Assembly: GCA_041650495.1 (NCBI GenBank)
Contig: JBAZLB010000002.1
Location: forward strand, 165,960 to 229,959
Reading direction: 5' to 3'
From: Candidatus Omnitrophota bacterium
GTDB taxonomy: Bacteria; Omnitrophota; Gorgyraeia; Gygaellales; Profunditerraquicolaceae
DNA: 64,000 nucleotides
The notes beneath the pieces are model-generated. The model saw only the letters and a list, made by a program, of their open reading frames with translations. It made no database searches and had not been told where the DNA came from. A program made the position numbers and the translations under genes. Below, piece after piece: positions 1 through 64,000 of the stretch (its first letter is position 1; each line of letters starts with the position of its first letter).

Positions 1-486
1 CTTAAGGTCCACGCTGCGCGGGATTACCCTGATACGCTCATGCGGCAGGTTAAAATCATCTATCATATGCCGGGCGATAACATTGCTTAATACGATCACC
101 CGCTTGCCCCAGGACATAGGATAGCTAAAAAAGTGCGGTTTGTAATAACCATGGCAGGTAGTTATGAATATCCGCCTCATCCTTCGCGCGGCGAAATAGG
201 CAATCCAGGCCGGCACGCGCGAACGCGCATGGACAATATCAATTTCTTCTCTTGTGATGATCTTGGCTAACTCAGGGATCATCCTTATTATGGAAAAAAG
301 GGACTTCTTGTGCACGGGCAATTTATAATGCGTAACGCCGAAAGACTCCAATTCCTTTACCAGTTCCCCGCCGTTAGAGACCACCACCGCCTTATGCCCT
401 TTATTGACTAAATACATGGCCAAATCAAGCGTCCCTGTTTCTACGCCGCCTACATTCAACTCCGGCACAACCTGCAAGATATTCAT
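1..486 (-). CDS. Glycosyltransferase family 4, N-terminal 162 aa; ATG at 486..484, 3' end lies beyond window start
   Basis: Reverse-complement translation MNILQVVPELNVGGVETGTLDLAMYLVNKGHKAVVVSNGGELVKELESFG... runs open to position 1. This is a Glyco_trans_4-like N-terminal Rossmann domain. Sits directly downstream of the lpxL-ELM1 gene. Confidence 0.6.
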   Translation of the reverse strand, partial: MNILQVVPELNVGGVETGTLDLAMYLVNKGHKAVVVSNGGELVKELESFGVTHYKLPVHKKSLFSIIRMIPELAKIITREEIDIVHARSRVPAWIAYFAARRMRRIFITTCHGYYKPHFFSYPMSWGKRVIVLSNVIARHMIDDFNLPHERIRVIPRSVDLK

Positions 487-487
487 C

Positions 488-2440
488 TTAAATCACCCTG
501 GCCAGCGCCTGACTTATCACATCCCTGTCTTTGACCGTATGTATTAAGGGACGGCGCAGGAGCAAATCATTGATGGCATTGTTTATTTCATCTGGATTAA
601 CCAAATAAATATACTGCTTATCGGAAAAATATTTCAGAAAAGCCTTATGCCTGGATGTCTGAGGCAAATCAAATACTACCACGTATTTTCCGCTTGAGGC
701 CGCCTCGGAAATCATGGAAATACTCTCAGGCGATACTACCAGTATATCGCTTAACCCCAGTATGCCGCCTACGGCAAAGGGGAAATTCTTTTCGCTTTGG
801 ATGACCATAAATTTACAATAGGGGCTCACCCCAAGCTCACCCCTAATTAAACCTTCTATCTCATGGCTGCTGCGGCGCGAAGTAGTAACCAGAATATCCG
901 CCTGCCACTTTTCTGCGGCTGATTTTACCTGCCGGATGACTTGCGCTACTGCCTTTTTTGACAGGCGGAAGTCTTTCGTATCCCCCCCGATCAACAGGCC
1001 CAGCCCAATCCTGCCTGTAGACTTCTTGAACCCGGCTGCCTCACCCATCTCTTCTGCCTGGGCAATGATGGATTTCTCATCTAAAACAGTAAGCGCCGCT
1101 TCAGTAACTGCTATATTACGCCTTTTAGGCGGCCTGTCATGATGAGGCATAATTACCAGGTCAAACCTGTTTAAAGAAAGAAGCTGGGGGCGCATAATGA
1201 CAATGGACTTAGAAAGGCTGTCCCTAGAAAGTATGAAATTTACTGCGGATAGCGAAGCGCCGCAGGATATGATGATATCCGGCCTTAAATTAATCAAGGA
1301 AAGGTAGGTTTCTTCCTCCAGTGCCCAACGCAGGCAAAAAAGGCACCCTTGACAGCAATATCTTCCGGAAAAACAACTGCCCAACTTAAAAATATGGCGC
1401 CGGAATTCATCCTTGAATCTTACCTGAAGAGTCTCTACCCTGACATCTATTCCCTTTGCCTTAAGTTGACTGCAGGCTAATTGCGCCACTGCCTCAGCCT
1501 GGCGCAGGTGCCCTGTCTTGCTGTCGCTTAGAATCAGGACCTTGCGGCGGGAAGAATATTTCCATACTTTATATGTCCAGAGGTATTCCTGGGGATACCT
1601 TGAAATATATTTTTCAAAAACCCCCACTGCCTGCCTCAAGTTTATGCGCACAGTTTCATCTATATCCCCTGCTGTCTGTATCTTAAGCGGCTCCTCAATA
1701 ATAGTGCGGATATACGGGCCTTTGCTGCGCACATAAAAGACCGGAATAAGCGCTGCGCCGTATTTTACTGCCAGCTTTATCGCACCCGAAGACATGGAGG
1801 CATCCTGCCCCAGGAAATCAACTAAAGTCCCCGCCCTGCCCCCCTGGTCTAAACTCATACCTACGGCCTGATTTTCTTTCAGGGCAGCGATAACCCCCTT
1901 TAGCTGATTGCCCCGCTCAATGATACGGCAGCCTTTCTGGCGGCGGTAAGAATTAAGCAACTCACCCAGGCGGGGATACCTCTGCTGGCGGACAAAAAGG
2001 CTGAAAGGAAAACCTAAGTACAGGGAGATCATATTGGACAACTCCCAGCTGCCGGCATGCACCCCCAGGAAGATTATGCCTTTGCCCCGGCTGAATCCTT
2101 CTTTGATATGCTCAACACCTTCAAAGGTGACATATTTACGCATATATTCTTTATCCATGCGCGGGATAAAAAAGATCTCCATAAGGTTCTGCCCGTATGC
2201 ACGGTAGAAATCCTTAACAATATGGTTTAACCGGCAAGGAGGCAGCTTCCCTAAGAAAGCGGTCTTTATATTTGCGTAAGCTATGGCCTTATGACGCAGG
2301 TCAAAATAATAAAATAACTCACCGCATCTTCTGCCTAAATAAAGGCTCACCTTAAAAGGCAGCGCCCTGATAAAAGGGCCCAATGCCCTAAGCAGTATAC
2401 ACGCCCAGTAATCTATTATAGAATCCTTGTTCATCTTCAT
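488..2440 (-). CDS. Lipid A biosynthesis lauroyl/myristoyl acyltransferase (LpxL/HtrB-like) fused to a C-terminal ELM1/GtrOC1-family domain
   Basis: N-terminal half matches lysophospholipid acyltransferase LpxL-type (..FLGVHAGSWE..). C-terminal ~330 aa resembles the ELM1/DUF1022 family. Start chosen at MKMNKDS (ORF extends to 2488), overlapping the lpxK stop. Confidence 0.65.
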   Translation of the reverse strand: MKMNKDSIIDYWACILLRALGPFIRALPFKVSLYLGRRCGELFYYFDLRHKAIAYANIKTAFLGKLPPCRLNHIVKDFYRAYGQNLMEIFFIPRMDKEYMRKYVTFEGVEHIKEGFSRGKGIIFLGVHAGSWELSNMISLYLGFPFSLFVRQQRYPRLGELLNSYRRQKGCRIIERGNQLKGVIAALKENQAVGMSLDQGGRAGTLVDFLGQDASMSSGAIKLAVKYGAALIPVFYVRSKGPYIRTIIEEPLKIQTAGDIDETVRINLRQAVGVFEKYISRYPQEYLWTYKVWKYSSRRKVLILSDSKTGHLRQAEAVAQLACSQLKAKGIDVRVETLQVRFKDEFRRHIFKLGSCFSGRYCCQGCLFCLRWALEEETYLSLINLRPDIIISCGASLSAVNFILSRDSLSKSIVIMRPQLLSLNRFDLVIMPHHDRPPKRRNIAVTEAALTVLDEKSIIAQAEEMGEAAGFKKSTGRIGLGLLIGGDTKDFRLSKKAVAQVIRQVKSAAEKWQADILVTTSRRSSHEIEGLIRGELGVSPYCKFMVIQSEKNFPFAVGGILGLSDILVVSPESISMISEAASSGKYVVVFDLPQTSRHKAFLKYFSDKQYIYLVNPDEINNAINDLLLRRPLIHTVKDRDVISQALARVI

Positions 2441-3455
2441 TGATTTTAACCTGAATACGCAAGGCAAGCACCTTAATATCTTCCTCATGAAAAATAAAGA
2501 GGTAAGGCAGAAATTTTGCCGCGTCCTTTTCCGTAGTAATAACCGTGTTTACCCCTGCCTTCTTGGCTTCTTCAATTATGCGGTTTATGTCCTGCGGTGA
2601 ATAATGGTGGTGGTCGTTGAATACAATATGGCTGGCTGTCTCCATGCCCAGGACACCGGCCATTTTCAGGAAAGAATCCGGCTGGGCTATCCCGGAGGCT
2701 AAGACTACCGCCTTATCCTTAAAGCCGCGGGTATCCAAAAAAAGGCCCTCCCTGCCTAATTCATAAAAATACACCGGGACATAGGAAGAGCTAAAGACAG
2801 CTGCCGCAGGATTAACCCTGTTTAAAGAATGCCTTATATTTACCACCGCCTCTTTTCCTGCCCAATTAGTTTTAGTCAATACGAATATATCCGCTCTCCT
2901 AAGGCTAAAGAACCGCTCGCGCATTATGCCCCTGGGGATAAGATGGAAATTCCCAAAAGGACAACAGGCATCTATAGTTAATATCTCAAGGTCCTTACTC
3001 ACCCCCCACTGCTGGAAACCGTCATCTAAGATCACCGTATCGGCAGAATAATCCCTTATTGCCTTTTGCGCCCCGCGGATCCTGTCTTTATCCACTATCA
3101 CCGGTATATCCGGGAGGATATCTAAAAGCATAGCCGGCTCATCCCCCTGGCCTGCCTTCATTTTATACCCACGGCTTAATATCGCTACCTTATGCCCGTT
3201 TTGAGTCAAGTATTCTGCGATTAAGGCTACCAGGGGGGTCTTACCTGTGCCGCCGAGAGTAATATTACCCACACTGATAACCTTGCAGGCCAGTTTAACA
3301 GGCCTTATCCCTTTTAAGAAAGATAAAACGCCGACCGTAATACCATAAAACAAAGAAAGCAGATAAAATAAAGGCTTCCAGGCAAAGGAAAGCCTTCCCC
3401 TATATTTATCCGTAGCCAGGCTATACATAAAATCCTTTACCTTCAACATAAACAT
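2388..3455 (-). CDS. lpxK: Tetraacyldisaccharide 4'-kinase
   Basis: P-loop GNITLGGTGKTP and LpxK-like length and order. Adjacent to waaA and lpxL. Confidence 0.85.
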   Translation of the reverse strand: MFMLKVKDFMYSLATDKYRGRLSFAWKPLFYLLSLFYGITVGVLSFLKGIRPVKLACKVISVGNITLGGTGKTPLVALIAEYLTQNGHKVAILSRGYKMKAGQGDEPAMLLDILPDIPVIVDKDRIRGAQKAIRDYSADTVILDDGFQQWGVSKDLEILTIDACCPFGNFHLIPRGIMRERFFSLRRADIFVLTKTNWAGKEAVVNIRHSLNRVNPAAAVFSSSYVPVYFYELGREGLFLDTRGFKDKAVVLASGIAQPDSFLKMAGVLGMETASHIVFNDHHHYSPQDINRIIEEAKKAGVNTVITTEKDAAKFLPYLFIFHEEDIKVLALRIQVKINEDEQGFYNRLLGVYTA

Positions 3456-3502
3456 ACCTTAATATGCAATAAATCACAGGCAACAGGAATAATCCCCGGA
3501 TA

Positions 3503-3958
3503 CTAAAGAAGGCTGTCTTTATCAAAAGGCAAGACCGCACCGGAGGCCTGGTCAATCTTACGGATTACTTTCTCTCTCGGTTTGATATTATTGTTAATAA
3601 AGCCCTTAAGCATCTGCCTGTCTTCTTCTTTCATTTCCAAAAAAGAGATACCGAAACGGAAGGTCTTCTCCTGCCAGGGTATAGCCCAACGCACCTTAGC
3701 CAGGGCCTCTATGGGCCCGTAAAAGATAACTTCTCCGGTATTGTTTATCCCGGTAAGGGATATCCATATACGAAGGAATGCGTTCTGCGGCAGGGAAATA
3801 CCGGCCTGGATACCCATGCCCCCTTCGCTGACATCGATAGCCGTTGCCTCTATCGGCTCTTGCTGGCTGTATGTCCCGTTCCTGTAATCAAGGTATTGCC
3901 TGAATTTAACCGTAGCATTAAGGGCAAGCCTTTGAAAACGACGGCTGTCTTTAAACAT
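3503..3958 (-). CDS. PilZ-domain c-di-GMP receptor protein
   Basis: RRFQR (RxxxR) and DVSEGGMG (DxSxxG) PilZ motifs. Start taken at MFKDS, 3 nt after the upstream gene's stop. Confidence 0.65.
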   Translation of the reverse strand: MFKDSRRFQRLALNATVKFRQYLDYRNGTYSQQEPIEATAIDVSEGGMGIQAGISLPQNAFLRIWISLTGINNTGEVIFYGPIEALAKVRWAIPWQEKTFRFGISFLEMKEEDRQMLKGFINNNIKPREKVIRKIDQASGAVLPFDKDSLL

Positions 3959-3960
3959 GC

Positions 3961-4233
3961 TTAAATCTTTCCCGTAAGAATCAATACGCCTATGATCACA
4001 AAAAGAAACGCACCCATATACCTGATCAACTCCGGCCTTATATACCTGCTTAAGGCTGAGCCGAGAAAAACCGAGATAGCGGTGATTACTATATAGGCGG
4101 ATACGGAACCCAGCCACACCAGCAAAGGCTTACCGGACTTAGCAGCCATGCCTATGCCGACTAACTGGGTCTTATCCGCAAGCTCTGCCATAAATACCGC
4201 CGTAAACGTAGCAAATAACAGCCTCCAATCCAT
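3961..4233 (-). CDS. UPF0016 (GDT1/TMEM165) family single-repeat membrane protein
   Basis: Hallmark E-x-G-D-K-T motif (ELADKTQL), three TM helices, ~90 aa. Confidence 0.6.
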   Translation of the reverse strand: MDWRLLFATFTAVFMAELADKTQLVGIGMAAKSGKPLLVWLGSVSAYIVITAISVFLGSALSRYIRPELIRYMGAFLFVIIGVLILTGKI

Positions 4234-4273
4234 CCTTCCTCCTTTATAAAATTACTCCCGGGGCAGGGGCTTT

Positions 4274-5263
4274 TTAAATATCCAGATGCTCCCTGCGCTT
4301 AGCGCTAATGCGGCTTTCTATGCCTTTATTCAACGACCTCCTGTCTATCATAAAATTACTGCCGGGCAGAGTTTTAAGGTACTTCTTTATTTCCGTGGTA
4401 ATATCGGTAAGGGCAATAAGGTTAGGGATATTGCCTGAAATGTTATTGGCTATGGCAACGGATAAACTCATCAAAGGGATATTCCCCACCCGGCCGCTCC
4501 TATCGGTGGTAAATATAAAACCCTTCCCCCTGTCTTCTTCGGAATAAAAATCTCCTGATATCTGGTCAAAATCCGCGATAACCTCTTTGGCAATAAGTTC
4601 CGTCTTATCGGGTGAAGTTATCACCACAAAATCGTCTCCGCCTATATGCCCCAAGAAATCATCTTCATTGCCATACTTCTTGATATTCTTGGATAATATG
4701 GCGGCGGTATGCGTAATGACCCTGTCCCCTTTAATATGGCCGTATTTGTCATTGTATGTCTTGAAGTTATCGATATCTACGTAATGGAAAGAGAAATTCT
4801 GCCTGCTATGGATCTTCTCGGTAAGCCTTCTTTCTATGAGCCTGTTACCCGGCAGCCGGGTGAGCGCATTGGCGTTGAACTGGTGCGCTGCGCTTCTTAA
4901 AGCCAGGACTATCCTTATCTCCAGGTCAATAGGGTCAGGCGGCTTTATCAGGTAGTCATCCACTCCCTGTTCTATGCTTAATAAATCGCGCCTCAGTTGT
5001 TTTTTATCAATAAGCACGATGGTGGGGGTATAGGAAGTGAGGAAATCTTTTTTTATTTCCTTACAGACCTCAAGCCCCTTCTTATTGCCCAGGGCAGCAT
5101 CGATAATGACCAGGCTGGGATTGTCTCCTTTTATATGGGAGATGACATCGTCATTTTCCTCCAGGACCGCCACATGATATTCCCAGGACTTAAGCAGGTA
5201 AATCAATATCTCCCGCAACTTCAAGTCCGGTACTGCCAGGGCTATTTTAATCTCCGGGCTCAT
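4274..5263 (-). CDS. Response-regulator receiver fused to a GGDEF-family diguanylate cyclase domain with noncanonical GGDDF
   Basis: REC-like N-terminus (VIIDAALGNKKG) without the usual acidic DD pair. GGDEF fold elements present (LTRLPGNR, VDIDNFKTYNDKYGHIKGD) but the signature reads HIGGDDFVV. Confidence 0.75.
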   Translation of the reverse strand: MSPEIKIALAVPDLKLREILIYLLKSWEYHVAVLEENDDVISHIKGDNPSLVIIDAALGNKKGLEVCKEIKKDFLTSYTPTIVLIDKKQLRRDLLSIEQGVDDYLIKPPDPIDLEIRIVLALRSAAHQFNANALTRLPGNRLIERRLTEKIHSRQNFSFHYVDIDNFKTYNDKYGHIKGDRVITHTAAILSKNIKKYGNEDDFLGHIGGDDFVVITSPDKTELIAKEVIADFDQISGDFYSEEDRGKGFIFTTDRSGRVGNIPLMSLSVAIANNISGNIPNLIALTDITTEIKKYLKTLPGSNFMIDRRSLNKGIESRISAKRREHLDI

Positions 5264-5306
5264 AATCTCTTCTCCCCTTTTAGACCAAACGCCAAAAATC
5301 TTCCTT

Positions 5307-6587
5307 TTATAACTCCTGTCCCAGGCAATCAGCCAAAAGCATCAGGTTAGCTGCGCTAGCGCCTTTATTTTGCATGATTAATTCGCTGGCGCGTCTGCCC
5401 ATGCGGCTCATCTGTGAACAATCGCACAATAAATCCGTAACGCCCGTTACTATGTCTTTTTCGTTATGCACTAAAAGCGCAGCCTTATTTTCCAGAAATA
5501 ATTCCGCAATATCACGGAAGTTAAAGGTAAAGGGCCCGGTCAATATGGGTTTTGCCCACATTGCCGGCTCCAGCATATTATGCCCGCCTTTCCTCGCAAG
5601 GCTGCCTCCGACAAAAACAATATCTGCCAGGCGGTAAAAAGAAAGGAGCTGGCCGATGGTATCCAGTATAAAAACAGCCTGGCGCTCATGCCTCCAGGGA
5701 TTAGTTAAATCCATAAGGCTTATGCACAACGGCCTGAACCCAAACCTCTCTGCCAGGGCCGCTACCTCCGCAGCCCGCCATGGATGCCTGGGGGCAATCA
5801 GAAGTTTTAAAGAAGGAAATTCTCTGGTCAGTTTTTTATAAGCGCTTAAGATAATCCTTTCTTCCGGGCGATGGGTTGAACCGGCGACAAACAAAGGCCC
5901 AGGTTCACCCTGCATAACTTTAAGGCCGCTATCCATATGCTCTTTTTTAGAATCGCTTATATCGCAGATATCAAATTTCATATTCCCCGTTACCTTTATT
6001 TTCTCAGGCAGCACGCCTAAGCGTATAAGCCTGCCGGCATCATTTTCAGACTGCAGACAAAAAAGGGTGACCTTATTCAGTATCGGCCTGAACAGGAATT
6101 TTAGCCAGAGATACCCCTTAAAAGAACCATCAGATACCCGGCCGTTTACCACTACTATGGGTATATGCTTATTATAAAGGCAGGTTATCAAATTCGGCCA
6201 AATCTCTGTCTCCGCAATTACTAATATCTTAGGCTGTATTTTCTTCAAGGCCGCCTTAACACAAAAACTGAAATCCAGAGGAAGATAAAAAAGAAAATCC
6301 CCCGGGGAAAGCGCCCCTGCGGCAACCTTATTCCCCGTGGGGGTAACCGTAGATAATGCTATCTGCCTGCCGGGATAAAGATGACGCAGTCCTTCTATCA
6401 AATGCCTGACCGCCATCGCCTCTCCCACGCTTACCGCATGCACCCAAAGAGGGCTGTTTAGATTAAGCCCCCCGGGGAATAAACCCAGGCGCATAAAAAA
6501 CCCGCGGTGGAATTTACCTTTAAAGAAGTAAACCGGCAAATAAAACAATGCCACCAGTAAAAATATTAAATCATATATTAACCACAT
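5307..6587 (-). CDS. waaA: 3-deoxy-D-manno-octulosonic acid (Kdo) transferase
   Basis: N-terminal TM anchor, WVHAVSVGE motif, GT30 length. Confidence 0.85.
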   Translation of the reverse strand: MWLIYDLIFLLVALFYLPVYFFKGKFHRGFFMRLGLFPGGLNLNSPLWVHAVSVGEAMAVRHLIEGLRHLYPGRQIALSTVTPTGNKVAAGALSPGDFLFYLPLDFSFCVKAALKKIQPKILVIAETEIWPNLITCLYNKHIPIVVVNGRVSDGSFKGYLWLKFLFRPILNKVTLFCLQSENDAGRLIRLGVLPEKIKVTGNMKFDICDISDSKKEHMDSGLKVMQGEPGPLFVAGSTHRPEERIILSAYKKLTREFPSLKLLIAPRHPWRAAEVAALAERFGFRPLCISLMDLTNPWRHERQAVFILDTIGQLLSFYRLADIVFVGGSLARKGGHNMLEPAMWAKPILTGPFTFNFRDIAELFLENKAALLVHNEKDIVTGVTDLLCDCSQMSRMGRRASELIMQNKGASAANLMLLADCLGQEL

Positions 6588-6645
6588 ATTTCACCTATCC
6601 GCCCATGGATTTTGCCTATGGGGTATTTTAAAATGTCCCCTGCCG

Positions 6646-7506
6646 CTATGCCCGCGGATGGGCTTTATCATAAACTTTTTTCAGCCTTTCCGTGGTAAGG
6701 TGGGTATAAATCTGAGTTGTGGAAAGATTTGCGTGTCCTAAAAGCTCCTGCACGCTCCTTAAATCCGCACCACGGTTTAAAAGATGCGTCGCAAAAGAAT
6801 GCCTCAAGGTATGACAGGATACGCCCCGTTTAATACTGGCTAGTTTTATATATTTACCGACGATATTCCTTATGCCGCGCGTAGTTATGCGCCTGCCGTT
6901 TTTATTCAAAAACAAGACGTCCGCTTCCTTTTTCCTTTTATCCAAATAGCCTCTTATGGCGGACATCGCGGTATCCCCTATAGGTACCAGGCGTTCCTTC
7001 TTGCCTTTCCCGCGCACCTTAGCCACCCCCCCGATAAAATCTATATCCTCTATATTCAAAGCGGACAATTCCGCCACCCGCATGCCCGTGCTGTAGAATG
7101 TCTCAAGCACCGCCTTATCGCGCAGGCCACGCTCATCTTGCGGCTTAGCTGCGTCTATAAGAAAACCTACTTCTGCCTCGGTAAGAAAAAGAGGCAGGTG
7201 TTTTTCCTGCTTTGGGCTGGCCAGGGTAGATGCGGGATTTGTCTTGAGGTAGCCCTCCCGGGTCAGGAAACGGAAGAATGACCTCAGGGCGGAAAGCTGA
7301 CGCGCCACCGTACGGTTAACCAGGTTCTTCCCCTTAAGCACAGCCAGGTACTTTCTTAATACCAGATAATCTATCTTTTCCAAGGGCATATCTCCGATGA
7401 ATTTCCGGAAACCTTCCAGGTCAAGCTTATAATTCAATGTGGTATGGCTGGAATAATTCTTTTCAATCTCAAGGTAACGCATGAATTTTTCCAGGTGGCG
7501 CTCCAT
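6646..7506 (-). CDS. Tyrosine site-specific recombinase XerC/XerD family
   Basis: Catalytic residues ..HTLRHSFATHLL..GHANLSTTQIYTH, N-terminal SAM-like core-binding domain. Start at MERHLEKF avoids overlap with topA. Confidence 0.8.
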   Translation of the reverse strand: MERHLEKFMRYLEIEKNYSSHTTLNYKLDLEGFRKFIGDMPLEKIDYLVLRKYLAVLKGKNLVNRTVARQLSALRSFFRFLTREGYLKTNPASTLASPKQEKHLPLFLTEAEVGFLIDAAKPQDERGLRDKAVLETFYSTGMRVAELSALNIEDIDFIGGVAKVRGKGKKERLVPIGDTAMSAIRGYLDKRKKEADVLFLNKNGRRITTRGIRNIVGKYIKLASIKRGVSCHTLRHSFATHLLNRGADLRSVQELLGHANLSTTQIYTHLTTERLKKVYDKAHPRA

Positions 7507-7511
7507 AGTAG

Positions 7512-9506
7512 CTATCCTTCCTGTTGGGGTAGTGTCCTGGCGGTAAAGGTGCACTGGGGATATTTTGTGCATCCAAAGAAAGCCCCTTTACGGGAATGCC
7601 GCTCGATAATCTCACCACTACATCCAGGCTGGGGACATTTGATGCCGGTAGTAATGGATTTGGCGTTCTTACATTCAGGGTAGCTTGAGCAACTTAAGAA
7701 TTTGCCTTTACGCCCCCATTTTATCACCATGGACTTGCCGCATTTATCGCAAATTTCCTTGGTCTCTACTACTTCTTTTTTTATGTTTTCCTGCGCGAAA
7801 TCAATACTGACCTTGAAAGGGCCGTAGAAATCTTCCAGGATCTTTATCCTGTCTACTGAGCCTTCCTCTACGCCGTCAAGCTCATCTTCCATTAAAGCCG
7901 TAAATTTGGCATCAATAACTTTAGGAAAATACTCAACCAGTAAATCGCATATCTTAAACCCCAACTCCGTAGGATACAGATAGCCCTTAAGCCTGCGCAC
8001 ATAATCGCGATAAAGCAAAGTAGAAATAGTAGGCGCGTAAGTAGAAGGCCTGCCTATGCCTTCTTCTTCCAGTATTTTCACCAGGGAGCTATCCGAGAAA
8101 TGCGCAGGCGGCTTGGTAAAATGCTGAGAAGGTATTAACTGATGCAATTTTAATATCTGGCCTTTTTCCAGTTTAGGCAAAGACCTGTCTTCCTTCTCTT
8201 CTTCCTCTCCTTCTTTTGTATCTTGAGGATCGTTCTTATGGTTATAAACAGCGCTGAACCCGGCAAATATAAGGGTAGCTCCGGATGCGGAAAAGATATA
8301 TTTGCCCGCTTCTATATTTACAGTAGTGGACTCGTATACTGCCGCAGACATCTGGCTGGCCAGAAAACGGTTATAGATAAGTTCATATAATTTATACTGC
8401 TCCGGGCTGAGGTAGCCCTTAATACTCTCAGGCGACTTAGAAACAAGGGTCGGCCTGATAGCTTCATGCGCAGCCTGGGCGTGTTTCTTTAATTTATAAA
8501 CATTGGGTTCTTTGGGCAGATAGTCCCTGCCGAATTTATCCGTAATAAATCCACGCACCTCTTTGATCGCCTCCGGCGCAACGTGTGTAGAATCCGTGCG
8601 CATATAAGTAATCAGGCCCGTAGGGACAGGCTCTTTGATATCCACGCCTTCATAAAGTTGCTGCGCGATAAGCATGGTGCGCGCGCCGTTAAATCTAAGC
8701 TTATTAAAAGCCTCCTGCTGCAAGGTGCTGGTAATAAAGGGCGCAGGCGCAAAGCGTTTCTTCTCTATATTCTTTATATCCGCGACCCTGAACTCCCCCT
8801 TCTTTAAGTCCTCGGTAATAACATCCGCCTGGTCTTTATTTTGTATCTGGGCCTTTTGGCCTTCTATCTTGTCTAATTTAGAGAGGAATAAATTAGTGGA
8901 CTGGACATCGCTTAACTTGGCATGGATCTCCCAGTATTCCTGGGGGATAAAGCTGGTAATCTGCCTCTCTCTTTCTATGATCAATCTTAAAGCCACAGAC
9001 TGCACCCTGCCTGCGCTCAAACCCCGGGCCACCTTCTTCCAGAGCAAAGGACTCAAGAAATACCCCACTATCCTATCCAATATCCTGCGCCCGGCCTGCG
9101 CTTCAATCATATTCAGGTCAAATTCGCGCGGCTTGGCAAAGGCCTCCTTTACGGCCGCAGGGGTAATCTCATGGAATACCACCCGCAATACTTTTTTATC
9201 CTGGAAGATCCGGTTTTTTATCTGCCAGCCTATAGCCTCTCCCTCCCGGTCAGGGTCGGTAGCTATATAGATGATATCCTTACCCTTAGCCTCTTTCTTA
9301 AGGGCGGAGAGCACTTTTCTGCGCGTAGATATTATTACGTAAGAAGGCTCGAAATTATTCTCTATACTTACGCCGAGTTTACTTTTTGGCAAATCAATGA
9401 TGTGGCCCATGGAAGGGATTACCGTAAAATTTTCCCCCAGTATCCGGCTGATTGTCTTTGCCTTAGTCGGTGATTCTACTATAACCAGATAATTTCCTGC
9501 TTTCAT
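7512..9506 (-). CDS. topA: DNA topoisomerase I
   Basis: Toprim N-terminus (YLVIVESPTKAKTI), active-site region, C-terminal C4 zinc ribbons (CDKCGKSM..CSSYPECK; CPQPGCSG..CTKYPQC). Confidence 0.85.
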   Translation of the reverse strand: MKAGNYLVIVESPTKAKTISRILGENFTVIPSMGHIIDLPKSKLGVSIENNFEPSYVIISTRRKVLSALKKEAKGKDIIYIATDPDREGEAIGWQIKNRIFQDKKVLRVVFHEITPAAVKEAFAKPREFDLNMIEAQAGRRILDRIVGYFLSPLLWKKVARGLSAGRVQSVALRLIIERERQITSFIPQEYWEIHAKLSDVQSTNLFLSKLDKIEGQKAQIQNKDQADVITEDLKKGEFRVADIKNIEKKRFAPAPFITSTLQQEAFNKLRFNGARTMLIAQQLYEGVDIKEPVPTGLITYMRTDSTHVAPEAIKEVRGFITDKFGRDYLPKEPNVYKLKKHAQAAHEAIRPTLVSKSPESIKGYLSPEQYKLYELIYNRFLASQMSAAVYESTTVNIEAGKYIFSASGATLIFAGFSAVYNHKNDPQDTKEGEEEEKEDRSLPKLEKGQILKLHQLIPSQHFTKPPAHFSDSSLVKILEEEGIGRPSTYAPTISTLLYRDYVRRLKGYLYPTELGFKICDLLVEYFPKVIDAKFTALMEDELDGVEEGSVDRIKILEDFYGPFKVSIDFAQENIKKEVVETKEICDKCGKSMVIKWGRKGKFLSCSSYPECKNAKSITTGIKCPQPGCSGEIIERHSRKGAFFGCTKYPQCTFTARTLPQQEG

Positions 9507-9513
9507 ATCCAGG

Positions 9514-10608
9514 CTACCTCTTCATGAATTGGCCGCTGGGCAGCTTATGGATCAACCGCCTTACCTGCAGCCTGACTATTGTTTCTGAAATATCCGCCAC
9601 CCCCGCTCCTGTCTTCTCTATAATTTCATCAAGCAGCAAAGGCGAAGAAGACAGGAGATTATAAATGGTATTTTCTCTTTCGTTTAAATTATGAACAGGA
9701 TTATCCTTCTTGGGCAGAACGGGCTCATTCTTAGGGGCCAGGGGGATATTCAATTCCTCGACAATATCTTCTACGCAGGAAACCAACTTTGCCCCCTGTT
9801 TGATAAGCGCATTTGTGCCTAAAGAATTAAGGCAGTCCACCTTGCCAGGCAGGGCAAAAACCTCCCTGCCCTGTTCTAAGGCAAAATCAGCGGTAATAAG
9901 CGCCCCGCTGTTAAGAGAGGCCTCAACCACCAACACCCCTAAACTCAGGCCGCTGATGAGCCGGTTGCGCCTGGGGAAATTTTGCTTCAAAGGCCCTGTC
10001 TCAATAGGAAATTCTGAAATAACCGCTCCATTCTCGGAAATAACCCCGCTGAGCTCCTTGTTCTCCGGCGGGTATATATGCCTGAAACCGCTGCCCAAGA
10101 CAGCAATAGTCCTGCCTCGTTTTCTTAATGCCCCCCGGTGGGCGCAGGTATCTATACCGCGGGCCATACCTGATACCACCGTCAGGCCGCATTCAACCAG
10201 ATCTCCCGCAAACCTCTCGGCGCAGGAAAGGCCGTAAAAAGAAGCCTGGCGGGAGCCGACTACCGCCACACTTAAATTATCTTCTGCCCTAAGGCCTCCT
10301 TTCACATAAAGAACAATCGCAGGATCAGGCATATATTTGAGGTTAAGTGGGTAATCCGGGCTTTCCAATGTAAGAATATCCAGGCCCAATCCCTTAGCCA
10401 GGCTAATCTCCCTGTCTATATCTTCTTGCCTGAAAGAATGGATTTTAGAGGCGATGCCCTCTCCGATACCAGAGACCCTCGTTAATTCATCAGGTGATGC
10501 CTTAAATATATTCTCCGGTTTTCCAAAGTAAGACAAAAGCTTATTCAGCCTGATACTGCCTATATCTAAGACCATATTCAAGCCCACTAATGCTCTTACG
10601 GTATCCAT
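9514..10608 (-). CDS. dprA: DNA processing protein DprA (Smf)
   Basis: SAM-like N-terminus, Rossmann-like DprA core (..GMARGIDTCAHRGAL..), C-terminal winged helix. Confidence 0.8.
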   Translation of the reverse strand: MDTVRALVGLNMVLDIGSIRLNKLLSYFGKPENIFKASPDELTRVSGIGEGIASKIHSFRQEDIDREISLAKGLGLDILTLESPDYPLNLKYMPDPAIVLYVKGGLRAEDNLSVAVVGSRQASFYGLSCAERFAGDLVECGLTVVSGMARGIDTCAHRGALRKRGRTIAVLGSGFRHIYPPENKELSGVISENGAVISEFPIETGPLKQNFPRRNRLISGLSLGVLVVEASLNSGALITADFALEQGREVFALPGKVDCLNSLGTNALIKQGAKLVSCVEDIVEELNIPLAPKNEPVLPKKDNPVHNLNERENTIYNLLSSSPLLLDEIIEKTGAGVADISETIVRLQVRRLIHKLPSGQFMKR

Positions 10609-10622
10609 TTATCTGTCCTGCC

Positions 10623-12347
10623 TTAAAGAGCCTTCTTTAAATCCTGCAAGAAGGCCTCCTCTATTTTTGCCCCTGATTCCCTGGCCTTCTGCATATCCTC
10701 CCAGGCCCTGGCGTATTCCTTACGGTAAAAATATGCCACTGCCCGGTTATAGTAGGCATAGGCATGCCGGGGATTAATCTGCAAGGCTGAATTAAAATCC
10801 GCTATAGCCAGGCTATATTCCCCCTGGCCGGTATAAGCGAAACCGCGGTTGTAGTAAAACTCAAAGTCATTGGGATTTATTTTAATAGCGGCGGTAAAAT
10901 CGGCGGCTGCCGCGGAAAATTTCTTCTCTGCCAGATAAGCCAGCCCCCGGTTAAAATAGGCATCGGCATATTCAGGGTCTAAGATTATGGCCGTATCATA
11001 ATCACGGATAGCCCTTTTGATATCTCCTTTATTATGCAAGGCGAACCCCCGGTTGTTATATGGCCTGGCCTTACGGGGGGATTTAAGGACGGCATCGTTC
11101 CAAAGGCTAAATTCATCCTTCCAGCAAAAATTCCTGGCATACGTAAGGAAACAAAACCAGCTAAACAAAAATAATAACAACAAAACCATAGCCTTCATAC
11201 TTTTCCTGCCCAAAAGATAATGCAGGCCCGACACAAGAAAAATGCCATACCCGGCCATGGCTAGATAAAGCCGGTGTTCTGCGATCACATCCTGCAAAGG
11301 CAGGATGCCGGATTCCAGGGCTAACGTCAGGAAAAACCAGAAGATGCCGAAAGAAACCAATTTGTATTTTAGAGAAAACTTCAGGGCGCAGAAAAAGATA
11401 ACCAGGATAACGAATAGGCCGGATAAAGAAGAAAATCCAAGAAGGCTGTCTGCTATAGGATAATCATAATCCACATTCTGGTTCAAAGGCAGGAAAAGAA
11501 GCCTGAGATAAGTCAACAAGACCGCAGGCTGGGTGAAAAGGTACCGCCAGAAGGATATCCCGGTAAGCGGCCTGGAAGGACTAAGCATAGATGCCAGATT
11601 TACGAACTTGGTAAGAATGATAGTCAGGGGTATGACTAAAATAAGCAGGGAAAAAGGTAAAAGGTGCCTGCGGGATATTTTTTTGCCCGGGAAGAGAAAG
11701 AAATCGGAAAGTATGATCATCAAGGGAAGGGTCACGGATATTTCTTTAGAGAACATAGCCAGGATTGCGGTGAAAAGTGATGCGGCATAATAAAATCGAT
11801 TGCCAGAGCGCGCCCCTTCTTGCCGGATGAGACGCCACTTAAGATAAAGGATAAACGAAAGCAGATAGAAAAAGGCTGCCAGAAGAGTAGCCCGCTGGAT
11901 TATATATGTTACCGCCTCTGTCTGCAGGGGGTGAAGAAGAAATACCAAGGCCGTAAAAAGGGCAAGGATGCCGGCCCTGTTTTTTATTTGCGCCTTATCT
12001 AAACAAAAAGAAGGAAAAAGCAGCAGGGCGAGTCCATAAACAAGCATTGAAGAGCCTATGTGGATGATTATATTAACCAGGTGATAACCAAAAACATTGA
12101 GCTGTCCAATAAGGTAATTCAAGGAAAGGGAAAGATAAGTCAAAAAACGGGTAGGACAAAAATTCCAGAGGGCCTTAACATCCAGGGGGTGCCTGAGCAC
12201 CTGGTTCTTTTCGATATAGGGATGCTCGTCAAAATGAAATGAATTATTAAAGGTGTTGGAATAAATAAGCATGCCTAAAAGAAAGATAATAACAAAATGG
12301 ATTATCTTCATCTTGGGCCTGAGGTATTGCGGGCAGGCGTTTTGCAT
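10623..12347 (-). CDS. TMTC-like polytopic membrane protein with C-terminal TPR repeats
   Basis: Roughly 10 predicted TM helices followed by several 34-aa TPR units (YNRGFAL.., YFNRGLAY.., YYNRGFAY.., YYNRAVAY..). Confidence 0.55.
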   Translation of the reverse strand: MQNACPQYLRPKMKIIHFVIIFLLGMLIYSNTFNNSFHFDEHPYIEKNQVLRHPLDVKALWNFCPTRFLTYLSLSLNYLIGQLNVFGYHLVNIIIHIGSSMLVYGLALLLFPSFCLDKAQIKNRAGILALFTALVFLLHPLQTEAVTYIIQRATLLAAFFYLLSFILYLKWRLIRQEGARSGNRFYYAASLFTAILAMFSKEISVTLPLMIILSDFFLFPGKKISRRHLLPFSLLILVIPLTIILTKFVNLASMLSPSRPLTGISFWRYLFTQPAVLLTYLRLLFLPLNQNVDYDYPIADSLLGFSSLSGLFVILVIFFCALKFSLKYKLVSFGIFWFFLTLALESGILPLQDVIAEHRLYLAMAGYGIFLVSGLHYLLGRKSMKAMVLLLLFLFSWFCFLTYARNFCWKDEFSLWNDAVLKSPRKARPYNNRGFALHNKGDIKRAIRDYDTAIILDPEYADAYFNRGLAYLAEKKFSAAAADFTAAIKINPNDFEFYYNRGFAYTGQGEYSLAIADFNSALQINPRHAYAYYNRAVAYFYRKEYARAWEDMQKARESGAKIEEAFLQDLKKAL

Positions 12348-12419
12348 TTGTTCAGTTAGCCGGTGTGGGAGGAAGTCTTCTCATAAGGCTTTAGTTAGGT
12401 TTAAGTTTAAGGCTCATTA

Positions 12420-12926
12420 TCATTTTTTAAGGTTTAGTTTCAAGATCTTGCCTGCTACCTCTTTTACGGAAAGCTTTGAGGTGTCAATTGCCAGGGGGAC
12501 CTCCGCGTAATAAGGGGCGCGCAATTTAAACAAGAGCCGTATCTGCCCTTTGGGATCCTTGACATTTAAAAGGGGACGATGGCTAAAACCATGCGTCCTT
12601 TTCCATATAGTATCTATAGAGGCGCTCAAACAGATGGCCTTGCCCGTTTCCCGCATTATCTTTATATTATCCCTGTTTAAAACAATGCCTCCGCCGCAGG
12701 CTACCACGAAATTCTTCTCCCGGGATACCTCCTCCAGCGCCTGTTTCTCCAGCCTGCGGAAATAACGCTCTCCCTTTTCTTTAAATATATCGGCTATGGT
12801 CTCTTTAGCCTTTAAGGAAATCAACTCATCCAGGTCAAGAAAATGCCATTTCTTCCTTCTGGCTAATTCCCTGCCTACCGCAGTCTTTCCCGTACCCATA
12901 AATCCGACTAAATAAATATTGCCCAT
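12420..12926 (-). CDS. aroK: Shikimate kinase
   Basis: Walker A GFMGTGKT and length 168 aa. Confidence 0.85.
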   Translation of the reverse strand: MGNIYLVGFMGTGKTAVGRELARRKKWHFLDLDELISLKAKETIADIFKEKGERYFRRLEKQALEEVSREKNFVVACGGGIVLNRDNIKIMRETGKAICLSASIDTIWKRTHGFSHRPLLNVKDPKGQIRLLFKLRAPYYAEVPLAIDTSKLSVKEVAGKILKLNLKK

Positions 12927-13045
12927 ATTTTATATCTATAATTCTATCATAGGGTTAAGCCCCTGTCAACCACGCCCCATTAACGGAATCTCTTTACGCA
13001 GGAAATGAAACAGGGCCCACCGTAAAAACGGCGGGCCCTGATATT

Positions 13046-13306
13046 TCATCCCTGGTAAGCTGAAAGAATAACCTCTGTCAATTCCGCATGCGTCTCCTTG
13101 GAAACAGGATATACGGCATTGTACCAGCGTCCATCCTTTCCTTGCTGCCTAGGCATAGCCAGGAAAAGCCCCTTCTTGCCGTCTACTATACGCAGGCCTT
13201 TAATAATCAGGCCTCCTACCGCTATATCCACGAAGGCCTTAAGTTTAGACTCCCCCTCAATCTTATAAACGCGGTTAACCTGAAATACCCCCTCCATCAG
13301 TATCAC
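13046..13306 (-). CDS. spoVG: SpoVG-family protein
   Basis: 86 aa; ..KLKAFVDIAVGGLIIKGLRIVDGKKGLFLAMP.. matches the SpoVG fold. Confidence 0.7.
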   Translation of the reverse strand: MILMEGVFQVNRVYKIEGESKLKAFVDIAVGGLIIKGLRIVDGKKGLFLAMPRQQGKDGRWYNAVYPVSKETHAELTEVILSAYQG

Positions 13307-13390
13307 CCCCCTCCCGCCTTCTTCTCGCCGCCCCTTAAAGATTTCCGCGGTTCTGGCTCTGCCTACAATAGACGCAGGGGGTAATATTTT

Positions 13391-14428
13391 CTAACGGATT
13401 TTTTTTATATAAGAACAGAAGGCTTCTTTTATATCCCTAAGATTATCGCTGCCAAATTTCTCAAGGAGGGCATCGGCTAAGACATAAGCGCAGACAGCCT
13501 CCGCAACCACTCCGGCAGCCTCAACAGCGCAGGTGTCAGAACGCTGCACGGATGCCTTCATGGGCTTATGGGTTAGAATATTTACGGAATCAAGGGGGGC
13601 AAGGAGAGTAGCTATCGGCTTCATACAGGCGCGTAAGATAATATCCGCGCCGTTAGAAACCCCTCCCTCTATGCCTCCGGCGTTATTTGTCCTGCGGTAA
13701 TACCCGTGTTTCTTTGAGTAGAAGATCGCATCATGTACTGCGGAGCCAAACTTATCCGCGCAGGCAAAACCTAAGCCCACTTCAACCGCCTTAACCGCAG
13801 GTATAGACATTACGCCTGCTGCCATCCTCCCATCCAGGCGCCTGTCCGCATGCGCGTAACTTCCCAGGCCAGGAGGGACATTCCTCAACGTTACTTCAAA
13901 TATGCCTCCTAAAGTATCTTTGCTTTTAATCGCCTCTTCTACCTTCTTTTTTGCGGCGCCCAAAGAAAACCCTCCGATAGACAGGACCTTACTCGATACT
14001 ATGACGCCAAATTCACTTAAAAGCAGCTTACATATAGCCCCTATAGCTACCCTGCTTGCCGTCTCCCTGGCTGAAGCGCGTTCTAGAACATACCTGGCAT
14101 CTCTAAAGCCGTATTTTAAAATCCCCGCTAAATCCGCATGGCCCGGCCGCGGACAGAGAACTGCGGGTAATCTTTCTATGCTATGGTCACGGTTTGCAAT
14201 CAAGATTCCTATGGGACTGCCTAAGGTAAGGTGATTTTTCAAACCGCAGATTATCTCTGCTTTATCATGTTCTATCCTCATCCGGCTGCCCCGGCCATAC
14301 CCCTGCTGCCTGCGTTTGAGTTCCCTGTTTATAAACAAGGCCCTTACCCGCAAACCAGCGGGGATACCTTCCAATATTGCCATAAGGGCCTTACCATGCG
14401 ATTCCCCGGCAGTTAGATAACGTAGCAT
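13391..14428 (-). CDS. aroC: Chorismate synthase
   Basis: MLRYLTAGESHGKAL..GRSSARETA.. signatures. Confidence 0.9.
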   Translation of the reverse strand: MLRYLTAGESHGKALMAILEGIPAGLRVRALFINRELKRRQQGYGRGSRMRIEHDKAEIICGLKNHLTLGSPIGILIANRDHSIERLPAVLCPRPGHADLAGILKYGFRDARYVLERASARETASRVAIGAICKLLLSEFGVIVSSKVLSIGGFSLGAAKKKVEEAIKSKDTLGGIFEVTLRNVPPGLGSYAHADRRLDGRMAAGVMSIPAVKAVEVGLGFACADKFGSAVHDAIFYSKKHGYYRRTNNAGGIEGGVSNGADIILRACMKPIATLLAPLDSVNILTHKPMKASVQRSDTCAVEAAGVVAEAVCAYVLADALLEKFGSDNLRDIKEAFCSYIKKIR

Positions 14429-14443
14429 AAATTCCCCCTCCTT

Positions 14444-15016
14444 TTATTTACCCCACAGGCCGCGGCGGTTATCGCGCGCCTGCCGGTAGAGCTTGGAAAA
14501 CAAATCCGCATATTTAACATTCGGCGGGATAGTCATTAAAGAAGCATACCCTGCCTTTATAATCTCGGCATTGATAAAGGTGCCGTCCTTTAAATATACA
14601 TAAGCAAGTATACGGTTGTAACGGTCATACTTTTCTACGTCAAACTCAAGGCTCACCCTCTTGCCTTCGACCAGTTTCCGGGTAAAATCATAGGCCCGCC
14701 TGCCTAATTTCTGAATGGTGGTAATATCATTTCCGGACCTGCGGCTATCCCGGTATAATTTCCTTGATTCATGCATCTCAGGGGTATCCACTCCGATAAG
14801 GCGCACGCGTTCACCGTTGGCAAGTTCCAGGGTATCCCCGTCAATGGCCTTGGCGACTAAAACATCGGTGTATTTTTCGGAAACCCCGAAGGGAATGGTG
14901 AATTTTCCGTCTTCTGAGTAGTATATAGTGACCGGCTCATCCCCGTAAAGGTTTACTCCGCCTGACAAAGCCCATACTGCCGCCAAAATAATGATGCCCT
15001 TATTAAAATTCCCCAT
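14444..15016 (-). CDS. Secreted thermonuclease (SNase-like)
   Basis: Signal peptide, then DGDTLEL..VRLIGVDTPE SNase motifs. Confidence 0.75.
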   Translation of the reverse strand: MGNFNKGIIILAAVWALSGGVNLYGDEPVTIYYSEDGKFTIPFGVSEKYTDVLVAKAIDGDTLELANGERVRLIGVDTPEMHESRKLYRDSRRSGNDITTIQKLGRRAYDFTRKLVEGKRVSLEFDVEKYDRYNRILAYVYLKDGTFINAEIIKAGYASLMTIPPNVKYADLFSKLYRQARDNRRGLWGK

Positions 15017-15026
15017 TAATTACCCT

Positions 15027-15578
15027 CTATAATCGGTGGGCGACAATCCCTGCCATCACCGCTATATCCTCAAGACACAATATATGGCAGATACTGCGGT
15101 CAAAAAGCAGGTTTGCCTCGGGGCCGAATTCTTCATCCCCCCGCCAGAAAATAACCAATACGGGGATACCCGCAAAGGCCTCTATGCGTATGCTGACATC
15201 CCCTTTATCAAGTCTCTGTCCGTCAAAATGCTCAAAGACAGATAATATCTTATCAGGGCACTTACCGTATTTTGCAATGAGTACCTCGATAACTCTTTTT
15301 CTAAAAGCCGGATAATACCCATCTCCTCCTGCCAACTCCCGGAAATCAACCCATTCTCCTTCTAAGGCCGCTAGGCCTTCCTGCCTCTGCTTTAAATAAT
15401 GCAGGATAAGGATTGCCGTAAAATCACTGGCGGCAGTATTTTTCGATACCGAAAAGACCTTATGCCTGCTAAGATCTATCGTATATTCATCTGCCAAAAA
15501 ACGCACTCCGGTATTATCGCGGACTCCCGTTCTTGCTAAATCCTCCCAAGCCTTTTCTATGGCAGCTGAATACCCCAA
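15027..15578 (-). CDS. Hypothetical protein, possibly DUF3786-like
   Basis: Complete ORF with coding-like composition. N-terminal ..AIEKAWEDL.. is reminiscent of DUF3786, recalled from memory only. Confidence 0.4.
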   Translation of the reverse strand: MGYSAAIEKAWEDLARTGVRDNTGVRFLADEYTIDLSRHKVFSVSKNTAASDFTAILILHYLKQRQEGLAALEGEWVDFRELAGGDGYYPAFRKRVIEVLIAKYGKCPDKILSVFEHFDGQRLDKGDVSIRIEAFAGIPVLVIFWRGDEEFGPEANLLFDRSICHILCLEDIAVMAGIVAHRL

Positions 15579-15749
15579 AACTCACTCACCCCTTGCCCCG
15601 AAATACCTCAATAAACCCCGATAAGAAAATCTGCTTTTTCTTTTTATTCTACTCTTTTTGGGTAGATAAATCAATAAAATTAGATTATAATGGAAGGGTC
15701 TGCGTGCCTTGTTATCAAATAAGGATTTGGATTTTTCCCTTAAGAAAAG

Positions 15750-17627
15750 ATGATATACGACCGTTTCCAAAAAGAGGCTATTGATTATATAAACCAGGGG
15801 CACTCGGTTATAGTTTCTGCGCCCACCGGCGCAGGAAAGACCGCCATTGCCGAACACGTTATCCTAGCCTGCATAGAGAAAAAGATCGGCGCGATATATA
15901 CCGCCCCCATCAAGGCGCTCTCCAATCAGAAATTCCGCGACTTCCAAAAGCAATTCGGGGATAATATCGGCATACTCACCGGAGACGTCTCCTTAAACCC
16001 AAATGCCCCTGTGCTGATTATGACTACCGAGATATTCCGCAATAAAATACTCAATGACCCCAAAAGCCTTGATAAATACTCCTGGATCATCTTTGATGAG
16101 GTGCACTATCTGGATAACTATGAACGCGGGACAGTCTGGGAAGAATCGTTGATCTTCCTGCCCAAACATATGAAGATACTCTGCCTTTCCGCCACCATAC
16201 CCAACATAAAACAACTCTCCTTGTGGGTTGAGTCCATACACGATAAGACTGTAAAGGTAGTTATTGAGGATAAAAGGCCGGTGCCGCTGCATTTTTTCTT
16301 CCAGTGTTATGATGAAATAATCGATAACATCAACAGGATCAAAAGGGATTTTCCCGCGCGCCAAAACAAAATGAATACCCTGATAAATTATATACGCCAG
16401 GCCGAAGGCCTGCCCTGCATATATTTCGTCTTTGCCAGACGCAAGGCAGAAGAGCTTGCTGAAGGGCTGTACGAATACAACTTCCTGAATAAGAATGAGC
16501 AGGTTGAAATAAACAGGCTATATGATGAGCTATGTGAGCGTTTTGACTTAAAAAATGAACGGTCTGCCCAGATGCTCCTTCCCCTCATACAAAGGGGGAT
16601 CGCCTATCACCATGCCGGCATGCTCCCCACCTTAAAAGAGGCCATTGAACGGCTCTTCACCAGCCGCCTTTTAAAAGTAATCTTTACCACCGAAACCTTT
16701 GCCTTAGGGATAAATATGCCCAGCCGCTCGGTAATCTTTGATAATCTGAAGAAATTCTACGGCCATTATGTCAGGCCTTTAAAAACAAGGGATTTTTATC
16801 AGATGGCCGGCCGCGCCGGAAGACGCGGGATGGATAAAGAAGGCTTTGTTTACTGCCGTATAAATCCGATGAGGATAAATTTAGCGGATGTGCGACAGGT
16901 TATCTACGGACAAGCTGAAGAGGTGAAAAGCCAGCTTAACACCTCCTATGCCACTATACTTAACCTCTATGAAGTTTATAAAGAAGGCCTTTATAAAATA
17001 TATCCGTTATCCCTGCACTATTTCCAGGCAAAGAAACACGAACAAAAAGACGCCCTAAGGCTCATTGAAGCTAAGGTACACCTCTTGTCTGATTCAGGAT
17101 ATATCAAAGACAGGCAGCTTACCTCCAAAGGGCAATTCGCCAAAACCGTATACGGTTATGAATTGCTCCTGGCTGAGCTCTATGAAAGGAAGGTCCTTGA
17201 GCAGCTGGATGAATTCGGATTGGGGATAATCTCTACCGCTGTGGTATTTGAACCCAGAAAAAATCAGCATATGTCAGGCCTTTCTAAGACCAGCCGTAAG
17301 ATTAAACGGGCCTGCGAAGAGATATGCGCGGAAATAAAAGCCAAGGAAACCAAATACTGTGTGCACCCTTTAAGCAAAATACCGTATTTCCACCTGAGCA
17401 CCAGCATGGAGGCGTGGCTGCGCGGGACGAATTTTGACAAAATAGTGCAATTCACCGATACAGACGAAGGGGAAGTAGTGCGCTATTTCCGTATGGCGAT
17501 CCAGATACTCAGGCAGATAAACGAAGCCCCGGTAGTCTCCCACCTGTTAAAAGAACGGATAACCGAAGCTGTCAGGGTAATCAGGCGGGACATTATTGAT
17601 GCGGAAAAACAGCTGCGCGAGGGTTGA
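15750..17627 (+). CDS. Ski2-like DEAD/DEAH-box superfamily-2 helicase
   Basis: Motif I APTGAGKT, motif II DEVH, motif III SAT, motif VI QMAGRAGRRG. The only long plus-strand gene in the first 40 kb. Confidence 0.75.
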   Translation: MIYDRFQKEAIDYINQGHSVIVSAPTGAGKTAIAEHVILACIEKKIGAIYTAPIKALSNQKFRDFQKQFGDNIGILTGDVSLNPNAPVLIMTTEIFRNKILNDPKSLDKYSWIIFDEVHYLDNYERGTVWEESLIFLPKHMKILCLSATIPNIKQLSLWVESIHDKTVKVVIEDKRPVPLHFFFQCYDEIIDNINRIKRDFPARQNKMNTLINYIRQAEGLPCIYFVFARRKAEELAEGLYEYNFLNKNEQVEINRLYDELCERFDLKNERSAQMLLPLIQRGIAYHHAGMLPTLKEAIERLFTSRLLKVIFTTETFALGINMPSRSVIFDNLKKFYGHYVRPLKTRDFYQMAGRAGRRGMDKEGFVYCRINPMRINLADVRQVIYGQAEEVKSQLNTSYATILNLYEVYKEGLYKIYPLSLHYFQAKKHEQKDALRLIEAKVHLLSDSGYIKDRQLTSKGQFAKTVYGYELLLAELYERKVLEQLDEFGLGIISTAVVFEPRKNQHMSGLSKTSRKIKRACEEICAEIKAKETKYCVHPLSKIPYFHLSTSMEAWLRGTNFDKIVQFTDTDEGEVVRYFRMAIQILRQINEAPVVSHLLKERITEAVRVIRRDIIDAEKQLREG

Positions 17628-17674
17628 TAACAAAACTCCCTGACTCAAAGGCCTGAAGATTCCTACGTCAGGGT

Positions 17675-18127
17675 TTAAAAACTGACCTTTTCTCCTACCC
17701 GGACCTTATTTTTCCTGGTGAAACCGGCGTTAACCTCCAATATATATTTTACCTCTACGGGCGGGCTAAATTCCGGACAGTCTTGTCCCTGCCTGCAGGC
17801 AGGTACATCCTCATCTATAGCTACAATCTCTTTTTCCCGGTTTATCCAGATTATATCCAGAGGAAAGCGCATATTCTTCATCCAGAAACTATGCCGGCCT
17901 TGCCGGTCATAGACAAAAAGCATGCCTTTATCCCCTTCTAATTTCTCCCTGAACATCAGCCCGAGCTGCCGTTGCGGCTCGGAATCCACAACCTCAATCA
18001 CAACGCATACGCCTCCTATGCAGGCTTTCTTCTCAGGCTTAAAAGTACAGGAAGAACAATACAAGGCTGCCCAGAAAATAAAAATAATAACCAGGTGCAT
18101 TCTAAGACGCTTCTTTGTTTTATCCAT
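17675..18127 (-). CDS. DUF192 (COG1430) domain protein with signal/TM anchor
   Basis: GLMFRE..GMLFVY..MKNMRFPLDIIWIN conserved DUF192 pattern. Confidence 0.6.
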   Translation of the reverse strand: MDKTKKRLRMHLVIIFIFWAALYCSSCTFKPEKKACIGGVCVVIEVVDSEPQRQLGLMFREKLEGDKGMLFVYDRQGRHSFWMKNMRFPLDIIWINREKEIVAIDEDVPACRQGQDCPEFSPPVEVKYILEVNAGFTRKNKVRVGEKVSF

Positions 18128-18145
18128 GCCAAGCCCAAGGTTAAT

Positions 18146-19090
18146 TTATTTCTTGCTTCTCTTTTCTTTATATTCCCGGTAATCCACCAGGATCTGCTTA
18201 TGGTCAAAGGCAAATTCGTATTTTTCTATATCATCCAGACTTATCACTTTTATCCCCATAGCATCATCCCCTGCCTGCGGGAGGCCTTCAGCCTGCGCGA
18301 TAAATACCGTGCCTATGGTGTGGAAACGCGGGTCGCGTTCAGGGGAAGAATAAGTATGGAACTGCCTGGGTTCTTTAAGGTCTAAACCGGTTTCTTCTTT
18401 TGCCTCGCGCACCACCGCCTGCTCCAGGCTCTCCTTATAATCCACAAATCCCCCTGGTAAGGCCCAGCCAAAAGGAGGATTGCTGCGCTCGATTATTACT
18501 ATGCCACGTTCCAGTTCAATAATAGCATCCACCGTAACAAACGGGCTCTTCAGTTTATTGACGATATAATCCAGGTAGCCTAAGGCATTTTGCCGGAAGA
18601 TATCATAAGCCTCTTTATCGTATAGACAAAAACATACCTCTTCTAATTTATGGCTATCCTCTTTTAAATACCTGAGTACCTCCTGGGCCATAATCTTGGC
18701 ACCCGCCTTAAGAGGAAACCCCCCTGTGCCGCAACCTAATGCCGGAAAGGCGATTGATTTTATATTCAACTCCCCAGCCACCTTAAAGGCGCTGTGAGAG
18801 GCAGCGCGTATTTTATGTTCATCGGTCTTAAAATCCATCCCCATAGTCGCAGCATGAATGACATATTTTGCTTTCAGCGCCCCTGCCGAGGTATAAATCG
18901 CCTCTCCTATTTTTATTGGACCTTTCTTTATTGCCTCTTCTTCTATGCCTATGCCGCCCTTCTTCTTGATTACCCCTGCCACTCCCCCTCCCATTACTAA
19001 TTTATTGTTGGCGGCATTTACTATGGCATCCGTTGCTATCTCCGTAATATCCCCCTGCACAATGCTTATTTTCGTCTTATCAATAATCAT
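18146..19090 (-). CDS. Macro domain (ADP-ribose/O-acetyl-ADP-ribose processing) fused to NUDIX hydrolase
   Basis: N-terminal [25 protein letters not shown] macro signature. C-terminal Nudix box [24 protein letters not shown]. Confidence 0.75.
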
Positions 19091-19119
19091 ATTTGCCTCC
19101 GGATAAGAAATAAATATGC

Positions 19120-19767
19120 CTAACGATGCCTATTGAGTGCCCGTTTCAGGCAATACCTATCAACCGCGCATATACTGCAAAAAGGCGAAACAGGAAGACA
19201 GATATTCTGGCCGAAAGAAACCAGCACGGTATTTAATGCTATCCACTTGCGCCGAGGAAATATCTTCTTTAATTCTTCCTCGGTATGCGCAGGGACCTTT
19301 GTGTTAACCCACCCCAGCCGGTTGGATATCCTATGAACATGGGTATCCACACAGATAGAGGGTATTTTATACCCCAGGCCTAAGACTAAATTCGCGGTCT
19401 TCCTGCCTACCCCTTTAAAACCCAATAAGGCCTCCATTTCAGAAGGCACCTTTCCGCTGAATTCTCTGATCAGCCTGCGGCTGATATCTAATATAACCCT
19501 GGCTTTATTATGGTAAAAACCTACCGGATATATCAATTTCTCAATAAAACGGCGGCTTAACTTTGCCATCTCATCCGCATTACCGGCTGCCTTAAATAAC
19601 CTGTTGCTAGCCTCATTAGTGACCTTATCCTTGGTCCTTAAGCTTAAGATACAGGAAATCAAGACTTGATAAGGGCTGTGCTTGCGGGAAATCCGGGTAA
19701 CGGAGGGGACAACGAATTTCTTGGCCTGTTTCTCAATCGCCTCAAACGTAATCAAAGCCTTATGCAT
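19120..19767 (-). CDS. nth: Endonuclease III (DNA glycosylase/AP lyase)
   Basis: HhH-GPD motif [15 protein letters not shown], catalytic D, and C-terminal 4Fe-4S ligands [17 protein letters not shown]. Confidence 0.85.
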
Positions 19768-19789
19768 ATAATTGAGGGGGCAGTATTAT

Positions 19790-20356
19790 CTAGCGGACGC
19801 CAACTGCCCGCGTAAACTTGGCCCAGGCCGCATTAATCTGCGCGACCAGACTGCTGCTTCCTATCTGCCTTCTTTTCTCACTTAAATATTTCCTGAACTC
19901 AAGGGCAATCACCCTGTCAGGAATAGAATCTATTATCTTATAAGCCTCTTTTTTATTCAAGTCCCTTATTTTATAGATTGCTTCTTCTCTGGTCATATCT
20001 TCCCTTATGCCATAGCGGCGCACTATAAATGGACAGTCTTTTATGACGCTATATATTTTGGCATAGCGCCGCAGGAATTTTTCATCATCCATTTTATTTA
20101 ATACCGCTATATTATCTTTTTTTATCTTCTCCATATCTACCCCTAATAAAAACGCCTTGGCCAAAGACTTGAAGGTACCTGCTATTACCTTTTCTTCTAA
20201 TCCGCCGTTCTTTTCTTCTGCCGCCGGCAAAACAGATATATTGCCCAAAGTTAAAATACCGCAGAAAAAAAACATAAAACAAATCAAAAACCTTATCGTA
20301 AAAACCGGACCCAAGAGATAAGGACACCTTGAATTCATCAAAGTACGCCCTCTCAA
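19790..20356 (-). CDS. Hypothetical exported/membrane-anchored protein
   Basis: N-terminal hydrophobic segment and no recognizable domain. Confidence 0.35.
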   Translation of the reverse strand: MRGRTLMNSRCPYLLGPVFTIRFLICFMFFFCGILTLGNISVLPAAEEKNGGLEEKVIAGTFKSLAKAFLLGVDMEKIKKDNIAVLNKMDDEKFLRRYAKIYSVIKDCPFIVRRYGIREDMTREEAIYKIRDLNKKEAYKIIDSIPDRVIALEFRKYLSEKRRQIGSSSLVAQINAAWAKFTRAVGVR

Positions 20357-20389
20357 ACGGTAAGCTTATATCCAGCGGGGCATCTTAGG

Positions 20390-21112
20390 CTAAATATCCG
20401 TGGCCATAAAAGAAAGGTTCCTCTCGATAAAACCAAGAAGTTTTTTTTGTGTCTCGGCAGGTATATGGTAAAACTCTACCCCTATGCCGGGGTGAAGCTG
20501 GAGTTGTATCTGTTTATCCGGGATCCATACCACCCTGGCTTCAATCTCTATCTCTTCTGCGCTGGGAGCGAGTTTAAGCTTAAGAATAACCTCATCCCCT
20601 AATCTGAACTTGTCGCAGCCGAAGATATAAGCGCCTACGGCGCTCAGGTTCAATATGTCCAACTTCAGGCAAAGCGGAGGATCGGCAGTCTTTGACTTAA
20701 GCTCTATCTTGATATCAATAGGCAGGCGTTTAAAACGGCGGCGCAATTGCATCTTCTTGATGTTTTCTATCGCCTTGTCTTCCTTAAAGCTTCTTACCGC
20801 ATCATCCTCCGTTGCGTAAATATCAATCGCCCTATCCAGCCCGGAGATAGAAAAGACCCCCCTGACATGGGCCGGTATGTTGGTAAATTTCATCCTGCCG
20901 TCATTATTTGTTACCTCTTTATACGCCAGGGTTACAGCAGAGACACCCATATAATCTATAAAATCTACGTCTTCCAGATTGCATAATATATCGCAATAGC
21001 CATCGCGCAGGCACTGGCCTACTGCCTCAACCAGATTAGCCGAATCTACGTCAATACGGCCGCTCAAGTCCAATATAATTATGTTTTCTTTCTGTCTTGC
21101 CCTGATTTCCAT
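20390..21112 (-). CDS. STAS domain (anti-sigma-factor-antagonist-like) fused to a C-terminal PilZ domain
   Basis: N-terminal ..IIILDLSGRIDVDSANLVEAV..VDFIDYMGVSAV.. STAS/SpoIIAA-like. C-terminal RRRFKRLPIDIK (RxxxR) and DILNLSAVGAY (DxSxxG) PilZ motifs. Confidence 0.6.
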   Translation of the reverse strand: MEIRARQKENIIILDLSGRIDVDSANLVEAVGQCLRDGYCDILCNLEDVDFIDYMGVSAVTLAYKEVTNNDGRMKFTNIPAHVRGVFSISGLDRAIDIYATEDDAVRSFKEDKAIENIKKMQLRRRFKRLPIDIKIELKSKTADPPLCLKLDILNLSAVGAYIFGCDKFRLGDEVILKLKLAPSAEEIEIEARVVWIPDKQIQLQLHPGIGVEFYHIPAETQKKLLGFIERNLSFMATDI

Positions 21113-21114
21113 TT

Positions 21115-21300
21115 AATGAGCACATAACTTACGAGCACGCAGTGCGAATAAGTTATTTGTGCGAATTATCCTGATATATACGACCACGCAGCGCTTAGCT
21201 GGCGGGGTATGAGCCCATAACTTACGAACACGTAGTGTGAGTAAGTTATACGGCCGAATTATCCCGAAGCCTGCGATGAAGATTTCGAAGAAATCTTCAG
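21115..21300. repeat. Two tandem ~93-nt units of an intergenic hairpin element (ATAACTTACG..CGTAAGTTAT stem-loop plus GCGAATTATCCYGA box), followed by a 21-nt perfect palindrome
   Basis: Hairpins at 21124-21155 and 21217-21249. GCGAATTATCC box at 21161-21174 and 21253-21270. Palindrome GAAGATTTCGAAGAAATCTTC at 21278-21298. Confidence 0.7.
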
Positions 21301-21425
21301 GCGCTTAGGCAAGGGATGCTCCTTTTTGCTTTTTGGATTAAATAGAACCGTCCCCTTTTGACTTGTAATATTAACATAGCCAAGAAGCTCAATCAATAGA
21401 TTTTACCCATAAGACATAAGAAGCG

Positions 21426-21929
21426 CTAACTTATTTGCTGGCCCAGGAACATAATAGGCTGAAAATGCTCGATCTCTATAAGTTTCCACCTGCCCTTTTC
21501 CTTAATCAGCCTCACCCTTACTTCTTCCTTTTGGGCCTCCAGTATATTTTCTTTCTGTCCCTGGCTGTTTTTCCCTGCCACAAACGCCCTGACCTCAACG
21601 CGTGCCTGGTCCCTGGATTCATCTAACTTTATATCTATTTTATCCAGGTAAACAAATATATCACGGTAATAATCAAACGCCTGCCTGCCGGCATAAATCA
21701 AGCCCTGGCGGTCATTGCCGTATTTGTCCCGGTAATCCCAGGCAAGCATCTCTGAACAGGCTAAAAGGTTTTTCTTTTCCACTGCCTGTCTCGCCCGCAA
21801 TATAAACTTATAAACCCGTTTTTCTTCGCTAAGAAAGGCCCTGTTTATTCCCAGATACAAAATAAAAACGGCCAGCGCTATTAGGCCGTAACGTAAATAA
21901 ACCTTGTATTTACCCGCTTCGATGAACAA
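21426..21929 (-). CDS. Hypothetical membrane-anchored protein
   Basis: N-terminal TM helix and no recognized domain. Confidence 0.35.
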   Translation of the reverse strand: MFIEAGKYKVYLRYGLIALAVFILYLGINRAFLSEEKRVYKFILRARQAVEKKNLLACSEMLAWDYRDKYGNDRQGLIYAGRQAFDYYRDIFVYLDKIDIKLDESRDQARVEVRAFVAGKNSQGQKENILEAQKEEVRVRLIKEKGRWKLIEIEHFQPIMFLGQQIS

Positions 21930-21932
21930 GCC

Positions 21933-22463
21933 TTACCCCTCCCTGATATCTGCCGTATACATTCCACACATAGCCAGGGCACAGATGGTTTTGGCATCCG
22001 TTATCCTGCCTCTTTTAAATAAACGCATTACTTCACTTTTTTTCAATGCCATGCTTGTAATGATTTCATCCTGCTCTGGCAAAGGATGTTCTTTTTTCAG
22101 GTCGCTTGCTTTATAAATATTTATCTCCTCCGTAGAATACCCGGGGACAGGATAAATCTTACCCAGAAAAGTAAATTTCTTAGCCGAATAACCTGTCTCT
22201 TCTATGATCTCCCTGCGCGCACAAGTTAACGGGCCTTCACCTTCCTTTAGTGTCCCGGCCGGCAATTCATAAAGGTATTTATTTATCACCGGCCTGAACT
22301 GCCGTAGAAAAATAATAGTGTCCCTATTTAAAAACGGTATCACCAAGGCAGCCCCCGGATGCCAGATAACCTCTAAGTCCACGGTATATCCGTTAGGTAA
22401 CTTCACCCTTTTCTGCATAAGGCTGACCAGCCTGCCTTTATATATATGTTTTATCTTCTGCAA
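21933..22463 (-). CDS. NUDIX hydrolase (ADP-ribose pyrophosphatase-like)
   Basis: Nudix box GTLKEGEGPLTCARREIIEETGY. Confidence 0.75.
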   Translation of the reverse strand: MQKIKHIYKGRLVSLMQKRVKLPNGYTVDLEVIWHPGAALVIPFLNRDTIIFLRQFRPVINKYLYELPAGTLKEGEGPLTCARREIIEETGYSAKKFTFLGKIYPVPGYSTEEINIYKASDLKKEHPLPEQDEIITSMALKKSEVMRLFKRGRITDAKTICALAMCGMYTADIREG

Positions 22464-22464
22464 A

Positions 22465-22881
22465 TTATTCCCCGATGATCTTGACTAAAACCCTTTTTTT
22501 TCTCCTGCCGTCAAATTCTCCGTAGAATATCTGCTCCCACGGCCCAAAATCCAGCTTGCCTGCGGAGATTGCGACTACCACTTCCCTGCCCATAACCGTC
22601 CTTTTTAAATGCGCATCCCCGTTATCCTCACCCGTTTGATTATGGCGGTATTTATCTTTCCCGTAAGGAGCAAGTTTTTCAAGCCAGGCAGCAAAATCTT
22701 CATGCAGCCCTTCTTCGTCGTCATTTATAAAAACACTCGAAGTAATATGCATGGCAGAGATCAGGCACAACCCTTCCCTGACCCCGCTTTCTTTCAGGGC
22801 CGCCTCTACCTGGACAGTGATATTAATAAATTCCTGGCGGGAACGGGTATTAAACCATAGGTATTGGGTATAAGACTTCAT
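22465..22881 (-). CDS. YjbQ/UPF0047 family secondary thiamine-phosphate synthase-like protein
   Basis: 138 aa, ..[24 protein letters not shown].. typical of YjbQ. Confidence 0.7.
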
Positions 22882-22913
22882 GGATTTTTCCTTCTTCTTT
22901 TCTCCTGGATAGC

Positions 22914-23390
22914 TTATCTAGATATCTTTAATATTTTATAACACAGCACGCCTGCGGGGATTTTAATCTCTATGGTCTCCCCTTTCTTATGACCCATCAG
23001 GCCCTTGCCTAACGGCGAAGAAACAGAAATCTTGCCCTGCTCATAATCGGATTCCACTTCTGAAACAAGGGTATACTCCAACTCCTCTTCGGTTTTTATG
23101 TCTTTTAACTTAACCTTGGCCCCGATAAGCACTTCCTCACAACCGATATTCTCATGCTCAATGATACGTGCCCGGCTAAGCTTATCCTCAAGCTCGGAAA
23201 TCCTTGCTTCATTGAACGCCTGCTTGTCTTTGGCTGCCTCGTACTCGGCATTCTCCCTTAAATCCCCAAACCCCCTGGCCCGGGCTATCTCTTTGGATAT
23301 TTCTCTCCTGCAGGTATTCTTTAAATAATTTAATTCCCCCATTAACTTTTCATACCCCTCGCGCGTCAAATAAACATCCTCAAAATCCAT
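22914..23390 (-). CDS. greA: Transcription elongation factor GreA
   Basis: N-terminal coiled-coil with D41/E44-like acidic tip ([13 protein letters not shown]), C-terminal FKBP-like domain. RBS GGAGGT upstream. Confidence 0.85.
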
Positions 23391-23400
23391 AATTACCTCC

Positions 23401-23560
23401 TAATGAGCAGACAACTTACGGAGCGATTATTTTATCCATCTCCGACGTAAGTTGTAGCCCCTTATAAAGGGGCGTCTGCGAATTATCCCGAAGCGTACGC
23501 AGAAATTTTCTAGCGCTTGCGCTAGAAAAATTTCAAGTGCTTACGCAAGGGACATCCTGA
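23401..23560. repeat. Third copy of the hairpin/GCGAATTATCCCGAAGC/palindrome element
   Basis: TAATGAGCAGACAACTTACG...CGTAAGTTGT stem at 23411-23455. GCCCCTTATAAAGGGGC hairpin follows, then GCGAATTATCCCGAAGC at 23479-23495 and a 33-nt palindrome at 23502-23534. Tail GCAAGGGACATCC parallels GCAAGGGATGCTCC at 21310. Confidence 0.7.
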
Positions 23561-23598
23561 TAAACCCACCCTCATAACCCTAATTATGATAATGAGTT

Positions 23599-25068
23599 CT
23601 AAGCGCGAGAACCGTCCCCTGATTTTTTAATTAGCTTCCTGGCGACGCGTAAAGCCTCTTGTTTATCTTTTATCTTCCCGATCGCCTGAAGCTCCTCTAT
23701 CTCAGAAAGAATCTTTCCGATTAAAGGAGAAGGCGATATCTTGAGACTTTTTATCAAATCATCCCCTGTAATAAGGCGAGGGGGCTTTTTGGCCTTTGCG
23801 TTCTTAAAATACTCCCTGATCAGGCCGTAAACCCCCTTTTCATGCTGTATCCGCGACTCCTCTGAAGTCAGGGGCCCCTTGGTCGCCCGCTGGTCAGCCA
23901 AAGAAAGCAAAAGTATACTTAATGCCTCTCTTGCCGTATCCCGGAAATACCTGAACTTGGCCCGGGCAGTAATATGTTTATTATCCGCAAGATAACCAGG
24001 CCTAAGGTGCCAGAAGACCATCTTGCCTAAAGAATCTGCTTCGTCATTGGAAAGTTTAAGCCTCTTAGCTATTTCCTTGGTAATATTCCAACCTATGCGC
24101 TCATGGCCATGGAATTTAGTCTTTCCTTCCTCATGGACTAATGCCGCGGGTTTGCCTATATCATGAAGCAGTATCCCTAATTTTATTAATCCGCGCCTCT
24201 TCCTTTCACCCGATATGGCCTCATCAAGGTAGCCCTGGATATCCTTATTCCTCCCCGTTCTTTTCAACAACAATTCAAATTGCCTTAATGCCTCTAAGGT
24301 ATGCTGCCATACATCCAGGTGGTGATACGGCCCCTGTTTGACCCCGCGCATAACCTCGATCTCAGGGATGATGATATTCAGTATCTTCAGGCTGTCCAGC
24401 TTGCTGATAGCCTCAAATGCCAGGGGCCTTTGCAATATCTTAAACAGCTCATCCCGGATACGCTCAAAAGAAACCGCCGCTAAAAGCCCTGCCTCTGATT
24501 TTATTCTCTTTAAGACCTCCCCGTCTATCCTGAAACCAAAGACAGAAGAAAGGCTGAAGGCGCGCAGCATCCTTAAAGGGTCGTCACGAAAGGCCTTATC
24601 GTCCGTAAGCCTGATCAATCTTTCTTTTATATCTTTCCTGCCTGCGCAAGGGTCAATAATTCCTTTTTCCCCCGCTTTTAGATCCGAGGCTAAGGCATCC
24701 TTTAAAGAAAGGGCCATGCTATTGATAGTAAAATCGCGGTGCCGCAAATCCTCTTCTATTGACTTGCCGCGGAAATCCGCAAAATCCAGGGTATAGGTCT
24801 TATCTTTTATCCTCTTTACTACGCGCGCACAGCCGTGTTCTTTATCCAATAACACAAAACCGGCAGAAATCCGGCGGGCAAGATACCGGGCGAAATCAAC
24901 TGCCTTCTTTTTAAGACAAAAGTCAATATCAGGGCTACCCTTTCTTACCCCCAGGTAATTATCACGCAGGTATCCTCCCACTAGGTAAAGTTCAAGCTTA
25001 CTCTGCTCTGCCTCATGAAAAGCAGCCTTTAATAATGCCCTGTCCTCCTGAAAATCAAATAGCCTCAT
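23599..25068 (-). CDS. cca: CCA-adding tRNA nucleotidyltransferase with HD domain
   Basis: Pol-beta NTase head (GGYLRD..DIDF) plus HD motif (LLHDIGK). Confidence 0.8.
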   Translation of the reverse strand: MRLFDFQEDRALLKAAFHEAEQSKLELYLVGGYLRDNYLGVRKGSPDIDFCLKKKAVDFARYLARRISAGFVLLDKEHGCARVVKRIKDKTYTLDFADFRGKSIEEDLRHRDFTINSMALSLKDALASDLKAGEKGIIDPCAGRKDIKERLIRLTDDKAFRDDPLRMLRAFSLSSVFGFRIDGEVLKRIKSEAGLLAAVSFERIRDELFKILQRPLAFEAISKLDSLKILNIIIPEIEVMRGVKQGPYHHLDVWQHTLEALRQFELLLKRTGRNKDIQGYLDEAISGERKRRGLIKLGILLHDIGKPAALVHEEGKTKFHGHERIGWNITKEIAKRLKLSNDEADSLGKMVFWHLRPGYLADNKHITARAKFRYFRDTAREALSILLLSLADQRATKGPLTSEESRIQHEKGVYGLIREYFKNAKAKKPPRLITGDDLIKSLKISPSPLIGKILSEIEELQAIGKIKDKQEALRVARKLIKKSGDGSRA

Positions 25069-25163
25069 TTTACCTTTTTAGATAGGCACACCTCTGCCTG
25101 CGTGTTTGGATGTAGCAGACAGAAGAAAATCCCGCCTTGTATATTTGAGTTTTATAAAGATTG

Positions 25164-25574
25164 TTACTGGCTCTGTTTGAATACCTCTGATTGCTTTATC
25201 ACTTCGTCTTCCACAAAGATAGGCACATGCGCCCTCACTGCCAAGGCAATGCTATCGGAAGGGCGCGCGTCAACAGACCTGGTTTCCTGGGAATGCGTGG
25301 TTAAGATGATCTTGGCATGAAAGGTGGATTCCTCCAGTTTATCAATGATAATCTTTGTGATACTCGCGCCAAGATTCTCGATAGTGGAATAAAGCAGATC
25401 GTGGGTCAGGGGGCGGGGAGGGTTAAAACCGGCGATTTTCATTTTTATCGCTGAGGCTTCACCCAAGCCGATAACAATAGGCAGGAGGCGCTCTCCGTTC
25501 TTTTCCTTAAGGACAATCAACTGGTCGTGCCTTTTCTCATCGATAACAATCTTGTTCAATTCCATCTCTACCAT
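25164..25574 (-). CDS. Bifunctional nuclease (BFN/DUF151) family protein
   Basis: ..LLPIVIGLGEASAI...RPLTHDLL...ARPSDSIALAVR.. characteristic of DUF151. Confidence 0.7.
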   Translation of the reverse strand: MVEMELNKIVIDEKRHDQLIVLKEKNGERLLPIVIGLGEASAIKMKIAGFNPPRPLTHDLLYSTIENLGASITKIIIDKLEESTFHAKIILTTHSQETRSVDARPSDSIALAVRAHVPIFVEDEVIKQSEVFKQSQ

Positions 25575-25621
25575 ACCAGAGCCTCGCTTGCTTATGCTTC
25601 CTTAGATTCCCGGTAACAGGT

Positions 25622-26101
25622 TTATCTTATCCCCTTGGGACCACGTTTTCCCTTGCTGAGTATATCTTTTAATTCCACCATAAACTGCCCTACGTCTTTG
25701 AATTGGCGGTAAACGGAAGCAAACCTGACATAGGCTACGTCATCAATCCCTTTAAGCTTCTCCATCAATAACTCTCCTATGCGGGAAGAAGGCACTTCCC
25801 GGTCGGATTTCCTCTGGATAGCCCGCTCAACCTGAGTTGCAACCTCCTCCATCTTTTCCATCCCCACCGGCCTTTTTTCACAGGCCTTCATAATACCGGA
25901 GAGTATTTTTTTACGGTCAAAAGGCTGGCGCCTGCCGTCTTTTTTAATAACCATTAAAGATACTTCTTCTACATATTCATAAGTGGTAAAACGTTTGCCG
26001 CATTTCAGGCATTCGCGCCTGCGCCGGACCGCCGACTCCTCTTGTGTGGCCCGCGAATCAACAACCTTATCCTCCTTATGTCCGCAGTAGGGGCACCTCA
26101 T
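25622..26101 (-). CDS. nrdR: Transcriptional repressor NrdR
   Basis: [16 protein letters not shown] zinc ribbon followed by ATP-cone. Confidence 0.9.
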
Positions 26102-26574
26102 ATCTTCCTCACCCTTATCTTGGCTTTTTTAAGAAACTCCCGGGAGAAATCATCGGGGTAGTCTCCGGAAATAACAACCTCTTTAACCCCGGCATTGATC
26201 AGCATCTTGGCGCAGATTACGCAAGGATGGTTAGTAACATACAAAGTGCTACCCAGAGTGCCTACGCCATAAAAGGCAGCCTGAAGCAAAACGTTTTGCT
26301 CGGCGTGCAGCCCCCGGCAAAGTTCATGCCGCTGTCCGGAAGGGACCTTTAATCTTTCCCTGAGACAGCCGATATCCAGGCAGTGCTTGAGCCCTTTAGG
26401 CGCGCCGTTATATCCGGTAGCCAGTATTTTTTTATCTTTCACCAAAACCGCCCCCACCTTACGCCTTAGACAAGTAGCCCTCTTAGCCACAAGGCTTGAA
26501 ACCTCCAGGAAATATTCATCCCAGCTGGGCCGGTGTTTTATTGCCTTAGAAGAATGAATGTTTTTTTTCATCAT
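26098..26574 (-). CDS. dCMP/cytidine deaminase family (ComEB-like)
   Basis: HAEQNVL and PCVICAKML zinc-binding motifs. Start overlaps nrdR stop by 4 nt. Confidence 0.8.
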
Positions 26575-26591
26575 AATTTTTTATGCCCTCA

Positions 26592-27842
26592 TTATGCCCT
26601 GCGTAATTCCGGATAAAGAGGGAACTGCCGGGTTAATTTCAAAACCTTCTCTTTGACACGCTTAAGCTTATTTGGGCAAGAATCAGCCTCTATGGCCTCA
26701 TTGATCAAGAGGGCGATTTTGCGCATCTGCGCCTCTTTCATCCCGCGGCTGGTAACGGCAGCTGTCCCTAAACGGATGCCGCTGGTTACCCCCGGGCCCT
26801 TACGGTCAAACGGTATAAGATTCTTATTAACCGTGATACCTGCTTCTCCTAAGACTAAAGAGGCCTCGGCACCCGTAATGCACTTGGGGGTGAGGTCAAC
26901 CAACATCAGGTGCGTATCCGTTCCTCCTGAAACTATCCTGAAACCTAAGAGAGACAAATTGCGGGCAAGTTCCCGGGAATTGCGCACAACCTGCTTTTGG
27001 TAAACTTTAAAACCAGGTTGCATCGCCTCCTTAAAGGCAATAGCCTTGGCGGCAATAACATGCATAAGCGGCCCCCCTTGTATACCGGGAAAAATGCGCA
27101 TATCTATATTCTTGGCAAATTCATGCTTGCAGATTACAAACCCGCCGCGCGGGCCCCTTAATGTTTTATGGGTGGTAGAAGTAACAAAGTCCGCCCAGGG
27201 CACAGGGGAAGGATGGACCCCGGCTGAGACCAGGCCTGCTATATGCGCCATATCCACAAAAAGATAAGCGCCCACCTCATCGCAGATAGCGCGGAATTTC
27301 TGAAAATCTATTATGCGCGGATAGGCAGAGGCGCCGGCAAGTATCATCTTTGGCCTGTGTTTCTTTGCCAAAAACATAATCTCTTCATAGTCTAAGGTCT
27401 CGGTCTTGCGGTTGACGCCATAAGTTACTACATTATAAAACATCCCCGAGAAATTATGGGGATGCCCATGAGTAAGGTGCCCGCCGCAGGCAAGGTCCAT
27501 AGTTAAGACCGTCTCTTGCGGCTTCAAGGCGGCAAAATAAACAGCCATATTCGCCTGCGAACCGGAATGCGCCTGGACGTTCACGTGTTCAGCTGCGAAT
27601 AGTTTCTTTGCCCGCTCAACAGCCAACTCCTCTATCTTATCCACATATTCGCATCCACCGTACCAGCGGCGGTGGGGATAGCCCTCTGCGTATTTATTGG
27701 TTAAAACAGAGCCTTGCGCTTCCAGCACTGCCAAAGAGGCAAAATTTTCCGAGGCAATAAGTTCAAGATTATTCTGCTGGCGCATAATCTCTTCTTTTAT
27801 TGCCGCATAAATTACAGGGTCAGTATCTTTTATATGCCTCAA
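26592..27842 (-). CDS. glyA: Serine hydroxymethyltransferase
   Basis: PLP site [14 protein letters not shown] and full-length SHMT conservation. Confidence 0.9.
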
Positions 27843-28300
27843 ACCTTATCCCTCCTTATATCCCGCTCAATCTTGATTATCTGATTTAAACGCCTCCTAT
27901 GCCTGCCCCCTTCAAAAGGGGTGTTTAACCAGACACTGGCAATCCTCTTGGCCTGCGGCTCATGGACAAAGGCAGAGCCTAAAACCAGGATATTGCTGTC
28001 GTTATGCAGGCGGGAGAGCCTGGCTGCCTTAATATTATAGACAAGGGCAGCGCGCACACCGCTTAAACGGTTGGCAACAATACTATTGCCTATGCCGCTC
28101 TTGCATATTAATATCCCCTGCTGGCACCTGCCGAGAGAAATCTCCCGGGCCAGGTTATAGGCAATCACCGGATAGTCACAGCGTTCTAGAGAATAAGCGC
28201 CGAAATCCTCTACCCGGAATCCTTTATGAACTAAATAAACCTTTAACTTTTCCTTTAAGGCAAACCCCGCGTGGTCAGAACCGATAATTATCTTTTTCAT
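27839..28300 (-). CDS. rpiB: Ribose-5-phosphate isomerase B
   Basis: [29 protein letters not shown] RpiB/LacAB signature. 4-nt overlap with glyA. Confidence 0.85.
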
Positions 28301-28322
28301 TTCCTATTGCCTTCTTTGTCTT

Positions 28323-29387
28323 TTATATTATATCGCTGATCTTCTCTATCGCCTCTTTTATCACCCCGAAGACCTGGGCGTAAAAATCAGCCTCATATCC
28401 TATGGGGTCTGTAATATCCAGGTTATTATCCTCTATTTTAGCAAATTCCTTTAATAAAAACAGCCTATTTTTTACCCCCGGGGCAATTTTTAAAATATGC
28501 TCCTCATGCACATGTTCCATTACCAGTATTAAATCGGATTTTTTCAGCATCTCGGCAGTTACCCTTTTTGAACGATGGCCGGATACATCTAAGCCTTCTT
28601 GCATCAAGACTTCCCTGGCTTCAGCCGTTGCCCCGAAGCCGTCTGCCAGCATAATACCCGCGGATAAAACTTCTATGCCCTTTCTTCCTTTTTCTTTAAG
28701 CCTTTTCTTCAAAAGCGCTTCTGCCATTACCGAACGGCAGGAGTTACCGGTGCAAACAAAAAGCACGGTTTTTTTACCGGCAACCTCCTGTATATGGCTA
28801 GTCCCGATAAATCCTTCCCTGAGCACGGCCAAAGGCTCAACCGTCAAATCCACTACCGTTGACTCCTTGCCCAGGCGGGTCGGACCTGCGTCAATAGCAA
28901 ACTCTACCATGCCCTGTATATCTTTTATGGCGGCGGGGAAATCGCAAGGCGCTGTCCTGCCGGATATATTTGCGGAAGGGCAAACAATGGCCTTAACCGC
29001 GGATAATTTTATTATCTTTAGGGCAGCTTCCTCATCCGGCATACGCATACCGATGGTGCCTGAACCCTTCGCTTTCAATACCAGTGTCAACGGCCCGGGC
29101 CAGAAGGCATCCATAAGTTTGTATGCCTTAACCGGAATGTCCAAAGCCAGCTCTTCTACTTTGTCTTTATTGCTGATGAGCAGAGAAAAAGGCTTATCCT
29201 GCCTTTGGTTTTTTATCCTATAAAGCCTGGTCATGGCTTGGGTATTATCTTTATCCGCAGCTATGCCATACACTGTCTCCGTAGGCAAAACCACTAATCC
29301 CCCGCCTTTTAAAACCCGCGCCGCTTCCAACAGGCAGCCTTCATCAGGGTTTAACGGATCTACCTTTACTATCTTAGCCTGGGGCAT
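28323..29387 (-). CDS. L-threonylcarbamoyladenylate synthase (TsaC/YrdC/Sua5 domain) fused to a low-molecular-weight protein phosphatase (LMW-PTP)
   Basis: N-terminal YrdC fold (..VVLPTETVYGIAAD..). C-terminal 150 aa carry the P-loop CTGNSCRS (CX5R) and DP motif of LMW-PTP/arginine phosphatase. Confidence 0.75.
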   Translation of the reverse strand: MPQAKIVKVDPLNPDEGCLLEAARVLKGGGLVVLPTETVYGIAADKDNTQAMTRLYRIKNQRQDKPFSLLISNKDKVEELALDIPVKAYKLMDAFWPGPLTLVLKAKGSGTIGMRMPDEEAALKIIKLSAVKAIVCPSANISGRTAPCDFPAAIKDIQGMVEFAIDAGPTRLGKESTVVDLTVEPLAVLREGFIGTSHIQEVAGKKTVLFVCTGNSCRSVMAEALLKKRLKEKGRKGIEVLSAGIMLADGFGATAEAREVLMQEGLDVSGHRSKRVTAEMLKKSDLILVMEHVHEEHILKIAPGVKNRLFLLKEFAKIEDNNLDITDPIGYEADFYAQVFGVIKEAIEKISDII

Positions 29388-29394
29388 TCTTCAT

Positions 29395-29883
29395 TCAAAG
29401 GGTAATTTTTATTTTCTTAATCTGCGCGCACATCTCTTTCTTATGGCTGCTCAATACGGCCTTTATTCTTACATCCTCAATAGCCAGGACCTCCATAGCA
29501 AATATGGCAGCATTCCTTGCGCCGGCCTTGCCTATAGCCATGCAGGCAACCGGGATGCCGCTGGGCATCTGAACAGTAGAAAGCAATGAATCTAACCCTT
29601 TTAAGCTTTTTGTCTCAATGGGTATGCCGATAACAGGCAAGGTAGTATGAGCGGCAACTACCCCTGCTAAGGCAGCTGCACCTCCTGCGGCGGCAATGAA
29701 TATTTTCACTCCCCTGCCCGGGGCGCCCTCAATGTAACGCGCCAGCTCCTTGGGGCTGCGGTGCGCAGACAACACCTTGATCTCAAGACTCACCCCGAAT
29801 TTTTTAAGTAAATATGCTGCCTCCTGGACTATCTCCAGGTCTGATTTGCTCCCCATAATAATACTAACCGAAGCCCTTCTCAT
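29395..29883 (-). CDS. purE: N5-carboxyaminoimidazole ribonucleotide mutase
   Basis: IIMGSKSD..AGGAAALAGVVAA PurE signature. Confidence 0.9.
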   Translation of the reverse strand: MRRASVSIIMGSKSDLEIVQEAAYLLKKFGVSLEIKVLSAHRSPKELARYIEGAPGRGVKIFIAAAGGAAALAGVVAAHTTLPVIGIPIETKSLKGLDSLLSTVQMPSGIPVACMAIGKAGARNAAIFAMEVLAIEDVRIKAVLSSHKKEMCAQIKKIKITL

Positions 29884-29929
29884 CTCTTCCCCCTTGTCTT
29901 CAAATACTCTTTGATTATTGCCTGCTTAT

Positions 29930-31225
29930 TCAAGCAAGCGCCTTCATTGCAATATCCTTCCTGTAATGCATCCCGCGAAAATGAATCTTCTCTACAGCCT
30001 GATATGTCTTCTGGATTGCCTCTTTTATAGTACCACCCATGCCCGTAACCCCCAGCACTCTGCCTCCGTTGGTAATTATTTGCGTCTTGCCATTTACCTT
30101 AATCAGTTTTGTCCCGGCATGAAATACCATTATATCCTGCATACCCCCTGCCGCATCCAGGCCGGTTATTTCCTGGCCTTTCTCATAGTTCCCCGGATAT
30201 CCGCCAGAGGCGCAAACCACGCATACGCAGGCACGCCCATCCCAATGCAGGCTGCCAATCTCACTTAGCCGCCTTCTGCTTACCGCAAGCATGACCTCAA
30301 CCAGGTCAGACTTAAGCCTGGGCAAGACCGCCTGGGTTTCCGGGTCGCCGAAACGGACGTTAAACTCAAGGACCCGCGGCCCTTCCTTAGTCAGCATAAT
30401 TCCGGCATATAAAACACCTCGGTATTCTATCCCTTCTCTGGCCAGGCCGTCTATAATACGGTAAATGATCTTCTGCTGGATTTCCTTAAATAAGCCTTCA
30501 GTTACCGCCGGGGCAGGAGAATACGCGCCCATCCCGCCGGTATTTAAACCTTTGTCCTGGTCAAAGACACGCTTGTGGTCCTGGCTGGAGGCTAAAGGGA
30601 CGACTTCTTTGGAATCCGTAAAAACCAATATGGAAACTTCTTGGCCTTCCAGTAATTCCTCAATGACCACTCTGCTTCCGGCATCCTGGAATATCCTCTC
30701 CTCCATCATTGCCTTTACTGCCTGTCTTGCCTCATCTTGAGTATGTGCTACCACAACACCTTTGCCCTGGGCTAAACCGTCTGCCTTTACCACGCAAGGC
30801 CCCTGAAACTTATCAAGATGATTAAGGGCTTCCCTAGAATCCGAGAAGACCTTGAAAGAAGCAGTAGGCAGGCCATACTTAGCCATTAATTCCTTTGCAA
30901 ATACCTTGCTTGATTCAAGGCGCGTGGCCGCCTTATTGGGGCCGAAAATATCCAGGCCCTGGCGCTGAAATTCATCGGCAATGCCGCAGGAAAGCGCTGC
31001 TTCAGGCCCGACCACTGTCAGTCCTATTTCTTCCCGCCGGGCAAAATCCAGGAGCCCCTGCACATCCTCTGCCTTTATATCCAGGCATTCTGCCAGGGAA
31101 GATATGCCTGCGTTGCCAGGGGCGCAGAATATCTTGTCCACTAATTTAGACTGGGCGATCTTCCAGACCAGGGCATGTTCCCTGCCCCCTGAGCCCACAA
31201 CTAAAACCCTTATCTTTTCACTCAT
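29930..31225 (-). CDS. purD: Phosphoribosylamine-glycine ligase
   Basis: ATP-grasp domain, full-length PurD conservation. Confidence 0.9.
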   Translation of the reverse strand: MSEKIRVLVVGSGGREHALVWKIAQSKLVDKIFCAPGNAGISSLAECLDIKAEDVQGLLDFARREEIGLTVVGPEAALSCGIADEFQRQGLDIFGPNKAATRLESSKVFAKELMAKYGLPTASFKVFSDSREALNHLDKFQGPCVVKADGLAQGKGVVVAHTQDEARQAVKAMMEERIFQDAGSRVVIEELLEGQEVSILVFTDSKEVVPLASSQDHKRVFDQDKGLNTGGMGAYSPAPAVTEGLFKEIQQKIIYRIIDGLAREGIEYRGVLYAGIMLTKEGPRVLEFNVRFGDPETQAVLPRLKSDLVEVMLAVSRRRLSEIGSLHWDGRACVCVVCASGGYPGNYEKGQEITGLDAAGGMQDIMVFHAGTKLIKVNGKTQIITNGGRVLGVTGMGGTIKEAIQKTYQAVEKIHFRGMHYRKDIAMKALA

Positions 31226-31252
31226 ATTATCAGATCAAAAAACAGGCATTGT

Positions 31253-32488
31253 TTAACGCACAAAACCATTGGCGTCAATCAAAAATGCGGTAACCGGGTC
31301 ATAAACGCCTGCGCGGATAAATAACTTAAAAAATTGGTGTATGTCGGTAGCCAAGACAAGTATAAGTAAAACAGCCAGGGCGGCATAACGGTAATTGATA
31401 TTTTTAAATCTGCCGGCTAAAGAAAGGATGCCCAGGGCAGCAAGCGCCCTTAAGAATATATCCACAAATAACACCAGTCTCAAGTTAAAGAAAATAAGCA
31501 TACTGAATAATACCAGCCCCCCCAGGCTGTAGACAACCGCTAATCTTCTTCCGAAGCTATCCTGGAGGCGTACAAAAGAACACATCCCTGCCAGAGAGAA
31601 TATATAGACGCCGGGAGAAATGAGGAAGAAATCAATAAGGTATCTAAACCATGGCCCTTTCTGGAATTTCAGGGAATAGGCAATACTCCTGGGCATCTGG
31701 GAATAAGTAATATATGTATGTAAATAAGCCTGCAGGCCGCCTGCTATCCAGGCGCTGACCAGGAGGTAAATCAAAGGGGATAAAAATAAGGGCACTGCTA
31801 TGCGTAAAGGCATAACGCAATGCATTTCTTTGCGGTAATAAAAAGCAGCCAGCCCTAAGCAGGGATACAATAATAAAACCGACTCCTTGGCCAGGAAGGC
31901 AGTGGTAAGAAAAACTCCCAGGCATAACGCATCCCTCATCCTTTTATAACGCCAGCTGCGGTCGTAAAATAAAAATATCCCCGCCGCTAAGAAGGTAAAG
32001 AAGGAATCTGATAATGCCCGGCGGGATAAACCAGCGGCAAGCGGAGAAGTGACCAGTAATAAACAACTAAGGAATACTACGGATGGGCCAAACCACTCAC
32101 GCAGGAGAAAATACCCCAGGATAATCACCCCGATACCAGAGATAAGAGAGACCAGCGCCAGATTAAAGAAGCTGTAGCCGCCCAGGAGCTTACCGGCCAG
32201 CGTACAGGCAGCTATATAAGCTATACGCAAAGGAAGCGGCCCCTGCCTGAGGGTCTCATTATCAGGAAACTGCTGCACAATATAACGTATTGCCGCCGGA
32301 CCGTCTGTGCCCAGGGCTATGGCGAATATACGATACATCTGTTCATCAAATCCGCCCAAATGAGCGCCTGGAAAAGTCAACACCCGGAAGAACAAGGCCA
32401 ATAGTAAAAGCAGGATAAACAGTCTTTTCGGACAGGAAAAATATAAGGATAGAGAAGAAAGGAGTTTTAAAAGTAGCTTGCGCAACAT
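31253..32488 (-). CDS. Polytopic integral membrane protein of unknown function, possibly GT-C-like, inserted in the pur operon
   Basis: About 11 predicted TM helices and no soluble catalytic motif recognized. Confidence 0.45.
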   Translation of the reverse strand: MLRKLLLKLLSSLSLYFSCPKRLFILLLLLALFFRVLTFPGAHLGGFDEQMYRIFAIALGTDGPAAIRYIVQQFPDNETLRQGPLPLRIAYIAACTLAGKLLGGYSFFNLALVSLISGIGVIILGYFLLREWFGPSVVFLSCLLLVTSPLAAGLSRRALSDSFFTFLAAGIFLFYDRSWRYKRMRDALCLGVFLTTAFLAKESVLLLYPCLGLAAFYYRKEMHCVMPLRIAVPLFLSPLIYLLVSAWIAGGLQAYLHTYITYSQMPRSIAYSLKFQKGPWFRYLIDFFLISPGVYIFSLAGMCSFVRLQDSFGRRLAVVYSLGGLVLFSMLIFFNLRLVLFVDIFLRALAALGILSLAGRFKNINYRYAALAVLLILVLATDIHQFFKLFIRAGVYDPVTAFLIDANGFVR

Positions 32489-32516
32489 CCAGTTTTCTGT
32501 CTAAAAGGAGATTAAG

Positions 32517-33533
32517 CTAATATATCACTGCCTGTCTTTTCCCGGCGGTAACCTCACCGATTACCCAGGAACGCAGGTGCATCCTTGAGAAAGCTGCTTT
32601 TATTTGCAAGGCGCTTGCCGGTGAAACAATAAGGACCATGCCAATACCCATATTAAAAGTGCGGTAAAGGTCCCGTTGAGGTATATCCGCTTTTTTCTGT
32701 ATGATGTGAAAAATCTCCGGGGCATCCCATGCCTTTGCGTTTACCCTGATACCTAAGCCGGCAGGGAATATCCGGATGATCTTATCATAAAAAGCGCCTC
32801 CGGTAATATGGGCAATGCCTTTAATGGCAGGGGCCCTTGCGTTATTAAATATCTCCAAGGCCTTTAAAACAGGCTGCACATAAATAATGGTAGGCCTAAG
32901 TAACTGGGGGGAATATTTCTTAAGTTCTTTTTGGGAAAATACGCGGCGCACCAAAGAAAAGCCGTTGGAGTGCAGGCCGCTGGACTCTATGCCTAAGAGC
33001 ACATCCCCTTGCCTTATATTCTTGCCGTCAATTATCCTGGAGCCTTCAACTGCCCCTACGCAGAATCCCGCCAGGTCATATTCGCCTTTCTTATAAAATC
33101 CGGGCATCTCGGCAGTCTCCCCCCCCACAAGATGACATCCTGCCTGGCGGCATCCTTCGGTAATCCCTGCCACCACCTTGACTAATACCTTTTTTTCTAT
33201 CTTCCCGGTAGCAATATAATCCAGGAAGAAAAGCGGCCTGGCCCCTGTGCACAACACATCATTCACATTCATCCCCACCAGGTCAATACCTACGGTATCA
33301 TGCTTGTCCGCTAAAAAGGCGATCTTCAGTTTCGTGCCTACCCCGTCAGTAGAAGACACCAAATAAGGATGGCGGTAATCCCGGGCAGGGAACTTATACA
33401 TACCTCCAAAACCGCCTATGCCGCGGGTAAACGGTTTAATCGCTTCTACAAAAAGATTAGCCTTGTTTATATCCACCCCCGCCTTTTTATAAGTTACTTT
33501 ACGCATCAATATATACCTCCCTGGCCGCAGCAA
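32517..33533 (-). CDS. purM: Phosphoribosylformylglycinamidine cyclo-ligase
   Basis: AIR synthase N- and C-terminal domains (..SSTDGVGTKL..). Confidence 0.9.
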   Translation of the reverse strand: MLRPGRYILMRKVTYKKAGVDINKANLFVEAIKPFTRGIGGFGGMYKFPARDYRHPYLVSSTDGVGTKLKIAFLADKHDTVGIDLVGMNVNDVLCTGARPLFFLDYIATGKIEKKVLVKVVAGITEGCRQAGCHLVGGETAEMPGFYKKGEYDLAGFCVGAVEGSRIIDGKNIRQGDVLLGIESSGLHSNGFSLVRRVFSQKELKKYSPQLLRPTIIYVQPVLKALEIFNNARAPAIKGIAHITGGAFYDKIIRIFPAGLGIRVNAKAWDAPEIFHIIQKKADIPQRDLYRTFNMGIGMVLIVSPASALQIKAAFSRMHLRSWVIGEVTAGKRQAVIY

Positions 33534-34984
33534 TGAGACTCCAGGGAAAATTTTCCCTCTCCCTTTTGCGGCTTAAGCGGATACTTTCCTGTCCAACAGG
33601 CGGTGCAATAATTTTCGCTGGGATGTATCAGGCAATTCAACATCCCCTCCATACTTAAATACCCCAGGCTGTCTACCTCCAGATACCGCCTTATCCTTTC
33701 TATGCTCCCGTATTTATGGGCGATAAGCTCGCTAGGCTTATGGAAATCTATACCGTAGAAACAGGGAAAGCGGTGAGGCGGGCAGGATATGCGCAAATGC
33801 ACCTTTTTTACCCCTGCCTGGCGCAGGCTGCGTATGCGTATCTTGGAAGTAGTGCCCCGCACAATGGAATCATCCACAATGATAATACGCCTGCCGCGCA
33901 AGACACTCTTAAGCAGATTGAATTTAACCCTCACCCCAAGATCCCGGGAATCCTGCGCCGGCTGTATGAAGGTTCTGCCTACGTAATGGTTGCGTATAAT
34001 GCCCATTTCTAAGGGTATCCTTGAGCAATGAGAATAGCCCATAGCCGCGGAGAATCCGGAATCAGGCACAGGGATTACAAAATCAGCCTCTGCCGGATGC
34101 TCCTTAGCCAGTTGTTCCCCGAGCTTACGCCTGACCATATGCACGGTCTCACCAAAAACAATGGAATCCGGCCGGGAAAAATACACATGTTCAAAGGCGC
34201 AAAAGGCATGCCGGTTGCGTGGCTTAAGTTCTCTGGGTTTAACGGACCTAAGGCCGTTCTTATTGATAAGGACTATTTCACCAGGCAATACCTCGCGGAC
34301 GAAACGCGCCTGGATAAGGTCAAAGGCGCAGGTCTCAGAGGCCAGGCACCAGGCATCACCCAGCTTCCCCAGGCAGAGCGGCCTTATGCCTAAAGGGTCT
34401 CTGACACCGATAAGATTATCACTATCCATCATCACTAAAGAATAAGCGCCTTTAATACGCCTCAAGGCATAAATCAACCTGTCCTCAAGGCTTCTTGCCC
34501 GCGACCTGGCCATGAGATGAATGATAATCTCAGAATCCGTGGTGGTCTGAAAAATAGAACCTGCCTTTTCCAGGCCTTTGCGTAAAGTAAAAGAATTAAC
34601 CAGGTTCCCGTTATGGGCAATACATAAAGCGCCTTTAGCATACTCAAGAAGGAGCGGCTGGGAGTTCTTGATTACGCTTGAGCCGGTGGTTGAATAACGC
34701 ACATGGCCGATAGCCATACGCCCTCTCAGATGAGAAAGGGTTGAGCCGTCAAATACATCGCTGACCAGCCCCATGCCCTTATGCACAGAGACCACCCCGT
34801 TATTATTCACGGCTATGCCGCAGGCCTCCTGGCCCCTATGCTGCAAGGCATACAGGCCTAAATAATTCAGCCAGACAGCGTCGCGATGGTTAATGATACC
34901 GAACAAACCGCAATGTTCCTTAGGCTCGTCTTTATAAATATCTTCTGACATAGTCAACCCCGCTTTTAAAAACCAAGAAACCAT
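33506..34984 (-). CDS. purF: Amidophosphoribosyltransferase
   Basis: N-terminal nucleophile CGLFGI, PRTase domain (..IVDDSIVRGTTS..) and 4Fe-4S cysteines. Confidence 0.9.
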   Translation of the reverse strand: MVSWFLKAGLTMSEDIYKDEPKEHCGLFGIINHRDAVWLNYLGLYALQHRGQEACGIAVNNNGVVSVHKGMGLVSDVFDGSTLSHLRGRMAIGHVRYSTTGSSVIKNSQPLLLEYAKGALCIAHNGNLVNSFTLRKGLEKAGSIFQTTTDSEIIIHLMARSRARSLEDRLIYALRRIKGAYSLVMMDSDNLIGVRDPLGIRPLCLGKLGDAWCLASETCAFDLIQARFVREVLPGEIVLINKNGLRSVKPRELKPRNRHAFCAFEHVYFSRPDSIVFGETVHMVRRKLGEQLAKEHPAEADFVIPVPDSGFSAAMGYSHCSRIPLEMGIIRNHYVGRTFIQPAQDSRDLGVRVKFNLLKSVLRGRRIIIVDDSIVRGTTSKIRIRSLRQAGVKKVHLRISCPPHRFPCFYGIDFHKPSELIAHKYGSIERIRRYLEVDSLGYLSMEGMLNCLIHPSENYCTACWTGKYPLKPQKGEGKFSLESHCCGQGGIY

Positions 34985-35711
34985 CTCCTAAACCGCTTCT
35001 TCTGCCCGCATTCTTTCTGGGCCCCTGGGAAAATGTTATATACCTCTCCGGATGCGGCATCAGGCCAAAGACCCTGCCGCTTTCATCGCATATACCGGAT
35101 ATATTATCTTCTGAACCATTGGGGTTATCCGGATAACCGGTAGGATTACCTTCTTTATCGCAATACCGGAAAACCACCTGGCCTTTTTTCTCCAAACGCC
35201 CAAGCACAGCATCATCCCGCGTAATAAACTTCCCCTCCCCGTGCGCTACCGGAAGGTAAATCCTCTCAGGCAGCCCATTAGTCCAGGCGCACCTGCCGGA
35301 TAACTTAAGATAAACCCAGCGGTCCTCAAACTTCCCGGAGTCATTGATAACCAGGCTTGCCTCCTGTGATAAAGAACCATTGCCGGGCAAAAGCCCACTC
35401 TTCACCAGGACCTGAAAACCGTTGCAAATACCGATAATCAATTTCCCTTCTCTAAGAAAGGTGCATACCTCACTTTGAAGTTTATACCTTAACTCATTAG
35501 CCAGGATCTTGCCTGCCGACACATCGTCTCCGTAAGTAAAGCCTCCGGGTATAGCCAGCACCTGGTAATTCTTTAGTTTCCTCTTTCCTCCTGCCAGCAT
35601 ATTAATATGCACTAACTCTGCCTGAGCGCCCGCCTGATTAAAGGCAAAGGCAGTCTCCTGGTCACAGTTGGTGCCCGCGGTCCTTAAAACACATACCTTA
35701 GGCCTGGCCAT
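34932..35711 (-). CDS. purQ: Phosphoribosylformylglycinamidine synthase glutaminase subunit
   Basis: Class I GATase triad (..GICNGFQVL.. ; ..HGEG..). Confidence 0.85.
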   Translation of the reverse strand: MARPKVCVLRTAGTNCDQETAFAFNQAGAQAELVHINMLAGGKRKLKNYQVLAIPGGFTYGDDVSAGKILANELRYKLQSEVCTFLREGKLIIGICNGFQVLVKSGLLPGNGSLSQEASLVINDSGKFEDRWVYLKLSGRCAWTNGLPERIYLPVAHGEGKFITRDDAVLGRLEKKGQVVFRYCDKEGNPTGYPDNPNGSEDNISGICDESGRVFGLMPHPERYITFSQGPRKNAGRRSGLGDGFLVFKSGVDYVRRYL

Positions 35712-36360
35712 AGAATCTCTTTATCGCCTTGACTACATCTTGGGGTTTATCCGCTATCGTGAATATTTTTAATTCCTCCCGGGTAATATTCCCGTTTACT
35801 GCCACAGTATCCGTAAGCCATTTAAGCATTCCCTGCCAGTATTGCCTGCCAAAAAGCACTACGGGAAACCCGGGGATCCTATGTGTCTGGATAAGGTTTA
35901 TGGCCTCGAAGAATTCATCCAGCGTGCCGTAGCCTCCCGGCATGATCACGAATGCCTTGGCATACTTGACAAACATAACTTTACGCACAAAAAAGTAACG
36001 GAAATCAAGCAGGATATCCACATAAGGATTTGGCTTCTGTTCACTGGGTATCTGAATATTCAAACCTATGGATTTACCCTTAGCCCTCTTTGCGCCTTTA
36101 TTGGTCGCCTCCATAATGCCCGGGCCGCTTCCCGTAATAATAGCATACCCCTCCCTGGCCAAAAGATAAGCCACCTCTTCAGCTAACTTATAATACTTGT
36201 CCCCTGGCTTGGTGCGGCTGGAGCCAAAGACAGAGACTGCCTTGCCGATACGTGAAAGCACTTCAAAGCCGTCTACAAACTCCGACATAATCCTGAATAT
36301 GCGCCAGGTATCCTCATGCAGAAGATCTCCGCTTAAAGCCTTATCCTTACCCATAGACAA
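35698..36360 (-). CDS. LOG-family (TIGR00730) Rossmann-fold nucleotide-binding protein
   Basis: ..VFGSSR...ITGSGPGIMEA...PGGYGTLDEF.. LOG signature. Confidence 0.8.
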   Translation of the reverse strand: MSMGKDKALSGDLLHEDTWRIFRIMSEFVDGFEVLSRIGKAVSVFGSSRTKPGDKYYKLAEEVAYLLAREGYAIITGSGPGIMEATNKGAKRAKGKSIGLNIQIPSEQKPNPYVDILLDFRYFFVRKVMFVKYAKAFVIMPGGYGTLDEFFEAINLIQTHRIPGFPVVLFGRQYWQGMLKWLTDTVAVNGNITREELKIFTIADKPQDVVKAIKRFYGQA

Positions 36361-36372
36361 TCTCCTTTTTCT

Positions 36373-39321
36373 TTACCACCTTAAAGGCGCCTGCCATGCC
36401 TCTTTTAATTCGGAAATATCCGCGGACAGGCAAACTTCTCCGTCTAGACCGCGTATCCTTAATTCCTTATTTTGAGAGATATGCCCGATTATTCCAAAAG
36501 GAAGGCCTGTCAAGACCCGCTCAAGCTTACAGCGGTGTTCTCTTTTGACCTCCAGGATAAAACGGGAATTTGATTCTGAGAATAAAACTAAATCGTTCCT
36601 CTTTTTCCCGCCCCCCAGCCCATATTCGCCTTCTCTCATCCGGCAAGGGACCCCGGATAAAAATGCCTCTACCCCAAGGCCGCCTGAAAAAGCCATCTCT
36701 GCCAACGCCACCCCTATGCCGCCTTCGGAACAGTCGTGCATAGCTTGAACCAGGCCTAAAGAAGAAACCTTAGAAAGTGCCTGAAAAATACGTTTTGCGG
36801 CCTTAGGATAAACCCTGGGCACATTATTACCGATAAAGCCGCCAAGCAAGTCGTAATAATGAGAACCTCCTAGTTCATTATAGGTATAACCCACAGCATA
36901 AACCAAATCCCCCGCATTCTTAGCCTCCATTGACACCACCTTGTCTGTCGTATCCATCACCGCCATGGCAGAAATCAGCAGGGTCCCGGGTATAGCTAGG
37001 GATTTTCTGTTTACCTTATATTCGTTATTCAGGCTGTCCTTACCGGAAATAAAAGGCACGCCGAAACCCTTGGCAGTATCATAACAGCCAAGGGCAGCCC
37101 TCACCAGGCTGCCGAGCCTGTCCGGTTTATCGGGGTTTCCCCAGCAAAAATTATCCAAAATAGCCGCCCGTTCAAGGGAGCCGCCGACTGAGATAATCTG
37201 ACGCAGGGCTTCGTCTATGCAAGAAGCTGCCATCCAATAAGGGTCAATAAAACCATAGCGGAAATTTATACCGTTGGAAACAATCAGGCCTTTGCGGGAA
37301 GAGAGCACCGGCCTGACCACCGCCGCATCTGTAGGCCCGTCATTTGATATCCCTACCAGCGGTTTTAATACCGAGCCTCCCTGCACCTCATGGTCATACT
37401 GCCTGATAACCCATTCTTTAGAACAGATATCATAACGGCCAAGCAGTTTAAGAAGAAACGGCTTAAGGTCTTTGAAGACAGCAGGCCTTGGCTCTTTGTG
37501 CTGTGATTGAATAAATACTGCTTTCTTCTCTATTTGCGGCAGGCCATCATGCAGGAAACGCATATCCAGGCGGCAAACCAGGCTATCTTCATAATATAAC
37601 TCCAGGCGCCCTGTGCCGGTAAATTCTCCGATTACCGTTGCCTCAACATTCTCATCGTCAAAAACCTTCTTCAGGCGCGCGATATTATTCCTAGGAACCG
37701 AAAGGACCATCCGCTCCTGTGATTCAGAGATCCAAATCTCCGTATAAGAAAGGCCTTTATATTTAAGAGGGACCTCCTCCAGGCATACCCTGGCGCCTAA
37801 CTCCTGCCCCATCTCACCTACCGCCGAAGAAAGCCCTCCTGCCCCGCAATCGGTTATTGCGCTGTATAAACCGGCGTCGCGCGCCTTAAGCAGGGCATCC
37901 AGCATCTTCTTTTCCTGAATGGGATTGCCGATTTGCACCGCGCCGCTTGATATTTCTTCTGACTGATGGGTCAGTTCCCCCGAAGAAAAAGTAGCCCCGT
38001 GTATACCGTCCCTGCCGGTCTTGCCTCCCACTACTACAATAAATTCCCCCTTCTTAGGATGCTTAAAAGACTTATCCCTGGGCAGGATGCCTACGGTGCC
38101 GCAATAAACCAGGGGGTTGCCGACAAAACCTTTATCAAATAATACCGCGCCGTTAACCGTAGGTATGCCCATTTTATTGCCGTAATCCCTAACCCCAGAT
38201 ACCACCCCTTTCATTATTCTTTTGGGATGCAGGGCGCCTGCGGGCAGACTGCTAAAAGGATAATCCACAGGGCCAAAACAGAAGACATCCGTATTTAATA
38301 CGGGTTTTGCCCCCAGCCCCGTGCCCATGGGATCGCGTATCACCCCCCCCACGCCTGTATTCGCCCCGCCAAAAGGCTCAAGCGCAGAAGGGTGATTATG
38401 CGTCTCCACTTTAAAGCAGGCATTGTATTTCTCATCAAACCTGATCACCCCGGCATTATCTTTAAACACAGATACGCACCAGGGCTTATTTAACTCCCGG
38501 GTGGCTCTCATGATGGTAGATTTCAGCAGGTTATTGATTACCTTTTGTTTACCCCTGCCTTTTTCTCCCAATAACCGCTGGCTATAGCGGATCTTGCCAC
38601 GGAAGGTCTTATGCATACAGTGCTCTGACCATGTCTGGGCGATAGTCTCCAATTCGCAATCAGTGGGGTTGCATCCGCTGCGCTGAAAATAATTTTTTAT
38701 CTGGCGCATCTCCGTAAGATTCAGAAAAAGCTGCCCCTTACGGCTTATCTCACGCAGTTTTCTATCAGAAGCGCCTAATAAATCAACAGTTACTAAATTA
38801 AACTTATACCCCGGATGAAGCGCCCCTTGCTTTAAGGAAGCGGCTTTCTTTATGCTGACAGGTTTAACTACATGCTGGATTAATTTGTTATAAAGAAGTT
38901 TTTCTGAAATAGTCTTAAGTTGACGCGGGCTGATCTTGCCTTTTATGGTATACAACCTGGCCGACTTCACGGATATAACCCCTTTTACCCCTAAGTCGCT
39001 GATGCCTTTTAATATGGACTCTTCACTGGGCTCCATCACCCCGGCATTATAGGCCACCTCAACCGTCATAGTGGAATCTTTTCTTGCCGCAGGCGCTCCG
39101 GAAGAAGACAGACGGTACCCTTGAAAAACCTCATCCGTAAGAAGCTCCTTTGCTATTTTTTCTGCCTCATTACGCGTTATATCTCCTTCTATATTATAAA
39201 CCTGCGTAAAATAAACCGCGGCAACAGATTTTATCCCCAAATCCTGGATATCCCTGGCAATGCCGCAGCCTAAGGCATCAAATATGCCGCGTTTGTTTTT
39301 TATTTCTATCCGGTATATCAT
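36373..39321 (-). CDS. purL: Phosphoribosylformylglycinamidine synthase subunit PurL with fused N-terminal PurS domain
   Basis: First ~80 aa from MIYRIEIKNK are PurS-like. Remainder is small-type PurL with duplicated AIRS-like domains. The ORF extends to 39372 if an earlier start is used. Confidence 0.8.
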   Translation of the reverse strand: MIYRIEIKNKRGIFDALGCGIARDIQDLGIKSVAAVYFTQVYNIEGDITRNEAEKIAKELLTDEVFQGYRLSSSGAPAARKDSTMTVEVAYNAGVMEPSEESILKGISDLGVKGVISVKSARLYTIKGKISPRQLKTISEKLLYNKLIQHVVKPVSIKKAASLKQGALHPGYKFNLVTVDLLGASDRKLREISRKGQLFLNLTEMRQIKNYFQRSGCNPTDCELETIAQTWSEHCMHKTFRGKIRYSQRLLGEKGRGKQKVINNLLKSTIMRATRELNKPWCVSVFKDNAGVIRFDEKYNACFKVETHNHPSALEPFGGANTGVGGVIRDPMGTGLGAKPVLNTDVFCFGPVDYPFSSLPAGALHPKRIMKGVVSGVRDYGNKMGIPTVNGAVLFDKGFVGNPLVYCGTVGILPRDKSFKHPKKGEFIVVVGGKTGRDGIHGATFSSGELTHQSEEISSGAVQIGNPIQEKKMLDALLKARDAGLYSAITDCGAGGLSSAVGEMGQELGARVCLEEVPLKYKGLSYTEIWISESQERMVLSVPRNNIARLKKVFDDENVEATVIGEFTGTGRLELYYEDSLVCRLDMRFLHDGLPQIEKKAVFIQSQHKEPRPAVFKDLKPFLLKLLGRYDICSKEWVIRQYDHEVQGGSVLKPLVGISNDGPTDAAVVRPVLSSRKGLIVSNGINFRYGFIDPYWMAASCIDEALRQIISVGGSLERAAILDNFCWGNPDKPDRLGSLVRAALGCYDTAKGFGVPFISGKDSLNNEYKVNRKSLAIPGTLLISAMAVMDTTDKVVSMEAKNAGDLVYAVGYTYNELGGSHYYDLLGGFIGNNVPRVYPKAAKRIFQALSKVSSLGLVQAMHDCSEGGIGVALAEMAFSGGLGVEAFLSGVPCRMREGEYGLGGGKKRNDLVLFSESNSRFILEVKREHRCKLERVLTGLPFGIIGHISQNKELRIRGLDGEVCLSADISELKEAWQAPLRW

Positions 39322-39396
39322 GGTATGTCTCTTTGAGAAACCAAAAAAGGCAGGGTATGTATTTTGCTGCAACGCTGCGGTAAGGCCAGGGCCGTC

Positions 39397-40689
39397 CTAT
39401 AACTTCAGCCTCTTAAAGATCTTATCGACGTTGCGCAGGTAATAATCTAAATTGAATATGGAGGAAATCTCCCCCCGTGAAAAACGGCCCAGAAATCCCT
39501 TATCCGCAAGAATGACTTTCTGAAAATCCTCATTTTTATTCCAGGCCTGCATAGCGCATCGCTGGACTAGATCATAGGCGCGCGTGCGGCTTAGGCCCTT
39601 ATCCATAAGAGCAATCAAGAGGCGCTGGGAAAATATCAAACCCCTGCTTTTCGCCAGGTTAGCCAGCATATTATCCGGATGCACCATGAGCCCGTCTATG
39701 ACCTGGATAAACTTATCCAGCATGTAATCCAAGGCCAGGGTTGAATCCGGCATAATTATCCGCTCTACGGAAGAATGGCTTATATCGCGCTCATGCCAAA
39801 GGGCCACATCCTCCAAGGCTGCCAGGGCGTTGCCGCGCAATATACGCGCTAAACCGCATATCCTCTCGCATATTATCGGATTTCTCTTATGCGGCATAGC
39901 AGAAGACCCCTTCTGCCCCCGGCCAAAAGGCTCCTCTGCCTCCATGACCTCTGTCCTCTGCAGGTGCCTTATCTCTAAGGCGAATTTCTCAAGGCTCGCG
40001 CCGATGAGCGCAAGGGTGGCCATATATTGAGCATATACATCCCGTTGTATAACCTGGGTAGAAATAGGGGCGGGTTTTAAACCGAGTTTACGGCAGACAT
40101 AATTTTCTATCTCCGGGTCAATATTGGCGTATGTGCCTACTGCCCCGGAAATCTTGCCTAAAGAAACCGCATCCTGTGCCTGGACTAAACGCTTTATGTT
40201 GCGCCCTGTCTCATCAAACCATAGCGCCAGCTTCAAACCGAAGGTAGTCGGCTCAGCATGCACGCCATGGGTACGGCCGATACAAACCATATCCCGGTAT
40301 TTTCTGGCCTTGCGGGCAAGCAGGGCATGCAATATCTTTAAATCATTCAGCAGTATATCAGAGGCAGCTTTTAATTGCACCCCTAAAGTAGTATCTAAAA
40401 GGTCAGAAGAAGTAAGGCCCAGATGCAGGTACCTGGCATCCGCTCCGATATTCTCTGCCAGGTTATTCACAAAGGCTACTACATCATGCTGCGTCTTCTC
40501 TTCTATTTTTTTAATTTTCCGCAGGTCAAATTTAGCCTTCTGCTTGATCCGGGAAACCGCTGCCTTAGGCACCCTACCCTTCCTGGCCAGCGCCTCTAAA
40601 GCAATTATCTCTATGGCAAGCATGGTCTTAAATTTAAACTCATCCTGCCAAATCTTATCCATCTGGGGCAGGCTATAACGCGGGATCAT
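39397..40689 (-). CDS. purB: Adenylosuccinate lyase
   Basis: Fumarase/ASL signature GSSAMPHKRNP. Confidence 0.9.
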   Translation of the reverse strand: MIPRYSLPQMDKIWQDEFKFKTMLAIEIIALEALARKGRVPKAAVSRIKQKAKFDLRKIKKIEEKTQHDVVAFVNNLAENIGADARYLHLGLTSSDLLDTTLGVQLKAASDILLNDLKILHALLARKARKYRDMVCIGRTHGVHAEPTTFGLKLALWFDETGRNIKRLVQAQDAVSLGKISGAVGTYANIDPEIENYVCRKLGLKPAPISTQVIQRDVYAQYMATLALIGASLEKFALEIRHLQRTEVMEAEEPFGRGQKGSSAMPHKRNPIICERICGLARILRGNALAALEDVALWHERDISHSSVERIIMPDSTLALDYMLDKFIQVIDGLMVHPDNMLANLAKSRGLIFSQRLLIALMDKGLSRTRAYDLVQRCAMQAWNKNEDFQKVILADKGFLGRFSRGEISSIFNLDYYLRNVDKIFKRLKL

Positions 40690-40801
40690 TATTCAAACCT
40701 CCTTAAATTAAAGAAAACAACTCTTTTATTATAACAAAGATGCGCCCATTTATCAACACATTCGTATGCCCGTATATCAACACACGCCTAAATATACCCG
40801 C

Positions 40802-41746
40802 CTAACCGGATATATTAAACTCCTCCCCGCCCACCCGCTTAAAAGGATGCCCTTCGGCATCACAAGGGTTACAGAATCCGTAATCCTGACAGAGAAAAAA
40901 CCCTCCGGGTAATACGATATGCAGGTTTTTGGCGAATATATTCCCCATTTTTTCTCCATGCCCGGTATAAAGTTTATAATGGCAATTATACATATCCCCG
41001 CTAGGAGAGAAAAGCACCTTATTCATCCGGCAATAAACAGGGCGTTTCTCCTTCTGGGAGAAACCCTCTGTGTAATCTTGATAATTATATATGCCATCCT
41101 CCTGCTGATAATTAATGTCATAGCCTTCTTTACAGGGGTATAATTTCCCCTGGTAATACCCCAGGAAACGCTGCACCTTGACTAAAGGATGCGCCTTTAA
41201 TAATTCCTTTTTATAACGCTGTATCTCCTCCATATGCCCGGGGTGGCCGACTATAAATATGGTGTGCACTTTAAAGCCTGTCTTTTTGACCTTAAGCATA
41301 TTCTCAATAAATTTATCCAGGGGGGTATAAAGAAAATGAAAGGAGCCGTTGAATTTGAGGTAGTACCTTTTTCTGATCTGCCTTAATTGCGCGGCATTGC
41401 CGGAAAAAAAGGGAGAGGTAAAATTGGAGGTAACGGTAATATTCCAGTTACGGTCAAGGTTATTGAGGATATAAACGAAGTCCGGATGCAGAGTAGGCTC
41501 TCCCCCGGTAATGGAGATCTTCTTTCTTTTGGCTGGCCTGAAGAAACGCCGTTTAACCCTGCCGGTAATGGAATTCAGAGCATCCACCCATTCCTTCCCG
41601 GAAACAAGGGGATAATGGGCTATCGGCTGGTTAGGTAAAGAAATCTTCTGCACGCAATAATCGCATTTAAAGGTGCAGGCTAAAGTCAGAAAAACCCCGA
41701 AGTAAGATTCAAAAGGCGCCTCAATTATTTTTCTTTCTAAAGACAA
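40802..41746 (-). CDS. Radical SAM enzyme with Cys-rich C-terminal (SPASM/twitch-like) extension, substrate unknown
   Basis: CTFKCDYC (CX3CX2C) cluster motif, GGEPTL glycine-rich SAM motif. C-terminal YCRMN..NCHYKLY..FLCQDYGFCNPCD auxiliary-cluster-like cysteines. Confidence 0.7.
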   Translation of the reverse strand: MSLERKIIEAPFESYFGVFLTLACTFKCDYCVQKISLPNQPIAHYPLVSGKEWVDALNSITGRVKRRFFRPAKRKKISITGGEPTLHPDFVYILNNLDRNWNITVTSNFTSPFFSGNAAQLRQIRKRYYLKFNGSFHFLYTPLDKFIENMLKVKKTGFKVHTIFIVGHPGHMEEIQRYKKELLKAHPLVKVQRFLGYYQGKLYPCKEGYDINYQQEDGIYNYQDYTEGFSQKEKRPVYCRMNKVLFSPSGDMYNCHYKLYTGHGEKMGNIFAKNLHIVLPGGFFLCQDYGFCNPCDAEGHPFKRVGGEEFNISG

Positions 41747-41955
41747 TTTTCTTCCTTTCTCATATGCATCCCCTGCCTGGATATCCTCTCACTTAAAGGC
41801 TGCCCTTAATTATAACACCAATAGCCAGAACATAAAATTTAATTTTTAAAGATACCTGCTTAGTGCTATAATGAGGCCTATAGCTACCTCTTAAGAGAAA
41901 GAGACCAAGAAGATTGAGATTGGCATACAATAACCTTGTTAAAAAGGAGGCTTAT

Positions 41956-42234
41956 ATGCCTGAAGATCTTAATGTATTTGAATTGATAAGGCTGGTCTTT
42001 TCCTGGCTCAACCCTATAATATTTGTCATAGGGGTTCTCTTATTAGCGGCTACTGAAAAAACATTTAAGAAAATAGAAGAATTCTTTGACCAGGAGAAAG
42101 GGTTTAAGAAAAGAGTGGTGCCGCTTTTGGAGAAAGATGCCTTTAATTTCCAGCAATGGACCATGAAAAACAGGCGGATAATCGGCCTGTTTTCTATTAT
42201 TTATGTTATCTGGTCAGCCACCATATTAAGGTAA
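41956..42234 (+). CDS. Small (92 aa) two-TM membrane protein, hypothetical
   Basis: Strong RBS AAAAGGAGG 7 nt upstream of the ATG at 41956. TATAAT-like box at ~41866. Hairpin terminators follow. Confidence 0.45.
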   Translation: MPEDLNVFELIRLVFSWLNPIIFVIGVLLLAATEKTFKKIEEFFDQEKGFKKRVVPLLEKDAFNFQQWTMKNRRIIGLFSIIYVIWSATILR

Positions 42235-42296
42235 TTTTCCCCGCTTAATCCTGCCGGGAATTCCCCCGGTATTTTCAGCCCAAGCTTAGGAATAAA

Positions 42297-42333
42297 TAAA
42301 AACCAGTAATCTTCTTGCTGGTTTTTATTTATT
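42297..42333 (+). terminator. Rho-independent terminator, possibly bidirectional
   Basis: AAAAACCAG-TAATCTTCTTG-CTGGTTTTTATTTATT: 8-9 bp stem then T-run, with an A-run upstream. A smaller CCGGG..CCCGG TATTTT hairpin lies at 42254-42275. Confidence 0.5.
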
Positions 42334-42386
42334 GCAGGGCTCAACTCCCCTTTAAGCCTATCTGCGATTCTAATCTTCTTACTCAG

Positions 42387-42545
42387 CTATTTTTGTCTTA
42401 ACAGGACAATGCCGCTTATTACAGACAATATTATGGTTACGTAATTATAGATAGCCCAGTAAGTGGCGTTATTCATAGCCATGCCTATAATTGTATAAAT
42501 CGCCAAAACCAACAACAACAGCCCGATTACTTGGTTCTTTTTCAT
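42387..42545 (-). CDS. Small hydrophobic protein (52 aa), hypothetical
   Basis: MKKNQVIGLLLLVLAIYTIIGMAMNNATYWAIYNYVTIILSVISGIVLLRQK. RBS GGAGGCGG upstream, preceded by the ATGAATAAAAACCAATTAA motif. Confidence 0.35.
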   Translation of the reverse strand: MKKNQVIGLLLLVLAIYTIIGMAMNNATYWAIYNYVTIILSVISGIVLLRQK

Positions 42546-42579
42546 AACCGCCTCCAAACGACTGTTAATTGGTTTTTAT

Positions 42580-42840
42580 TCATCTAATAATGTTTATAAT
42601 AAAGAATACCACCGCTACTATGGAGAAACCAGCTAAGAATATCCCCATTATTTTAGTATTGCGGATTTCTTTTTGCATAGAGATGGGTTCAATACGCCAA
42701 TTTATCTTTTCATAAAACTTCTTTTGGATTTCAATAGTCAGTTCAGGTTTAAAAAAGACGAATAGGCCGATTATAATGCTAGCCATAGGAAGTAAGATTA
42801 GAATAAACTGTGTATTTATAATCCAATCGATTACTCTCAT
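42580..42840 (-). CDS. Small two-TM membrane protein (86 aa), hypothetical
   Basis: Start ATG overlaps the upstream gene's TGA (ATGA), RBS GGGAGAG. Translationally coupled to the 42837..43286 gene. Confidence 0.4.
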   Translation of the reverse strand: MRVIDWIINTQFILILLPMASIIIGLFVFFKPELTIEIQKKFYEKINWRIEPISMQKEIRNTKIMGIFLAGFSIVAVVFFIINIIR

Positions 42841-43286
42841 CTCTCCCGCAATGTCCTTAGTGCCCATAGGATAAAGCGGATGGGCAAGAAAATCAAATAG
42901 AGGATCAATACTTTAACTATAAATACTTTACCGAAAAAAGAAATTGATAATTCAGACCTATAAACCGCATTAGAATTTACACAGCTTGATTCTCCTAAAT
43001 CAGATTTAATACGTGCCGTATCTATAAATTCCCTTATCCGTTTTTCAATAAGTTTTGGCGGTGGATGAAGAGCTTCTTTTATAATCTCTTTAGAATTATA
43101 ACCACTACGAATCTCTGGATATATATTTATAGTGTATGTTTCTCCGTTAAGAAACTCCAATTTATATTTTGGAAATACAACGGGCATTTCAGGAAGAAAA
43201 CGCAGGATTACATACAATACAACAGCTAACCCTATTATTATCATCCCTTCTATCGCTATTATCCGCTTAATCTTTTTCTTATCCAT
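42837..43286 (-). CDS. Membrane protein (149 aa) with N- and C-terminal TM segments, hypothetical
   Basis: Complete ORF in the low-GC islet, preceded by the ATGAATAAAAACCAATTAA motif. Confidence 0.4.
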   Translation of the reverse strand: MDKKKIKRIIAIEGMIIIGLAVVLYVILRFLPEMPVVFPKYKLEFLNGETYTINIYPEIRSGYNSKEIIKEALHPPPKLIEKRIREFIDTARIKSDLGESSCVNSNAVYRSELSISFFGKVFIVKVLILYLIFLPIRFILWALRTLRER

Positions 43287-43673
43287 TCTTGATCACTCAA
43301 GCAACTATTAATTGGTTTTTATTCATCTTTTCTTAAAGGTCTTTAATTTGTCTCTATACATCTGCTTCCTTTCTCTTAATAACCTTGATATATCCTTCTG
43401 TCTTCTTGTAATTCTTTCTCTTGGCATTACCTAAAATATTCCTTTTCCCTAAATGTACTTACCGCATGTTTTGCAATTAGTGAACTTGCTATATAGATCT
43501 CCTTTTGCAGAATAAAAAAGCAACCCCCTATTTTAAAGAATTACCCTTAGATTTTGCCTATTTTGGCCCTATAACCACTCTTTTGTGGTTGTAGGTGTAT
43601 TATATCATTTTTAAAGTATCATTTAAGGATTTTTGCAAAACTCTTCGCGATAGAAAGAAATCCGCTCAGACCA

Positions 43674-43711
43674 ACAAAAAAGCGGAGACTCTTAATCCCA
43701 GAATCTCCGCC
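43674..43711 (-). terminator. Rho-independent terminator ending the RND...DUF2934 transcript
   Basis: Minus strand GGCGGAGA-TTCTGGGATTAAGAG-TCTCCGC followed by TTTTTTG. Confidence 0.55.
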
Positions 43712-43945
43712 TTCTCTTTTATATGGTTGCGGGGGTCAGTATACTAAAGAACTATACTTCTGAATCAAAAGCAACCATATTATATAGAAATAGAGCAAAT
43801 ATCAAAAAATCATGGACATAAGAGATAGATTTTATGTCCGCTTTGTCCGGTCATTTTTGGATAGAAATTGCATAACTCTTTGGGAGATTAAGAGATAAGG
43901 TTGTCCACCTCTCTTTATCCGGACATAGGCAATAAATTACTGCTT

Positions 43946-44116
43946 TTAGAAACTACAGCCTAGTAATTCTTTCTTCATTTGGCTTTTTACAATTTTTTCA
44001 GCCTGCAGCCAATAATCTAAATCACGGCTATGCTTACACCCATCCTTTTTCCAGAGCTCTTCCGCCTTTACTCTTATATAATCGGTTAGGTCAATTTCTT
44101 TACTTTTCTTTTTCAT
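43946..44116 (-). CDS. DUF2934-family small protein (56 aa)
   Basis: MKKKSKEIDLTDYIRVKAEELWKKDGCKHSRDLDYWLQAEKIV.. matches the DUF2934 A-x-E-x-W...G...D...W..AE pattern as I recall it. RBS AAAGGAG. Below the 60-aa ORF-track cutoff. Confidence 0.5.
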   Translation of the reverse strand: MKKKSKEIDLTDYIRVKAEELWKKDGCKHSRDLDYWLQAEKIVKSQMKKELLGCSF

Positions 44117-44134
44117 AACAACTCCTTTCTTGGG

Positions 44135-45355
44135 CTAATTTGTATTTATCCCTGGCGGAGTTTTCTTCCAATTATATCCTTGTGCCGCTTCTTCATAGCC
44201 CAACTTAAAAAGCTCTCGCATTTCAACGGGGTCAAAAAGCTCCCTGGCTTTTGATACATGGGTTGCCGGGATATAAGCAAGATTAAAATCTCCCTTACCA
44301 TCTTTCGTAAATAAATATAACTGAAAAAGATCTCCTATGCTCTGGGCGTTTGTGATCGTATCTACGGCACGTTCAGTTATCGCGAAAAGAGTATCATGAA
44401 CTTCTTTATAGACAGGATCTACATAACCGTTCCTTATCACGTAAATTTTATACTTATTCCTGTGGACATCGATGCTCTTTTCTTTAAGCGCTTTATCAAA
44501 CCCCTGCAGTACATCGTAAAGAAAAAAAACCTGCTTACTTATCCCGCCGTCAACATGCATTTCATCATAGACTCTGTCACCGACCTCTACGTCCAAATAA
44601 ACCGGAGGACAAGCAATGGGTATAGATGCCGATGCCAATATAACCCTGCGAAACAACTCTAAGGCTTTATCATCTCCTATAGAGGCAACCTTACCCATAT
44701 CCCAGATAACAAGCCGCTCTGCATCAAGATTAGTCGTGCCTATATAAAGCCTGCGGCCTCCATTATACTCAATAGCTATTTCCTTCATTAATCGCGCATC
44801 GAAATAGCGCTCAATCAAAAGCTTTAATGGAGTGGTGCTGGCGATGGAATTACTGAAAGGAATTCTTATACGTGGCGAGCGTACCCGCATAATGTCTTTC
44901 GTAGAATACTGCGTGTATATTTCCTTTAATTTTTCATCGTAGCTGCTGCCCAAAAAAGCAAACGGCGCAGTTATCGCTCCGGTGCTTATGCCGGTAACCA
45001 CCTTAAAAACCGGCCGTGTGCCAGATTGCGACCAACCACTCAACAATCCGGCACCGTAGGCGCCGTTAGCCGCGCCCCCTGAGATAGCAAGCATTGAATA
45101 TGTCCGACTGGCTTTGAAATTAAAAAAAAGCGGGCCTTCTCTTTCTTCCTGCTCCAACAACTTAACATAATCATTTTTAAAAGAATCACTGGGGCTACCG
45201 CTGAACGCCCTGATATCCTGCATGCCGAAAACCCGCGCGCTACTTAATAAATCCGGCGGGATAGCATGCCGTACGCTTGCGCACCCGGAAATAAAAAAAA
45301 TGAATATACTAAATAAATATAGTAGTTTTCTTGTCACTATCCGTCTATACATCAA
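44135..45355 (-). CDS. Patatin-like phospholipase, predicted lipoprotein
   Basis: Lipobox FISGCAS. Oxyanion/G-rich SGGAANGAYGAG, nucleophile elbow GISTG, catalytic DGG (VDGGIS). Confidence 0.8.
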   Translation of the reverse strand: MMYRRIVTRKLLYLFSIFIFFISGCASVRHAIPPDLLSSARVFGMQDIRAFSGSPSDSFKNDYVKLLEQEEREGPLFFNFKASRTYSMLAISGGAANGAYGAGLLSGWSQSGTRPVFKVVTGISTGAITAPFAFLGSSYDEKLKEIYTQYSTKDIMRVRSPRIRIPFSNSIASTTPLKLLIERYFDARLMKEIAIEYNGGRRLYIGTTNLDAERLVIWDMGKVASIGDDKALELFRRVILASASIPIACPPVYLDVEVGDRVYDEMHVDGGISKQVFFLYDVLQGFDKALKEKSIDVHRNKYKIYVIRNGYVDPVYKEVHDTLFAITERAVDTITNAQSIGDLFQLYLFTKDGKGDFNLAYIPATHVSKARELFDPVEMRELFKLGYEEAAQGYNWKKTPPGINTN

Positions 45356-45812
45356 AATTTTCCATAGATTCTAAGGAATCAATAAGCATTGAAATGCCGC
45401 TTTCTATCATTCTTTTATCCTCTTCTCTCAACCCCCCAACAAGCACCCTGAAAAATTGTTTTCTGTGCGCCTCAAATTTTGCTAAATAATGCTTCCCCTT
45501 ATCCGTAAGCGCAACAGTCACTTTCCTTCGGTCTTTATCGTCTCGCTGGCGGGCGAGTAGTTTATGCTTAACAAGCTGATCGGCAAGATTCGTTGCAAAT
45601 GCGCCGGAAATAGACAAATCTTTTCTTATTCTATTCATCTCAACCGGCTTGCCGCTGCGCAGAAGAGATAAAACATGGAATTCAGAAAAAGAAACCCTTT
45701 GGCTCAAAGAATAATGCTGAGCGCGGGCATGCAAGCTCCGCATAAGCCTCTGGAGCAAGCCGGAAAGCCTTAAATAATAAGACTCTTCAAACACTGAGCT
45801 CTCCTTTTTCAA
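45345..45812 (-). CDS. MarR-family transcriptional regulator
   Basis: Winged-helix MarR core (..LSISGAFATNLADQLVKHKLLARQRDDKDRRKVTVALTDKG..). Confidence 0.8.
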   Translation of the reverse strand: MKKESSVFEESYYLRLSGLLQRLMRSLHARAQHYSLSQRVSFSEFHVLSLLRSGKPVEMNRIRKDLSISGAFATNLADQLVKHKLLARQRDDKDRRKVTVALTDKGKHYLAKFEAHRKQFFRVLVGGLREEDKRMIESGISMLIDSLESMENFDV

Positions 45813-46353
45813 TAAACGACAGGCTTATAGCAACTACCTCTGGATCGTATAACAAACCGCTATTTTGTTTAATTTCCTGCAGGGCTACATCCATACTTAA
45901 TGCCGGTCTATACACCTGTGGAGAAACCATTGTATCAACCACATCGGCAACGGTGACTATTCTTGTGACAGGATTAATGTCCCTGGCGTGCAGGCCGAAT
46001 GGATAGCCTGAGCCATTTAGTCTCTCGTGGTGCTGAAGCGCAACCTCCGCAGCTATGGATTCAGGCCTTATGTCTTTCAAGAAATGATAACCCAACTCCG
46101 GATGCTTCCTCATTATCGCAAACTCATTGTCATCAAGAGCGCCGCGCTTATTAAGGATCTCTTCCGGTATTTTAATCTTTCCGATATCATGAACAATTGC
46201 TGCAAAATGGATGTGCTTAATATCTGCGTCGGAATAACTCATTTTTTGAGCAATAGCGCACGCAAACCGGGCAACACGCCTTCCATGAGTATGGATCGTT
46301 TCGTTCTCGCTTAACATCTTCACGATTAAAAACAACGAGTCAAATTTTTTCAT
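45787..46353 (-). CDS. Stand-alone HD-GYP domain phosphodiesterase (c-di-GMP)
   Basis: HDIGK metal-binding motif and HHERLNGSGYP signature. Confidence 0.8.
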   Translation of the reverse strand: MKKFDSLFLIVKMLSENETIHTHGRRVARFACAIAQKMSYSDADIKHIHFAAIVHDIGKIKIPEEILNKRGALDDNEFAIMRKHPELGYHFLKDIRPESIAAEVALQHHERLNGSGYPFGLHARDINPVTRIVTVADVVDTMVSPQVYRPALSMDVALQEIKQNSGLLYDPEVVAISLSFIEKGELSV

Positions 46354-46357
46354 TCCC

Positions 46358-49300
46358 TTAATGTTTTATAAACCTTTTCTCAAAACATTGAAGATACCAA
46401 AAGACAACCGGCACGAGAACAAAAGTAAAAATGATCGAGGCCAGCATCCCGCCGATCATCACCGCGCCCATCGACTGCTTGATCTTGCTCAAGCTCCACA
46501 ATTGCGGTAACACGCCCAAGATAATGGCAAGCGAGGTCATGATAATCGCCCGGAATTTATCCGAGGCACCCTGCCAAAGCGCATCCTTGACCGCCACCCC
46601 CTCTTTCATCTTTACCAGGGTCTGATCCAGGAGCAAGATCGCATTATTCACCACCATACCTACCAGCATGACCATACCCATCATCGAAGCCACATTCATG
46701 CTCTGGTTGAGATAAAATAGTCCTAGAACCATTCCGGCGACAGAGGCAAGCACCGTAGTCATAACCGCCAAAGGATAAGCGATCAGCGAATTCATGATCG
46801 CGCACAATAACATAAATGTCAGAATGATCGCCAAAATAAATGCCCGACCCAATTCAACATTCGTCTCTTCCATATACTCCGAATATCCGGAGTATTTATA
46901 GCTATAGCCGTCGGGAAACTTAAGCGCCTTGAACTGTTTATCCAACTTCTTACTGACGATCCCCATGGAGCTCTTGCCCAAATAACCGTCAATGCGGATA
47001 ATCCTGTTGCGGTCACGGCGCCAGATGGTTGGAACGGCCTTATCGGTCTTTAACTCTCCTAGTTCGTTGATAGGAATAAGCCCTTTGCGCGAAAGAATGG
47101 ATATTTCCTTGATATCGTCAAAATTCTGAGCATAGACATCATCCATCTCCACGTTAACCTTATATTCTTCGCCTTTCTCTTTGTAAATATTGGAATCCTC
47201 GCCGTAAATGGAGTGCCGCATCACTGCTCCCACGCTAGCCGCGTTAAGTCCGAACTCGTTAAGCTTCCCCTCATTGGGAATTAGGCTCATCTGCTTCTTG
47301 GGGCTTTTATACGAAAGGACTACGCTTTGGAAATCGCCGCTTTTATACATTGCCTCTTTCATCTGCCGGGCCAAGTCCGCCATAACCGTGTAATCCGCGC
47401 CGTAAAGATCTATAGCTACGTCGCCTTCAGACATTGAGCTCATACCCTGCCGTACGCAATACGCTTCTGTATCCGGAATCTTGGAGATAAAAACAATCAG
47501 GTCGTCGATAATCTGCATATCACTGCGTTTGCGCTTGGTTGAAGGGGCCAGGTCCAAGGTAATCTTGGCGTTTTCCACGCCGTTTTGTCCGATATTGGAC
47601 AAGTAAGCGCTTTTCTCGGGTATCGTCTCCAAGTAAGCTTCGATACGCCTGACCACCTCCTCGGTGCGTTCGATGGTCGAGCCTTGAGGAAGGGAAAAGT
47701 TGATGACAATCTTGTTCTCGTCAGACTTGGGATGGAAATCATTCTCCACATAGGGGAAAAGCAAGAACGAACCGATCAGCGCTAAACAGCAAAAAGCAAT
47801 GGTCGAGCGCGGAAAACGGAACATAAGCTCAAATATATGCTTATACTGCTTCTTAAGAAATTCCATGGAGCCATCCATAGAAGCCGGGATCATTTTTATC
47901 CTGTAGCCGATCATCTGCATCAGCCCGGGCAGGGAAGGTTTCTTGGCTGTCTTGGACTGAAGCATTGCCGCGCACAACATTGGAGTCAGCGAGAACGAAG
48001 CCAGTAATGAAAAACAGGTAGCATAAACCACTGTCAGGCCGAATGCTCTCATCATCAGTCCAACCATCCCACCCATCATGGCGATTGGCATAAATACAAC
48101 CAGATTGGTGCCGGTGGAGGCGATGATCGGGATGATAACTTCCTTAGTCCCGTCAATCGCCGCCTTTTCCGGGTTGTCGTGGCGACTCAAATGCACCATC
48201 ACGTTCTCCAAAATCACCAAGGCGTTGGAAATAAGCGTCCCGATTACCGCAGCAATGGCAAGCAGGGTCATCATGTTAATGGAAAAACCCGACATCCACA
48301 TGGGAAACAGCGTAGAGATAATCGAGGTAGGAATAATGACTGCGGAAATAAAAGACATATCCCATCGGCCCAAAAACAGCAACAACAGGATTATAGTCAA
48401 AATGATGCCTATAAATATGTTCCATTCAGTATCCAGGGTTTCATTGACGATAAAAGTCGTGGTGTCGGTGGCGATTTCCAAATGCATTCCCTGCGGCAAC
48501 CCTTTCTGGAACTCCGCCAGTCTCTTGCGCATCTGCTGAGAGATGAACACCGCGTTACCATCGGAAGCCTTATTGACGGAAAGGCCAACTACGGGTTTGC
48601 CCTTATAGCGGGCGATAGTAGAGATCTTCTTAAAGCCATCCTCTACTACCGCAATGTCCTTTAGGCGGAACTCTCCGCCGTCGGATGAGACCAGGAGAGT
48701 ATCAGCGATCTCTTCTACGCTTGTGAATTCTCCGGTAAAACGCACGCTAAGAGCATCAAAACCTTTCTCGATATCCCCAGCAGGGACATTCTTATTGCGG
48801 GCCATGAGGGCCCCAACCACCTCGCTGATACTGATATAATGCTGCTTCATAAGCATGGGATCCAAACGGACATTAATCTGGCGCTTTTTGCCTCCGTATA
48901 CGTCAACCTTGGCCACGCCGCGGATAGATGAGAATTTGGTCTTTAGAGTTTTGTCTGCGTATTCGTATATTTCGCGCAGGTCGCCGGAGTCACCGGTCAA
49001 AACTATGTCTAGCACCGGCTCGATTAAAGGATCGTATTTCTCGATTACCGGTTTTTCTATCGCGTCCGGCAGGTCGTTAAGGATGGCCTCAACTTTATCC
49101 TTAACCTCTATGGACTTGACATTGACGTCAGCGGAAAGCAGGAATTCTACGAAGATATATCCGAAACTATCATAGGACTGGCTTTTGAGTTTCTTGACCT
49201 CAGAAACCTCGGAAATAGCGTCTTCGATCTTTTTGACTACCAGTGTCTCCACCTCCAGAGGGGTCGCCCCCGGATATGCCACGGAAACCGTGACAATCGG

Positions 49301-49420
49301 AAAATCGACCTTCGGAGTCTTCTCAATCATCAGGTTAGAATAACTGAACAGCCCCAAGACCACGAATACCAACACGAACATGACCGTGGTGACCTTATGT
49401 TTAACAAAATACTCTATCAT
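46358..49420 (-). CDS. RND efflux transporter permease (AcrB/HAE1-like)
   Basis: 1020 aa, 12 TM helices with two large periplasmic loops, typical AcrB family architecture. Confidence 0.9.
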   Translation of the reverse strand: MIEYFVKHKVTTVMFVLVFVVLGLFSYSNLMIEKTPKVDFPIVTVSVAYPGATPLEVETLVVKKIEDAISEVSEVKKLKSQSYDSFGYIFVEFLLSADVNVKSIEVKDKVEAILNDLPDAIEKPVIEKYDPLIEPVLDIVLTGDSGDLREIYEYADKTLKTKFSSIRGVAKVDVYGGKKRQINVRLDPMLMKQHYISISEVVGALMARNKNVPAGDIEKGFDALSVRFTGEFTSVEEIADTLLVSSDGGEFRLKDIAVVEDGFKKISTIARYKGKPVVGLSVNKASDGNAVFISQQMRKRLAEFQKGLPQGMHLEIATDTTTFIVNETLDTEWNIFIGIILTIILLLLFLGRWDMSFISAVIIPTSIISTLFPMWMSGFSINMMTLLAIAAVIGTLISNALVILENVMVHLSRHDNPEKAAIDGTKEVIIPIIASTGTNLVVFMPIAMMGGMVGLMMRAFGLTVVYATCFSLLASFSLTPMLCAAMLQSKTAKKPSLPGLMQMIGYRIKMIPASMDGSMEFLKKQYKHIFELMFRFPRSTIAFCCLALIGSFLLFPYVENDFHPKSDENKIVINFSLPQGSTIERTEEVVRRIEAYLETIPEKSAYLSNIGQNGVENAKITLDLAPSTKRKRSDMQIIDDLIVFISKIPDTEAYCVRQGMSSMSEGDVAIDLYGADYTVMADLARQMKEAMYKSGDFQSVVLSYKSPKKQMSLIPNEGKLNEFGLNAASVGAVMRHSIYGEDSNIYKEKGEEYKVNVEMDDVYAQNFDDIKEISILSRKGLIPINELGELKTDKAVPTIWRRDRNRIIRIDGYLGKSSMGIVSKKLDKQFKALKFPDGYSYKYSGYSEYMEETNVELGRAFILAIILTFMLLCAIMNSLIAYPLAVMTTVLASVAGMVLGLFYLNQSMNVASMMGMVMLVGMVVNNAILLLDQTLVKMKEGVAVKDALWQGASDKFRAIIMTSLAIILGVLPQLWSLSKIKQSMGAVMIGGMLASIIFTFVLVPVVFWYLQCFEKRFIKH

Positions 49421-50109
49421 TGAGTCAATTCCTTCTTATCTGTTTTTCCGGCGTTTACTACCCGCAGCCGGTCATTATCCTCAAGCATACTCTGTCCGCT
49501 AAAGATTACTTTATCCCCGGATTGCAGCCCTTCGGAGATTATCGCGCCATAGCCGTTGCGTAACCGGATAACCACTTTGCCTTTCTTGGCGAAGCCATTC
49601 TCATCTTTCCAGACAAAATATTCGTCTCCGGCGATATCTAATACTTCATTGGAAACGGCTAATACGTTATGCAGCGTCGTGGTATGAGCGCGAACCACTA
49701 ACGCAACTCCCGGATCCCGAGGCTTATTGAACTCTATTTCTACCGGAAACATACCGGCGTCCATATCTAATTCCGCGCCTATGCTTTTTAATCGGGCGCA
49801 AACAACAGATTTATCGGCCGGATCGTATATCTCTTGCCCTTCCCGAAGCGCATTCTTTACTTCACCGGTGACAAAACCGCGGGCAAGGCGTCCGTCAATA
49901 ATTCTGACCGTAAACTGGGCGTAGACGGGGACATCCTCAGTCTTAATCACCCGAACCTCAACCGGCTTTCCGGCCTTCTTCCATTCCTCATAGAAACTGA
50001 CGATTGCCTTTCCGCGAGCCGCCTTGACCGCCTGGATACGTATTACGACGGAAGCTAAACTAACGATAATAATTATTAAGTATACCGTCTCTCGCTTAAG
50101 GTTTTTCAT
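49417..50109 (-). CDS. Short periplasmic adaptor (membrane fusion protein, HlyD/AcrA family)
   Basis: N-terminal TM anchor, beta-barrel/lipoyl-like segments, 4-nt overlap with the RND gene. Only 230 aa, so the alpha-hairpin appears reduced. Confidence 0.6.
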   Translation of the reverse strand: MKNLKRETVYLIIIIVSLASVVIRIQAVKAARGKAIVSFYEEWKKAGKPVEVRVIKTEDVPVYAQFTVRIIDGRLARGFVTGEVKNALREGQEIYDPADKSVVCARLKSIGAELDMDAGMFPVEIEFNKPRDPGVALVVRAHTTTLHNVLAVSNEVLDIAGDEYFVWKDENGFAKKGKVVIRLRNGYGAIISEGLQSGDKVIFSGQSMLEDNDRLRVVNAGKTDKKELTQ

Positions 50110-51460
50110 ATTCGTATTTTTCGGTTACTAATTTCTCGATTTTTGCCAGCGTTATATTTATATTGTAAAGCGTGGCTTCCTTATTGAGCCTTTGGTTAGT
50201 CAAAAGAAGTTCCGCAGTGTTAAGATCGGTGATACTGACCTGGCCAGAAGAAAACATCTCCTGTGTCTGTTTAAAGGCCTCTTCGGCAAGGTTTACTGCT
50301 TCGATGTTTGCTTCAAGATTGTCCTTATACTGTTCATATTCTAAATAAGCTTTCTTAAGCTCCAACAATAAATCTTTTCCTGCCTGTTCTTTCCTGAGAA
50401 CAGCAATTTCTTTATCCGCTTTAGCTTGACTCAACTGAGCCTCCTTTGCTCCTCCCTCCCAAATCGGGATACTCACCTTAAGGCCGGCGGCAGAGTAATT
50501 ATCGAGTTCGTCCCAAGCAGTAGTTTTATTGGAATCGCTGCGATAATTCATAGAGGCAAACGCCGAAATCGTAGGCAGAAAATTTGCATACTTGCTTTTT
50601 ACGTTCGCCTCGGTAGAGTAGATTGTTTTACCAAGTTCCTGCAAATAAGGTTCATATGCGTACATGGCATTCACCAGCGTTTCATAATTAAAATCAGCAT
50701 ATTGTTCTTGAAAATTTCCCTCAAGTTCAATCTTCCGGTCAAGATCAATATCAATAATCCTTCTTAAGGTTTCAGTGGCGGCATCGAATTGGGTGCGGGC
50801 TTCATTGACTGCCGGAATCCTAGCCGAGACATCGGCATTCATTTTAACGATCTCATATTTCGAGCTACGGCCTCCGTAAGAGCGCTGCCCGAGCAATTTT
50901 TTATTCTCAAGAACATCTACATATGATTTCTCGGCTATAGCTAGCGTATTTTTAGCAAGCAGGCAGCTATAGTAAGTTAATTTTGCGGCAAAAATAACTT
51001 CTTGCCTGCTTGCTTCACTGTTAAAACGAGTCGCTTCGACCGCATTCTTAGCCGAATCTATTGCGTACATCACTTTGCCAAACGACCAAACAAGCTGCGA
51101 AGCGCTTAAGCCGTTATCTAATGAATGGTCGTAATACTTGCCGGCGGCTTTAGCCGGGTAATCCATATTGTTAGTCCAAGTCGATTGGCCGCTAATATGC
51201 AGCAATGCCTCGGAGCGAACTTCTCCGTAAACCCCCTTGCTTCTCTTAACCTCGCTATCCTTTATTTTTAATTCCTCGCTGTTTTCCAAGGCACGTCTGA
51301 TAGTTTCATCAAGGCTAATTTGCAAAGCAGAACTTATCTGAGAACCATCTGCCAGGGCGATATTAAAGATAAACGCTACGATAGCACACAAACTTGTAAT
51401 AAATAACATTGGTCTTTTCATTGCTGTATTATCACCTCTAATCTTCTTAGGAAAAGCCAC
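50096..51460 (-). CDS. TolC-family outer-membrane efflux channel
   Basis: Signal peptide and two OEP repeats with coiled-coil-rich sequence. Overlaps the adaptor gene. Confidence 0.8.
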   Translation of the reverse strand: MAFPKKIRGDNTAMKRPMLFITSLCAIVAFIFNIALADGSQISSALQISLDETIRRALENSEELKIKDSEVKRSKGVYGEVRSEALLHISGQSTWTNNMDYPAKAAGKYYDHSLDNGLSASQLVWSFGKVMYAIDSAKNAVEATRFNSEASRQEVIFAAKLTYYSCLLAKNTLAIAEKSYVDVLENKKLLGQRSYGGRSSKYEIVKMNADVSARIPAVNEARTQFDAATETLRRIIDIDLDRKIELEGNFQEQYADFNYETLVNAMYAYEPYLQELGKTIYSTEANVKSKYANFLPTISAFASMNYRSDSNKTTAWDELDNYSAAGLKVSIPIWEGGAKEAQLSQAKADKEIAVLRKEQAGKDLLLELKKAYLEYEQYKDNLEANIEAVNLAEEAFKQTQEMFSSGQVSITDLNTAELLLTNQRLNKEATLYNINITLAKIEKLVTEKYEYEKP

Positions 51461-51596
51461 AATCTATGCTCCGATATGAACATCATGTCATTCTATGAAC
51501 ATATGTTCATAAACATAATATAACATTCACAATACCTTTTGTCAAGGTGATTTTAATATTTTAGTAAACTATGCGGAATTGGTATTATGGTGGGAA
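51461..51596. promoter_or_regulatory. Promoter/operator region of the efflux operon with TetR-type palindromes
   Basis: Perfect 18-bp palindrome TATGAACATATGTTCATA plus a half-site ATGAACATCATGTCAT. The related imperfect palindrome TGAACGATTGTTCA lies upstream of tetR at ~52245. AATATAACATTCA is shared between both regions. Confidence 0.5.
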
Positions 51597-52208
51597 CTAT
51601 TTATTTGCAGTACCGTTTAGGAATAATCTAAGAATTACGCCAGACAAATCAATTAAATTGTCGTTCTTCTCCTTCTTCTCTTCCAGCCATCTTTGAATAA
51701 TCGTTTTTATAATAGAAGTAAACACCTCCGCGATCTGTCCCGCATCAAAATCCCTGCTGACAACTCCCTGCTCTTGCGCTTCCTTCAGTAGGCTTGTTGT
51801 ATATTCTTGCATTTGTAGCCCGGTGGGAGATTTTAAGATTCTTCTTTCCGACAATAATTCGTTTCCCTCAGAAATAAATATACGAAAAAAATCCTGGTTC
51901 TTTTCAAAAAAGACTAAGCCTTCTTGCACAAAAATCTCCAGCTTCCTTCTTGTATCTTTCACCTGCCCTATCTTTTCCTTAATTGTAACTTGCAAACTTT
52001 TCATCTTCTCTTCAAGCAAAGCAAAATAAAGGGCATCCTTATCTTTAAAATGTAGATAAACCGTTCCGGTAGCGTACTGTGCTTCTTTTGCAATATCTCT
52101 TATTGTCGCCTCGTGGTACCCTTTTAAAGCAAATAAGTGCTCGGCTGCTTTCAGGATATCGGACCTGCGCAATTGCCTATCTCTTTCTTTTCTGCTTAAC
52201 ACGGTCAT
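51597..52208 (-). CDS. TetR/AcrR-family transcriptional repressor
   Basis: N-terminal HTH (..ATIRDIAKEAQYATGTVYLHF..), ~200 aa. Confidence 0.8.
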   Translation of the reverse strand: MTVLSRKERDRQLRRSDILKAAEHLFALKGYHEATIRDIAKEAQYATGTVYLHFKDKDALYFALLEEKMKSLQVTIKEKIGQVKDTRRKLEIFVQEGLVFFEKNQDFFRIFISEGNELLSERRILKSPTGLQMQEYTTSLLKEAQEQGVVSRDFDAGQIAEVFTSIIKTIIQRWLEEKKEKNDNLIDLSGVILRLFLNGTANK

Positions 52209-52469
52209 CTTTACTCCTATGAATTATGAATAATGTCTAAATAATGAACGATTGTTCACAATTAAATATAACATTCAAACAGTCTTCTGTCAAGGCAATT
52301 TCTAAAATTTGAGAGGTGAACCCGATAAGGACGCCCATACCTTGCCATAAAGGAATGGCAAGTATGCGGCTTTCTGCCGCAGAAATACGGCACGGCAGAA
52401 AGACTCTCTGTATATAGCTATATTTTAATTTTAAAAGAACTCCGTCCTCTCCTCTGCCCTCATAATTTT

Positions 52470-52513
52470 AACTATAAATAAAAGAGCGCCTTACGTATCT
52501 GTAAGACGCTCTT
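52470..52513 (-). terminator. Rho-independent terminator immediately 3' of the tRNA-fMet gene
   Basis: Minus strand AAGAGCG-TCTTACAGATACGTAAGG-CGCTCTT followed by TTATTTAT. Confidence 0.55.
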
Positions 52514-52521
52514 ATGATTTA

Positions 52522-52838
52522 TTGCGGGGGTGCGATTTGAACGCACGACCTTTAGGTTATGCATGCTACTACAGTTTTCACTGCTCTGTCATAAGCGCTT
52601 ATGACAGATTTGTAGTCTGGACTATACCTTGACCGAAATTATCTCGGCCTCTGCCGTCTAGTCTCTACACCTTTCCGTTAGAAACTCTAGCGGACTTGGT
52701 TCGGTATTACCTTTTTTGACTCTGCGGCTCCACCGAATTTGGCAGACTATCCTTCGGCCGTTTCCGGCCGAGGAGCCCATCGGACAACACATTTGTGTCC
52801 ATTGAGCCTAATGAGCTACCGGACTGCTCCACCCCGCG
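52522..52838 (-). tRNA. Initiator tRNA-fMet (anticodon CAU) split by a ~243-nt group-I-like insert in the anticodon loop
   Basis: Exon 1 (52838-52805) is CGCGGGGTGGAGCAGTCCGGTAGCTCATTAGGCT. Exon 2 (52561-52522) is CATAACCTAAAGGTCGTGCGTTCAAATCGCACCCCCGCAA. Joined, they give a canonical cloverleaf almost identical to E. coli tRNA-fMet as I recall it, with C1xA72 mismatch, anticodon loop CUCAUAA and T-loop TTCAAAT. CCA is not encoded. Confidence 0.8.
52562..52804 (-). ncRNA. Probable group I (self-splicing) intron, ~243 nt, inserted after U33 of tRNA-fMet
   Basis: 5' exon ends in U and the insert ends in G (group I U/omega-G rule). Internal AAGGTGTAGAGACTAGACGGCAGAG (plus 52647-52672) resembles the P7/J8-7 catalytic core of cyanobacterial tRNA group I introns (GGTGCAGAGACTCGACGGGAG, recalled from memory). 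No ORF inside. Confidence 0.65.
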
Positions 52839-52888
52839 ATATCTACCACTTATTTCATTATCTTAAGAGAAAGAACAAGGATAGCTAT

Positions 52889-52897
52889 ATTATACCA
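52889..52897 (-). promoter_or_regulatory. Extended -10 element (TGGTATAAT) of a putative promoter for the tRNA-fMet transcript
   Basis: Minus strand CATGGTATAATATAGC lies ~55 nt upstream of the tRNA 5' end. The -35 is weak (TTGCCT at a non-ideal spacing). Confidence 0.4.
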
Positions 52898-52935
52898 TGC
52901 TATCCGCCTAAAGAAAGGCAATAATCTATTTTCTT

Positions 52936-53205
52936 TTACGGGACTATCTTGACTGGTATCTCCCCCTTACGCACCACACCCATCTTTTCCCGGGCAATCT
53001 TCTCCTGGTAAAACGGGTCTTTCTGTAACAGGTTTATCTCCTGCTGCAAAAGGGAGTTTTCTATATTCAACTTCTTTATCTTCTGGCTTAACTGGCGGTT
53101 CTTATCCCTTAATTCCTGTAATTTGGTAAACCCCGGGAGGAATAATATAAAAATAACAGCCAATATACCAAAAATCCAGAATGCCCTTTTTAATGTTTCC
53201 GGCAT
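52936..53205 (-). CDS. Septum formation initiator FtsB/DivIC-like protein
   Basis: N-terminal TM helix followed by a coiled coil (..LQELRDKNRQLSQKIKKLNIENSLLQQEINLLQKDP..). Confidence 0.7.
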   Translation of the reverse strand: MPETLKRAFWIFGILAVIFILFLPGFTKLQELRDKNRQLSQKIKKLNIENSLLQQEINLLQKDPFYQEKIAREKMGVVRKGEIPVKIVP

Positions 53206-54470
53206 TATTTCTTCCAGATTTTCCCACTATAAATTGCCTTCTTGCCTAATGCCTCTTCTATGCGCAATAACTCGTTATATTTGCAAACCCTGTCCGTACG
53301 CGAAAGCGAGCCGGTCTTAATCTGGCCTACAGCCGTAGCTACTGCCAGATGGGCGATAGTAGTATCTTCGGTCTCACCGGAGCGGTGGGATATAACCGCC
53401 TTATATTTATTTTTCTTAGCCATTCTCACTACTTCCAGGGTTTCAGACAAAGAACCGATCTGGTTGACCTTGATTAATATGGAATTGGCAATCTTATCTT
53501 CTATGCCTTTTTTAAAGATCTTGGGGTTGGTCACAAATATGTCATCCCCTACCAGTTGAAGCTTCAGGCCAAGTGCAGATGTCATCTCCTGCCAGCCTGA
53601 AGTATCATGCTCGGAAAGGCCGTCCTCTATTGAGATAAGCGGATATTTATCCATCCAGCCTGCGTATATATTAATTAAGTCCGCGGAACTCTTGCGGGAA
53701 TTCTCAAATTGATAGGCGCCATCACGGTAAAAAGAACTCGCCGCGCAATCTAAGGCAAGGAAAATATCCTTACCCGGCTCATACCCCGCCCTTTTTATTG
53801 CCTGGAGTATAAGCCCTATTGCCTCTTCATTGGATTTCAGGTTAGGCGCAAAACCCCCCTCATCCCCCACAGAAGTAGACAGGCCTTGCGATTTTAAAAG
53901 CGCCTTCAGGTTATGAAAAACCTCCGTAGCATACCTCAGGGCCTCGCTGAAAGTAGGTGCCCCAACCGGCATAATCATGAATTCCTGGATATCAAGGTTG
54001 TTGTCCGCATGCATGCCGCCGTTTAATATGTTCATCATGGGAACAGGCAGTATTTTAGCGCTATCTCCTCCCAGATACTTATAAAGGGGCTGCTTCTTAG
54101 ATAAAGCCGCTGCCTTAGCCACTGCCAAGGAGACTCCCAATATAGCATTTGCCCCCAGCTTGGACTTATTATCCGTGCCATCCAGCTCAATAAGGAGTTT
54201 ATCTATCTTATTAAAATCAGGGCTTAATCCTTTAATGCGTCCGGAAATTACCCCATTCACATTGGCAACCGCTTTCAAAACCCCCTTACCCAGGTATTTT
54301 GACTTATCCCCATCCCTTAATTCCAGGGCCTCGTTTTCTCCGGTAGAGGCTCCTGAAGGCACAGCTGAACGGCCCATCACTCCGGAATCAAGGATTACAT
54401 CTACTTCTACCGTAGGATTGCCGCGTGAATCCAGTATTTGCCTGGCGAATACGTTCTTAATCTTGGCCAT
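53205..54470 (-). CDS. eno: Enolase
   Basis: [25 protein letters not shown].. and SHRSGETED enolase signature. Start at the internal ATG (ORF extends to 54599). Confidence 0.9.
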
Positions 54471-54624
54471 TTTTTCTCTCCTGTTGTTTAAATAGAAGTT
54501 TAGATTAGCATAATAGCATTTCTTAGTCAAGGGAAAACAGCCATACTGCTGCCTTTTTAGGATTATAAACAGCTGGGGAAAGATTTTAGTTGCAAGCATG
54601 ACAGGGGTTTGCTACTATTTTCAT

Positions 54625-55542
54625 ATGCAAAAGGTAAGGATCGGGGTTATCGGGATAGGGCATTTAGGCAGTATACATGCCAAAATATATAAAGAAATAG
54701 AGAACTGCTCCCTGACAGCTGTCTGCGATATAGACCAAAGGCGCCTGGCAGAGGTATCAGGTGAATTAGGCGTAATAGGCTTAAACGACTACAGGCAGCT
54801 TTTTGGCAAAGTAGATGCGGTAAGTGTGGCAGTCCCTACTAAACTGCACTATGAAATAGCCGCGGCATGCCTGAAGCATAAAATCCACTGTCTGGTAGAA
54901 AAACCTTTTACCACCAACCTCAAAGAAGCAGACCGGCTCATTGACCTGGCTAAAAAAAATAAGCTCACCCTTCAAGTCGGCCACATAGAAAGGTTCAACT
55001 CCGCCTTCTCCGCCACCCAAAGACTTATTAAGGCGCCTAAATTTATAGAATGCCACCGCCTGAGCACTTTCCCCAACCGCTCCCTGGATGTCGGGGCAGT
55101 GCTGGATATTATGATCCACGATATAGATATAATCTTAGGGTTAGTCCCCTGCGGGATCAAAAAGATTGAGTCTGTGGGCGTAAACGTCCTTACGCCTTTT
55201 GAAGATATCGCCAATAGCCGTATTACCTTTAAAAACGGCTGTGTAGCCAACCTTACTGCCAGCCGCGTATCTGATGAAGTGATGCGTAAAATAAGGATAT
55301 TCCAGGAGGATACCTATATTTCCCTGGATTATAAAGAAGCAAAGGCAAGTGTATATAAAAAAGAAGGTTCCACCATCACTAAAACCGACCTGCCCATTGA
55401 AAAGGAACAACCCCTCCAGAAGGAACTGAAGGATTTTATTGATTGCCTACTCCAAGACAGAGACCCCCTGGTCTCAGGCCCCGTTGCCCGGGAAGCCCTG
55501 AAGGTAGCCTTGACCATCCAAAAGCAGATATGGCAGAAATAA
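54625..55542 (+). CDS. Gfo/Idh/MocA-family NAD(P)-dependent oxidoreductase (GnnA-like?) immediately upstream of lpxB
   Basis: N-terminal Rossmann GVIGIGHLGSIHA and a C-terminal alpha/beta domain. Stop overlaps the lpxB start. Confidence 0.75.
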   Translation: MQKVRIGVIGIGHLGSIHAKIYKEIENCSLTAVCDIDQRRLAEVSGELGVIGLNDYRQLFGKVDAVSVAVPTKLHYEIAAACLKHKIHCLVEKPFTTNLKEADRLIDLAKKNKLTLQVGHIERFNSAFSATQRLIKAPKFIECHRLSTFPNRSLDVGAVLDIMIHDIDIILGLVPCGIKKIESVGVNVLTPFEDIANSRITFKNGCVANLTASRVSDEVMRKIRIFQEDTYISLDYKEAKASVYKKEGSTITKTDLPIEKEQPLQKELKDFIDCLLQDRDPLVSGPVAREALKVALTIQKQIWQK

Positions 55543-56669
55543 AAAACCTGATGATTATCTGCGGTGAGCCATCCGGAGACCTGCATGCGGGGAACCTGGC
55601 GCAGGAAATAAAGAAACTAAACCCCGCGATCAAGATCACCGGGGTAGGAGGCGCTTCTTTAAAGCGCTCAGCTGATGAGATCATCTGCGATATAAAAGAA
55701 CTGGCTGTTTTTGGATTCTTTGACGTCATAAAGAAACTCCCCCGTTTCTTCCGTTTAAAAAGGACTGTTCTTGAGAAAATAGAAAAAGACAGGCCGGATG
55801 CGCTGATACTGGTTGATTTTTCAGGCTTCAACTTGAGGCTGGCTAAGGCCATAAATAAAAAGATCACTGTTATATACTATGTAAGCCCGCAGGTATGGGC
55901 CTCGCGCAAAGGCCGCCTTAAGACTATTAAAAAATATATCCATAAAATGGTCGTCCTCTTTAAATTTGAAGAGGAATTTTACCATAAATGCGGGATTGAC
56001 GCTGTCTGCGCAGGACACCCTCTTTTAGACATAGTAACTCCCAGTCTAACAAAGCAAGAATTACTCTCAAGCCTTAAATTCTCACCCCATAAAAAGACCA
56101 TCGCATTACTGCCGGGCTCGCGCAACCAGGAAATAAAGAATATACTGCCGATAATGCTCGCTGCCTCTTCTATTATCGCAAGAAAAATACCCTCTCAATT
56201 TATAATTGCCAAATCCCCGCATGTAGAAGAGAATATATATCTTAATGAAATAAACAGATTTAAATTAGACGTTAAGATGCTGGAAGGAAAAACCTATGAC
56301 TGTCTGGAAATCGCGGATTTCTGCCTGGTCTGCTCCGGTACAGCAACCCTTGAGACAGCTATTATGCAGAAGCCTTTCTGTATAGTTTACAAGATGAATA
56401 CGCTAAATTACCTGCTTTACCGGCCCCAGGTGAAAGTCCCTTATATCGGGATGGTAAATATAGTGGCGGGAGAGAATATTATCCCTGAGTTCATACAATT
56501 CAAAGCCAATCCGGCAAAGATAGCTGAAGAAGCCTTGAATATCCTGAATAACCCAGACCGGCTAAGACAGATAAAAGAAGGTCTCTTTAAGGTAAAGGCG
56601 TCTCTCGGAGAGAATGGGGCAGGCCTGCGCGCGGCAAAAATAATCCTGGACTACTTAACAAAGCAATAA
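55530..56669 (+). CDS. lpxB: Lipid-A-disaccharide synthase
   Basis: MAEIKNLMIICGEPSGDLHAGNL.. GT19 N-terminus and full-length LpxB conservation. Confidence 0.85.
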   Translation: MAEIKNLMIICGEPSGDLHAGNLAQEIKKLNPAIKITGVGGASLKRSADEIICDIKELAVFGFFDVIKKLPRFFRLKRTVLEKIEKDRPDALILVDFSGFNLRLAKAINKKITVIYYVSPQVWASRKGRLKTIKKYIHKMVVLFKFEEEFYHKCGIDAVCAGHPLLDIVTPSLTKQELLSSLKFSPHKKTIALLPGSRNQEIKNILPIMLAASSIIARKIPSQFIIAKSPHVEENIYLNEINRFKLDVKMLEGKTYDCLEIADFCLVCSGTATLETAIMQKPFCIVYKMNTLNYLLYRPQVKVPYIGMVNIVAGENIIPEFIQFKANPAKIAEEALNILNNPDRLRQIKEGLFKVKASLGENGAGLRAAKIILDYLTKQ

Positions 56670-56699
56670 ACAACCCCCTTTTTATCCTGAAGATCTCTG

Positions 56700-57077
56700 C
56701 TAAGGGGACTCACTCAGAATTTCCTCTATAGTCTCTAATAAATCCTGATGATAGGCCAATTTATCAAAATAACCCCGGGCACCGACCTCCTGGCACCGCT
56801 CGGACAGACCACGGGAATCCAACTCTTTACAAGTCAGGAATAAAATATCAATTTTTCTTGTAGCGGCATTATTCTTTAGCTTCTTGGCAGTCTCATAACC
56901 ATCCATCTTCGGCATAACGATATCCAATAAGATCAGGTCAGGCTTCGCAGACTTAGCCTTAGCCAGGGCCTCTTCTCCGCTCTGGGCGATTAAAACCGTA
57001 TAGCCCTTGTTGTCCAGCCTCATTTTCATCAACTCCGCGGCATCCCTCTCGTCATCCACAATCAAAATCTTCTTCAT
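56700..57077 (-). CDS. Single-domain response regulator (CheY-like receiver)
   Basis: ILIVDDE, phospho-acceptor D in LILLDIVMP, T/K residues conserved. 125 aa. Confidence 0.8.
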   Translation of the reverse strand: MKKILIVDDERDAAELMKMRLDNKGYTVLIAQSGEEALAKAKSAKPDLILLDIVMPKMDGYETAKKLKNNAATRKIDILFLTCKELDSRGLSERCQEVGARGYFDKLAYHQDLLETIEEILSESP

Positions 57078-57091
57078 TTTACTCCTCCCCC

Positions 57092-57131
57092 AAAAATAAA
57101 AAACGACTCTTACCTGGCATAAGAATCGTCG
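57092..57131 (-). terminator. Rho-independent terminator between the secreted hypothetical gene and the response-regulator gene
   Basis: Minus strand CGACGATTCTT-ATGCCAGGT-AAGAGTCGT followed by TTTTTTATTTTTGG. Confidence 0.5.
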
Positions 57132-57228
57132 GTATAAAACTTTATTTTCCAGGCGCCATTTACCACCTCGCTTGGATTCTGTATCTATTCTTATTCTATC
57201 TCATACCTAAACCGCGGTCAATATAAAT

Positions 57229-57663
57229 TCACCCTTTCTTTACCACCCTGAATGAGCAAAAGGCACGTTCACTCTTCCTTCCCCAGAAGGAGACCTCCCG
57301 TACTGACCAGGTATAGACCTGGCCGTCCTCAAAAATCCCGGAGTTGATCTCTATAAAGGGGATTTTCGCTGGCAGGGCCTGTTTGAAAATAAGATTGGAG
57401 GCATACATATTATAACCTTTATATAACCTGAATTCACAATGGTCTGCCTCTACCAGGTTGACTATGCTCCATTTAAATTCAAGAGAACCTTTCCCGGTCA
57501 AGACGGCTTCCTCGCTGACAGGGTGTATTAACCTGGGTTCAGGGGGCAGGCTAAGCCCACTTCCTGCCGAAGGAATACTGTAGCTTATGGCAAAAGAGGG
57601 CAAAAGTAATAACGTAGACATAAACGCCGCTGCCGCTAGAACCAGTTTAATCGCTAAGCGCAT
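57229..57663 (-). CDS. Hypothetical secreted protein
   Basis: Signal peptide (..AAAAFMSTLLLLPSFA), no known domain. Confidence 0.4.
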   Translation of the reverse strand: MRLAIKLVLAAAAFMSTLLLLPSFAISYSIPSAGSGLSLPPEPRLIHPVSEEAVLTGKGSLEFKWSIVNLVEADHCEFRLYKGYNMYASNLIFKQALPAKIPFIEINSGIFEDGQVYTWSVREVSFWGRKSERAFCSFRVVKKG

Positions 57664-57693
57664 TCTTGCCTCCTTTTAAGAATAAGTCTTAAA

Positions 57694-58806
57694 TTAAGAC
57701 GCAGCCTTTGCCATGGCAATACGTTCATCAATAGGCGGGTGGTCAAAGAAAAATAGCTTTATCAGCCAATGCGGATTACGGTCAGCCAGATTCTGCAGGG
57801 CGAGTTTTTCCATCGCGGAAATAAAAGCGCTGTTGTGGCCGGTTACCTTAACCGCTAATGCATCTGCCTGGCGTTCAAACCTGCGGCTGAGATAATTCTG
57901 CAAAGGCTGGATAATTATCCCCAGGACAAACATATATATTATTATCAAGGGGACAGCTGCGATATCCGTTAGAGAGGAAAGCCCGAAAAACCTCAAAGGC
58001 AAAGCGCTTGTTGAAAACAACAGGTATAAAGAAAATATAATCGCGCAGGAATTGATAAGGACAAGCTTTAAAAGATGCCTGAGGCGGTAATGGCTGAACT
58101 CATGGGCCAGGATTACTTCTATCTCATCAGGGCTGTATTTACCCTTCAGGGTATCCGCAAGCAGTATGCGCTTACCGGAGCCTAAACCGACAAAGGCCGC
58201 GTTTGCCTTCAGGGTCTTCTTGCTGAAATCTATCTCATAAACGCCCAATAATTTAACCTGCATCTTAGAGGCTAATGCCAGGATGCGTTCTTTAAGGGCA
58301 GTATCGGATAAATCTTTATATTTAAAAAACAGGGGTATTATGACCAGGGGCGTGAGCTTTGCCAGGACTAAACTGAAGAATATCCAGAATAAAGAAACAA
58401 TGGCCCACCATGTTGCAGGATAATGCCTGGCCAGGTAATAAAAAGCGCCTAAAAGAATAAGCAGAATAACATAAGATAAGATTGCCGCTTTGAACTGGTC
58501 CTTAAGCCAGCCGGAGAATTTCTGTCCGGAGAGGGAAAATTTATGCTCCAGGATAAAAGATTGGTATAGATTAAGCGGAAAATCCAAAAGGTAGTAACCA
58601 GAAAAGAGGATTATTGAATATAAAGGAAGGGTGAAAATGCCGCCTGCCGCATTTTCTATATGCATTGCCAGGGTCTTTGCCAGGCCGAAATATTGAAAAA
58701 TAAAAAGCAGGCCTAAGATGTATACGGTATCTAAAACAGCCAAACCGTAACGCAAGGAAGAATAACGCTTAGCCTGCCCTGCCCTTGCGGTATCCTCAAC
58801 AACCAT
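57694..58806 (-). CDS. M48-family (Ste24/HtpX-like) zinc metallopeptidase, membrane-bound
   Basis: Multiple TM helices, HEXXH as HEFSHY, and a downstream E (..EKLALQN..). Confidence 0.75.
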   Translation of the reverse strand: MVVEDTARAGQAKRYSSLRYGLAVLDTVYILGLLFIFQYFGLAKTLAMHIENAAGGIFTLPLYSIILFSGYYLLDFPLNLYQSFILEHKFSLSGQKFSGWLKDQFKAAILSYVILLILLGAFYYLARHYPATWWAIVSLFWIFFSLVLAKLTPLVIIPLFFKYKDLSDTALKERILALASKMQVKLLGVYEIDFSKKTLKANAAFVGLGSGKRILLADTLKGKYSPDEIEVILAHEFSHYRLRHLLKLVLINSCAIIFSLYLLFSTSALPLRFFGLSSLTDIAAVPLIIIYMFVLGIIIQPLQNYLSRRFERQADALAVKVTGHNSAFISAMEKLALQNLADRNPHWLIKLFFFDHPPIDERIAMAKAAS

Positions 58807-58808
58807 TC

Positions 58809-59057
58809 TTATGCCTTTGCCTTTTTCTCCTGCGGCAGGACATTAATACATGTCCTCATCTTCCCGCCGGGGGTCTTCCTGCGGGTAAAATAAACCTTCC
58901 CCGGGCATAGGGCAAAGACCGTGCCCATGCCTTTTACGTTCTTGCCCGGTTTGTAGGTATTTATTCCCCTGCATAGTATCTCCCCCGTCTTTACCGGCTG
59001 CCCTGCGGATACCTTAATCGATTCATCTTTCTTGGGTGTTGCCTTTCCACCAGCCAT
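58809..59057 (-). CDS. Divergent ribosomal protein bL27-like protein
   Basis: Core ..VKTGEILCRGINTYKPGKNVKGMGTVFALCPGKVYF.. aligns with the bL27 RQRGTKxHPGxNVGxGxDHTLFA block. The invariant N-terminal AHKKGGGS motif is replaced by MAGGKATPKKDES. No rplU upstream. Confidence 0.45.
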   Translation of the reverse strand: MAGGKATPKKDESIKVSAGQPVKTGEILCRGINTYKPGKNVKGMGTVFALCPGKVYFTRRKTPGGKMRTCINVLPQEKKAKA

Positions 59058-59144
59058 ATGATTGCCTCCTTATATCGCCCTTATCACCCCTGCGGATGCC
59101 TCAAGCGGATTTAACAAATGAAAAAATATAATAGCATACAACCT

Positions 59145-60539
59145 TTATTTGAGCAAGACTTCTTCGCCTTTCAAAGGAAGATAAACGGGTATCCCCTTTG
59201 CCGAAAGGCTGTTAAATAACACCTGAGATTGCTCCTCATCCCCGTGCACCAGGTACACGCCCTTTAAGGGAAGGCAGGATTGGATAAAATCTGCCAGGCC
59301 GTTCTTATCGGCATGCCCGGAAAAGGCATTTATCACCACTACTTCGGCATTAAGCTCATACTCAACGCCGAATATCCTGACTATCTTTGCCTTATCTACT
59401 ATTTTCTTTCCCAGGGTATCCTTTGCCATATATCCCACCACCAGGACAATATTCCGGGAATCCTCAATATTATTTTTCAGATGATGCAAGATGCGCCCTG
59501 ACTCGCACATGCCTGAACCTGCGATAATGATCATCGAACGCTTGTCATTGTTCAGCGCCTTTGATTCTTCCTGGGCGCGTATATATCTTAAATTCAACAG
59601 CTCAAAAGGCCCCTCTCCTTTTTCTATGGCCTTGCGTGTTAGGGGATTCATGTAATCCAGATGGTATTTAAATAAGTCGGTGATGTCTGTGGCCAGGGGA
59701 CTATCCACATAAATGGGGATAGCAGGTATGGCATTCTCCTTCAGGAGTTCAGCCAGAAAATATATCACCTCCTGGGCGCGTTCCAGGGTAAATGACGGAA
59801 TAAGTATTTTACCTTTGCGTTCAACCGCCCGGTTTATGGCATCGGCAAGTTTGTGCTTTGCCTCCTCGATGGGGGCATGCAGTCTTGCCCCGTATGTGCT
59901 TTCGATCACCAGATAATCAAGCGCAGGCGGCAGGACCGGGTCATTAAGCATGGGCAGGTTCTTTCTGCCCAGGTCCACCGCATATCCCAACCGTATATTG
60001 CGCGGGCCTTCTTTTATATCCAGGGTTATAATGCTTGAGCCTAAGATATGCCCGGCATCATAGAGGGTGACATGGATATCCTTGTTCAGGCAGAACCTTT
60101 GATTATAGGAAAGACAACGGAATATCTTGCCTGCCTTTATTGCCTCCTTACGCGTATAAAGAGGCCTGCGCAAAGGAAGGCCGAGCCTGCGGTTGATCTT
60201 ATTGAGGTAACGGGTGTCTTCTTCCTGTATTTTGCCTGAATCCTCAAGCATGAGGCGGGATAGATCCTTGGTGGCATGCGTGGTATATATTTTACAACTC
60301 AGCCCCCTCTTTATCAGGGTAGGGATATTTCCGCAGTGGTCTATATGCGCATGGGATAAAATAAGGGCGTTTAATTTACGGGGGTTATAATTCAGGACAG
60401 TATTTACCTGGTAAAATTCATCACGGTGGCCGTGGAATAACCCCGCGTCCAAAAGGATACCGCAGCGGCCGGTAGAGACCATGTGGGATGAGCCTGTTAC
60501 TGTCCTGACGCCGCCTAAGAATTTTATGGTTACCGGCAT
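59145..60539 (-). CDS. MBL-fold/beta-CASP metallo-hydrolase (CPSF/RNase J-like RNA-metabolizing nuclease)
   Basis: HAHIDHCG zinc motif, beta-CASP motifs (D..H..H), ~460 aa. Confidence 0.75.
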   Translation of the reverse strand: MPVTIKFLGGVRTVTGSSHMVSTGRCGILLDAGLFHGHRDEFYQVNTVLNYNPRKLNALILSHAHIDHCGNIPTLIKRGLSCKIYTTHATKDLSRLMLEDSGKIQEEDTRYLNKINRRLGLPLRRPLYTRKEAIKAGKIFRCLSYNQRFCLNKDIHVTLYDAGHILGSSIITLDIKEGPRNIRLGYAVDLGRKNLPMLNDPVLPPALDYLVIESTYGARLHAPIEEAKHKLADAINRAVERKGKILIPSFTLERAQEVIYFLAELLKENAIPAIPIYVDSPLATDITDLFKYHLDYMNPLTRKAIEKGEGPFELLNLRYIRAQEESKALNNDKRSMIIIAGSGMCESGRILHHLKNNIEDSRNIVLVVGYMAKDTLGKKIVDKAKIVRIFGVEYELNAEVVVINAFSGHADKNGLADFIQSCLPLKGVYLVHGDEEQSQVLFNSLSAKGIPVYLPLKGEEVLLK

Positions 60540-60550
60540 GATACAGGAAG

Positions 60551-62107
60551 TTAAGTTACAAAGAGGTTGCGGGAGGAGAATTTCCCGTCCGTGGTCAGGT
60601 TGACCCCCAGACGTTTAAGCCCTACCTCATCCCCCGGGGTGGGTATATGGGTCATATGCACTTCGCATCCTTTTAATTCAATTAACCTTTGCATGGTCAA
60701 TTCGGCGGTATGGTTGGTAGTGGCGCTGATGGAAAGGGCGATAAGCGTCTCCTCTAAATCCAGGCTTTCGGAGTCAGTATCCAATATCCCCTCTTTTAAT
60801 TTCGCGATCTGGCTTATAACATGCGGGGACAAAAGGAGGATCTCATCCGGTATATTAGCCAAAACCTTTACCGCGTTCAATATCAGGCTGGATGCCGCAT
60901 GCATAAGTTTTGAATTCTTTCCCGTAATAATCCTGCCGTCATTTAACTGGATGGCCGCTCCGCAATATATGCCTTCATGGCCTTTGCCTTTTGCCTCTGC
61001 CTCCTCCGCCGCCTTCCTGGCTACTTCCACCACCAGCCTGTCCGTAATCTTAACCCCTAATTCCTCCATCAGGAGCACAACCCTTTCCACTGTTTCCTTT
61101 TTTTCTATCCCCAGGACATACTCGGTATTATACCTGAAATACCTGCGGATTAATTCCTGCTTGGATGCCTCCTGCACAATCTTATCATCCACAATGCCGA
61201 ACCCCGCGCGGTTAACCCCCATATCGGTAGGAGAATTATAAGCGGGCAGATTGACATTTCTTTCAAATATCTTGCCCAATATGAGTTTTAGTATGGGAAA
61301 ACTCTCCACATCGCGGTTATAGTTTACAGCCATCTTATTGTATTTATTCAAATGAAAGGGGTCAACGAGGTTGAAGTCCTGTATATCCGCGGTAGCCGCC
61401 TCATATGCCACGTTCACCGGATGTTTAAGCGGAAGGTTCCATATCGGAAAGGTCTCAAATTTAGCATACCCCGCGTTTACGCCGCGCTTGTTTTCGTGGT
61501 AGAGCTGAGAAAGGCAAATAGAGAGTTTCCCGCTGTTAGGCCCGGGGGCAGTAACCACCACAATCGGCCTCCTGGTCTCTATATACTCATTCTTGCCGAA
61601 ACCCTTCTCACTGGTTATTAAATCCACATCCGCAGGATAGCCTTCTATGGGATGGTGCAGATAAACCTTGACGTTCCTGCGCTCCAATTTATTTTTAAAT
61701 ACTACGGCTGAAGGCTGGTTGGTAAAACGCGTAATCACCACCGCCAGTATATCCAGCCCCCATTTTCTCAAGTCATCAATCAACTTGAATGTGGCGGCAT
61801 CGTAAGTAATGCCAAAATCGCCCCTGACCCTGCCCTTTTCTATATCCGCGGCATATATACAAAGGACGATATCAATCTTATCCTTCAATAACTGCAATAA
61901 TCTTATCTTTACGTTAGGTTCATACCCCGGTAATACGCGCGCGGCGTGGTAATCAAAACAGAGTTTCCCGCCAAACTCCAGGTAAAGCTTATTGTCAAAC
62001 TTCTTTACCCGGTCTAAAATAGCTGCGGTCTGTTCTTTAAGGTATTTCTCGTTATCAAAACCTATTTTCTTAGGCATATTTTTCTGATCCCCCAAACCAA
62101 CAGTCAT
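60551..62107 (-). CDS. DUF1846 (UPF0371) family protein
   Basis: N-terminal ..FDNEKYLKEQTAAILDRV..YLEFGGKL..YHAARVLPGYEPN.. matches DUF1846 as I recall it. 518 aa. Confidence 0.6.
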   Translation of the reverse strand: MTVGLGDQKNMPKKIGFDNEKYLKEQTAAILDRVKKFDNKLYLEFGGKLCFDYHAARVLPGYEPNVKIRLLQLLKDKIDIVLCIYAADIEKGRVRGDFGITYDAATFKLIDDLRKWGLDILAVVITRFTNQPSAVVFKNKLERRNVKVYLHHPIEGYPADVDLITSEKGFGKNEYIETRRPIVVVTAPGPNSGKLSICLSQLYHENKRGVNAGYAKFETFPIWNLPLKHPVNVAYEAATADIQDFNLVDPFHLNKYNKMAVNYNRDVESFPILKLILGKIFERNVNLPAYNSPTDMGVNRAGFGIVDDKIVQEASKQELIRRYFRYNTEYVLGIEKKETVERVVLLMEELGVKITDRLVVEVARKAAEEAEAKGKGHEGIYCGAAIQLNDGRIITGKNSKLMHAASSLILNAVKVLANIPDEILLLSPHVISQIAKLKEGILDTDSESLDLEETLIALSISATTNHTAELTMQRLIELKGCEVHMTHIPTPGDEVGLKRLGVNLTTDGKFSSRNLFVT

Positions 62108-62180
62108 ATTATATTAGAAGGCTTGAGGGTTGTAAAGACAATATAGCCGGAGATAGGATAGTAACCTCTTGCGGTCGGCT

Positions 62181-62213
62181 TAAAAAAGAGGCGTTCGCAT
62201 GCGAACGCCTCTT
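62181..62213 (-). terminator. Rho-independent terminator of gdhA
   Basis: Minus strand perfect palindrome AGAGGCGTTCGC-AT-GCGAACGCCTCT followed by TTTTTTAAG. Confidence 0.65.
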
Positions 62214-62236
62214 TGTGCCCTCTCTTTCAACCCTGC

Positions 62237-63589
<1,353 letters not shown>

Positions 63590-63609
63590 TTATGTCCCTG
63601 AAATAGCTT

Positions 63610-64000
63610 TCAGGGGCCTCTCTTATCCAGGTAAGTAATGATGCCGGATGCTGCTTTCTTGGCCATGCCCATGGCCTCAATAACTGTGCCTTCCCCCCCC
63701 ACGATATCGCCTCCGGCAAAAACCCCCCTGATAGAGGTCTCCATAGTTTCATTATTCACGATGATATCTCCATATTGATCTGTCTTTAACCCGGGGGTGA
63801 CTTTAGTCATTATCTGATTGGCCTTAAGGCCTACGGCAATGACCCCCAAATCGCATGAAAGCTTAAAATCACTGCCAATTATATCAACCGGCCTTCTCCT
63901 GCCTGAACTGTCCGGCTCACCCAGCTGGCAGGCCAGGCAGCTGATTTTCTTAACAAAACCCTTTTCATCTCCGCTGAATTCCTGCGGCTTGACCAGAAAC
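63610..64000 (-). CDS. C-terminal part of a GltD-family FAD/NAD(P) oxidoreductase (glutamate synthase small-subunit-like); 5' end lies beyond window end
   Basis: ..GVFAGGDIVGGEGTVIEAMGMAKKAASGI.. C-terminal FAD-binding motif. Frame stays open to position 64000. Confidence 0.55.
   Translation of the reverse strand, partial: FLVKPQEFSGDEKGFVKKISCLACQLGEPDSSGRRRPVDIIGSDFKLSCDLGVIAVGLKANQIMTKVTPGLKTDQYGDIIVNNETMETSIRGVFAGGDIVGGEGTVIEAMGMAKKAASGIITYLDKRGP

Follow-up and report, generated by a model that had tools for sequence, protein, structure and literature searches.

The window, by which we mean the whole 64-kb stretch of DNA that we analysed, carries on its minus strand, at 52838-52522, a split gene whose parts, taken as a whole, are with high confidence best explained as an initiator tRNA gene (tRNA-fMet) of an uncultured member of the Omnitrophota, interrupted by a group I intron. 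Both the type of intron and its exact insertion site have already been documented in many phyla, Omnitrophota included; the find is sound but ordinary. What is new here is the empty syntenic site in the closest relatives, the existence of sister introns with or without an endonuclease gene, and the retention, in the window copy, of both ends of the open reading frame (ORF) of such a gene.

The split initiator tRNA gene

An insert of 243 nt parts the gene into a 5′ exon of 34 nt and a 3′ exon of 40 nt, and both tRNA halves lie exactly where the original prediction had placed them. The 5′ exon (52838-52805, CGCGGGGTGGAGCAGTCCGGTAGCTCATTAGGCT) comprises nucleotides 1-33 of tRNA-fMet, with the 5′ strand of the acceptor stem, the D arm, the 5′ strand of the anticodon stem, C32, and U33, an architecture shared with 71 other split tRNA-fMet genes among the matches listed from our genome scan. 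The 3′ exon (52561-52522, CATAACCTAAAGGTCGTGCGTTCAAATCGCACCCCCGCAA) runs from C34, A35, and U36 to the discriminator A73, with no CCA encoded at the 3′ end of the gene (...GCAA/TAAATC, where here and below the slash marks a boundary). With default settings, ARAGORN found no tRNA in the whole 64-kb window; with introns allowed, it reported a single one, a tRNA-Met(cat) with a 243-nt intron, which agrees with the prediction of an insert that begins directly after U33 and has G as its last nucleotide, and of no second tRNA-fMet visible in the window. The insert thus sits between U33 and C34.

When joined, the exons form a 74-nt cloverleaf in which ARAGORN places the predicted C1xA72 mismatch and CAU anticodon, together with A11:U24, the discriminator A73, and the anticodon loop CUCAUAA. 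The sequence of the joined exons is of the initiator type (CGCGGGGUGGAGCAG...GCUC...CCCCGCAA), and the junction of the ligated exons would read GGCU/CAUAACC (...UUAGGCU/CAUAACCUAA...). The description of this tRNA as a near-textbook initiator holds for the mismatch and the anticodon but not for the anticodon stem or the 3′ end: an A29:U41 pair leaves two consecutive G-C pairs (G30-C40 and G31-C39) rather than the canonical three, and the CCA is not encoded. In other bacteria, too, there are natural initiators in which the first G-C pair is absent. The A29:U41 pair is a trait of the lineage, because it is also found in uninterrupted syntenic orthologues and in a published Omnitrophota gene (GCF_004102945.1), and we rejected its interpretation as an adaptation to the intron since the intron-less orthologues carry it too. 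A stray copy of the tRNA 3′ end lies 8.8 kb from the split gene.

The gene was also proposed to have its own promoter and terminator, and both were located. An extended -10 element, TGGTATAAT, can be read at 52897-52889 on the minus strand, about 51 nt upstream of the 5′ end of the tRNA; a consensus promoter scan did not call it because its -35 region is weak, and a TATAAT is found at an equal distance upstream in the uninterrupted orthologues at loci L121, L125, and L137. The leader between promoter and tRNA is probably removed by RNase P. Downstream, an intrinsic terminator (52513-52472) combines a 13-pair stem, called at 52513-52482, with the T run that follows it. The upstream neighbours are enolase (eno) and FtsB/DivIC, the downstream ones are a TetR regulator and an RND efflux operon, and LpxB and others lie nearby. 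The enolase shows 100% identity to a protein from a metagenome-assembled genome (MAG) of a Candidatus Omnitrophota bacterium, and those of its close homologues (78-83% identity) that have a source name all come from Omnitrophota or Omnitrophica MAGs. The locus is part of a bacterial chromosome, not of a phage or a plasmid.

Fold and covariation of the intron

The insert (52804-52562, minus strand, 243 nt) is a group I intron of the type known as fMet 33/34, as shown by its Rfam match, its minimum free energy (MFE) fold, its covariation, and its score in a family model, and the claim that it resembles the introns of cyanobacterial tRNA genes was thus correct. Its architecture, with no P5abc and with GNRA loops on P2 and P9b, would fit subgroup IC3, a label that we take from the homologous fMet 33/34 introns in Table S5 of a recent survey (PMC13011429). 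The internal guide sequence, GAUGGGCU, occupies 52781-52774; its columns are invariant in 25 homologues, and it forms P1 in the MFE fold. The GGCU/guide pairing involves exon nucleotides G30-U33, with a U33.G wobble at the 5′ splice site, while the AUG of the guide pairs first with intron C+1 and A+2 (P1) and then with C34, A35, and U36 of exon 2 (P10), a complementarity to CAU that is seen directly in the sequence. The loop of P1 is extended by a 19-nt hairpin (52802-52782, GGACACA..UGUGUUGUCC), which is made of the retained ends of an endonuclease gene.

Beyond the guide, the P2 hairpin (52771-52754, UCGGCCG-GAAA-CGGCCGA) is closed by a GNRA tetraloop, and the segment 52746-52674 holds the 5′ strand of P3 (52746-52741), J3/4, P4, P5, and P6. 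The catalytic core (52663-52620) comprises the 5′ strand of P7 (GACUA, 52663-52659), the 3′ strand of P3 (GGCAGA, 52655-52650), P8 (52649-52631), J8/7, and the 3′ strand of P7 (UAGUC, 52624-52620). It is followed by a P9 three-way junction (52615-52562), made up of P9 (CUAC/GUAG), a long hairpin (P9a), and a P9b closed by a GAAA tetraloop. The last intron position, 52562, is the terminal omega-G, which is invariant in the homologues, and the 3′ boundary reads ...GCAUG/CAUAACC. In the hand model, which was drawn with the homologues and includes the P3/P7 pseudoknot, the helices are P3 UCUGCC/GGCAGA, P4 UUCGGUG/UACCGAA, P5 GCC/GGU, P6 UCCG/CGGA plus an extension, P7 GACUA/UAGUC, and P8 GGCCG/CGGUC. 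The motif that had been singled out as resembling a P7 core, AAGGTGTAGAGACTAGACGGCAGAG, is indeed present, but at 52673-52649 rather than 52672-52647, a shift of 1-2 nt, and it covers more than P7, spanning J6/7, the 5′ strand of P7, and the 3′ strand of P3.

Folding the insert had been suggested as a check. The MFE of a 257-nt piece is -94.8 kcal/mol, compared with -64.8 +/- 4.7 for shuffled sequences (z = -6.4), and the fold recovers every nested helix (P1, P2, P3, P4, P5, P6, P8, and P9/9a/9b), including the GGCU/guide pairing with its U.G wobble. The suggested comparison with Rfam gave a more nuanced result. The Intron_gpI model (RF00028) matches 52823-52602 over its full length (1-253) with an E value of 3.8e-10, but the score of 45 bits falls under the gathering score of 50, and no match is reported in the window at the gathering threshold. 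None of the seeds of the Rfam model is bacterial, and cut-offs of 18-20 bits have been used (Williams 2020, bioRxiv 10.1101/2020.01.27.920355). The Rfam alignment places P1 on the AGCUCAU of the D arm, a mimic of the ligated GGCUCAU, and we rejected this placement; the true P1 pairs exon GGCU and intron CA with the guide, because this helix is found in the MFE fold and is conserved in all homologues.

We also compared the insert with a family model (R1) of 164 positions that extends from the guide sequence to P7′ and is built from 17 introns of other genomes, including Scytonema and other cyanobacteria; its P2 pairs were left unpaired, MAFFT having split the P2 helix 9 to 8. In a leave-one-out setting, R1 scores the window copy at 125.8 bits (E 5e-30; 52781-52615), and the sole other match in the window reaches 9.1 bits (E 0.81). 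This score lies inside the range of 108-164 bits found for 99 of 119 other loci among the matches listed.

An alignment (A1) of the window copy with 24 non-redundant homologues, 25 sequences in all, served to test the modelled structure. Standard pairs are formed by 97.0% of its cells, compared with 31-42% when the 3′ partners are slid by 1-3 columns, a control that is somewhat biased towards the structure, since the query is itself one of the A1 sequences and was the one on which the helices were drawn. Compensatory changes occur in 33 of the 54 modelled pairs, and none of 500 shuffles reaches any of five pairing measures. Every pair covaries in P2 (7 of 7), P6 (4 of 4), P8 (5 pairs), and P9a, and four of the six P3 pairs show compensatory changes, as does the last pair of P7 (153:188), which varies as A-U, G-C, U-A, and C-G in the family. 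The pairs of P1 and P10 and the other four of the five P7 pairs are invariant, that is, conserved without covariation. The window copy itself forms all 54 pairs, 17 of which differ on both sides from the commonest pair in the family, and, of the 87 columns with a conservation of 90% or more among the other members, it departs from only four. Two of these four departures make up a compensatory pair in P8 and one turns a U.G into a C-G. Invariant columns hold the splice-site determinants, namely the U.G wobble, the GGGC of the guide, and the G at the intron end.

Empty sites and remnants of an endonuclease gene

The closest relatives with retrievable DNA, whose enolases are 80-83% identical (loci L121-L126), have the same order of eno, ftsB, and tRNA, but their tRNA-Met(cat) is uninterrupted (CGCGGGG...CCCCGCAACCA) and R1 finds no match in them. 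L121 and L122 (and L137, which represents the same contig) carry the identical anticodon arm, GCTCATTAGGCTCATAACCTAAAGGTC. When metagenomes were scanned for the exon 1 that is specific to this lineage (GGAGCAGNNNGGTAGCTCATTAGGCT), 10 loci were recovered, of which six are uninterrupted, three contain ORF-less introns of 224-236 nt, and one (L133) contains a 637-nt intron with an endonuclease gene. The 70 nt directly upstream are identical for the intron in L133 and one of the ORF-less introns (L135, 224 nt), and the two introns are 98.7% identical over the 224 bases that they have in common, so that they represent a single intron that differs in the presence or absence of the ORF.

The full endonuclease gene is present in L080, from another member of the Omnitrophota, and in L033, in both of which a Pfam scan identifies the ORF as PF11645, as well as in L133, in which the ORF is recognised by its similarity to that of L080. 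In the case of L080, the product is a PD-(D/E)XK endonuclease with an E value of 5e-44. In all three loci, the ORF starts at the second or third nucleotide of the intron, inside the P1 loop, and in L133 it extends past the guide sequence and across P2, P3, and P4 before reaching its stop codon in P5. In the window intron, there is no intact endonuclease ORF, the ORF list of the insert containing none above 44 codons, and about the first 11 nt and the 3′ end remain. When the window intron is aligned with L080, the two differ by a single clean gap of about 396 nt, and the picture is the same against L133. The window copy keeps both the start of the ORF (CA-ATGGACACAAA) and its 3′ end (TGTGTTGTCC-GATGGG...), and a residual frame of 31 codons (MDTNVLSDGLLGRKRPKDSLPNSVEPQSQKR, followed by a stop) matches the N-terminus of the L133 protein (MDTKLKSD) and its C-terminal tail (...LLSYGLLSRKRLKDILSNSVEPLDSNKR, again up to the stop). 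Since both ends of the ORF are retained, the 19-nt P1 hairpin represents the remains of the endonuclease gene. A functional ORF within the intron was therefore rejected, as the longest frame has 44 codons and the in-frame 31-codon piece is a remnant.

Thus, the window intron is a non-autonomous derivative of an endonuclease-bearing intron, produced by an internal deletion, as would be expected towards the end of a homing cycle. Because the distribution of the intron is patchy, it was probably gained in the lineage of the window rather than lost repeatedly in its relatives.

Distribution of the intron family

When species-representative genomes were scanned for the omega-G followed by the pattern of exon 2 (G + CATAACC......TC....GTTCRAATC), at least 119 loci were found, and, among the matches listed, 71 of them have a canonical initiator exon 1 located 205-738 nt upstream and 99 are matched by R1 at 108-164 bits. 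According to the record titles, which give the host taxa as deposited and may include some wrong bins, the fMet 33/34 intron occurs in at least 10 phyla. The hosts include Cyanobacteria (Scytonema, Nostoc, Trichodesmium, and others), Nitrospirota, Acidobacteriota, Patescibacteria, Planctomycetota, Chloroflexota, and Actinomycetota, as well as several Proteobacteria, Methylomirabilota, Rhodothermales, Saprospiraceae, and Omnitrophota, the last with at least eight loci. Among the matches listed, the introns fall into two size groups, about 205-345 nt and about 630-740 nt, with one intermediate of 514 nt (L004), and the ORF-less form is the majority in every phylum. Phage-borne copies were considered and rejected: 24 viral contigs match the pattern of omega-G and exon 2, and none of them has an intron match.

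Introns of this kind were already on record. Williams reported 5,292 tRNA introns in about 80,000 genomes and listed the form "fMet.2Ug" (CU/intron...g/CAUAA) among the four classical types of bacterial tRNA intron, all of them IC3 (bioRxiv 10.1101/2020.01.27.920355). [quoted passage not shown] The founding member of the PD-(D/E)XK homing endonucleases, I-Ssp6803I, is itself encoded by the 655-nt copy of Synechocystis (PMC1995217; PMC3384342).

Alternative explanations

An important question is whether the split gene could be a pseudogene interrupted by a decayed relic that no longer splices, the initiator being supplied by a second, intact tRNA-fMet elsewhere. The deletion of the homing endonuclease gene is what one would expect late in the homing cycle, the Rfam score of 45 bits is under the gathering score, no CCA is encoded, and the stray tRNA 3′-end copy lies 8.8 kb away. 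Nevertheless, we regard a relic as very unlikely, given that all 54 structural pairs are intact, with 17 compensatory changes specific to the lineage, that only four of the 87 conserved columns differ, and that the family model scores this copy on a par with other members. In addition, the promoter, the terminator, and both exons are intact, the exons match those of the orthologues, and ORF-less introns are the majority form in every phylum among our listed matches and 321 of the 333 catalogued introns are below 500 bp (PMC13011429).

The identity of the tRNA could also be questioned, as the CAU anticodon is common to initiator tRNA, elongator tRNA-Met, and lysidine-modified tRNA-Ile2, and one of the three G-C pairs typical of an initiator is missing from the anticodon stem; with either of the latter two tRNAs, the intron would have no bearing on translation initiation. 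Annotation software frequently assigns such genes to Ile2 (second tool column of Table S5, PMC13011429), and other loci in our scan, with acceptor ends such as GGGCCCA, resemble Ile2 or Met genes interrupted at this same position. Against an elongator or an Ile2 tRNA stand the C1xA72 mismatch, A11:U24, G30-C40 and G31-C39, and A73, all of which are present, as well as the orthology, by both synteny and sequence, with the uninterrupted CGCGGGG...CCCCGCAACCA genes. The tRNA of the joined exons presumably differs from E. coli tRNA-fMet at only a few positions. We therefore see only a very slim prospect that the gene is anything other than an initiator. As for a chimeric join of two tRNA halves around an unrelated sequence, the source is a MAG, in which errors of assembly or binning might be suspected, but an identical eno-ftsB-tRNA-intron stretch is found in a separate assembly, on a Logan contig (L001, run SRR8542065), which argues against an artefact, and what lies between the halves is a whole, homologous ribozyme, placed to the nucleotide as in about 100 other genomes among the matches listed; the chance of such an artefact is close to negligible. 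An initiator tRNA gene interrupted by a group I intron thus remains our preferred reading.

Possible splicing pathway and its consequences

If the intron is active, as its conserved structure suggests, self-splicing could proceed along the following lines. Transcription of the gene would be driven by its extended -10 promoter and end at its terminator, and in the precursor the guide GAUGGGCU would pair with exon nucleotides G30-U33 and the first bases of the intron to form P1, in which the U33.G wobble would mark the 5′ splice site. A free guanosine, bound by the core (P3-P8 together with the P3/P7 pseudoknot), would attack after U33. The guide would then pair with C34, A35, and U36 of exon 2 (P10) while the terminal G enters the G site, and ligation of the exons would recreate the CUCAUAA anticodon loop. 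Finally, the ends of the tRNA would be finished by RNase P and a CCA-adding enzyme. The ancestor was a mobile intron with a gene for a PD-(D/E)XK endonuclease of the I-Ssp6803I type in its P1 loop, which probably entered the lineage by homing into the conserved DNA of the anticodon arm. The sequence data show the layout of the gene, its fold and covariation, its place in the family, the presence or absence of the intron among relatives, and the endonuclease remnant; we infer splicing itself, the processing of the tRNA ends, and both the direction and the time of the acquisition.

If this is the sole initiator gene, it is reasonable to expect that translation initiation in the cell would rely on a ribozyme, as the original prediction had suggested, and cyanobacteria offer a precedent for such dependence. 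A bolder version holds that this small-genome member of the Omnitrophota has a single initiator gene, that initiation requires guanosine-dependent splicing, and that the intron, rather than being a neutral parasite, may act as a throttle on the supply of initiator tRNA that is sensitive to nutrients or GTP. We consider this unlikely, giving it a small chance, but, were it true, it could be tested by comparing close relatives, whose alleles include intron-less, ORF-less, and endonuclease-bearing ones.

The more immediate implications concern annotation. Both default tRNA finders and the Rfam gathering threshold miss the split gene, so that the MAG appears to have no initiator tRNA in the window, and apparent absences of this kind are a known pitfall in the scoring of genome completeness. 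With regard to the biology of these elements, the window copy is one more Omnitrophota example of a well-described intron lineage, and the current understanding of group I introns is unchanged. Together with the related loci, it presents every stage of the homing cycle in a single narrow lineage, from a site with no intron, through an intron carrying the PD-(D/E)XK gene, to an intron from which the gene has been cleanly lost and one that keeps both ends of the gene, as in the window. It is also clear that the endonuclease-bearing form occurs well outside the cyanobacteria, in which it was first described.

Comparison with known introns

The tRNA-fMet introns of Synechocystis sp. PCC 6803 (655 nt, I-Ssp6803I) and Scytonema have the same insertion point (CU/CAUAA), the same U-1 and omega-G boundaries, the guide AUGGGC, and the same P1-P9 architecture with GNRA loops on P2 and P9b as the window intron. 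The core can be aligned with those of the cyanobacterial copies (Scytonema, Nostoc, Trichodesmium, and others), and the long relatives of the window intron encode the same PF11645 endonuclease as the Synechocystis type (PMC1995217; PMC3384342). In contrast to the cyanobacterial copies, the window intron is found in a member of the Omnitrophota and is about 50% identical overall; unlike the Synechocystis copy, it holds only the two ends of the endonuclease gene, in a 19-nt P1-loop hairpin. In the ORF-less forms of cyanobacteria, the P1 loop contains another insert, about 45 nt long.

A closer counterpart is the 252-nt intron of GCF_004102945.1, which was catalogued in the survey but not individually studied (PMC13011429). 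It shares the phylum, gene, site, and subgroup, as well as the two-G-C stem of the A29:U41 type, and its guide, P2, and core sequences are similar to those of the window copy. Nevertheless, it belongs to another species and has a different sequence, with a longer P6 and a minimal P1 loop (caacaaugggu) without endonuclease remnants.

The introns of Azoarcus tRNA-Ile(CAU) and of cyanobacterial and plastid tRNA-Leu(UAA) are likewise small IC3 ribozymes located in the anticodon loop, with similar bracing through the L2 and L9 tetraloops and their receptors. We take the J6/7-P7-P3′ segment of the Azoarcus intron, AAGGUGUAGAGACUAGACGGCA, to be identical in the window intron. These ribozymes serve as models for the mechanism proposed above (PMC13168695, Azoarcus structures), although they interrupt other tRNAs, at other positions (36/37 and 34/35), use other guides, and have no PD-(D/E)XK endonuclease associated with them.

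Region flanking the tRNA-fMet gene

The last 10 nt of the interrupted tRNA-fMet gene (window 52522-52838, minus strand), ACCCCCGCAA, are repeated at 43724-43736 (minus strand), 8.8 kb downstream of the gene and in the same orientation. This 10-mer is found at these two sites only in the window, where 0.21 occurrences would be expected, and the likeness of the copy to the end of the gene reaches slightly beyond the end of the tRNA (17/23). The copy is followed directly by CCA, which the actual tRNA-fMet gene does not encode, and then by a terminator-like hairpin (an inverted repeat and a T run at approximately 43660-43700). The fragment looks like the original 3′ end of the gene, now displaced, in which case the region from 43.7 to 52.5 kb would be an insertion into the 3′ end of the tRNA gene, with TetR, an RND efflux operon, HD, MarR, and patatin genes as its cargo. 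No integrase was seen in this putative insertion (43.7-52.5 kb). The fragment adjoins a region of low GC content (0.346 at 42001-44000 vs. 0.43-0.49 elsewhere) with long non-coding stretches, in which all ORFs are short and have no Pfam matches.

The 3′ side of the tRNA-fMet gene is a variable region, and possibly an integration hotspot. The genes that follow the syntenic eno-ftsB-tRNA-fMet block are different in every relative (loci L121-L126 and L128-L137), being PilZ/4HBT, DUF134/ArsP, or unknowns, with the efflux operon occupying this place in the window. Within the block itself, the mechanical enolase ORF has 464 codons (53205-54599, minus strand), but its Pfam domain begins only at residue 47. 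In the database, the protein has 421 aa and the N-terminus MAKIKNV; the real start is thus the internal ATG at approximately 54470.

Related introns in other CAU tRNA genes

A G immediately 5′ of CATAACC, the sequence with which exon 2 of tRNA-fMet begins, is also present in other tRNA genes that have a CAU anticodon and acceptor ends such as GGGCCCA (L006, L012, L013, L024, L034, L048, L059, L069, L070, L083, L087, L113, L114, and L116), which are probably tRNA-Ile2 or elongator Met genes. They strongly match R1, our covariance model of 17 tRNA-fMet introns from other genomes, so that one and the same intron lineage occupies position 33/34 of at least two tRNA species. Many of these genes are wrongly called Leu, Thr, or Ser by ARAGORN, owing to a shift in its placement of the splice site.

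In three acidobacteriotal tRNA-fMet introns (L036, L060, and L068), which also lack P9a, the first bases (CATAACC...) copy the start of exon 2, and the true splice site is ambiguous from sequence alone. For L060, the copy runs on into a T-arm-like stretch (GGTGGTTCAAATCC), so that this intron seems to begin with a partial duplication of the 3′ exon.

Endonuclease genes

The metagenome contigs L133 and L135 have an identical 70-nt upstream flank and share a tRNA-fMet intron with 98.7% identity over 224 nt (L133, bases 629-1265 of the locus reverse complement, with the R1 match at 5346-5513, minus strand; L135, 5733-5956, plus strand). A PD-(D/E)XK endonuclease gene of around 410 nt is present in one of these introns and precisely absent from the other, so that this gene was gained or lost very recently.

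Full-length I-Ssp6803I-like ORFs of 131-185 codons lie inside the tRNA-fMet introns of 12 of the loci listed (L002, L033, L035, L047, L049, L076, L080, L095, L097, L098, L104, and L112); the PF11645 check covered three of them (L080, L033, and L047). The literature describes this endonuclease family as mainly cyanobacterial; the MAG hosts here are Acidobacteriota, Nitrospirota, Desulfobacterota-like, Gammaproteobacteria, Planctomycetota, Omnitrophota, Patescibacteria, and Vulcanimicrobiota.
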